Positions 1-64,000 of a stretch of 64,000 nt of DNA are shown here, in pieces. The number at the start of each line of letters is the position of its first letter. Position 1 is the stretch's first letter. Origin of the DNA: Trichoplax adhaerens (taxonomy: Eukaryota; Animalia; Placozoa). Below the pieces are notes generated by a model. The model was not told where the DNA came from, ran no database searches, and saw only the letters and a program-made list of their open reading frames with translations. The position numbers and the translations under genes were made by a program. Location: the NCBI RefSeq assembly GCF_000150275.1, contig NW_002060946.1:2747454-2811453 (forward strand). The letters are read 5' to 3'.

Positions 1-2779
1 AACCGCAAGTTGTCCGACGGTTTGAATCCGAAATTTGGGGTAGGTAGATTGAAGATTTAATCAAGGAATCATATTAGATCGATCGTATTTTTTTATTAAC
101 TTTCAAAATCGGAGCGTCTAGAAATGTGCTAAAGTCAATTTGAACTCATCGTACAGTAATTTAAATGTAACTTGCAGTCTTGTAATTTATTTACTGTTGT
201 GAGACGTCAATCAAATGGCGCAGTATTGTACGGTCATGAATATCAATCGCATAATAATATAGTAAGTGTACAGTACGTATTACGATGACTGTATTGTATG
301 TCATCTAATTCACTTAGCTACGGCAATGGCGAACAGTCGTTCGCTTGACGGCTTTATTAGGATAGATTTCAGTTTAGGAATTTTGTAAATGCCAATTGTA
401 TGTATCCGTATATAGATTGGTGCAACTTAAGATACTCTTTTAGTGCCACTCGATCAACTCAATTTGTAAGATGTCATCCTAGTAACTTGGCTATTTTATT
501 GAGACGATACTCTTCAATCGTTTGTAACAATGACAGGGTTTAAAGCGATTTGGAGACAAACCGTTTCAATGTTGAATCGATAGACTGCAGTAGACTAAAA
601 CTTTCTTTTATCTGTGCTATCACCATGTATAATATATACAGTGGGTATCACAGACATCACGAATAGTTAACAAACGTATCATCTACTGTCTTGTAGACGT
701 GTTGAGGCCGTTATTGACCCTGCTCAAGTTAAGAGATGAAAAACATAAAAAAAAAATATAATGTACGCCGCTAAAGTTCGATCTCATATTAATTAATTAT
801 ACAAATTTATTTATAATTAAGCCACCTTAATAACTCTTTACTTTAGTCAAACTATATAGTGTAATAGCCATCTATATAAGTATGTGTAATGGCCATCTAT
901 CGATTTATGATTCAAAACTATTAAGTTTTTGTTGACTATTCTCATGCTCAATCCGACTCGCTTCTTAAAATGTTTGATGGTAATGGTACTGTACTTGTAG
1001 TAAAGCATACCTACCGTAATTAATTCGCTGCCGTAGCCTATAATACGGTAGGGAATTACTGGTCTACCTGGACCGGCTTAAGTGCTATCGTGAAAGTGTA
1101 CCAATAGTGGCATAATCTTCAAAAAATGAAATTAAATGAACGGTTATGTTACTCTAAATGATCAAATACGAAAGTACAAACGTGCTCTGCGAATAATATT
1201 GATATAGAGTAAATAAATGCAAATGTAAATCGGTAAAAGGAGTTATTGTATTATCGCGGAACCACGGTGGATGATTCTAATTGCTAGATCATGTTTTTAA
1301 TTCCACTTTTGATCCATGAGTGACTTCTGGCAACATTAAGCTAGCCTGATTTCATGTTAACTTTATTATTGTACAGTACTTTTAGTTCATAGTTAGTGTT
1401 TGATAGTAAACTATCAAGAATCCGGTAGTGTTATAAGACATTAATACCGTGGACGACTTAATCAAAGTCGTACTGATAAATGTCAGTGTGAAGTGAGTAT
1501 GAACAAGTTATGATACCCTTGGATATTTCTTTGTTGATAGATTCAGATTTGCTTATTTAGGTACAGATTTCCACAATGAGTTTATTTACAGCTAATAAAT
1601 ATTATGGATATACTGTATTTTATGGAAGGTTAACCTGGTCGGGATGCAGACAGAATTTCATGACTTGAGGATACAGTCCTTATAATGGTAATTCAATTTT
1701 CAAACCATATTTATTAACCTACTGGGATAATTAATCTGACTTTGGAAAGAAAGGAGAATTAACAAATACTAATTAATTAAGAGCCTTTAGTTCTTAGTTG
1801 CTGTATATTTTACTTAGCTTAAAGTTGTAAAAAATTTACCACAATGATTAGCTACGCTACTGCACCTCTAACGTGATTCGTGATCATAATAACCTGACGC
1901 TTAAATAAATTAAGAAGGAAAGCGTCTCTGTTCAAAAGTGTTATAGCTTTAACGTTGGCATTCTCTAAATTTTTTCAATGTTAATAATTTAATTATAAAT
2001 TTCTTGAATACAATACTTTAGTTATGTGCGTTACTGTGGCCTGAAAATCAAAGAAAGAAATTTTACATTAAGCGTTTCCTTGGTTTAATTATCTATTACC
2101 CGTAAGTAATTATTAGAATTATTCTGTAGTATATTTTTATTTTTTGATAACTTAAATTTCATGCTGTATATCAGCCAAATAATATGAAATACTGGTTTTG
2201 AATGCGCTATCCATATGTTATTATCGCTTGAACACGTTTTAAGTGATGTACCGTAAACCTTATTTCGTTATACTGTATCTCATTTCTATAATTTACCCCA
2301 TGGAGATCTTCATTGTACTACATATTAGGGTGACTACTCGGCAGACAGTAAATTCATCAGTTGTGTTCACACTAGCTGTAGTTAAGTGTTCAGTTAGGAT
2401 AAGAATAGTGCAAATTTTATAATATCACTACTTTAATGAATAAATCTAGATAACTGTTAATAAATAACATCGATGAAACAGCGATGTGTTGTATCATAAC
2501 TACACATCTATATGCAATTGTATTAGTGTAGAACTTTTAATGAATTGTAGGAAGTAAGGTGAGGCATACCGTACGCAGTGTAGAGAATTGAGTATTTATT
2601 TGATATGTCGTGCATTTTATTGAAGTGGTTCTATTCAGTGATGAAATAGCCATGTCTGAGTACCGAATAAATGCAATTTAGATATTTTACTCTATTCGTA
2701 TATGTATCTACAGATAGGAGTAATATGTATTGCTATGCGGTATTCAATTTTTAACGTAGTATTCGTAGTATTCGTAGTA

Positions 2780-3176
2780 CTGCTGGTAAAGATCACTCGT
2801 GATATTTTCTTTTAGCTAATATAACATAGGATAGTACTATAGTTTAGATACAGTAAAAGAAGGTTCACCTTACTTATATACTCGAGTTTCCTTAAATATA
2901 AAAAAAAAATTGCAATGACAACATACAGTACTATTTGACAACGACGGAAAAGGTTATATAAGGATTTACTGTGGGATGGGATAGCAACAGTGCTATCAAA
3001 CAGTTAGTGATTGCCTAAAAGCTGCTGGTAAAGATCACTCGTGATATTTTCTTTTAGCTAATATAACATAGGATAGTAGTTTAGATACAGTAAAAGAAGG
3101 TTCACCTTACTCACATACTCGAGTTTCCTTAAATATAAAAAAAAATTTTGCAATGACAACATACAGTACTATTTGA
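2780..3176. repeat. Direct duplication of ~157 bp (2780-2938 and 3022-3176)
   Basis: ctgctggtaaagatcactcgtgatattttcttttagctaat...catacagtactatttga occurs twice, near-identical, with an ~83-bp spacer. Confidence 0.9.
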
Positions 3177-3472
3177 TGAAAAAGTGTATACGAGAATACT
3201 GATTTTACTATTTCCAGTTCACTAACTTCACACTCATGTACAATCACAACTCGACGCGATTTTCTAATTTATATGAGACCGGATTATCATGAGTCATATA
3301 CGTGTATAAAGTGCAGTATTACCGTGATGTGGATATCAGACTGCTGTAAATAATGTTAATAAGCAAAACGCGAAATCGTCTAATGTCTATAATAATATTT
3401 ATTTTGAACGGTAAATAAATACAATTAGATACTTTTTCTATCTATTGTACGCTATCATGAATGTATGAGCAG

Positions 3473-3607
3473 TAGCCCCATTTGTTTTACACTAAATTTA
3501 TCGCCCACTTGGCTGAAATGGTCCTACTGATGCAGTGTTTCACATTGCATCAGTGGGACTGTTTCAGTGAAGTGGACGAAGAATTTAGTGCAAAACAGAT
3601 GAGGCTA
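3473..3607. repeat. Long inverted repeat / hairpin: 66-bp arms (3473-3538, 3542-3607), 3-nt loop
   Basis: Manual pairing: 54/66 Watson-Crick, 7 G.U on the + strand, 5 mismatches, no indels. Confidence 0.9.
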
Positions 3608-4540
3608 ATGAACAGTGTTGGAATCCTACACCAGTCATTGGCAGGGAAGAGTTTTGAAGGTAGATGGATATCCATGTGATTGTTGTATACTATTGTGTAG
3701 TTGTCTAGGTGTGTGGTGTTCTGTTCTGTAGAAGAGTTTTAACCGTATGATTGCATCAGTGGGACTGTTTCAGCGAAGTGGACGAAAAATTTAGTGCAAA
3801 ACAGTGTTGGAATCCTACACTAGTTATTGGCAGGGAAGAGTTTGAAGGTGGATGGATGGATATCCATTATCCATGCGATTGTTGTATACTGTTGTGTAGT
3901 TATCTAGGTGTGCGGTGTTCTGTTCTGTAGAAGAGTTTTAACCGTATGATTGTATCATTGGAACTGTTTCAGCGAAGTGGACGAAAAATTTAGTGCAAAA
4001 CAGTGTTGGAATCCTACACTAGTTATTGGCAGGGAAGAGTTTTAAAGGTGGATGGATGGATATCCATGCGATTGTTGTATACTGTTGTGTAGTTGTCTAG
4101 GTGTGTGGTGTTCTGTTCTGTAGAAGAGTTTTAACCGTATGATTGCATCATTGGAACTGTTTCAGCGAAGTGGACGAAAAATTTAGTGCAAAACAGTGTT
4201 GGAATCCTACACCAGTTATTGGCAGGGAAGAGTTTTGAAGGTGGATGGATGGATATCCATCCACCTTGTTGTATACTGTTGTGTAGTTGTCTAGGTGTGT
4301 GGTGTTCTGTTCTGTAGAAGAGTTTTAACCGTATGATTGCATCAGTGGAACTGTTTCAGCGAAGTGGACGAAGAATTTAGTGCAAAACAGTGTTGGAATC
4401 CTACACCAGTTATTGGCAGGGAAGAGTTTTGAAGGTGGATGGATGGATATCCATTATCCAATATCCATGCGATTGATGTATACTGTTGGGTAGTTGTCCA
4501 GGTGTCTGGTGTTCTGTAGAAGAGTTTTAACCGTATGATT
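3544..4540. repeat. Tandem repeat, ~193-206-bp unit, 5 copies
   Basis: Units start at 3544, 3750, 3949, 4142 and 4336 (attgcatcagtgg...gaagagttttaaccgtatg) and are highly similar; a partial subunit follows at ~4563-4590. Confidence 0.95.
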
Positions 4541-5067
4541 GATTGTTCTATACCTTTCTGGCGTTGTCCAGGTGACCGGTGTTCTGTATACTGCCCAATT
4601 GCCCCGTGCAGTAATACTGGTACGCAATACATAGCGATAATGGCATACTGTGCAGTATGCAGTCAACAGTAGAGATCGTTTTGACCAGCCTTCCAAGTAC
4701 TATAACTCACTGCCACTATTAACTCTCCGTAACGCATTTTACTGCACAGTAATATACTGTACTATAGCCTACATACGTGACTGTACCTAGTAACACGATA
4801 GACTGAAAAATTTGTTCACCGCGACACAAGACTAAGTTGATTTGGTTGAATTTGGCGCTGGGTTTAAATCCTTCTCTTCTTCATTCTACCCTTCAGTGAT
4901 TTCGTCATTGGATCGTCTTGCCATCTTTTCAACTTTAAAAGTGATATTGACGTACTACTGGTTGTACTACCTGAGTGTTTTATTGATAATAACCAATCAG
5001 TCGACTGCCGCTATACTTGACCATCGAATTGTGTTTGTACACAACAATCTCATAATACTCATACAAA

Positions 5068-10749
<5,682 letters not shown>

Positions 10750-12251
10750 ACCTGCAGTTATGTACAAATTTTCACGTTTATAAAGTTAGACTACTTGCAT
10801 GGGTCAACTATTATATCAAAGTTGTTATTTGCATCGAAATAATATCAATGAAGTTCTTTCTTGTATTTCATGTAACGAAATATTGATTCCTAATGTACTC
10901 TCTTATTATGGAGTTATGTTACAGCCTTTTTAAATTTTACATAATATTTATAGCAGTTTCTGAAAGATCATACATGTACAGATTTAATGTCATGTTCTAA
11001 ATATACCATGCTTGTTATTATGTTGATAAGGATGTTTCTTTATTATATAGTGATTTGTTTAAGGAGTAGAACTGCCTATACGTATGTAACTGTTAAAGCA
11101 TACAAATCTATCTTCTAGATATAATCCTATAATTTAATCATTGACATATTAATACTTAACCAATTACAGTAAGAAACTATTGGTAGCAATTAATCAGCGA
11201 TACGTTATTTTACCCGTATCTTCTGTATACGCACCTCAGGATCTTTTAGAATGTTCATTGATTTGATGCTAAATAATGCGATTATATGGTATACTAATCA
11301 TTTTAAGTACATAAAAAATTGTCCATGATGACCCGAAAATTCGATGCAGTTTACTGGTAGTGTATTACATATATATGTACGCATGTAGACCGCAATGCAC
11401 TGTTCTAATTAAGATTTGTAATAACTACTTAAAATATTGGCTAATAATGGCAAATTCTGGATTTGATATGATCGAATATATGCTCTAGCAGATCGGAATA
11501 AAATATCTGTCCAGTGGATTACTGTTTAATTATTTAAGCCTAAAATTTACATTCTATGTCGGGTTATACAGAGCGATAAATTAAATAAATCTATTAGTAA
11601 AAATAATTTTGAATATACAGATTAACACTTGACGTATTCTGATTAATGAAATTTTAAAGTGTAGATAATATTTTTATTGACAGTTTGAAGTATGTGTAAC
11701 TGTCGTTAAGGAAATATAATTAATATTTACATCATTTAAGCACCAAATACAGGCTAAGTCGAGTTATATTATTTACTATTGTTCATTCTTTTGTTTCCAA
11801 CATATCTTATGAATGACTAAGACAAGTACTAGAAAAAAAGTTAATCTAGACTATATGTATCTATTACCTAAAAATGACACACTTCATATTAATGTAAGCA
11901 TGGCATATATTTATAATTTCGCAATATTGCATAATAAGGATATCGTTTAGTAATAAATAACTTCTAAGGTCAGTTACATTGATATTAAAATATGCATATA
12001 CACGTAATATTTGAAACCACGGCTACTGTGCTGCTAATTCAAACTCCCAGTAATAAGGCTTTCCTAACAGTCTCATTCCTAATGATGACATGATATACAC
12101 TGTATTGTACATGTGTAGATAGGTATCTAAATAGAGCTCTGTCATTTCAAAGATTTAGCCGTAAACGGTGGGTACATTTTTAGTATGAATTAAAATTTCT
12201 TTTATAACAGAATCTTCGATGTATTTTAAGCTTTCAGTTAGCACTTTCTTC

Positions 12252-13753
<1,502 letters not shown>

Positions 13754-14460
13754 ATCGTCGACAATATGATTGTATTCAACTTTGTACTTATGGCGACGTA
13801 TCGTGTACTATCGCTTTGCTAATGTTAATTACAAATAAATTGCTATAGTATTGTGACCTTGTTGATAATTTTCGACGTATAGCAGATACGTCTAGGCAGC
13901 TAGTGGATAGTATGTTACTACACGATCACAAATAGTATCCGTTACCGAAATATTACTGCTGATGATGCTTCCTGCTAGAATCTTGGTTTAATATGGCACA
14001 GGCGGTAACTTAATTTTTTTTTTTTTTAATTTTTTGAAATGAGTACAACAGGCGATGATGTTTACCAGTCACAATGACGTCTTGCTGAGTTAAAATAGTT
14101 TTATTTACCTCAATCATGAGACACATGATTAAGCGTATGTCGAAAATCGAACGAGAAATACTATTTTTGCACGTGTCAAAATTCAAAATTTTTAGAACGG
14201 TTATTTTCTATTGTTTATATAGATGACGTATCATTCCGTGGGCCAATGAAATTATCAGTAGCAATACGCTTGGCGCTTAGAACAGTCTAGCTACTCTTTC
14301 ACCCGATTTGGACCTTGGTACAGTATGGTAAACTACAGTCAAAGGTAAAATACTATGCAGTACACACCCCGCCTCTACAGAGTACAGACGAGACATAATG
14401 GACACTCATGAACATTTAGACAGTTCTTCTAGTACTCGTAAGAGTAATTGAAATAGTTTC

Positions 14461-14760
14461 TATTTTTAACAGTCGGTTTTAGATCTCACCTTCAGAGTCT
14501 TCACCTAGAGGCCTTTGGTATGCCTGCAGCTCTCTTCTCTCTTTAGTAATCCCTGCCGGTAGCTTGGCAAATAGTTTAGCATCACTAGACGTCTACTTGA
14601 AGGCAGAGATATTTCTTTTGTTAATTAACATGGAACTCGAGAGTGGCGACGAAGAAAGAGACGTCGATAGGGCTTTCGGTAGTAGTATCATGTGATCTCC
14701 ATTTTTGACATTTAGTTTTAGACCTTACCTTTAAAGTCTTCAATTAGAGGCCTTTGGTAT
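14461..14760 (-). repeat. Diverged ~60-bp duplication, each copy containing a minus-strand splice-donor-like site
   Basis: 14461-14521 vs 14700-14760; the minus strand reads taccaaaggcctcta.tgaagact.t.aag|gtragr in both. Confidence 0.6.
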
Positions 14761-16066
14761 TTGGGTAGTGTGTTAAACATTTTGGATCATTAGCCGTTAA
14801 CACGAGCGTGGTATAGTTGTTGTATCCGGGTGGTAAAAATGACCTTGACAGTATGAAAGGCTAATAGTAAAAGGCCGCTTTTCTATATAGTACAGAATAA
14901 GCAATACTATACGCACTAACAGACGCGTATAATAACTGAATATGCCTTATATTATATGAGTCATATTGTAGACGAGTATGTAAATCTGAAGTAATCTAAG
15001 CTATTTTCTTAAAAATGAAAGTCTAAATAAATGAAATAAGCCGACATCGAAGCACGTCATGATGATCCTGATCTTCAAAACATCCATATTAAGATTTAAG
15101 TTTATCGTTTATTAGTGTGATCTAGTTTTATATTATTATCATATATTACAGTATACAGTACGCATAATTGTCAAATGCAGTATGGATAGATTTCAGTAGT
15201 CACGGTATTTATCTAATTATCTGCTATTAGATTGATGTTAAATGTTTATGTTTTATAAATACCTGATATAATAACTCAAAAGCATTTTAAAATAGCAACT
15301 TGTTAAATAACATGGATCGAAATTCTTGCGATAGCAAAAGATAATACATTGATATGCGAATACTCATAAATAGAACGTATCCATTCGCTCGTTAAACCAA
15401 GGAAATATCAATTCAAACATTCATATTTGTTATCAACCAACAACAGAAAAAAATTTTAATAAATTATTACGGCAAGCATTGACTTAAAACTAACATATCT
15501 GTTACAGCTTGTCTAATTTCAAACTATCTAGATAGTAAATGCCAGCATACCAGAAATCTCATTGTTATCATTACATGTACAAGCCAAAAATTTTACTGCA
15601 CTAGTTAACAAGAAAATCATTATATACGGGCCCGTTTCCACAATTAATACATAATTTAATAATAATTAAAATAATATAATTCATGTAATGTTCTAATCAT
15701 CAGTGCAAGTAAAGCTCCGTCGTGTCGCCATTCATTGATGAAGAAGTAATTTAATTACGCCTTTTTTCTATTACAGTTTAATCTGTTAACAATGTTAACT
15801 TATCAACTTGATAAAGCTTCAGTAATCATACCGTTAGCAGAATATATTTTAATCCTTTTCTTTCATAGTCAATCATAATTCCATACATATTAATAATTCA
15901 GACACTTTGTATTCCTCTCACAATGTGCAAATATAATAGTAGTGATGTAAATTAACGTATATATATATATATATCGTATACATATATGTTAAATGTAGTG
16001 TATGCATGTATGATATATCCAATTTAAGGTTGGCTAAAAGATATTATAACCTAGACAATAAATCTC

Positions 16067-19000
16067 TTAGAAATGACTTTGCGGTGTGGTTGGTACATTA
16101 TTGGACGTTTCATGAGCAGCATCAACCGGATCGGGATTAGGAGCTGCTGCTGTTTCTTTAATTAATGTAGTCCGTGAAGACTGTCTTTTAAACAACGGGC
16201 TACTGGAGAAGAAACTTTTTTTCTTTCGCCTCGGTTGCTTATCAGCATCGGAACTACCATCTTCATTCTTTATCGACCTAACATTTCCATCATCTTTTAC
16301 CGTAGATTCATTTTCATTACTGTTGGCTCCATTTACTCTTTCTTCATTCGATTGCACCTCTTCACTACTTTCTAATGGATGGGCTGATTGTCCACCTAGG
16401 ACTGGACTACGTTGCAACTTTACACTATTAAAATGGTTAGCCTTGCTATTTTCAATCTTGTTTATAACAGAACTAGAATTAGGCAGATCAAGGGAACCAA
16501 CCGGGCTACTAGAATAATTTTCATCCGCAAATTCAATGTCTTCATCTTTAACTGCTCCTTGCTTTCCGCTATAAACTCCAATCGAACTGCCATTGTTAGA
16601 GCGCGATATAATATGTATGACATCGCCTTTCTTAAAAGATAATTCATTATCGCCTTCGCGTTCATGATCACGTTTTGCAACTGCGATGATCGATGTAACT
16701 AGAAGATAAATATTACCATTTTATTGCATCTTTCACTTTTAACGATAGTAATACACTAAATTTATACAATGCGTATCACATCAGGTTACAATCTGAGCAA
16801 TTTATGAATACAATTAGGAAACTATAGTGATTGTTTATAATAGCCGTACCAAAAGAATCGCTGATTTGACTTATCGCACTGCTGCTATCAACTGATACTG
16901 GAGATGATCCTTGCATATCTGAACCAACTGTAAATGAGGCACCATCATCTGATTTTGTACTAGCTCGCCTATGTCTTATTTCTCCGAAATCTAATTCAGA
17001 TAAAATCTTGGATCTCTTTCGCCGAGAGTTAGGTATAGTTAGTGAGCTTCTGTCGTGCGTTACCTGCTAATCAATTTCATGGATATAAAGAAGGAGAGAG
17101 AAGGATACATCAACACACTGTTATCATGCAGTTAAATATTACCAAAATTAATGAATGTGTATTCTAGAAAAAGCCTGTCACTCTGAGGGAACTGGATTTC
17201 AAAATAAAACTATTTTTATATCATGTTGTTTCCAATACCGACCTCATCTTGAAAAGTTTCCGCATATTCTTCGTTTTCATCAAAGAAAGTCATTCTTTCG
17301 TCATTAGCTCTATTTATGAAATGTTGAATACTCGCTAGATCTACCAATTTCGTCTTCACTCTGACATCTTCTTGAGGAAATATGGCTTCACTATTTTCAA
17401 TAATAATCTCCATAATATTATTCACTTGCATTTGGTAAGTAATCAATTTTTCTTCAGTAAGTCGCATCAATGTAGGTCCAAAAACAAGGGATAAATTTGC
17501 CGCAGTCATCTTGTTTTGTTCTTCGTGCTCGCTAACCCTGATACGTAATAATAGAATTTTATCAAGATAAGTTAGATACGATAGATATGCGATATATACA
17601 CTTGAGACGGTACGAAATACTTACAGACGAAGAAAGTTAAAAAGCAAGCGCATAACTACTACCACGATATGTGGAAGATCTGATATTACAGATCGAATTT
17701 CTACAATTCTCTTTTCAGATGATTCTTGTTCTTTAAGAGAAATAATTATGTATTAATTGCTAGGTATTGATTAATTTTATATCGTAAAGAGTAAAAGAGT
17801 TAAAGAATGATGTGCGTTACATACTTAAACAGTCTATAAGATCTTCCAATAGCGAAGATGGAAAAAGGGGTGTTGGTAATTCTCTAAAATAACATCTTAA
17901 AACGCCTGCAGCAGCATGTACATATTTCGCATCTCTCACATCTTTTAAAGGATCTTCGCCTATTTTGTAGTCAAATCGATCAAAAAAATTTCATCTTTAG
18001 ACATGCAAGCATATGATAAAGGAATCAATTTCCGATAATTAACTATGAATACCTTTTTCGAACTGCTCTTTTAACGAATTAATATCAACTGATGACCCAG
18101 ATAATCGAAAAATCCCTTGTAAATCTAGTCCTGTTGGGAGAAGCATTAAATCAAAATATTTAACGATGATGTATTAAACATAATAAAGGAGGATATTGCT
18201 TCCGTACAAATATGGATTATTTTAAGGCTACTTGTTTACTGTAAATATATTAGTAGTTATGATATTACCATGAACAGTAATGTATTTAATGCAGCTTTCC
18301 ACCACTAATGGAATTGCTCGTCCTGTCGCCTAATTTAGAAAGCTAATCATTAATCGTTGTCTCAATTAGTTGCTGAACTTAACATAGTTACCTCGAGGTA
18401 TTCGATAACTTCTCCTCCAAAAGTTTTAGGTAAACTTTGGTCAGAAGCACTAAAACGTAAATATTTAGGTTTTATAGTGGTTAATTGATAATCGTAAAGG
18501 TGATTTTTCTATACATATATAGTATAGTAGGTCTAACTATAAATTAAAAGGATCATACGTTTTATGTATGCGAGGGGTATATACTCCATCGACTCCTATG
18601 GTAAAAGTAAGAATAATTAGCATTGGCAAAATACGTAGATTGTTAAAACGTAATCCAATTGAAAGCTGGCTGGCGATTATGCAGTCAGTGAGGAAAAAAA
18701 GCAAGATTGATACTAACCTATGAAATTTACTAATATTTGATGTTCTGTATCCGTCATTGTTAGGAGCATTTTCGAGGTGCAATATACCTTAAAATTCTAT
18801 TCATTTGCAAAATATTATTTATTACCAATACTGCATCTTTACGATACATTAAATTACTTATATCTGTTCGCATAGAGAACGTTTACTGATCAATAAGAGA
18901 CAAATTTAGGTAATTTACCTTCAAATATGCAGACTGTGATTGTTGACGATTTTGAAAACATTGAATAATAGTTGGATTGATATTTAAATCTACAGAAGAA

Positions 19001-21300
19001 GCTTCCAGTGTAGAGCTGTCAGTAACATCATCTTTATCTTCACTAGATAACAAGCCGTAACTAGTTAATGATTCTAAATGTTGCCGTAAGGAATTTTTTG
19101 CCTGTAAGAACAATAAAAATTTTACGATTTCAGTAGATATTTCAGTCTTAAAATATTAAAGAAATTGTTATCGTTATCAGTATGCAACGTATGCCGCAGA
19201 AATAGCTATTATATTACTTCATCAACTATATCTTTTAATCCCCGTCTATTTCTATCAGATTCTAGATATCGAGAATCCAATTCATTAAATACTTCGGCAC
19301 CATTGCATTCAATTTCTTTCACCTTGTCAAATTTGTCGAATAAAAGAATTACATACATTGTTTTCTTGGACAATTTGTATAATAAGAATATCCTATTTAT
19401 GTATATACTAGTGCAAATACATACCTCGTCATCACCTTGAGGGATAAACTCTAGATCTTCAAATGTTTCAAAAATTTGATGATTATCATTGAGAAATTTT
19501 TTCCCTACATCTTCTTTTCTAAATTGATCGATATCTTCCGAGTAAGACTCAATTAATTTAAAGTTGCAATTATGCATTTTTTTCTCCATATTATTACACG
19601 AGGCAAAAATCTGGCTAACTTCTTTTTGATAGCCTAAATCTAAGCTCTATAAAGTGAATAGTCATCGTTATAGGAGTATATCAGTGCTAATTTTCATATT
19701 TAAAAACTCTTGACTCATTATTATGTTATTCTATGTTCAATTGTAATTACTAGTTTAGTTGCGCTATAAGAATATAACATATGATCTCTTTTTCAGTTAC
19801 TTGTACATACAATATGTATACAGAAAAGATGCAATAGCGGCTATGGTAATTATTTATAAAAACTAACTGAAAGCAGTTCGGGAATTCCAGTTTCAAAGTA
19901 AGCCCTAAAGAGAGCATTAGCGGCGGATAAATTCAGGATGTAGTCATTTCTAGCATTGATACTCTTTAACTTTGCAGCAGAACATTTTTGCATAGTCTGA
20001 TAGATTCAATAAAAAGTGCTTCAAAAAATTAATATGATAAATAACTTAAGTCAATATTTTTCCATAGAATAAATTTATTATCGAAGCTGAGTAGATGGCG
20101 TTTGCATACCTTATGTATGATACGGTCACTTTTTTTACGACTTTGCCTTCTCATAATTCCAGGATTTAGAGTAGATTTATTTTGCTTTTTAAAGAGTTTA
20201 CGCTGAACATTTTCGCTTTGAGCTTGACAGATGTGATAATTTTTCATAGACTGTACGCAGAAGAAAAATCCTCAGTACTGAATATGGGTGTAAATTTATC
20301 GTTACCTTTCTAATATTAACATTTTAAAGAAGAATTGGTTTGAATCATCTAAAATGATAGAATTATATATAGTTATTGCAAATTACCCCTAATAATCCTT
20401 GGAGCACACGCATAAACTCTTCATGTGATAGATTTTGAATTTCTCGACACTAAGTAATTAATCATTGCAAATAAATATACAACCTAAATAATGCTCATTA
20501 TAAAATTGTTGTCTATTCCTTTAATTTTAACGTTTCAAAACTATATGATTTATATTCGATAGGAAAAATTTAATGCATGAAATTCAAAAGATGATGATGT
20601 ACTTTTTTGCTAATGTAATGTATTTCCTTTCCAAGTAGGCCAATTTGACCAACATAGAGAGCATTCAGTTTTTTATAATGTGACGTACGAAGTTTACACC
20701 TCGATTTATCGACACTAAGTTGTTTATTGAATACATCGTAGACGCAAGCTGCATCTTTCCTATACGAATTCAATAAGTAAAAAAATATAGTGTCAGTTTC
20801 TGGGTTAACCTATTGTAGAATTATTTATCTTGGAAAATTAAAATATATATAGATTGCAAGTATGCTACTAATTATGATGATCTCAGTCGGTGAACTTTAA
20901 CAAAAGCCATATTGTGTATTTAAGATGTTGCTAATTACACTATATTGGTATGATATAGTTGTTGTTATTATAAAATATACAATATGCCACAAGTTTGCAA
21001 ACATGATACATATTTACTCTATATGCAAGCGGCATGCCATTACTGCAGATATCATATTGCTCGTATAATATATCTATTCTCGCATATTGGCGACAGATCA
21101 AAAGTAGCCGTCGCTAAATTTGACTTACTTGGCGATTTTACTCTTAAATTTATCTGCTAATTTCTCTAACATCCGCGAATATTCGATTTCAATTTCATTC
21201 TTTCTCTTAAAGTACTCTTGTATATCACCTAATACAGCAATTTCACTATCAGCTCGAAATTCGATAGCCTTGGCTTGATCAGTTAATCGTTGACGTATGT
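16067..21300 (-). CDS. SRGAP: SLIT-ROBO RhoGAP family protein (F-BAR, RhoGAP, degenerate SH3); N-terminal exons lie further upstream
   Basis: F-BAR IRQRLTDQ...QEYFKRKNEIEIEYSRMLEKLADKF and KSINARNDYILNLSAANA; RhoGAP FGGEV...IPLVVESCIKYI, GLDLQGIFRLSGS, AAGVLRCYFRELPTPLFP, NKMTAANLSLVFGPTL; SH3-like AVAKRDHE...ELSFKKGD; stop at 16067. Candidate upstream micro-exons at 22208-22191 and 25345-25333 are uncertain. Confidence 0.9.
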
Positions 21301-22749
21301 CTGCGCACAGAAAAAATTAATTGAAGTTAAAATTAGATATTACATCGATCATAGGATAGTATATGTGTATTAGAAGATAGGATTGGAAGATTCGTAAAAT
21401 TATCAAATCGGATCTATGTCGATATGATTGAAAGATATCATCTGTATTTGATCAATTCCGTTCATCTAAAACTAAAGGTGGTATAAATCGTTAACCGGAA
21501 TCTTGCACTATTATTTAGATCAAATTATTCGACTCTTCCAGCTGGTTGATGATAAATATGAATTAAGTACAGAGTACTGTAGTCCTTGAAAAGTGACTAT
21601 AATCCATTAATGAAATTGTTACTGAGAATTATTAATACGTTGATGATGCCAGAATGAGCTACTGTAATACCTCATAATTTATAATTAACTGAGTTAGATA
21701 TAGCTTATGACCCAACTATAACATTGTCAGAGATTGCCAAACGATGGTAAGATATCAACAAGTTAACGCATTCTTTTGTATATCAATACTGCATAATATG
21801 AGGACAGTTAGAAACTCGTCAAATTTTTCTTGCTTCATTCCTTCAAGTAATGAGGCAGTACAGTCTAAGTAAACTAAAAATTTTTATGTACTTACGCTTG
21901 AAATCTGACAAATAATGTTGAAAACTGAGTTAGTTATAAGTTATCTGGTCAATAGAAACATTTACATTAATGCAATTCAATTTGACTACAGTGTGATTTC
22001 AAGATTGAGTGCAGCAATGGCATCGGGTTTAAGATGAAATTAAGCCTATGATAAACAAGGGATTATTAGCCTATTAATTTTGGGCCCTTGTTTAATAAAC
22101 TACCAATCATTCCAAATTAGAAAATCCTGGTCTTTTTACCGAATTTAACCACGACGGTGTACTGAGTATATAGCAAAAGACGAAAATTACCTTTTATCGA
22201 TTTGAAATCTAAATGAAGAAATTATATCTAATATTAACAGAGAAAGTTTATCTAAATCAAGTTGCAGCCCTAATCATGCTCAGTATAATATTATTTTTTA
22301 TGTCTGCAGCATGCTAGCTCATGTTAATATGTTTATATCAAGATTGATAGCTAGTCTACTGAAAAAAGCTATCTGTCGAATTAATTTGTGATGAATAATT
22401 GTACGTTGTAGAAAAATAACTGTACAACATTATTACTTAGTTGCAAGTTCAACCATTATTCTGGTTTAAACAGATTATCATCTCCATAGTAAACAATTCA
22501 CTTTTCTGATTATTAGCTACCTGTTTCAATCTAATCTACACTTTGCAGCATACCCACATAAGCGGTACTTTATATTCATATGATTATATATATATGAGCG
22601 TTGCTGCCATATTTTATTAGTTCGCACTTATAAGTCTTAATAAAGTTCTATTCTTTGCTAATACGTTGTCTCTACATTTACTCGAGAACTTATTACACAT
22701 ATTTGCGGTCTTTCAACTGTAGTAAATCAACGTACAACTAAAGAATATC

Positions 22750-23512
22750 GTTATAATCAAATTATTATTTATTTGACCATCAATCAAAGAAAGAGGGTTG
22801 ATATTTCCTATGCTAATAGAGAGGAATTTTTCCATCGATTCCCCATGTTATTTTTCTAACTTCTATTCACTGATTTAATTTGTATTTATCCATTTTAATG
22901 TAATCTATGATAGATTTAGTATGATGATATATTTATTACAATCATGGCTATCTAATTAAAAGTATCAAAATGTAATTAGATTATCATTTATTTCAATATT
23001 AATGAAGGAAAGTGTTGATATTTGTTGTAGCTAACAGAAAGGAAATAGTTTCTCACTTTTCTTCCTATTGCGCTTTTTAATTTAAGAATACTGATTAATT
23101 TCTAGATATTCATTTCAATCTGATCTACGCTATAGCCTAGTATGATGACTTTATTTATTTATTGCAATTACAGCTGTCTAATTTATTATAATATCAAAAT
23201 ATAATATAGCCATCATTTATTTCGCTATTAATCAAGGAAAGTACTGATATTTGTTACAGTTAAAGGAAAAGAGAATTTTTCTTATCTTTCTTCTCCTATC
23301 ACTTTACTTATTAGGAAAATCTTTGCAAACTAAAATTGATTAATTACCAGTTGCCAATTTTCAGCCTAATGTACTTAGTAGGATAATCTAATTAGTCGCA
23401 GGCTATTCAATTCAATCTATAGAAATGTTATTTACATATGATTGGTTTCATCACTGAAGACGGAAAGCAGGTTGATAATGTATTTAGCGTAAAGGAATTT
23501 TTGATCTTTTCC
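22750..23512. repeat. Old, diverged tandem repeat (~220-bp period, 3-4 copies) in the srGAP 5' region
   Basis: Recurrent block ...aaggaaag..(g)ttgatatt...aggaatttt at ~22785, ~23005, ~23235 and ~23462; tagtatgatga...atcatttattt is shared by copies 2 and 3. Confidence 0.6.
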
Positions 23513-26500
23513 TGATAACCAAATACACACATTTGGGATTAAGGTAACGCCCTAGTATGGACTTATTGTACAAAGATGGAAAGATCCTATTCCTAAAATA
23601 GCGTCCTAAGTCGGTCGGTCAATCTCTTGGACATGGATGGAAATTATTTTAATTTGGAATTCATCTGATACAAACTTCAAGACATAATCGCACCTATGAT
23701 TGTAGATGCAGTTGATGATGATCGAAATAGCGATATTTATTTATTACAGACCTATCGACTTATGAGCACAAGATAGAAAGACTCTGTGGCTAGAATAGCA
23801 TAATGAATCGCCCAATCTAGCTAAGAATGATGAATATGAATGCAGATTACTTACAGTATTGTAGCTTTCGTATCTATCTAATCTAAATAACAAGAGATGT
23901 AGTCGGTGATGATAGAAATAGAACGATGCCAAATTTTATTAATATTAATTTAATGGCTGCTCATCGTCGGATTTGCTACAGCGTCTATCATCCTGTTGGG
24001 TTCTTCTACTATTGTTTTTTGATCTATTTTTTAATTCTATTATTTATCTTTTATTCTATTTATTTCTGCAAGTATGTATAGTAGAGAATCGTAGGAGTCT
24101 AAATCATCATTAATTGATATACGTATTTTGTCTATGTAGTTATTTTTCTTTTCTTCTTCGATCACCTGTATCAGTGAAGGTTGATTGTGCTCTGATTAGA
24201 TGAAGATAAATAGTTGGAATGGAATGAAAAAGAAATAGGAGGGGGGGCGCATACAATGCTCTTGTTCTCTCCTTTTCTCCATCCTAATTTAAAGGCAGTC
24301 GAGCGGACTAAAATTTAACTGCTACGCTATCATTTATTTTATGCATATTACTCGTTAGAATTACTACTAATCAACGTAGTCATTGTAGTGTAAGGGAAAA
24401 GGAGTAGAAATAGTTTATGCATAGAATAAAACGCCAAAATAGACAAGGCTAACTTGCAAAGATGTTAGTGTAAACATCATCGATCAATAACAATAAAATG
24501 TTGCAATAGCCTATACAAAAAAAAAGAATGTCCGATATTGTATCATATAGACACAAAAAAACAGTCGAGAAAATTACATGTCGTATCTGAGGTTAATTTG
24601 TAGCCGCATTTGCGGCTACTTGAACTTATTGATATACAGGATTGAATTTATTTAAAAATGGTTGCGGTAAGCTTTCATTTATTCTTATCCGTCTACAACT
24701 GACCAGTCAGCAAGATGGGATAGGGTTAATTTCTCACTCTCTCTCTACACTATCCAAGGGTACAATGCAATATTGTTCTCAGTTTATTTTACTTCAAAAG
24801 CAATCTCTACGGCGTGAAGAAATAATTGCAAAATAAGGTAGATCATATTTCACGACTATTTCGATATCCACTTACTATGATTAATCTAGCGATTGATTGA
24901 AATAGTCTAAGATGCAATTTTCACAACCTTTTATTATCATGGTTCAGAAGGGAAGGGAAGAGAAATTCTACTGTTCATTGCATCGAATCGATCGGTCATT
25001 ATTGAATGCGTCTTTTCCTTCCTAGTCTTTTTATTAGCGCAAAATAAAACCTGACGGTGCTACATTTATCCAGTCAATGAGTAGAATATGCCAAAATAGG
25101 CAATATCAATGTGTCAACATTAGCTTTCGACTGTCGACTACTTACTCCATATCGCTTTCTATGTAAAAAGTACTTACATGACAGAAAGACGGGATAAAAA
25201 CATGATGTTGAATTTTGAAGTTATTGACTACGATGGCGGTGTCGGCTTATAGAGAGAAGAGACTATCCAAAAGTATCATGGCAAATAGTACCGACAATAG
25301 GATTGTATCATTTGAAAGTAATTGTAGCTTACCATTTTTATCCATAAACAATACTTGTATTTTAAAACTGTGACTATAAATGACGAATTGACACAGTCTC
25401 CATTGCATTGGGCTTCCGTTTTATGCTCGCCCTTACAAAAACACCCTATTACAATGGATGTTTGCAAAGTCGGTGAAGAGAAATATTTGGGACATTTTTA
25501 AAAATCCCTTTCTCGTAAAGTAAATTATCATGGATTGGAAAGCCATCCATGGCGACGTTGGATCATTTCCTACCTGCTTTTGATCATCAGTTTATGTGGC
25601 AGATAGAGATAGCTATACAGTATTGTTCAAATCAATTGGCATTGGATAAAGAGTGTTATTATTCATGCGATCAAAGCAATACTCGTATGTTCTTATTTAT
25701 TTCTTTACTTAGTCGATGAAAATGAATTCTCATCGATGGTCTAATTTCTATTCATCAGTGTGGTAGTATCATATGGCTAATGAATAGCCATGATTAGGGT
25801 AAAATAGATATCAAGTTAGTCATCAATATCGATCCAATAGCGCTAAATAAGATGAGAGAGAAGTATGGAGGATAGACTTTATTACGTGCATGATAATACG
25901 GTATGATCACGTCTACAGACAAGGTGGGAAGAATGGGATTTCTACCTTTGATATAAGTCGGTTACTGTTATCGATTTATTTGGATCTGTTAGGTATAATT
26001 GAATGAACAGATTCAAATTGAATGATCTGTTGGATAATTGGGCTGCTTAAGCTCAAGTTAAGCCGTTGCCATTGGTACGATGCAGTTGTGCTGTATATGG
26101 GTTTACCAATTGCAAAAAATAATTTCAAATCAACAATGTGTGTTTGACGTCTATCGCATCCATCCATCATTCGCAATTTGAAGTCTTGGAAGGTTGTCCC
26201 TCCTCCTCCTCCTCCTTGATGGACACTATTGGAATTTTACAACAACTTGTGTCGATCACTAACCTTTAATTTGAGCTTCAAATAATTCAGTTTCTCTTTT
26301 ATTGGAGGCCATAGTGATTCTTTTAGTTGGCAATGAATACGTCCAATCACGTTGGTGCGGTCATTCAAGATGTTCGTGCATGGGGGTATAATTAAAGAGG
26401 AATTTTCTTCCGGCTGTTGATGCAATAATGACTGTAGACTTGGACGATGACTTCTCCTACTCCTATTACCGCTAGATTAATTCAATGGATGACAACTAGC

Positions 26501-27789
26501 GTGGATAGTGGCTAAAATTGAAGAAGGCGTTGAAAAGTGCATCAGCCAGCAAGAAAACGATGAACCCAGATGATTTGGGAATGGAGCAAATTGAATGCGA
26601 TCAAGGGCGTACGCCGTTGTCAATCTTGGATAGGCAAGAATTCAACGAGAACGCGTTGTCCTGATTCTATTGGATGTAGATTACAATCACTGGCTAGGTA
26701 TCTAATTCTAGCGTTGTAGAAAGGAATAAAGTTAAGAGAAAGTGCAGCCAATGGATAGAATACAGAAAATGATTGCTGCCGTGCCTCCTTTACTTATGCA
26801 AAAGGAACTGACTGTCAAGTAATCATCACAACAAATCGCAACAGGCAGATGCATGCCAGTGGTCCAATTGCATATACACTTGTATATTATACAGTACATT
26901 AGCGCAATCGGTTGTGTGAGATACGACCGGCAGTACAGTGCTATAAAACAGACTGTATGGTCTATAGTGTAGGCTAGTGAAGGGATTATGATTGTTTTGA
27001 TGACTGTCATAATACTACCGGATGAATAGGCGATGATTTGCAAGAAACAAGTGGGCAATCCCGAATGGGATAGTCTAGGTTTAACGCAATACTTGCATCA
27101 TGTCCATACCGTTCTCTATTGATGAGTGAAGATGTTTGATACTTGTAAGGGAAAATGGATCACAAAGTGCTGTGGTCCCTGTGGAGCGCGGTTAACATGC
27201 AAGGCAGTTGTTAGCGCAGACTGGGAGAATTTTGTCTTGGAATTGAATTAAATCCATTGATTCAAATCCATGATAACGAGTCGCTGTCTCATCACTCAAT
27301 ATTAGCTCAAGCCAAGTCTACTGCAAATAGACATGCAAAGAGATCATTATAGGAGTAGAGTATGGCCTGTTGTCATACAAGATAGAATTTTGACTGGACA
27401 ATCCCTATCTTGTCTTGTATGCCTGCAGTCGATGGCAATCATGGCTGGGCAGGCTGAATAATTGCATACTGTTGACGTATTCTGCTTGCTCCATACAAGT
27501 GGATAACATGGTGGGAGAGAATGAATGCCCATCACGTTATTTTCATGTACAAAATCTCTATTGTAAGCTAATGTGTGGCAAGGTGATGACTCACACTCAG
27601 GCTAGCAACTAATTTAATTTGCAACAAGCATTCTATTGTCGTCTTGATGTTGTCAATTATGATTGAGCAACTCTAAATTGGAAAGGCTGCATTGAAAAAA
27701 AAAAAATACAAAAATAATCATAATAATAATAATACAGTAGATAGTAGACAGTCGATGGCATGCTAGTGTGTTGGTCAAGACAGTCATCC

Positions 27790-28870
27790 TGCAGTACTGT
27801 ATACTGTACACTGTACGTACAGTACTGTCGTACGGTAGGGCCACGAGGCGTCCAGTACAGTAGTACTGTAGGCTACAGTCTCCATTAAAGTGTACAATGT
27901 ACTGTACAGTACTCCAAGTTTGGACAGACGACTGTACAGTACAGTGTACAGTACTATACAGTACAGTACAAGGTGTAGAATTTCTTTCTAGATAAGTCAG
28001 TGAATATTTTTATGATTTATTTTCGAATAAAACCCATAAAACTGTATATCTGCTTAAAGTTTTGATCATTTTATCTGTTTTTTTTAAATCTAGATCGAAT
28101 TTCTACACCCTGTACAGTACAGTACTGTACTGTATTTCGCTGGAGAACCTGTACTGTACAGTACAGTACATGAGTACTGTACAATCGTCTGTCCAAACTT
28201 GGAGTACGGTACAAAACGGAACGGAAAGAGACTGCGTAGTTACTCGTAAACTTGAGGTGCTTGCATACTGTAGTGTACAGAGTACAGTACAGTACAGTGT
28301 TCAGCACTGTGTATTGTACAGTGTACAGTTTACAGTACTCCAAGTTTTGACAGACTATTGTACTGTACAGTGTACACTGTACTGTGCAAACGGAACGGAA
28401 AGAGAGTGCGTAGTTAATCGTAAACGCCAAGGTACAGTACTTGCCTACTGTACTGTACTGTACATACTGTAGTGAGTATAGCGACAAATACTGTACTGTA
28501 CAGTACACTACTGTAAAGCACTGTGTGCAGTACTGTACAGTATTTCGCTCGAAAATCTGTACAGTGTACAGTGTACAGTACTCCAAGTTTGGACAGACGA
28601 TTGTACTGTACACTGTACACTGTGTTGTACTGTACAAAACGGAACGAAAAGAGAGTGCGTAGTTACTCGTAAACGCCAAGGTGCTTGCCTACTGTAGAAT
28701 ATATCTTTCCGTAATACTATACTGTAGAGTGTACAGTACAGTACTGTACGGAACGTTCGTTATTCATCCTCAGGCCCGGCTTGTACTGGGCGACTTTGTA
28801 CTGTACTGTACAGTACAATACACTGCACATCTACAAAAGTACTGTACACTGTACTAAACGGAACGTAACT
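27790..28870. repeat. TACAGT/ACTGTA-rich compound repeat with inverted and direct modules (fold-back/MITE-like or satellite)
   Basis: 23-bp perfect inverted pair 27909-27931 / 28185-28207; inner inverted pair ggtgtagaa/ttctacacc; direct module aaacggaacg(g/a)aaagaga.tgcgtagtta.tcgtaaac at 28214, 28388 and 28637. Confidence 0.85.
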
Positions 28871-29275
28871 GGACGAAAACGTCACTGGACAAAGCAATCA
28901 AGGAAAACTCTTTCACCACTCTCTACTGCTTGGCGCACCGCTCTTATTGACAGTATAATGGACTTTGCCTGTTGGACTCTGAAATCCCTGACTCAAAAAT
29001 TCCGACGCCAGGACAGTGTGACCAATCCAGTATTGTATTGGTTTGGCGTTGATACGGTACCAAGTCGACGGCGCCATACATCGCATACTGTTAGTGGTTT
29101 TACTACAACGTTGTTCTTCTTTTTCCTTTGCTAAAGCAATCTCCCCCCCCCCCTCCAAAAAGTCAATAAAGTCGTCGTTGCGTTAACTGCCAGTATCCCA
29201 GTCATCCAGTGATTATAGCCATTAGCAGCCAATTACTTGATAGAATATTGGAAAGAAACATGCTTGATTGATACG

Positions 29276-32200
29276 ATGAATGCTAGGACTCAAACCTTTG
29301 AGCTTGTAAGTTGTTCAATTCGCACTTTCAACGTCCTACTAAGATGAAAATAACATTACTCGACTCCAATTGCGATTCATTTTATCGCTTTCTAGGACGA
29401 AATAAAATCCCATTTTGCCCTATTATAGTGATCATTATTAACGGATGGTTATATTATTTCATTTTTAGTCCTTGGAAAGCAGCCAAGTGGAAGAAACAGT
29501 GATGTGTAAGTTCAAGGACTACTGCTACAGAAATAGATTGTACTGTTAATGTTGACATTACTTCAGCGTATTCAACTATTGCACTTGTATGACAATAGAC
29601 CCAAGTGGACAGTACAGTATTTTCATCACTATTCTGACGGTATATTCGGTAATCAATAAATCGTCGTCGCCAACAAAATAATTTCAATCAATGTTGATCC
29701 AACAGTTTATTGTACAAAATGTAATCGCTTGCATCACTCTCTTCTACATTAAACATTGGCCCGTTATTGCTAGTCAATGACCACAAGTTCAAAGTCAATC
29801 AGTCGTGCAAGAAGCAGATCGATACAGTCGATGGAATCCTTTGCGCTCGAATCAACAGTTACTACGAACAGTTCTACTCTTAGACACTCTCTATCCAAGC
29901 GTTGATAGTGTATCATCGGGACCAATTGATATTGATTGTGACTGATTTTCAAACCAGCAAGGCCACCAATATGTTAATCCCTTTCATGGCAATATCCTGA
30001 TGAAAGAGCTAGTCATCATATACTGTAGTAAATTAGCGTACAGTCGATGATCGTATGAGTGTTTTCAAGAACCGATGATACATGCTAGTGCGCTAACACG
30101 TATCTTACGATGGAAATTTCATTTTGCTCTCTTTTTGCCGGCTAAAGCAGTGTTGACTTCGGCATGTTCTACGCGTGTTTTATCCTCTCTTAACTAATAA
30201 TCCAATTGATGTTATCGCACCAACACCATGATACCACAAGAGTAGCCGGCATTGACTTTTGAAGTAGTCGTTGGCTTTTATGAATTCAAACTGGGATAAT
30301 AATTATCCTTGTCCAATATCGATTCAATCCAGCAACTTGATAATCTTATCATTCATTCATTCACCTTTGTTATTATTAAAAAAATACTTTTTTCTTTTTA
30401 TCTTGATGACAACACTAGGCATCTTTCATAGTATCTTGTTTCATAGAACTGCTGGAAAGGTAAGCTATACTGTAATATCGTACATGCATTCTGTTAGACG
30501 GGTAAATGATCAATGAATTTGCTTTCATCAAGCCAAGTCAAATTGGAAATGGCTTCGGTTATGTTGTAATCCTTCCTAGATAGTCAATTGCGGTACCATC
30601 AATTTTTAGAATAGCTGTAAAACTAATCAAAGTACATCGTTGCTATTTCAATGGAACTTTCATCAACTGCCTAATAGCACTTGATTGGCTGTTGTAAATG
30701 GATAATGATGTATCCAAGCTTACTTTTCTTTACAGTCCGTTTCAGAACCATATATTTTCAAATAGACACATTATTTATCCAACCAATAAAGTTTAGTTAT
30801 TTGTACCTTGATCGTCGTACAAGATAATGTAGTAATTGACACAGATAGTTACTAATCATCGATTACTACCGTCAATGTATCCATCAACTAATGATACATT
30901 TATTGTTCATATTGGATTATTCCTAGTTCAACTATAAAGATGAAAAGTCATACATGGTGGGCACTGTAGGCATGGTTGATGAAGACTGCAACCAATTGGA
31001 TTTCACTTACGTAAGAAATTATATACAAACGCTTATACGTATTGCAATTGAAAATCAAAAGTACCATAAATGGTTGACCTTGCTTCTTTGGATTGATTTA
31101 TTTGCACAATGCCATACAATCTCCATAAAATGGCTTACTATATTTACAGTACATATATTGTTGAAACGAGTAATAAAAGATGGTAGAGTATTACGCAAGA
31201 TTTAAATTGCTCCTTTGGCCTGATTTGTTTTATTTGCACAATGTTGTCAAATTCCTATAAAAAAATGTATACAGTATGGACGCATATTAATCTAATCAAA
31301 TTGTACAAGACCAACATTGAACGAGTTTTACAATTGATATCGATTTGTATCTTTAATTGAATTGATTTCATCTATTGCAGTTATTGAAATATTGTTGGCC
31401 CTGCAACTTATTCACTACTGTAATTGACGCGTAAATTAGGAAAGATTTAATTTTTATTATCGCAACTTATTTTTATTAGGTCCGTTGTGATGCAGATGAC
31501 TTAGACAGGCAACTACAAGAAAATGTAAAACATTTTAAAAACGAGCTATGTTCATCTGGATGTGGACAGGTTAATTTTAATTACGGTTAACTTACAATTT
31601 GCTAATGCATCATTTTTGTGGACTGCACGATGTCATGTGATTTCGTAACCTTAGACGCTGTAAAAGTACAATATCTGATGGTAGTATAATCCATAGACGT
31701 GGACATAGCGCCTACCTTGCGCTGTAGGAAGTATCGTTCTTACTTTTATCTTGATAGAACGTTTATTAGTAACTATACATAAGCTTGCCATGACGATTTC
31801 TTCATTCACACGGCTGTAACGATACATTCTATCTTAAATGATGTGGTAAAATAGTAGTTGTAGGTACATTATATAATAATTACTTTTTTATACTGCTATT
31901 GGATATAAAAGATTTCATTAGAATTTTTTGAGAGACGAAGAAAAGGTTGGTTTTTCACCATGGAATCAATACCATGGGAAATATGGTCGTTGAGAATAAG
32001 ACTCATTACCGTTGCTACTGCTAGTGGTTAGTTAATTAATCTGTAGCTGGTTATCATGACAGTGTCCAAAGTATAGTGGATTGTTATCAGTTCATGCAGA
32101 AATTGTCTTATCTCTGATAATTTACTCTTTAACTTTTTAGAAAAAGAAATTCTTGTAGAAAAAATCAAAGACTCTTTAACTGAAATTGTAGGCAATAAAT

Positions 32201-32549
32201 ATATAGTATTAATCGGGTTAATTCCGGTTTCACTGAATAAATTTCCTTCTATACTAACACAATAGATCCTATTCATTGCCGAAACTATGAATAAGCCCGA
32301 TTTTGTACCAAAAGTTTCTAAACAAGCTGAACTAGGAAATATCTACGATATTAGCTTTAAAGCAGTGCAACCGTATCTATACAAGGTGAGATATTTGCCA
32401 ATTACTGGAGATTATGCAGTTCAGAACAGTCTTGCTCATCGTCAACAACTTTTACCTCATTACAGATTTCTTGTCAAACTGGCGATGCCAGTAACTTTTC
32501 AGTTGGGGACACAGTCAAGCGATTTTTTAGGGAGTTTTCAGCAACGTAG
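29276..32549 (+). CDS. ATG101: Autophagy-related protein 101 (HORMA domain)
   Basis: Spliced exons: MNARTQTFEL|SLESSQVEETVMC|IFHSILFHRTAGK|FNYKDEKSYMVGTVGMVDEDCNQLDFTY|VRCDADDLDRQL...GQ|ISLEFFERRRKGWFFTMESIPWEIW...|...VQPYLYK|ISCQTG...KRFFREFSAT*, collinear with ATG101. Confidence 0.95.
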
Positions 32550-33429
32550 TCTTGACTTGGATTATCAATCATGCAGTATAATCAGTATAGGATAACATTT
32601 ACTGAATGTACAGCTTCACAATATTAAAGTACAAAGTTTTGAAAGCACTGTCAACGGGAATATTAATTGGATTCATTCTTGGTGCCGATTTACATCTTGC
32701 ATAGCTTAATACATATTCTACATGCGACAAAAACTTAATACGATATTTCAACTTTGCCCATCATATACAATAGCAAGTTTTCTGTTCTAATTTAATTGGT
32801 TTGAAGATGTAATTCTATGAGCTGCAGATACAATCATGACGATATCATTACACTTTCAACGTTTGACCTTGTGTAAATTATTTGTGTAGATAACTAATAA
32901 AACATTGTATTATATTCCTAAAATAATCTTATCTTAATTATGAAAGAAGATCTGAAGATAACTAACTACAGCGCATAATTATATTATAAATATTATTTAT
33001 TTCCATGTAACATGCTAATAAACGAAGTTTTATTATGTAAGTTTTATTGCTGATTGTTAGTAGATTAAATTTCATGTCAGAAATACTTAAAAATAAAAAT
33101 GCAATACTGCTGGTTAGGAAAAACCATAGCATTAAAATGAATTAGACTGGAAGTACTCCCTAAATGGTAAAATTCAGTTAATGACTACAGATACTCTGGT
33201 AGCATATTTAATTATCGTCAGATTAAAAAATGAGAAATCTACTTTACCCATTAGTATTTTACCAATACTGTAATTATTTGTACCACATCAAGCCAATACA
33301 TATGAGGTATATTTACTATTATATTAACGTAGAGCTTCATCATGGCCATTTTCTAGCACGCCATGCAAGGATTAGAACAATTTTAAAAATAAATCAGCTG
33401 CAAAAAGATATATAATATTGTTATGGATA

Positions 33430-34532
33430 TTACAATTTCGCCTGATTTTTTGCGTCTTTCTTTGCATTTGTGGCAGATTTATTGTTAGCCTCAGACCGTG
33501 GTGATTCATTTGACTGAGGAGCGGAATTGGATTTAGTCACATTAGGCATTATAGATTTCCTGAAATTTTGATACGCATTAAACATTTCTCGTGGCTTTTC
33601 TAAATACGGATAATGACCTGCACCATTCAGTTCTACGATAGAATCCGCGGATACATTTCGCCTGATAAATTTTTCGCATAGGAATTGAAAATATTAACAA
33701 CATGCATTGATAACGAATTATTATCAAATAAATTTGTTGTGATAAAGAGTCTTCTAAAAAATAGTGGATAAAATATGAACTACACTTTCTTGTAACTTCA
33801 CTTAATTACATATATATCGGTTCGTCTCACAACTATAAGGAATAGCTAAATTATTACATCAAGATCCATCGTTTAAATACAATCAGTTACGGAATGATTT
33901 TTCCCCAATACAATCATATCTTGCCTATTACAATTGTAATCTTAAGCTAACTTGGGGCTGCACTACACTTGTAAATGCCCCATTAAGTGTAGTTATAAAA
34001 TAGTAAGCTACATTATTAGGAGTTATTTACAATAAAGCTTATTTAAGGTCTGACAAGAATAGAAACCTTTGTCTGACGAATAGTTAATGAATTATACGGT
34101 ACTTACTTCCAAGCACCAATGATATCGTCACCAACATGCGGATCTTCCATACCAACGATAAAATATCCTATCAAATTAAATTTTAAAATATTATTTTACC
34201 ACATAACATATATTTGATAGTGTTGCAAAACATTTAACTATTAATAATAGAATGCACTAACTCTAAATATGCCAGCATTCATCATTTTCAAATTTTTACT
34301 ACATACTTGGGACTTTGGTTTGGCGGATAGCTCTTGTATGTCTGCTCGCTTGATTAATGCGATCCACTGTATAGTAAACAAATTTATTAGCTACCGCGTT
34401 TCCGTAATTAAAGCGAAAAATTGCCCATTCGTCTTTAAGTTCATTCAATCTAGGTTTGGTTGACCCATATAATTTCAGTAAAGTATCAGCGAATAGATTG
34501 AAGCCATACACATAGCGGCAAATGATAGCACC
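33430..34532 (-). CDS. MEST: MEST-like alpha/beta hydrolase, copy A (3' part only; 5' exons lost in the assembly gap)
   Basis: YGFNLFADTLLKLYGSTKPRLNELKDEWAIFRFNYGN, YFIVGMEDP, AGHYPYLEKP (catalytic His), C-terminus ...KKDAKNQAKL*; clear paralogue of copy B with the same intron positions. Confidence 0.8.
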
Positions 34533-34612
34533 TTATATCAATAACGCTTAGATTAGTTATGATCATGGAATAACTTGGATAAAAATTAGATTGGAGTGCC
34601 GGTAGAGCAATA

Positions 34613-34661
34613 NNNNNNNNNNNNNNNNNNNNNNNNNNNNNNNNNNNNNNNNNNNNNNNNN
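34613..34661. other. Assembly gap (49 N)
   Basis: Run of N. Confidence 1.
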
Positions 34662-36763
34662 NGATCCACTAATTTTTAACGTTCATATAAAAGTCTAAGG
34701 GTCAGAGATTTAAAGCCACAGGCGGCTAAGTATTGGGTCAATTCGGCGGCCACCTGCGGTTATGATTTTTTGAAAGCTGTTCCTATTTTTATACAACAGT
34801 ATCTTCAGCGTCCTATACCTTACTTCCTATCTGTTGCTTCATTATTATTTCAAATTTGTGCATCTAATCCAGTAAATTAGCTACAGCAGCAATTAATTAA
34901 TCGTTTGTGTCTGCACTATGCTATTGCTGTTATTAAGTCAAAGAATGTACGGACCAGTATATTATATTAATTGTAACAGTCGATAGGGTAATTTGCACCT
35001 ATCTCACATCTACTTTGGCGTGCACTTTGATATTTATTCATCAACGACTATCATGCTTGATTATAATAAAGCAGACATCATACCTACAAGTGTATCTACG
35101 TACTATATAAGCTATAGACTGTTGCAACTGAGTATACAGTAATATTATAGTAATATTATTGTATAAAATATAAATTAATGAACAATTGTAAGCCTACTTC
35201 ATGGGCTTTATTTTATTACTTATTGCATGATGTAGTCACTTAGTGACCTAGTTAAAATCATAACTAACGTAAACGTTCCGTTGCATTAATCGCTATTTCA
35301 ACTAAACAGCTTGTATATACTATAAATTATATTGCTAATATAATCTGTTTCGTGCAACTTACCGAATGACTAATGTTTATTAATGTAATGAGGGTTTAGA
35401 TTTGCGAATTTTAAAAATAATTTTTACGACTGCAACGTAACGTACGTACGCTATCTTAAAATAAAAAATTTCTCATTAATTAATCTATAAATCATGGACT
35501 ACCGGAACATATATCTTCTACATAATATATTTTTGTGAATTTTTTCTGGTAATTCATAATCTAAATGGAGATCCATAGAGTGCGTCATTTCCGATATTTA
35601 TGTAATTCTCATGATAGTACAGTATCGTAACAGTTGCATAAAAAAAGTACTACGAATCCGTTCTAAATCACGACTGTGCTTTACCCAATGTATAGCGTTC
35701 ATATATACTTTATAACGCTATAAATTAGTGTCATAGAAGTCCGTACATGTAGTATACAGTATAGTCCTAAAATAATAGTGTAGTACCCACTTGCGTATAG
35801 CTTCTTTCTTGATTTGTTGAATACAGCAGTAAAGTTGCCAAGTCACTGAACGACTATTTACCTATTAAATTATCTATTTATTTATATTTCATTTCTACAT
35901 TTGCATACAGCCTGGTATAGTTTATGAAATCAGTACATCGGGACTAATATATTGTATGCTATGTGAGTATCATACAAACTTTAATGTCATTGTAGTAGCT
36001 ATATACTGCACTGCAAGTAAAAATCCGCATAGAATATATCTTCGCTCAATAACCTAGTTAATATTTTGAGAATTTCTTTTACGTAACAATTATGAGAACG
36101 AATAAAGTATCGGAAAATGAAATAGCAGAATATGTACAAAGAAAAGGTGAGTGCTTTTGTTTCTAACAAATAGATTAACGAGTCATAAATCTAGCTAGGA
36201 GTTGATACGATAGTAATTACTCGTATAATTATTGAAATTAGCACTTCTAAAATAATATTGTACTGGAATTTTCTAGAGATCTTCGTCATTAAGCGAATCC
36301 TCGGGCAACTACGGTAACCAAGGACTTTTAACAATTTCGTTTACTGTAATTTTATGGTATAAATTGAAATTTAAGACTTTTAGAATTATATCTAGTAGTT
36401 GGATACTATAAAACTTCAATTATTCCCTAATAATATTACAATAATAAGAAATCTTCTATGATTTTATTATAACTTAAAAGAGTACCTATTCAGTGAATTA
36501 CAGTTTCCAATAATGTTAGAGTATCTGCTACTATTTAGCTACTCTGTTTAGATTAAGATAATAATTTAGGCAATCGATGTAATAACGTAATATTTTCTTT
36601 AGCATGAAGAAATGAACTACTTTCGTTCAACCTGTGCATATTAAGATGGTAGGGTATTTCTCTTTAATTAATTTATATATGGATCATTATCTTTAGGACA
36701 ATCATTAATTTCTTGAAATTACTTTTAATTCATTTTATTGCCCATCTGCATTTGATGTAGTTT

Positions 36764-38596
36764 TTAATTTGATAATAGAGATTTCCTGAAATTTTTGTAT
36801 ATTTCAAACGTTTCTTGAGGCTTTTCTAAGTGTGGATAGTGACCTGCTTGATCTAGCTCTGCAATAGAGTCCTCCGATACCTTTCGCCTAATGATTTTCA
36901 TGAGAGGAATTGAAAATATTAAATAATGAATGTTTATAGCTGATTAGAAACTCGCAAGCTAATATATACATATTAATCTCAGTAAAGCTAAGTTACAACT
37001 AGCAAGTGGTATGCTAGAAGAAAGCTGACTCATTACACGATGATTATTACTAGTAGCTAGGCAAAAGCAAGCAACTACATTTATACTTACTTCCAAGTAT
37101 CGATAATGGTTTTACTGATATGTGAATCAGCCATACCAAAAATAAAATACCCTAATAAATTTAAAGGTATGATTTTATAACCATGTATTACAGCGAAGAT
37201 AAAGTCACTGAGTTTATAATAATATGCACTTGATATTGATAGGTAATAACAATAAATAGGATCAAAGAGCGGATAAAGAGCTCTTAGTAATGCTAAAAAT
37301 TGATCGATCACGCTTATTGTGTAGACTTTACGCACTTGGTACATTCGTTTCTTGAAGAGTTTTTGCATGTCTATTTGCTTGATTTATACGATCCACCGTA
37401 TAGTAAACAAATTTATTAATTATTGCATTTCCATTATTCCAGCAAAAAATTGCCCATGTATCTTTTAGTTCGCTTTGACTGGGCTTACTAGTTGGTCCAT
37501 AAAACTTGAAAATAGTATTAGCAAATAAATGGAAGCCATACACATAACGAGCAATAAAAGCACCTTGAATTAAAAATAATAAATTGCAGATGACTTTTAG
37601 AAATTACGTTAATAAATGATTAATTAAAACCGTTAAGTGGTAAATACGCGTGATAGAATCGTATAATAAATACGTGAATAGCTTACCAACATAGGGCAAC
37701 AATATTATTTTTTCTATTGGCATTATGTAGGTGTCTTCAACTATTACACGACCATTTAAGACACATAAACTATTAATGTTAAGATTTTGAGCGCTACCGC
37801 TTGTCTTACTTCTTTTTCGATCTTCGTATCTGTAAATGATGGAAATTTGAAGACTTACGTAAGATTATTTAGCATAAATTTCCGTTCAAGACTTTTAAGT
37901 TATGGATTTTCGCAGATAGAAATATATATGTATTCCATCGCTTGATCATTATCATACTCGTAGATTAAAATAAGATATGTGATAGGTTAAAATGCTACTA
38001 TATGACCTTGTTAATAATTCCATAGCTACATTAGCACCCATGTCGCTTGCAAAGATATGAACGTCTTGTATACCAAGCTCATACATCATATGCTCATATA
38101 AATCGGCATGAAATGCTAGATCATAGGTAGTATTATTTGGCTTATCACTGAAACCGCAGCCAAGCATGTCTACAGAAACAACCCGTCGATTGATTGTTTT
38201 CAATTGGCTACAGATTCTTCGCCAATCATAGGAACTTTGAGTAAAACCATGAATTAATAGAATTGCATCATTATCTCGCCGACCTTCCTCATCTAAAATT
38301 GTAAATGGACAGCATTAGAAGCGTACGTTATAATTGGTACTTACAGTGCTTAGAATGGGTGTTATTTCAATTTACATAACATTACATTTATTATTGTCGA
38401 TCAAGATTGTACTATAGTGTATAACCTATAAGTTATGATTACCTCTATAGTATACTTTGCAATCGCGAAACATTTTATAAGAACCATTAGCTCTCCATTT
38501 CTCAATTTTAGAGGAGAGTCTTGGAACAGGATAAAATGCATAAATAGCAGCGAAACCAGCTCCGGCCAATGCAAGGGCTGAAGCAAAAGTCTGCAT
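36764..38596 (-). CDS. MEST: MEST-like alpha/beta hydrolase (epoxide-hydrolase fold), copy B, complete
   Basis: Hydrophobic N-terminus MQTFASALALAGAGFAAIYAFYPVPRLS...W; LLIHGFTQSSYDW; DMLGCGFSDKP; nucleophile elbow HIFASDMGANVAMELL; GPTSKPSQSELKDTW; AGHYPHLEKP; stop at 36764-36766. Confidence 0.88.
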
Positions 38597-40164
38597 GTTT
38601 CGAGACTGTTGGGCATTCAAATTGACATTCGTTATTAGCCTTCAATTGGTATTTTTTACAGGATTAACACACATTATCATTTACAATTGTAAATAATATT
38701 ACTGTAGATAATTTATCAGAAACATGAAAACGATACGTTTTTGGTTAGGTGCCCTATTAGTAGTATCTTAGTGACTCTAACAGTGTTGACATTGATGGAA
38801 ATACGTAGACAAGAGAACTATTTTAGCTGATTGTGCTAAATTATGTTATGAAAGCTAATTAATTAAGTTACTTAATATAAAACATTTAAGGACCAGATCA
38901 AGTGTACACTGCACAGCGTACAGTATTCAACTTAGTAAATATCGAAATTACATGCATTTCCTCCTCGTGAATACAATCGTGATATGATAATCTTACAGCA
39001 TGGTTAAAACTATTGTATTTGCAATTTAAAAGTCCACTTGATATTATTACTACAGTTAATGCGTTTTCTCCTATAAACCGTGGTACAGTCGCTTGTTTAT
39101 ATTTATTATTATTGGCAGCCTTGCTTACAAAGATGTTTGACCAAGTTGCAAGAATCATTTAGAAATGAATGGCTTTCTTAATCGTTCTGAAAATTTAAAC
39201 CACAACAGGTGCAAGATGCTATTGGAGGCCAATTTTGGTGTTGTAGAAGAGGTCAATAGGCAGAAGATGAACTAAAGTATTCCTTTCATCAAGAAAAGTA
39301 TAGGAGCGACACAGTCGACAATGTTGTTTTATTTTATTTACGCAAGCAATTTATCAAAGTCTAAGGGTCAGGATTTCTAACCGTAGGAGGCTAAGAGCAT
39401 CCAGCATAATCAAACATTCTACAGTCAAATGTTGACTTTACTGTGCGGCCTAGACGATGCAGATTGATGCAAGATAATTTGAATTCAGTATAGATTTACA
39501 GCTGTTAATACTTAATAGCATGTAGGTGATGTCGTCTGCTTGCATCATCAAGTAGTCTGCATGTAAACACCGTACTGGATATCAAGATGGCGAATTCATT
39601 TGAGAGGTGTTTATCAACCTACCACCAGTACTGTGATTTCTATACTGAAATCGGGGTAAGGGTGATATTTTTTCTTTCGTAGTTCCTGTAGTCACTCCAC
39701 TCATGCTCCATTGCTGTCTGGTGAAGTCTTTGAAAGATTGCAAACTACCTTACTGATGAACTGTAGTACAGCACCATATATGATGATATATCTCCCGATA
39801 TGAAGACGTCGTGTCGAGGATGAGATCGACATATTTTTATAGACTAACTTACACGGACCTTTTTGAATATTGTAACAAAAGCAGCTTTTTATCTTCCGTT
39901 TTGGTAGGTTGAGCTTTATTGGGGATTTAGTCAACTTATACAGAATAAGATATAGTCTGGCGCATTTCAATACTGTCGACAATTTCAGTTCATTACTCGC
40001 GTAATAATAATTATTATTAGGGAAAATTTATTATTATCGACTGGATGCTCCCACTGCTGTCTAGTGAAGTCCAACAAAAACGCCTTCTTCTACAGTGTAT
40101 AGTGTACAGTACAGTGTACTATACACTGTACGCTACCGTACTGTAGCGTGCTGTGTGTATGTCG

Positions 40165-40177
40165 GTTGTTTAGTAAC
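40165..40177 (+). promoter_or_regulatory. Candidate RFX X-box (GTTGTTTAGTAAC) upstream of CEP41
   Basis: Fits the imperfect palindrome GTTNYY-N-RGYAAC; lies in the MEST/CEP41 divergent interval, upstream of a ciliary gene. Confidence 0.4.
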
Positions 40178-40407
40178 AGCGGCAAAACAACCAACCACTT
40201 CAGTTTGAAAACATGCACTTGTTGGCGATAGGTAGAGTGCGCATGGAGGCATTTACGTATTGGGCTTTCTATCACTACTTTCGACAACAAGTGGAATCGT
40301 ACTACTGCAAGAAAAACGTTGGAAACGTATTGTAATCCACAGCACTATCCTACGGTCGAGAGGCTGTTCTACTCTATCGCACCGTAGGCAGTCCACGGTA
40401 ATACGCG

Positions 40408-40747
40408 CTACATAACCGAATTTAAAATTAAACCTAATAATTTTTAATAAATTTGGCAAAGTGATCTTCTATATTGATAATTTTCCCTTAAAATTATTCA
40501 ATTTGGATTGGAAGAATCAATCGTGCATTGGGTTGCAACTCTTTCCAACCTCTTCATCATCTGGAATATTGGGTATAGAACCGTAGATCCGTTCAAATTT
40601 ATTAGAATATTATACCATCTACGGGAATATACTCTACATAACCGAATTTGAAATTAAAATTATTCAATTTGGATTGGAAGAATCAATCGCGCATTGGGTT
40701 GCAACTCTTTCCAACCTCTTCCAGCATCATCCACAATATTGGGTATA
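40408..40747. repeat. Local direct duplication upstream of the CEP41 ATG
   Basis: tacataaccgaattt.aaattaaa at 40408 and 40635; aattattcaatttggattggaagaatcaatcg.gcattgggttgcaactctttccaacctctt at ~40491 and ~40658. Confidence 0.85.
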
Positions 40748-40816
40748 CAAGTGTAGATCAGTAAATCGCTGATTGCAGTGTTATCAATTGATTTCATTAC
40801 CAGAAAATTAACCAAG

Positions 40817-43800
40817 ATGTCTACAAGTCGAGCCAGCCAAGTAAGTAGAAAGAGGAATATCAATACTGTGTAGAAGGAATGACATCGATGCGACATTTCT
40901 ACTCAATGGTATACAGGATCTATGTTAGTGCAAGTCAAATACTGTACATGTACAACATGCAATTTTAATTACAATTATACTTTTAATGTATTCCATCTAT
41001 GCATGATCAACTATTATAGAATGAAAGAAGAGTTTCTGTTATACTGTAGGTTAAGCAAGTGATGTTATCAGTAATAATAATAATTTTACTGTACTATACG
41101 ACTGTAGTGACCGTCTAAAACCGATGATTGTACCAAGTAGTTATTCGCGTCGGGTATAGAGTATGGTTCATCCAGATGAAACTTCACTTGACAAGTAATC
41201 AAGATGAACAAGATTATTGATGATTTTATCGAATGATTCTTCCATTCAATTAGAATTTAAACAAGAAGATACCTAGGAATCCTAGATATGAACATGTTAA
41301 AAGAACCGTCGATACAGGTAGAAATGAATTCATCATTGTTGACGTTAACTTAACCAAACGGACTACAGTATAGTTTATGTAAAGTGGCGTAGCCCTACTT
41401 GATTGCAATTGAAACGTCAGACCATCCTTATTTTCAAGACACAAATCTTATACAACACAAAATTATCCACTCTTCAATTGAATTATCCCTTTGAAAATCT
41501 TTTTCCTATCAATGGAGTCTTGTATAGCCTAGAATTAATATACCCTACTGTATTGTATGTACTACGGTTAAAATCAAAATTCGTTTGCTGTAATAACACG
41601 TATAACGGTAGACTGTCAATACAAGATGTTGCTACATGGCAAGTAACGCCTCCTAAAATATCTAAAGCAAATATAATGTCTCAACAAATTTTATTGATTT
41701 TATTGTATAGGTGCAAGTGTCACTAATTATGCCGAAAAAATGGAAGAGTTAAATAAAAGTAAGTAATAGTAAGAAATGATGTGACTTATTTGATTTTCAA
41801 CAAGTTAATTATTGTAATAGACTATGAATGGAGTGATCACCTGAAACATTATTATGACATGATTGATGCAATGATTTCACGTGAAATCATTTACATCGTA
41901 CAGGCTATACTGTTGTGTAATATACCTCTATACAGTACGATGGATAAATAATTAATTAAATCACTCTCTGTATAATTGTAGTAGATAGAAATTACAGAAC
42001 AATTGGATAATGTAAAATAAAGGTTGATACCGTTGAAGAATTTTAACCGGAAAGTTAGAAATTAAAATAGTGAATTCCTCTCAAATGTCCTACTATTGCA
42101 TAATCATTCCTATTTACAGTTGATATTATTGTCATACTTTAACAAAATCGCCCATACCATAACTTCAGGAATATCAAAGTGTTTTCTATAATATAGATGT
42201 TGATGTGGGAAATGCCGGTAGTAATTACGCCTTATTACACGGGTATATTAATGCTCAGTTAATTGATATAAACTAGACTACAAGTACAGAAAAGATGAAA
42301 TTTTTAGAAGGATGAAATGTACCACTTTTGTACAGCTGGTAAATACTCTAATCTTTTTAAATTGCATATCTAGTTTAAAACTTGTATGACAATGATCATG
42401 CCATCATTTTAAAATCTCTGATTAGCTAAATTTCGTATCACCATTTCCATCGTCTCTAGTTACTTCAAGTAGCTGATCTTGCCCAACAAGAAGAAATTGC
42501 TGGTAGGTCCCTTCCTTCCGTACATTTTATCATTTATTATTTCTTCCATGTAGCAATGTCATACTCATAAATCGAAATTGTTTATTGGAATTAACCAATC
42601 TAAGCGGCACTTGCTATTGCATTATATTTTAGCCATGGAAGCTGATGCAGTACGAAATTCCAGATTAGATAATGAAGCCGTTGCTAATAGATCCGATCAA
42701 TCTTTAGAGGAGGACGATGCTCTCGACACCAGCCGGTCAACGTTGCAGGGGTAATAATTTACGAACATAAAGTTAGCTATACCTGACGTAATCACTGATC
42801 ATTTTTTACTGTCCTTTTTGACAGTGTCATTAAAGGATTCGGCGAAGTAGATATACAAGAAATAAAGTCAACACCGGAAAACAACACACAGAAACCAATT
42901 GTGAAATCGCCTATCACAAATCCTTACGGTGTAGACGATTCTTCCCCATTTCTTTTGCTTGACGTTCGCAATCCAGACTCTTTTAGACTTTGTCATATAG
43001 TTGGAGGTATGATGCTTATGTAGGCTTAAGCTTAGTTTACAGCTATTGATGTTATCCTATCTGCTCTTATCAAATTTAATCTATTGTATTTTTATTAGCA
43101 AAAAACTATCCAACGACCTTGCTATCGAGATCATGCAACTATTTTTCCAAAGAAATTTTAGTTTATGTATCCTAAGCATACATTCAGATTGATATTACTC
43201 TCATTAAGTTGCCCATTGAATACAGTTGTACTATCTTTTGCATATAATTTTCTTAACAAAGATGCTACTCTAGAAAAACAAACCTGGTAAAATTATAATC
43301 TTGTATGACGAAGATGAAACCGTTGCTCCTCAAACTGCTACCACATTTGTACAACGAGAAGTAGACAATGTTTTTATACTATCAGGAGGTTTGTCTTCAC
43401 TTTAAATTATCAATTTTTGTTGCACATTTTCATTATATTATAATTGTCCATTTTTTGAATATATTCAGGAATGAAAGTGCTGTATAAAAAATTTCCTGAA
43501 GGGATGATCCGAGGAACATTGCCAGCGTCATGTCAACCTTCTCCGCCAACAGAAAGAAGAGCTAAGAAAACTTCTTCTAGCAAATCCTCAGCAAAACCTG
43601 GGTCAGCAGGCATGATTAAGGCTGCCATGCAGTCAGTCGTTAAACTTAGGCCAATTATTCCAGGAGAGCAAGAAATATTGACTGCTGATGATATCTTTTC
43701 ATAACAACTAATTTCTAGCGTAATTCTTGAATTTAAGCGATATACGACATATAGTGATGTATATATATATATATACTGCATGATGCTATACCGTGACGGA

Positions 43801-44141
43801 CAATGTAGGTGTTAAATTAATGTTATTCTCCTATTGCATGAATGTTTATCACGTTCTAGTAAGTTTTGTAAATTAAACTGGTTTTTCCTTAATCATAACT
43901 ACATGCTGAAATTATTCGAGAAGTTCTTGATGTTCACTTATTCGAAGAAGCAAAGACCCAAAGTATGTCTGAGCTATAACTTGAATATTTTATCTTTTGC
44001 AAATTTCTAACGATTATTAATATGCAATACACTCTAAAAGGTCGGTTATCTAGTGTACAAACTTCAAGATCATCGAGTATTATGACAAGTCGATCAGCTG
44101 CTAGTTCCGCCTCTGGTATGCATTCTAAGCCGTGGAAGTGA
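40817..44141 (+). CDS. CEP41: Centrosomal protein of 41 kDa (TSGA14), rhodanese-like domain
   Basis: MSTSRASQ|[22 protein letters not shown]...[21 protein letters not shown]...SRSTLQGVIKG...[25 protein letters not shown]...[11 protein letters not shown]...[30 protein letters not shown]...SKPWK*; the terminal KPWK matches CEP41. Confidence 0.95.
43167..43273 (+). other. U12-type GT-AG intron in CEP41
   Basis: 5' splice site GTATCCTA; branch TTTCTTAAC at 43249-43257; splicing gives EILVY|KNKPGK. Confidence 0.8.
43691..43902 (+). other. U12-type AT-AC intron in CEP41
   Basis: 5' splice site ATATCTTT; branch TTCCTTAAT at 43885-43893; terminal AC at 43901-43902; removal gives in-frame [27 protein letters not shown] leading to the KPWK exon. 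Confidence 0.88.
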
Positions 44142-45070
44142 TCGTTACATGCAACCCCGCGAGATATCTAAAAGATTTTTTATTATGTTAGAACATATAA
44201 GTATAACTGAATACGATTATGGCTTCTAATATTGAGGAGCATAATAATTTTTGTTATCCCTCACTTCATTTCTAAAGCATTACATATGTATTCGTACTGT
44301 AAGATACTGCACTATATTTCATGATGGTCGATACTGTATTCCACCTGAAATGTCATTATTGTAGTTGATCGTAAGACGTCAAGATACTATATTTTTAATC
44401 TATGTTATTCATTGCGATATGTCTACGTAACTGTTGGTTTCAAGAAACTCTAGACGTTAAAGTTTTTAATCAAATATACCAATAGTATTTTAAGATACTG
44501 CGATGCTTATACCTTTACTAAGCTAAAAATGTAAAAGTAAACCGTATCATGACATTAATATCTTTATGAGTTCGTATATATAAAAAATATAGCATGGAGT
44601 CAGGATGAAAATTTTGAATATTAGATGCTTCTACTCTAATAATACTCTATCCAATTGGATACACAATAATGTGGTATCACAACATGAAAATATTCTATTT
44701 ACAAATAAATGTTTTAATACTCCTACTACTTCAGTTATTGGTAGGTACTAAAGCTATTCTAAAATAAATTCGCTCCCAAAAATTAGTTAAATCTTCTACA
44801 ATCAAAGGGATATTATTTTTCCACGATAATATTTTTATTGCTACCGGATGATCTACTAAAATTTTAATTAGACTAGAAGAAGAGAAGCTACTCTACATAG
44901 GTAGTAAAGCCGCTTCAATGGTAGTACATATTGATGAGAATTCTTTGCCTATCGATATGTCGAACATATCATTGAAATAAAATTGCATTTAGTAGATAAG
45001 CAGTATAAAATATTGCAGATGTCTAAAAACCAGGTGATTCGTGAACGTATACTAAGAATCTCGAAAACTC

Positions 45071-47193
45071 TTAATTTCCGGTATACATTGGCTTTCTTTT
45101 TTCTGAAAAGGCCTTCAATCCTTCTATACGATCTTTCGTCGGAATAACCTGCAGTATAAGAGAATATATCAATTTAGAGTAGTCACATTAAATTGATACC
45201 TCTAAAGTATCTATAGTTTGATTGATAATTTACTTGAGCATAGTATGATTCTTCCAATGCAAGGCCAGTCGCTATATCTGTCTGTATTAATTTAAATTGT
45301 ATTTAGTGATTAATGATTCGTTAATGGAAAGTTTAGGTTCAGATAAAAATGAGAAAATTACGTCAAGATTAAGTAAATTAGATTATTAACTTACTTCTAT
45401 GCCACCATTAATTGCGGCTTTAGCCATCCTCACAGCTAAGGGTCCCTATAGTATATTTATTATAGTAAGACATAATTTCCTTTAGTGTGAAGAGGTCACT
45501 GCTTCTTAACTGAATGCCTTTATAACAACCTGTGGCAAAATTTGTTCAGCCAATGATACAGCAGCATGATAAGCTGCATCGCCTTCTACAGATTGCTCGA
45601 CAGCTTCTTCTACTAAACCTATTTTTGCAGCTTCATGTCCATTAAGAATTTTAGCGGAGAAAATTAACCGCTTCGCTTGTGCAATTCCTACAATTCGTGT
45701 TAAACGTTGTGTACCACCGGCACCAGGAATAATTGCCAACTTTGTTTCAACGAGACCTAACTTAGCATTTGAGGCTATTGAATATAGCAAGTTTATAATG
45801 TAGTTAGATTGCTATAATATTGACACACTGCAGATAATATTATACAGACTTATTTGCTACAGCAGGTCTTCATCTTAATAAATGCAATGGTACAAATAAA
45901 TAATCTAATGGATCGTATTGTATAAGATCTACTCGCATATACAAGTATACCTGCTAATCTAAAATCACATGCAAGAGCAATTTCCAACCCTCCACCTAAT
46001 GCAGCTCCATCTAATGCAGCAATTGTTGGCATTGGTAAAGCAGCAATACCAGATAATAAAGCTCGAAGACCAGATACGAAAGGTCCAACTTCTTCAGGCG
46101 GCATTTGCAATCGTTCTTTTAAATCTGCACCGGCACAAAAGATATTAGGTACAGCACTTCTGAGAATGACTACTCGGACGGATTTGTCATGCTTCACAGC
46201 TTCTATTGATTCTCGAAACTAAAAGACAAAAAAGTAGACATAACAAAACTGATTTGGCAGATTACAGTAGATGTTAACTTTGTCCTTTAGCAATACACTT
46301 CAAGGAAATTCAGCATGCAGCGAGTATAAGATGAAGTGATCTGAAGGGCAGTATGGAATTGCGTAATAAATTACAATATCAAAATTTAACCGTAAAAGAG
46401 TTATTGAAATATCAGACCACTACATTCAGTCTTGTCAGTCAATGACAGCGATTTGAAAAATCTGCACATGCATTGATTACAGCTTTTAGATCGCAGAGAT
46501 AATACAAAACGAAGGAGTATTTTGGATTCTTATACGAATCGCAGTTGGTGACATGGAGCTCAAAAATTAGTGATCATAATTCGTAATGCACTTTGGCCTA
46601 ACTTTGAATGTAAAGCGTCATTGCCTGTTAATACAAGACATTACACAGCTAAAAGCTGTGTAAAGAATAAAGAATAACAAGGTAATGACAGTAAGACTCA
46701 GCTATAAATATATTCCATAATAATACATTTGCAGGTCAAAGAAGTAAAAAGGTCATGATTGTATGGCTCCATATGCAGCCATCAATGTATCTGTTTATAC
46801 CGATATCTCGTCATGTTCAGCCTATCCTTACCTGGTTAGCAACGTGTTTACTTATAGCATTCTTAGCTTTGGGTCTATTAAACGTAAAGACAGTAATACC
46901 TGTTCGAAGTGATGGTGAAATAAGATCACTTTATAATCAATCAATAAACAAATCATACAATTTATTATCTACTCCAGGAAATTATGCTTAAATTGCTAAC
47001 CTTCCTGATCTCCGCTTAATCTTTCAGCATAAAAGTCATCTTTTATTGCTTCTGAACGTAAGGAAGAGTAGCAACATTGAGCACATCTGTTGAATGAAGC
47101 TGCTTGGCCATCGGCAACTTTTGCAGGTAAAATCCTCCTACTGGAAAGCATCAACCCTGCAGAAAATCGACTAAACCGATGCAAACTTGCCAT
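45071..47193 (-). CDS. AUH: Methylglutaconyl-CoA hydratase, mitochondrial (crotonase family)
   Basis: Arg/Ser-rich transit-peptide-like N-terminus [13 protein letters not shown]; [11 protein letters not shown]; [11 protein letters not shown]; [16 protein letters not shown]; [20 protein letters not shown]; [23 protein letters not shown]. Confidence 0.95.
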
Positions 47194-47711
47194 GTTATGA
47201 TTCACCTAGCAATATTACAGTAATTACTATTTACGTTAGCAGAGTAAACTATAAAAGATCTCAAGGCTATCCAATGGCAAATAACAATATTTGTAGTTCG
47301 TAAACGGAGGCAAATGGCCTGCTGCAAGTGTTGCACAGTAGATCATCAACGACGACAGTATGACCTCTGAAAAGCCCTTGAGAATCTATACAAAGTAGTA
47401 TACTCGTCCTACTGTAGTGCATTGTCTATAGCGCTTCATCACCGTACAGTATAGTAGCTCAGGCTCTCGTCGTCATCGTCGTGCTATCGGCATGAGAGTT
47501 AAGGCATAGAAATACGGCTCGCTGCAACGCTTCGTATTGCACAGTATGAACTACAGACTGCTACTGCGCACGGTACCTTAATGGCTCTCTTGACGCTGGG
47601 AGCCCAACTCCATGTTTACTAATTAATTAATTATTTAATTAATTCATTCGTCTGCAGTTCTCGAATCGACTTCTCCATTTCATCAACCTACGGATCCTAT
47701 CCAAGGCAACC
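47194..47711. promoter_or_regulatory. Short divergent (bidirectional) promoter interval AUH/LTA4H
   Basis: Start codons are 518 bp apart, head-to-head; locally higher GC/CpG, with ACAGTA-type motifs. Confidence 0.65.
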
Positions 47712-50700
47712 ATGGCTGACCCAACGTCTTTTTCTAACTTTGATCAATGTTTAGTTTCCCATATGTCTTTAGACTGGAGTATTAACTTTGATACGAAAAG
47801 AATTGAAGGAAATGTTACCCTGGCAACTCAAGTAGTAGCAGATGATGTGTCGAAATTGGTAATATTGCTGAATGCTTCAATTACTGGTGGAGCAGTTTCG
47901 ATGTGTATGATTGCAAATATAAATGTTACGATTACCTGAGTTGTAGTTAGAGAATTTTCCATATTGAGATATAATTCTATCTGAACTCAGTTATTATTAC
48001 TTAGGTATAGTTTGATTGAAAGGCTTCTCTAACTATTTCACGATTAATGTACCATATTAGAAGTGTTTTGGGAATCAGCTCGGTTTGTCAATGTGACTAA
48101 ATTTCCTGGCAAAATCGTTATTATAAAAATATTTCAATATTGCGATCAAATTTCAAGTAAATACTGTAATATAGTCCTGTAGAGACTCCAGTTGGCATTG
48201 CCCTGAAATCATAATGAAGCTCCGTAAAGTTAATGCAACCGATAGCAAACAATTACAGAATAAGATCATAATTATAATTAATCATTGTACTGTATACCGA
48301 CGTAATCTAAGGTATAAATCAATCTTACTTCTGCTATATCCGTGACTGATGGTAGTAATAGGCTTATCCACTATGTAGATAATTTAATACAGGAATCCTA
48401 AATTTAACCCAAACTGGACTGACAAGTTATACAGCATTTATTTGGATAGTAGTTAGCTGGAGCGGTGCAAGCTTAGTTAATGGCTCAAGCCGAGACCCAT
48501 CTAGTTGCTATGATAGACTGTGCTACGACCTACGGCAACATACGCTAGATCCATTATCTAACTTGCTAATGATAGTCTATACTGTAAGGGGATCACAACT
48601 CATTAATCTTTCCATCAATGTAAAAATATTTATATTATATTTATGTTTACCAAATTAATAGGCCTGTAGACATTTTACTGACAGAATTTACTCATTTATT
48701 TCTTCATTCTCGATATAGATCCTTGATACTCGTGATATAGCAGTAACTCGTATTTTTGATAATGACACGGGCAAGGATTTCAACTACAGCTTTACGGAAA
48801 ATATTCCAGCATTAGGGACCGCTTTAGAAATTCAACTATCTGAAACAATCAGGTTTGCTATTACTCACGGATTTACGCGTATACAGATAGGTATTTTTAA
48901 AACCCAATTTAGAATTCCAAATGATCGGTAATAATTATCAGGGGCGCTAAAGCGAATATTTGCATTGAATACAAAACTGACCCCAACGCTTCAGCAATAC
49001 AGTGGCTCGATCCTTTGCAAACTTCCGGCAAAAAGCAACCTTACATGTTTACTCAGTGTCAGGTAATTTGACTATGATGCTGCAAATAGGCCGAATAAAA
49101 CGGTCTACGAGCATTAACTGTATATCATAATTTGATATCTACACGATAAACTTTATTGTAATGTTATACTGTAGGCAATACATGCGCGAAGTTTAGTGCC
49201 TTGTCAAGATGTTCCTGGCGTTAAAATAACCTATAAAGCAAAAGTAAGCAAGCTGCTCTTTGATACTCCGAATAAAACTTTTTAACGACATAGTACTAAG
49301 AATAATAGTATACTTTAAAAGTGATTAATTGCCATTTACGTAATTATACGAGCTCTAACCGAAGAATATCTTATTAATAATTGAGTAGCTCAATGTACCC
49401 TCAGGTCTCGTTGCTGTAACAAGTGCTATTCGCCGAGGAGATGAGATCGATACCAAAGATCCTACTAGGAAAATATTTTTTTCTGAACAATCGGTAATTG
49501 TATCGATTTCTAAATATATCAGTTTATTAGTTACTACGATTCGCCTTGTTATAGTACTGTATTATTCATAGCGGATAAGGCAATTTGTTCTCTATTAAAT
49601 CAAATTTATACTTAAGGTAATATAATTATTATGTTTTTCTCATCAATCACCTTAATAAAATAAGGTTCCGATTCCAAGTTACCTGATTGCTTTAGCTGTC
49701 GGTGCATTAGAAAGCAGGTAATACGATGATTTTTATTATCTGATGAGAGTAGTATACTATATTTCAGCCTTATTTAGTCCCAGTTATAAGTTGCATATAC
49801 GTTTACTTTGAATTTTAATTATGATGTCGTAGGAGAATCGGGCCAAGATCTCATGTATGGTCAGAAAAGGAGACCGTAGACGCTGGTGCTTTCGAATTTT
49901 CAGAGGTAAACTATAAAATTTTCTTATTTAAGCACCTATAAATTACTTCTTTATAGCAATCACTTTAATTAATTATCTTCTATACTTGTTAGACTGAGAC
50001 AATGCTTAAAATAGCCGAGGACTTACTAGGGCCATATTTATGGGATCAGTATGATTTACTACTTTTACCACCATCATTTCCTTATGGAGGAATGGAAAAC
50101 CCTTGCCTTACATTTGTTACACCAACTTTACTGGTACAGTACTTATCTATGTACTAAGGATATGTATAATTACTGTACAATTATAGAAGCAATAATACAC
50201 GGTATAGAACGATTAATAATAACGGAAATGTGTAAAGATAAACTAGATCGTTACTAATAATTACTATGGTCCTTTATAATTACGACAGGCTGGCGATAAA
50301 TCTTTAGCAAATGTAAGTACTTTTCAATTATAAATATTATCACTCTTCGTTGTTTGTATTTGTTAACGTATCTATGACATACGACTGTAACCGTACGCGT
50401 ATAAATTGTGTATAAAATTAACGAATGTAAATAAAAGGTAATTGCACATGAAATCGCTCACAGTTGGACAGGCAATCTAGTAACTAACGCATCTTGGGAA
50501 GATTTTTGGTATGTATGTACTTTATTAAGTATTATACTTATTAATTAAATATTACTCCTATAGCGGATTTTAGTTACGAATGACGAAATTTTAATAATTG
50601 GTATAATTGAACAGGCTGAACGAAGGTCATACAGTATTTGTAGAACGTAAAATTGCCGGTCGAATGTTTGGAGAAAAGATGAGGCAGTTCGCAGCTATTG

Positions 50701-52376
50701 GTACGTAAGTATAATTGTGTTATGATCTCAGCTCTGATATTTGTAGGATACATGCAAAAGTGGATTAAATTGAATAGTAGTAAAATATTCAGCAATCCTT
50801 AATTATAACTCAATTCATTAATTTAAGGTGGATGGAAAGATCTGATGTATAGTGTAAGTTTTATCTTATTGTGTAAGCCGACACATTAAATCTTTAATTT
50901 TAAATCATTTCTTTATACTTAATCATGGTATAGTGCTGACTTTAGTTCTATTAATGTTTATTATCAGGTCAAGAGATACGGAGATAATCATCCATTCACG
51001 GCACTTGTACCTAAATTAGACAGAATAGATCCTGATGATGCGTTCTCCAGCGTTCCCTATGAAAAAGGTTTTGCACTCTTGTATCACTTAGAGCAAGTTG
51101 TCGGAGGTCCAGAGGTGTTCGAACCTTTCCTTAAGAGCTATATTCAGCATTTTAAATACAAATCATTAAAGACTTCGGAATGGAAAGATTATCTATTCTC
51201 TTACTTCATTGATAAAGTGAGAGTGCCATCTCGCAGTGAATTTTTTTAGGAATTAAAATTAAAATTTTTTATGTTAAGTGTAACGAAATTGTTAAACTTT
51301 ATAAGGACACTCAAGATGCTCTCGCGAAAGTCGATTGGGACGGCTGGATAAACAAACCCGGAATGCCTCCTACTACATTAGAGTAAGTTTTAGTTTATAT
51401 TCGTTAAAATATTCGGTTGAATTGTTAACACTACATTTAAATTGTATAGTTATTAACTTAATAGTTATAATTTGCAGATATGACACATCATTGGCCGATG
51501 CTTGCACAGAATTATGCAATCGTTGGTTAAAGGTAATAAAATAGAGATGTAGATTTATAGTCAATGAACGATCGCGTTAATTTCTAGAACAACCTGTACA
51601 TAGGCATCGGAAGAAGAACTGGAATCCTTTAGTAGTGATGATATTAAAGACTTTTCTTCTCCTCAAGTAATCGAATTTCTTTCCAAATTACTTGTTGAGG
51701 TAATATTTCTCTGCGTTACAACATGTTTACGAGTATGTAAGGAATGATTTAGTTTTGTTAAATGTAGATACACTTATTTAAAATGTAGGCACCGATTACA
51801 GTTAAGAAGGTAAAAGCAATGGATAAAGCATATTCAATGGGTACTCGCATCAATTCAGAAATTCGTTTTAGGTAGATTGTAAATTGCAAATATTTTTATG
51901 TACGATAATCACATCGACTATAATGTCGTTATTTTATTATAGAATAGAAGGTATTGGAGTTTACGCTTAGATCATTGATTTTTGTGTTCAATGTAATTTT
52001 ACTGATTGCACTGTAAATGTTATTATTTGTTACTAATATTACTAAAATACATGTGGAATTACATAGATGGCTGCGGATTTGTGTACGAGGTGGTTGGGAG
52101 AATTCCTATTCTGTAGCTTGTTCATTCATAACTGAACAGGGTCGCATGAAATTTGTTCGACCATTATATCGGTAATACGCGTATGATATGTAATACTTGT
52201 GATTTATTAAAATTTGCATGCTATACTAAGACTTGGCTGATTATATTATGAACGTGTTTAGGGATCTGTACAATAATGCAGCTTCTCGAGATCTAGCCAA
52301 ATCGACTTTTGGTCAAAATTGCAATTTTTATCATAATATAGCATCGAAGATGATTGCCAGCGATCTACAAATGTAA
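47712..52376 (+). CDS. LTA4H: Leukotriene A4 hydrolase / M1 aminopeptidase
   Basis: MADPTSFSN; [27 protein letters not shown]; [11 protein letters not shown] (GXMEN); [17 protein letters not shown]...WLNEG (HEXXH-X18-E); [15 protein letters not shown]; [12 protein letters not shown]; stop at 52374-52376. Confidence 0.97.
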
Positions 52377-55300
52377 CTACTGTACGCATAAATGGCCTTA
52401 TTGCATTCGTTAGTAAAGTACTAGCAATTATGGCATTAAGATTACTCTTTACATTTAATTATGTACTAACTAAGAGAATGTTTCGAGCGCAGTAATAGAC
52501 TATCCAACGTTTTATAGTGCTATGATTAGTATAATAATACGACTTAGATATGATATAAGAGTCATTATATAATTTGTATTAAATTATTAGATGTTAAAAA
52601 ATAAATCTTTTGTTTTAGTGTTTAGTACAACGAGAGATCCATGCTGTCAGATAGTGCGAGTATGATGTAATTATAAAGCAATATTATCATTTTAATAAAA
52701 GTAGTACATTATCTTCAGTTATGTTTATTAACGTAGATATCTACGATCACCTCACATATTTGTGGATTACGATGTGATCGCTTATTGACTGTAGCTGAAA
52801 AGCAGTTATTGTTTATTCCAATCTATCAATCTTCAATTAATTATGCAAAAATGGACTATAGGCAGCTTGAGCTAACGCCTACGGCATCTAACTACAACTG
52901 CAAAACTTACTTATGTCATTTCGAATAATATCTCAAATGCTAGATGCATAGAATTGAATCACATATCAAGGAACGATATCTGCACTATCAGGAACACTTT
53001 TGCTCTACTAGAAGACTACACAAAGACTTAGACGCCTCGTATTTTACTTTAAACACTAAGTTTAAGAATTAACTTTATTACGCGATATATTGCATTTATA
53101 TACTCTTCCTCAATAGTTCATGAGTCATAGTTAGTACGATAAACTTTGGAATCATTCACTGAATTAGACATTAATTTTAGCTACTGCTCCCTAATGCAGA
53201 CAACTGTATTTACGAATATAGACATCTGATGACCAATACAGAATAGTTAGATTACGATACGTCCTATCACGGAACATTTCCACGATAATTTACAATCTAC
53301 CATAAGCAAGTTACAATCACAATGATTAGAATTGTAAGTAGATAATTCGCATTCCCTAATATAACTATTAATTTCAGTATATGTATATATGTCACTGTCA
53401 TATAAAGCCAGTGCTATATTAAAACACAGTATATCCAAATTAGAAATTAACCAAATAAGGATAAGCTAACAAAATTATCCTAACATAGATATTTCTACTC
53501 TAATACAGTATATAACACTGTCACAGTAACTAAGCTGTAAGTAACGTGATTTTTTTACCTTCCTTCTACAGCCATGGAATGAGAATGCGTAGAAATTATA
53601 CTCGCTATTTCTCGCTAAACTATTGAGGAAATTGATTGATTTACAATTAATTAAATTTTTTACTAACGATAAAAGAGTTAGCATAATATAGTTTTCGAAC
53701 TACTGTATGTGTATTACGATCTAGTTGTATTGTATTTTCAATGATATACAACAGTAATACATTCTTGAAGCACGAATTTTAGATGTTATGTAGTAGGTTA
53801 AAATTTACTATTACTGATAAAAATATTTATTATTTGTAATAGAATAAACCTAAACTATAGCTTCTTTATTAGTAAAGATTCAGTAAAAATTCAAAATTGG
53901 TAAATTATGCTTAATGATGTACAAACTATGAGTAATAGAATTCTGTAATATAGAATACATGGGGTGATTGCACAAGTTCCCATGCATTTTGAACATAATT
54001 GAACTCATGATAGTTTACTAATAAAATCAGTAAATTGTTTTCTCTGAAAATTAAGCTTACAAAAACTGAATTTATAGGGTAGATATTACAGATTAGAATT
54101 AGAACGCATAAATTTATTCATAGCTTCTATTTTAATAATTACTGATATTGAAAATGTACTCTGAAATAGCATATAACGTATGAATAAGGGTTTCAATAAA
54201 GTTTAGTGATTCAACAGTTAAGCGTAATGTAATTAAGGGTCGGTATTTCTTTTTATTAGGCGCCGTTTAGAGATCAATTTTTAAAATGATGTTACGATTA
54301 GATGTTAAAAAGTTAATTAAGTACCGATGCTCAGCAACGAACTAAGCAAATACCGTTCTTAGTTTACCTTTTATTTATCTATGTTACATACTTTGAGTAG
54401 GAAATAGGATATAATCCGTTATTAGTTACATTAATGGATTATAATTATTTACAAAATTAATGATGAGCCTAATTGCTTCAGCTATGCGTACGAATGCAAA
54501 GGAGCCACGTGCAGTAGCTAAGTAATAAAAATAGGAAGACATAAAATATTTATTTTTTGTCATTTAGTAAACAAAATAGGACATTTACGTCTATGAAATT
54601 GGCAAAAATGAACCTTTTTTGCCTGGTGATAAACGATGAAAAGTGAATATTATGTTAATTCACTAGAACTGACGATTTGCTTTACATTTACTGTATAGGT
54701 AAAACCGAGAGTACTAACAATTTTTAAGTGAGTTCTTGACACCTCGTGGATTGTACAATGATTTTTTCATATACAATCCGTTATTAATAGTTAGGTCTTG
54801 AATTGGTTTACGAGAAATGTTAAATTTATTAGTGTTTGATATATAAAATGATTCTAAAAGTAGGATGAAATGCATAAGATGACTAGTTTCCATTTGTAAA
54901 ATGAAGTTTTCCGTAAATTGAGCCGTGGAATCTCATTTCATAAGCAATATAGTCAAATATTTTAGATGATTAACTGTTTATTCCATCACCTAATCTTTTT
55001 TTGTATAGTGCATGCTAATTTTACAATATAGTAATAATGATGTCATATATTTTAGCTGATGAAGGTTGATTGGTCAAGGTTGTATCAGACGAAATAAGTA
55101 TTGTATGCATAAGATGCATTCATTTACATATCAAGTTAACTTATGAAAAAAATAGCATGAGTGGGACAGTAAATTAACTCCTCCTACTCATTTACAGTCT
55201 TTCTACTATTAGAATTTAAAATTCTTTGTCAGTAAGAGTTTATAAACTAAATAAGTAGCCATTTAATCTTACGTGACAATTTCAATTTTGCCATGCCATT

Positions 55301-57704
55301 GGTAGGTGTGTTTTTTACCGCGGTAAACAGGCATTCTATTTTTTGCGGAAGATTCCAGTAAAATGGCTAAAAAGCAAATAGATAAAAGATGATTGCTTAG
55401 TCTCAGTGATTGTTGGTATCTGTGAATAGGTAGTGATAAAAGTTTGAATATAGCAGCTAATAGAAGTTAGTTGAAATCTTTGGGATATAATCGTAAAAAG
55501 AGATCAACACATTTAAACCTATATCGTCTCTATTTTAGCCTTCTGCTTTCACATGACCAATGTTATTGCCTACGCTCAACTAATGCGTGGTCTATTATCT
55601 CTATATTTATTACTTCATTTTGATATGCTAAGATACTACCGGTATGTAGTATTCTATATTCAATCGAAAATAGCAACACCCATATTAGAGGCTAAATTAA
55701 TGTCTCAAATTAACTTCAATTTCAAAGAACTACAACTGCATTTCATTCTGAACCAATTGGATTGTTTTCTCACTGATGCATCGTATCTTGCAATCAATAG
55801 AAGTAGCATGTTGTTTTTAGCGATTAATATGCATTCCTTTCCCGTTCAGACTCCTTAATTGCAATCCTGATTCTTAATTAACGGAATGAATTTATTTCCT
55901 ATAAGATATAGAATTCTATGTCTGATTCTGACTGGCTTTCGCAAGTATTAATTCAGATTACTGTTTATATTCTATTACATTATGTAATGCATGAGCGTTT
56001 GCTCTGTAAATAAATATGACATAGCACATTAGCATAGTCTCAATAACTTATTCAAATTAAATAACTAGGATCGAAGTCTATTTAATTCTTTAGTTGTACT
56101 TTGTGTTATTCAGATAGAATCTATAGAAAAAGCTATACATGACAAGAAATATAGCATTACGTAATGCTAAAAGAGTCTTAAGGTAGGCGAGTTTTGTGGA
56201 AAAAAAAACTCGTGTATCATCCTATATTTTTAATGCCGTTGAGGCAACTAAAATACGATCATTCAGTATAATCTATGTATGATTATAATTAGGTGGATTA
56301 AGGAAAATTTTTCCTTAATAAATCCTTAACAATTGTTTATTATAACTTGGATTGAGCATGGCAAAGCAAATGGTCCATGCTAGCTATAAAAAAACAACAA
56401 AGTTTTCAAATCACGACCTCTTACAGGTGTTTACTTGATCACATATAACAGACATTGTATAGGCAATCATACATAAGTTAGAAAGCAGAATATCAAATTG
56501 CAATATGGTAACTGGCAAGGCGAATGAGTAAAAACGAGGCAGTAGAATATCAAATCAGATTAATTACGACAACAGCACTAGCAACTGCGTGGTTGTTCAT
56601 CAACGTAAGAATGTTTTACGGAAAATTATTAACTTTTCTATTATTTATCTGGCAATTTTCAATAGACATAGTATCAATTAGGGGGTCATTTGTGGTGTTA
56701 TGAAATGATAGAATATATATTAATGTAACGTGATTGGTTATGCTTCTAAATAATAAGCAGGAATTAACAATTTACCCAATGGATTCATGAGAACAATGAT
56801 GGCTCTTAGCTCATGATGGCCGTTAATGTTCATAAAGCATCTATTTAATTACTGTTACTAAATGATGAAGATCAACATCTCCGTAAATACATATTTAATT
56901 AAATAATTATTTCAACCGTAAAATGATGACAATAAAAGCTTGTCATTCAAACTAATAGCTATTATATTCGATGCGCTCGACTATCTATATAAATAGCAAG
57001 TTTTCCGAATTGCCAGGTTATTTCAGCAGCGATCAGATTAGTGAATCTCTCCTATCGGATTGTGATACAATTTGACATTATTGGTTCGTCTAGAACTTGC
57101 AAATTTTTCGTTTATAATATGCATGAGACTAATTATTTATTATAGGCAAATTACGGTTTAGGTTTTTATATTACATCATTTTCTAAATTTATTTGATTAT
57201 TCATGACTTTTGGATGATTTAAACTACTGTTTATCTTATGTAAAATTTATATAAAAGCCGTAACACCCTTCCATTTTTAAACAGATCTTTAGCATTTTTC
57301 ATTATTGCAAAATCCATCTACTTAAAAAACAAACCGTCATACCTAGCTATTTGCAAATCATTTATCACGGCACCTTGTCCAAATTAAAGTAATTTGCAAA
57401 CTAGTTATCGTTCCGTTATTATCGTATGGATAGAATTAGAACCTATAGTTATTACAAGGCTTGATAGAGCAGAAAATTATTTTGCAAATATCTCAATTTT
57501 TGTTGAATTTGTGTGCGAGTATATTTTTTGCTAGTGTCTATAGATAGGCATTAATTTGTATGTTACGAGGTCACTAAAATAGAATAGTGAAGATGTGCTT
57601 AGTATGACTAAGATAGACAAAACCTTAATTATATCATGAAATTTTAACTACAGTATTATATATAATGTGGTTTTTTAATTTAAATTTTAGAATTTTCTTT
57701 CAAA

Positions 57705-60700
57705 ATGGCTCGTTTACTTCTTGCACCAACTTATGCAGTGGTTCTATTAGCATTAATTATAACAGTTAAATCGGAAACCACTGGTCAACATGAATTTCAT
57801 GCATCCTTGGATGAGGATTTAAAATATTTGCTCGATTGGACTTTTGATAATAATAAGAAAACCATGACATTTACCGTAAGAGTGAAGACAACGGGTTGGA
57901 TAGGATTTGGAATTTCGCCTTATACTGGTAAAATGCCTGGATCTGACATTGTTATTATGTGGGTTGATAATAATGGCAAAGTCTACTTACAGGTATTAAA
58001 AATAAGCTACAAGTTTCATTCTGCTTGACTGAAATTTATAGCTGTTTACCTATTTCTGGGTATGTATACCAATCATTTTACATATTTTAACTTTAGGATC
58101 GATTTGCGGAAAGCAGATCATTACCGGTATTGGATAGCAGTCAAGATTATTACATTGTATCAGGTTACGAGAGGAATGGTACAACAACGATTAAATTTTG
58201 GAGAAAATTTAATACTGGAGATCCTAAAGACCTGCTATTAGATGTAATTTCCTATTTTAAAAAATATTAGACTGTTGAGTTCTTTTCACTCTCTGAGCAA
58301 TCCTTTTTATTAAATACACTTAAATACCTTTTAATATAGACTGGAACGACTCGGTTAATATGGGCTTATAATGCACAAGATCCGCCGGCTACTACGAATA
58401 TTCAAATTCATGATAAAATGGGTGCTCGTAGTCTGAATTTATTCGAGAGAATGCCTGAAAATGATAAACCTTCCATGCCATCGGATGTGCAGACTCATGA
58501 ATGTCGTGTACTAAATGTAATTAGCTAAAAAAATCATAACGAGAGATCTCTTTATGCTTTCATTTATTATAAAATTTGTCTCACTTTATAATTTATTGTC
58601 CTGTCATCACAATAAATCTTTCTCCATATCGATATAGGCTACAATTCCAGCCAGAAAAACGGCGTATTGGTGTGTAGGCTCAAAATTACCAGATCTAACT
58701 AGTAAACATCATATCATTAAGGTGGGCCTGTTAACTGTAGATTTGGTCACTACAATGCAATAAGAAATCTTGAATTGTGATCCCCTATTTTATGAAACCC
58801 GCAACCTCAGTATCTTATTACCTTTGATATTTTTAATGAAGATTAGCTAATACCTACTTAGTTAAGCGGTATTTGTAATCAAATTACATTTCTTTTTCAA
58901 TATTCAAAGATAAAATATACCATTCTTCAATATGTATAAATCTAAGTACTAGAAAACTTTGAGTAGGACCAACACAGAGAAAACTATTACATTTTAAAGT
59001 ACAGACATTCAAAAAATTAGCTATACTACTATTAATTTAACAGGAATTATCCAAACAGCTAACTAACAGTAAATTCACTTACTGCAATGATTCTCTTACT
59101 TTAGATTGAGCCAATCATTACGAAAGGCAATCAAGGAAGAGTCCATCATATGATAATGTACGAATGCCCAGCTAGTCCCGACTGGCATGATTACAGTGCT
59201 GATTGCGATACCGAAAATATGCCAATTGCTTTAAGATATTGTCGTAGTGGTGCTCTTGTGGCCGGTTGGGCTGTCGGTGGTGAGGTAAGGAAAATAGAGT
59301 TGGCACTAGAAGTTGGAAAGGCTGCCACTGCGGCTTCTAGTGAGATTATTTGACGATATATCTCCTAGAGTTGAATTTACTGCTTCTTGCAATAAGTGTC
59401 GATCGATTCCGTATAGGGTATTACTTTCCCGAAAGATACCGGATTTTCTCTCGGTGGAAAAGATGATCCTAAGTTTACTGTTATTGAAATGCATTATGAT
59501 AATCCAGAGGAAAAAGCAGGTATCTGAAATTGTCCATTTTAGTTATACTTTCTTGCAGTTAAAAGCGCCTGGAATTATAATAATTTTTTATTTAAACTAA
59601 GATTGCAGACTTTTCCTGCTTTATATGTATTCCATCTCACGAGGTCCTTTTTATGTAGGTATTGTTGATAATTCCGGCTTTAGAATCTATTATACGAAGC
59701 AAATTCGCAAGTATGATATCGGAGTCTTAACTCTTGGCCATCTTATAACTGCTACTATGGCCATTCCGGAAAAGCAATCGAGCTGGAATATTACTGGTTA
59801 CTGTCCTCAATTTTGTACTGATAGGGTATGTGTAACTCTAGATTCTAGCTGCATAACAAATTATTTTTTGTGATAATTTTAGAACCCCTATTTTTGTAGT
59901 TTGAGTTGATAATCAATTACTTGCCATCAAATAAATTTAGGGATTCATATAATTATTGATAAGTATAAAAATGGTATTAATTATATCTATATTTATCTAC
60001 TACGTTGCAAAAAATTTTTAAATATTGCTTCAATCTTGACTTAATCTTAAGTGTGAAATAATTTAGTCGGTATCTAATAAGTTATGTATATTTATAGGTT
60101 TTATAAATCTTAGTATCAATGTTAATTTTATTGGTTCTAATAAGCTATATATTTTATAGGCTTTGTACAATCCTGGTATCAATATCTTTGGAGTATTCTT
60201 TCATACCCATCTTGCAGGTATGGTATATCTTATTTTAGCCGGATAAATTGTAATTTACGATTAGATTTTCTCACCATTTCGTAAAATCAAGTCATTTTTA
60301 TTGTTTTACTTACTGAAGACAGTTTTTGTTCTTTCATTCCTGTTCACTATCTTGTTGTAGGTATCGCCTTATCCACTAGACACTTTAGGAATGGCAAAGA
60401 ATTGCCAGCGATTGCTGTCAACAAACATTACGACTTTAATTATCAGGTAAAAGCTAATGTCTTGTACAGTTTTTACTTTATAAATACTATAATTTTAAGA
60501 TGGCCTACAATGCAAAAATTTATTAGATATAAAAATTTGTATCTTACTAGTCGGGAATAAAAGAAACGGAATATAATATTAAGGGAGTGAATATGTTTAT
60601 ATCTATATCTTTACTTGTCGTTATTCTATTGTAGGAAATAGTATACTTAAAGAACAATGTGATTGTCTCACCGGTAAGTTTTATTTTCTTTTTCCAGATT

Positions 60701-61812
60701 ACCTATTAGAGCACTAAGTATGTCATGCTACTAAAACTAATGACGACCATTTGACTCTATAGGGTGATTCATTGGCCCTAACTTGTACTTACCAGACGAA
60801 AAGCCGTCCTAACGTCACTGTGGTATGTAAAAATTAAACTTTGATTAAACTATCTCAAAATAGCGTATACAAACTACAACCATAATTAAAATTTTTCTAC
60901 ATTTGTATCTGAATCAATTTTAGGGAGGTCAAGCAACAACTGACGAAATGTGCCTGAATTATCTGTTCTATTATCCTAGAGCACCACTAGCAGCATGCTT
61001 TAGCTATACTGGTTATGATACTTTGACACCATACTTTGGCAAGCTAATGAAGTAAGCGATTCTCCTTACAAAAAACATGATAAATACAACGTATGCAACC
61101 TTAGGATATAGTTGTGCAATAAAACTAATAAAATATGTATTTACGTAGTGGAATAACGTTGATCGATTAGGAAAAATGATAATTTAACAAAAGTAGAATT
61201 TTAGACAAAATTTGGGTTTAAGATAGACATCATAAATAATGATCATTTATGCTATCATAGACAAGGTGTAATGCCTCCACCAAGGTATAATGGAAGCTAT
61301 GGCATTGCCAGGTCATTGCAAAAAACTACTATTGGGAGCCAGAANNNNNNNNNNNNNNNNNNNNNNNNNNNNNNNNNNNNNNNNNNNNNNNNNNNNNNNN
61401 NNNNNNNNNNNNNNNNNNNNNNNNNNNNNNNNNNNNNNNNNNNNNNNNNNNNNNNNNNNNNNNNNNNNNNNNNNNNNNNNNNNNNNNNNNNNNNNNNNNN
61501 NNNNNNNNNNNNNNTATCTAGCTTCATATTTCTAGCTGCTATACATTAGTATACCTATGTCGTCGTGCTTTAGTATATCTTTCTCTAAGTGTAGCTATGG
61601 CAAGAGCTATTTAATATTTTAATCTAACGTTGTCATTTTAATAATATTTTTAGCGGTATAATATGCCAATTCCAAATTTTAAATCAATTGCCAACTACAC
61701 TAACGACGTTACTGGCACCACTCCTTCCACTAGTGAGTCTACAGCCATCTCTCCGGCTCATACCGTCCTAGCTCTTCTTTCCACTACTATCATTTTAATA
61801 TTTGCCAATTAA
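57705..61812 (+). CDS. DBH/MOXD-like copper type II ascorbate-dependent monooxygenase with DOMON domain
   Basis: Signal peptide; DOMON TTGWIGFGISP...MPGSDIV; Cu ligands VHHMIMY, EMHYDNP, FFHTHLAG, ATTDEMCLNYLFYYP; YDFNYQE; Ser/Thr-rich tail then hydrophobic end HTVLALLSTTIILIFAN*; interrupted by an N gap. Confidence 0.92.
61345..61514. other. Assembly gap inside a monooxygenase exon
   Basis: Run of N. Confidence 1.
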
Positions 61813-64000
61813 TTGACTGACCATTATCTTGATGTCTATCAATAGCAGTAATCTGGCTATCATATTTGCTCCATAAATAATTGATTACGGGTATACTGAT
61901 TATGAGTATATTGATTACTATCCCTGATAATATTTCTTATCCGTTGTGAAGTTAAATAAATTTTAGATATTTCACATAGCTTTCAACTTATTATTAAAAA
62001 TCATGGACGATTTAATAACTGCTTTGACCTGCACTATGATTAAGTATGATTTTAACCAAAAAATAATCAATCCAATTCGTTAATAGTGCTTAGTGTCATG
62101 GTATCTTATCAAATAGTATCTAAATAATTGAAATCCTATATTGCATTGAATCAATTCTTAACGACAAAAGTCTTCTTCTTGTTTTGTTAGCTATTGAGCT
62201 TGTCAATCCTGGTTTAAGGCAATTAATTTGATAACAGCGCAAAATTTGCAATTGTTAGCCATAATTATTGACACTAAAACATGAATTTAAGATTGCGTAA
62301 TGTAATAATAATTTTTTACTGATAATTAATTTGCAAATTGGCGTATCAGTATAAATATATTTTATTGTTTAGTAAATTTAACCCTATTAAACAAACGTAA
62401 TTCTGATTTATGCTCTTAACGGACTCATTTTTTTGGCCTACATGTATATGAAATCAAGGCGTAATTAAAAATGCTAATCAATGTCGATGCTTGCTTAGAG
62501 AGTAATATAAGTATTTAAAAATGTTAACCGAGTCAGAATTAAATTTAGGGTTTCTACTTCTCGTCATGAATGAGCTTTACGACGGTCGATAGAGCACTGC
62601 CGTCTGCTTTGCGAAATCTTAAGCAATGTGACACCTATGCGAATAAGTAGGAGCCGAAACAAGACTCGTTTGACTTCCTCTATTAGGATAATTCTAATAT
62701 TGAGGTAAACAATTTGAACGTACAGTAGGGCTGGTGAAGCTGTAATACTTACTTTCTCTTTTAGTATTTTAACATACTTCATAGATTTAGCTTTTACTAC
62801 ATTACGATACTTTACAAAATCATCCACTTAAGATGTAATACATGACTGGCACTTACTGTTTTAAGAGAGCAATATAGCAACGTGGTGAATAGAATTGAAT
62901 TCGATGTAGTTAACCCTATAAAAATGTGCTATTAAAATGAACTGTCAATATTTCGGCAGGGCTTCGTTAGGCGCAGCAACGCACCCAATCATGGGCCTCC
63001 ATTAATGTCAACATATTTGAAACTAATAATCGAAACATTTATCAACCATTTCAAGGATGACATTTACTGGTCTTTAATATGGATCCTTGAAAACCCTGGA
63101 TGAATACTACAGTAATTTTCTAAAATAGTGAAATTTCATCAATTCATAGTCGCATGCAAGATATAGCCTCAATTTTTTTTCGTTAATTATCTGACCATCG
63201 GGTGCAACGGTTTATCGCCATCATCAGCGGTTAATTGAGCTGGAACAATGCATCTCAAGTTATTTTACAGTCTGATTTAGTCGATAAAGACCTTATTCTT
63301 ACTGATGATGGAATCGTTATTTACAGAATCAATATCATTACCATAAAGTGGTTACGTCATAGATACAGCTGGCGAATTTGCTAGGTTATCTGTTCTGTAC
63401 CGTAAGCCATATCCTCATCATTAAATGTTTTTATTGCAAACAAAGCCAACAATATATCAACCATTTTTCAACACTGAGTAACCTGGAAATAAATACAAAA
63501 ATATCGGATAAAAATCTACCGCGATATGGCAATACTACTTCAGTAATTGCTCTCTAATAGGTCATTTTTAGCCCCTGGGTAATTAACCCTGATCTAATTT
63601 GCATGTATAATGTTAACATTACATATATGATAGTTGTGTTTTGAGATTCCATTACGTCCTTATTTTAAGGTATCATCGTTACTGCTATAGTTTTGGTATT
63701 TACAGATTAGAAAGTCGCTATCTATGTAAACCTCGTAATCAGATGAATTTACCGTTACGTCTTTTAGTTGAAGGTACGTCCGCCACATGAGCCTCATAAG
63801 TTACAGAAAAAGAATAGTGCGCAGTAAAAACGATTAGAAAGTAGATTAATTCTTTATTTTGCTAGTCTTTATCAGCTAAGAGCTCAAGTTGAATCTAATA
63901 TAAAGAATAATCCCGTTTAGAATCAAGTAGAAAAATTATAAATAGTTCGCTAGTTATACAGCCTGTTGCTGATGTAAAAACTTAATAATTTCAATTTTTT

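What the first reader, a model, noticed from the sequence alone, without database searches (positions are those of the whole stretch)
33430..44141. Head-to-head MEST-CEP41 pair, as at the human 7q32 imprinted locus
Seen: MEST-like genes (-) diverge from CEP41 (+), with ATGs 2.2 kb apart. Established: human CEP41 (TSGA14) and MEST are divergent neighbours at 7q32. Inference: order and orientation have been kept since early animal evolution, long before imprinting, suggesting a shared promoter or regulatory constraint between a lipid hydrolase and a ciliary gene.
Basis: partly seen in the sequence, partly recalled or inferred. Interest (0 to 1): 0.8.

Follow-up and report, generated by a model that had tools for sequence, protein, structure and literature searches.

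The report
Divergent MEST-CEP41 gene pair in Trichoplax
In the placozoan Trichoplax, two MEST-family hydrolase genes sit head-to-head with the ciliary gene CEP41, as in vertebrates, but a third, more typical MEST gene lies elsewhere and no lineage in between could be checked, so ancient linkage is plausible, not shown.

Summary
The window is Trichoplax adhaerens.

- **MEST-B** (TRIADDRAFT_55454) runs from 38596 down to 36764 on the minus strand.
- **CEP41** runs 40817-44141 on the plus strand. Four of its exons each hit only 'Centrosomal protein of 41 kDa' in the PDB, in order along that protein.
- The two start codons are 2,220 bp apart, with no gene between them in the Trichoplax sp. H2 annotation.
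- **The N gap is not continuous.** Against H2 it hides about 1.9 kb, including exons 1-3 of MEST-A. TRIADDRAFT_55453 is therefore a truncated model.

- Papers show that Cep41 and Mest are divergent neighbours from cyclostomes to mammals.
- Mouse Mest uses an enhancer inside Cep41 and a bidirectional alternative promoter between the two genes.
- Trichoplax has a third MEST gene (TRIADDRAFT_55848). It is intronless, more conservative, and lies 2.9 Mb away, so orthology of the linked copies is not settled. Trees do not reject a single placozoan MEST clade.
- No cnidarian, sponge or invertebrate bilaterian genome could be reached.
- A shared promoter is untested.

I read the pair as a probable case of conserved ancient microsynteny, a known kind of feature. 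Interest is moderate. This stretch was noted once before in the scan, as the same finding.

The parts
33430..34532 (-). MEST-A (TRIADDRAFT_55453), 3' half only. Exon 4 is 34532-34308, exon 5 about 34165-34106, and exon 6 is 33660-33433 plus the stop at 33430-33432. The protein has a long Ser/Asn/Lys-rich tail ending in AKL.
   Evidence: Residues 195-366 of the H2 protein P0015 (RDD36648.1, 'Mesoderm-specific transcript protein') map here at 97-100% identity. tblastx against MEST-B gives 56-68% identity.
34613..34662 (.). Assembly gap of 50 N. It stands for about 1.9 kb that holds MEST-A exons 1-3 and the start of its upstream region.
   Evidence: blastn of H2 locus L001 against the window: L001 9483-11393 has no counterpart. 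In the window's own genome that piece matches only paralogue B, at 69-71%.
35502..35588 (-). Spurious first exon of the TRIADDRAFT_55453 model. It is not part of the real gene.
   Evidence: Residues 1-29 of P0003 map here. The H2 full-length MEST-A has no such exon, and its real 5' exons fall inside the gap.
36764..38596 (-). MEST-B (TRIADDRAFT_55454). Exons: 38596-38444, 38293-38006, 37831-37685, 37564 to about 37337, about 37149-37090, and 36886-36767 plus the stop at 36764-36766.
   Evidence: Exact mapping of P0005. Exon 2 hits Pfam Abhydrolase_1 at 7e-10 and Asp-nucleophile hydrolases in the PDB. The H2 model is 331 aa. The T. adhaerens model skips 37489 to about 37337 of exon 4; paralogue A keeps the equivalent stretch.
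38597..40816 (.). Intergenic region of 2,220 bp between the two start codons. It is the candidate site of both promoters.
   Evidence: No gene is called here in H2. There is no tRNA or Rfam family. H1 and H2 are 99.2% identical across it. Promoter function is inferred only.
40479..40762 (.). Two-copy direct duplication with a period of about 166 bp. It ends 55 bp upstream of the CEP41 ATG.
   Evidence: the repeat finder families D1 and D3, 82-94% identity. Also present in H2. Function unknown.
40817..44141 (+). CEP41, about 11 exons. Inferred exons: 40817-40840, 41254-41317, 42277-42338, 42460-42502, 42633 to about 42751, one within 42799-43020, one within 43080-43166, 43274 to about 43400, one from 43469 to a donor I did not fix before 43701, about 43903-43962, and 44041-44141.
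   Evidence: Four exons hit only PDB CEP41, in order along it. There is a weak Pfam Rhodanese match. Splice junctions were chosen from frame-consistent GT-AG or AT-AC pairs and are inferred. The gene is single-copy in the genome. The last exon had no PDB hit.

Best explanation
This is a real pair of divergently transcribed genes in Trichoplax. A tandem pair of MEST-family alpha/beta hydrolases (B next to A) lies 5'-to-5' with the single-copy ciliary gene CEP41, 2.2 kb apart.

The most likely history is retention of an ancestral animal MEST-CEP41 linkage. That would make it a conserved ancient microsyntenic pair of the 5'-5' type. On this reading the intron-bearing copy at this locus is the parental MEST. 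It was duplicated in tandem into A and B. The intronless TRIADDRAFT_55848, 2.9 Mb away, is a dispersed copy, probably a retrocopy, that kept the conservative sequence.

Shown here: the gene identities, their order and orientation, the distance between them, and what the gap hides. Inferred: common ancestry of the arrangement with vertebrates. More weakly inferred: that cis-regulatory sharing between the two genes keeps them together.
For: - CEP41 identity rests; it is single-copy.
- MEST family: the Asp-His-Asp catalytic triad is invariant in the family alignment (D135, D278, H306), with the alpha/beta-hydrolase fold.
- The H2 annotation names the copies 'Mesoderm-specific transcript protein'.
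- The nearest named cluster in the protein atlas is chordate MEST, TM-score 0.83 over residues 1-327.
- Only two other weak alpha/beta-hydrolase matches exist in the genome.
- The independent H2 assembly has the same arrangement.
- Constrained trees that hold A, B and C together, or A, B, C and a eukaryote-like transcript, have higher likelihood than the free quick tree and are not rejected (p-AU 0.66 and 0.77).
- Copy C is intronless while A and B each have five introns.
- Vertebrates: Cep41 and Mest are adjacent and divergent from cyclostomes to mammals (PMC7406891, PMC6267961, bioRxiv 10.1101/2025.07.14.664778). A Mest/Klf14 enhancer lies inside Cep41 (bioRxiv 10.64898/2026.05.09.724006).
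- Most conserved ancient pairs are 5'-5' (PMC3514665).
- My own estimate: if gene order were scrambled within a linkage group of about 450 genes, CEP41 would land next to one of two MEST loci with probability about 1%.
Against: - No intermediate lineage was examined.
- Genome-wide, around ten or more human-Trichoplax neighbour pairs are expected by chance under that same null, so a pair picked after the fact is weak evidence.
- Copy C, not A or B, is the closest to other eukaryotic MEST-like sequences: 40% against 32% identity to P0111. The free tree joins C with P0111 and excludes A and B (SH-aLRT 90).
- Long-branch attraction could explain why the constrained A+B+C tree scores well.
- In one unnamed AT-rich eukaryote, a MEST-like gene is flanked by a SPRING1-domain gene and not by CEP41.
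- Two short metagenome contigs with invertebrate-like CEP41 show no MEST in the 1.2 kb upstream of CEP41 exon 2, though they are too short to decide.
- 2.2 kb between start codons is wider than the classic bidirectional promoter (<1 kb).
Confidence: 0.6

Rival explanations
1. Chance or secondary adjacency. TRIADDRAFT_55848 (copy C) is the true MEST orthologue. A and B are an old, fast-evolving side branch of the family that happens to lie next to CEP41. The likeness to 7q32 is then a coincidence within a conserved linkage group.
For: - C is the more conservative copy and pairs with the eukaryote-like transcript P0111 in the free tree.
- The atlas scores for C are slightly higher, and its top three hits are all MEST clusters.
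- A and B sit on a branch of about 2 substitutions per site.
- C lies on the same scaffold as CEP41, as conserved macrosynteny with scrambled order would predict.
- Many chance neighbour pairs are expected genome-wide (my estimate).
Against: - For this particular pair, chance adjacency has a probability of about 1% or less, and lower still with matching 5'-5' orientation.
- C has no introns in an intron-rich genome, which is the mark of a derived copy and not of a parent gene.
- C's neighbours (DnaJ, Ribosomal_L1, a GPCR) recall nothing from the vertebrate locus.
- AU tests do not reject a clade of A, B and C.
Confidence: 0.27
2. The linkage is ancestral but neutral. The slowly rearranging placozoan and vertebrate genomes simply have not broken the pair, and no shared promoter or regulatory constraint is involved.
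For: - The 2.2 kb spacing in Trichoplax leaves room for two separate promoters.
- The interval ranges from 13 kb in chicken to 96 kb in mammals (PMC6267961).
- The mammalian bidirectional U3 promoter derives from an L1 element, so it is recent (bioRxiv 10.1101/2025.07.14.664778).
- An ER-membrane hydrolase and a ciliary protein have no obvious shared function (established knowledge of the two families).
Against: - Conserved 5'-5' pairs as a class show excess co-expression and short intergenic regions (PMC3514665).
- A Mest-acting enhancer lies inside mouse Cep41 (bioRxiv 10.64898/2026.05.09.724006).
- Neither point was tested in Trichoplax.
Confidence: 0.35
3. Assembly or annotation artefact: the adjacency comes from a misjoin near the N gap.
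For: There is a gap inside the finding, and two faulty gene models flank it.
Against: - The gap lies between MEST-A and MEST-B, not between MEST-B and CEP41.
- The gap-free H2 contig is collinear with the window across the whole region at 97-99% identity.
Confidence: 0.01

Closest known systems
Vertebrate CEP41 (TSGA14)-MEST interval (human 7q32, mouse chromosome 6)
   Same: The same two gene families are immediate neighbours and are transcribed divergently. CEP41 is single-copy (PMC6267961; bioRxiv 10.1101/2025.07.14.664778).
   Different: - The interval is 13-96 kb in vertebrates against 2.2 kb between start codons here.
- Vertebrate MEST is single and imprinted in mammals. Trichoplax has a tandem pair at the locus plus a third dispersed copy.
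- The other 7q32 neighbours are not present. Here the flanks are ATG101 and, by my reading of an ORF, an enoyl-CoA hydratase-like gene.
Conserved ancestral microsyntenic pairs (CAMPs) of Irimia et al. 2012, such as HSPE1-HSPD1
   Same: A pair of unrelated genes in 5'-5' orientation with a short intergenic region, shared between distant animals (PMC3514665).
   Different: CAMPs were defined by linkage in four or more major taxa. Here only vertebrates and placozoans are documented. The main text does not name MEST, CEP41 or TSGA14, and the supplement was not available.
Genomic regulatory block with a bystander gene
   Same: In mouse, an enhancer acting on Mest and Klf14 lies within Cep41 (bioRxiv 10.64898/2026.05.09.724006). 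This is the bystander arrangement proposed to lock neighbours together (PMC3514665).
   Different: MEST is not a developmental transcription factor. Trichoplax CEP41 introns are mostly short, about 0.1 kb up to one of about 1 kb. No conserved non-coding element was tested.
Bacterial MEST-like alpha/beta hydrolases (Porticoccaceae, Xanthomonadales, Leptospira and others)
   Same: They are 31-36% identical over the full length to Trichoplax MEST-A and have the same cap domain and catalytic triad.
   Different: As a rule they lack the N-terminal membrane anchor. They have no link to CEP41, which was seen only in eukaryotic contigs.

Membership tests
CEP41 (centrosomal protein of 41 kDa) | Conserved N-terminal motif upstream of the rhodanese domain | tested here: met
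   Window 41254-41370 aligns to residues 13-35 of PDB CEP41 (E 8e-4), the only PDB hit.
CEP41 (centrosomal protein of 41 kDa) | Central rhodanese-like domain whose best match is CEP41 and not other rhodanese proteins | tested here: met
   Exons 42799-43020, 43274-43402 and 43459-43701 each hit only 11yj_Y0, in order, at residues 140-295. Pfam Rhodanese is weak (E 0.066).
CEP41 (centrosomal protein of 41 kDa) | Ser-rich C-terminal tail ending in Lys-Pro-Trp-Lys | tested here: inconclusive
   The last open frame (43980-44138) ends in that motif, as I recall the human protein does. The PDB search of this exon found nothing, even at E 10.
CEP41 (centrosomal protein of 41 kDa) | Ciliary or centrosomal localisation and a role in tubulin glutamylation | not testable with these tools
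   Needs experiments.
MEST (mesoderm-specific transcript, alpha/beta hydrolase) | Alpha/beta-hydrolase fold with an Asp nucleophile, an acid Asp and a His | tested here: met
   Pfam Abhydrolase_1 and Abhydrolase_6. The best PDB matches are Asp-nucleophile epoxide hydrolases and dehalogenases. D135, D278 and H306 are invariant in alignment A1.
MEST (mesoderm-specific transcript, alpha/beta hydrolase) | Family-specific cap domain | tested here: met
   The MEST-B exon 4 peptide found only 13 proteins among 1.84 billion. Those aligned belong to this hydrolase group.
MEST (mesoderm-specific transcript, alpha/beta hydrolase) | Nearest named family is animal MEST | tested here: met
   The H2 annotation name. 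The atlas's best structural match is chordate 'Mesoderm specific transcript', TM 0.83 for A and 0.89 for C. These are leads, not alignments.
MEST (mesoderm-specific transcript, alpha/beta hydrolase) | One-to-one or co-orthology of the CEP41-linked copies with vertebrate MEST | tested here: inconclusive
   No named animal MEST sequence could be fetched. The free tree places A and B on a long branch apart from C and P0111. Constrained clades are not rejected and score better.
Conserved ancestral microsyntenic pair (Irimia et al. 2012) | [quoted passage not shown] | not tested
   Only placozoans and vertebrates (papers) are covered. The metagenome contigs were too short. No annotated invertebrate genome was within reach.
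Bidirectional-promoter gene pair | Transcription start sites less than about 1 kb apart, with co-expression | tested here: inconclusive
   The start codons are 2,220 bp apart. Start sites and expression are unknown.

The most novel reading that the evidence does not exclude
MEST and CEP41 have been locked 5'-to-5' since before placozoans and bilaterians split, because they share a regulatory region. The mammalian MEST imprinting control region, the oocyte bidirectional promoter and the Cep41-embedded Mest enhancer would then all have been built on a regulatory block older than 600 million years.
Probability: 0.2. Interest if true: 0.55.

Novelty: new member of a known kind. Interest (0 to 1): 0.35.

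Why it matters
If the linkage proves ancestral and constrained, it would give the imprinted MEST domain a deep pre-imprinting history. It would also add a non-developmental, enzyme-plus-ciliary-gene example to the ancient 5'-5' pairs.

As it stands, the practical gains are corrections to the record:
- Two T. adhaerens MEST models and one H2 CEP41 model are faulty.
- The assembly gap hides half a gene.
- Trichoplax has three MEST-family genes, not one.

Tried and rejected
**Searches that gave little**
- The word-based protein search with a CEP41 exon returned only one unnamed 86-aa fragment.
- With full-length H2 MEST-A it returned only paralogue B.
- With a family alignment it returned 426 hits, of which the 120 listed were nearly all bacterial or unnamed.
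- The exhaustive representative search with MEST-B exon 4 gave 13 hits.
- P0013 and P0004 turned out to be bacterial. P0010's contig was uninformative.

**Metagenome scans**
- The scan with a motif from the CEP41 rhodanese end found nothing.
- The scan with the N-terminal motif found four contigs. They carry CEP41 exons but too little upstream DNA: 1.2 kb in L009 and L010, under 0.5 kb in L011 and L012.
- L011 and L012 have long introns and 45% GC. They may be mammalian, possibly human. After the one comparison I left them alone.

**Papers**
- No paper in the library names the pair outside vertebrates.
- The supplements of three microsynteny papers either do not mention the genes or are not held.

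**Other**
I replaced it with mapping from stored proteins.
- The careful tree search did not finish in time, so the quick tree and AU tests were used.
- Spliced models of CEP41 and MEST-B were not joined for any search. Exons were searched one at a time by reference.
- I rejected misassembly as the cause of the adjacency.
- I rejected the idea that MEST-A is a truncated pseudogene, because H2 has it whole.
Full report
**What is in the window.** The sequence is AT-rich and full of introns. Exact look-ups tie it to Trichoplax adhaerens. The 280-aa protein TRIADDRAFT_55454 and the 173-aa protein TRIADDRAFT_55453 map onto the minus strand of the finding. The window is G000:C1411:2747454-2811453.

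**The gap, tested first.** A tblastx comparison of the two minus-strand hydrolase copies showed that the downstream copy, MEST-A, shares only the last three exons with the upstream copy, MEST-B. The first three exons of B have no second match anywhere in the window.
- The cluster of TRIADDRAFT_55453 also holds a full-length 366-aa protein of Trichoplax sp. H2, RDD36648.1, named 'Mesoderm-specific transcript protein'.
- Its gap-free contig (L001) aligns to the window in two blocks: L001 1-9482 with window 44152-34663 at 99.2%, and L001 11394-17887 with window 34612-28110 at 96.9%.
- The 50 N at 34613-34662 therefore replace about 1,911 bp, which in H2 carry MEST-A exons 1-3.
- That piece is not elsewhere in the assembly. 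It matches only paralogue B, at 69-71%.
- So the two sides of the gap are neither continuous nor in frame. TRIADDRAFT_55453 is a truncated model with a spurious first exon at 35588-35502.

**The genes.** MEST-B has six exons from ATG 38596 to stop 36764. The deposited model skips the 3' half of exon 4, which paralogue A and the family keep.
- Exon 2 is an alpha/beta-hydrolase core. It hits Abhydrolase_1 at 7e-10, and its closest solved relatives are Asp-nucleophile epoxide hydrolases and haloalkane dehalogenases.
- The nucleophile Asp, the acid Asp and the His are invariant in the family alignment.

On the plus strand, four exons each hit one PDB sequence only, 'Centrosomal protein of 41 kDa' (11yj_Y0, 373 aa). 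They hit it in order, at residues 13-35, 140-192, 215-255 and 252-295.
- The gene is single-copy.
- I infer about 11 exons from ATG 40817 to stop 44141, from frame-consistent splice pairs.
- The last exon ends in Lys-Pro-Trp-Lys, which I recall from the human protein, but it found nothing in the PDB.
- The H2 model (319 aa) stops near 43704 and lacks the last two exons.
Each exon was searched by reference.

**Arrangement.** The order is ATG101 (convergent), MEST-A, MEST-B, then CEP41 on the opposite strand. There are 2,220 bp between the two start codons, and no gene, tRNA or Rfam match lies between them.

**Are the hydrolases MEST?** Family membership is well supported.
- The H2 annotation names them MEST.
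- The protein atlas's nearest structural cluster is chordate MEST.

Orthology is less clear.
- A search of the window's own genome found a third member, 2.9 Mb away on the same scaffold. It is a single 329-codon open frame, TRIADDRAFT_55848, named 'Mesoderm-specific transcript-like protein' in H2.
- This copy C is more conservative. It is 40% identical to the eukaryote-like transcript P0111, against 32% for A. Its top three atlas hits are all MEST clusters.
- In a quick maximum-likelihood tree, A and B sit on a branch of about 2 substitutions per site, while C joins P0111.
- Trees constrained to hold A, B and C together, or A, B, C and P0111, have higher likelihood than the free tree and are not rejected (p-AU 0.66 and 0.77). 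Long-branch attraction could contribute to that result.
- C has no introns while A and B have five each, so I favour C as a dispersed, probably retroposed, copy of the gene at the CEP41 locus. This is an inference.
- C's neighbours (DnaJ, Ribosomal_L1, a GPCR) give no positional clue.
- A contig from a more distant placozoan-like sample carries an A-like gene with the long tail, so the A/B split is old.

**The comparison with vertebrates.** Papers establish four points.
- The Cep41-Mest interval is conserved in mammals, marsupials, platypus and chicken, at 96, 59 and 13 kb in mammals, marsupials and chicken (PMC6267961).
- CEP41 and MEST are close neighbours in lampreys and hagfish (PMC7406891).
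- A promoter between them fires in both directions towards the two genes in mouse and human oocytes, although it derives from an L1 element (bioRxiv 10.1101/2025.07.14.664778).
- An enhancer acting on Mest and Klf14 lies inside mouse Cep41 (bioRxiv 10.64898/2026.05.09.724006).

So the 'established' part of the finding holds.

**What could not be shown.** I could not reach any cnidarian, sponge, ctenophore or invertebrate bilaterian genome.
- The protein searches returned bacterial or unnamed relatives.
- Two metagenome scans gave four CEP41-bearing contigs with too little upstream DNA. Two of them (L011, L012) may be mammalian, possibly human, and I left them alone.
- One unnamed eukaryote with 27% GC has a MEST-like gene flanked by a SPRING1-domain gene and not by CEP41.
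- No paper in the library names the pair outside vertebrates. The list of 595 conserved ancestral pairs of Irimia et al. was not available to check.

**How strong is a two-lineage match?** This is my own estimate. With two MEST loci, and gene order scrambled within a linkage group of about 450 genes, CEP41 would be an immediate neighbour of one of them with probability about 1%. The probability is lower with matching orientation. Across some thousands of shared genes, the same null predicts around ten or more chance pairs genome-wide. This pair was noticed after the fact. So the match favours retention but does not prove constraint.

**Verdict.** This is a real divergent MEST-family/CEP41 pair. 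It is probably a retained ancient linkage of a known kind, the 5'-5' conserved microsyntenic pair (PMC3514665). I put that at about 0.6. A chance or secondary adjacency involving a divergent paralogue is about 0.27. A shared promoter or regulatory constraint in Trichoplax is untested.

Noticed in passing
G000:C1411:5693184-5694170 (+), which is L013:5185-6171: A third Trichoplax MEST-family gene, TRIADDRAFT_55848. It is an intronless 329-codon frame, more conservative than the two linked copies, and lies 2.9 Mb from them on the same scaffold. It may be an old retrocopy. No poly-A trace is visible downstream.
   Followed up: partly
window 37337-37489 (-): The deposited TRIADDRAFT_55454 model skips the 3' half of exon 4, the cap domain. 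Paralogue A and all relatives keep that stretch.
   Followed up: yes
window 43702-44141 (+): The H2 CEP41 model (319 aa) stops at the in-frame stop just after exon 9. Two further exons, about 43903-43962 and 44041-44141, would give the expected Ser-rich tail.
   Followed up: partly
window 43160-43280 and 43880-43905 (+): Minor-spliceosome-like signals in CEP41. There is a GTATCCT donor at 43167. A TTCCTTAAT box lies just before an AC acceptor at 43902, which would fit an AT-AC intron. This is the subject of another note of the scan.
   Followed up: partly
window 40479-40762: A two-copy direct duplication with a period of about 166 bp, ending 55 bp upstream of the CEP41 start codon. It is also present in Trichoplax sp. 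H2.
   Followed up: partly
window 33430-33560 (-): MEST-A has a 40-residue Ser/Asn/Lys-rich tail ending in Ala-Lys-Leu. The H2 full-length protein also has an N-terminal hydrophobic anchor. The two targeting signals would point to different compartments.
   Followed up: no
window 45506-47205 (-): ORFs of an enoyl-CoA hydratase-like gene (crotonase-type motifs, read by eye) lie downstream of CEP41, convergent with it. In H2, ATG101 lies beyond MEST-A. Neither is a 7q32 neighbour as far as I know.
   Followed up: no
L016:446-3509 and L017: An unnamed eukaryote with 27% GC has a two-exon MEST-like gene. A SPRING1-domain gene lies 0.6 kb upstream on the same strand. No CEP41 is present in the 3.5 kb contig.
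   Followed up: partly
L006 (Logan SRR30664517) and L008 (SRR30664516): Contigs from a more distant placozoan-like organism. L006 carries an A-type MEST with the long tail, 74% identical in exon 2. L008 carries CEP41 exons at 67-96% identity. The contigs are too short to link the two genes.
   Followed up: partly
L011, L012 (metagenome contigs): CEP41 exons spread over about 10 kb at 45% GC. These may be mammalian, possibly human, DNA within metagenomes. I did not study them beyond one exon comparison.
   Followed up: no
P0014 (2967 aa) and P0008 (2149 aa): Very long predicted proteins from metagenomes that match the MEST cap exon. P0014 matches in seven separate stretches. It may be a fused model over a tandem array or a repeat protein.
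   Followed up: no
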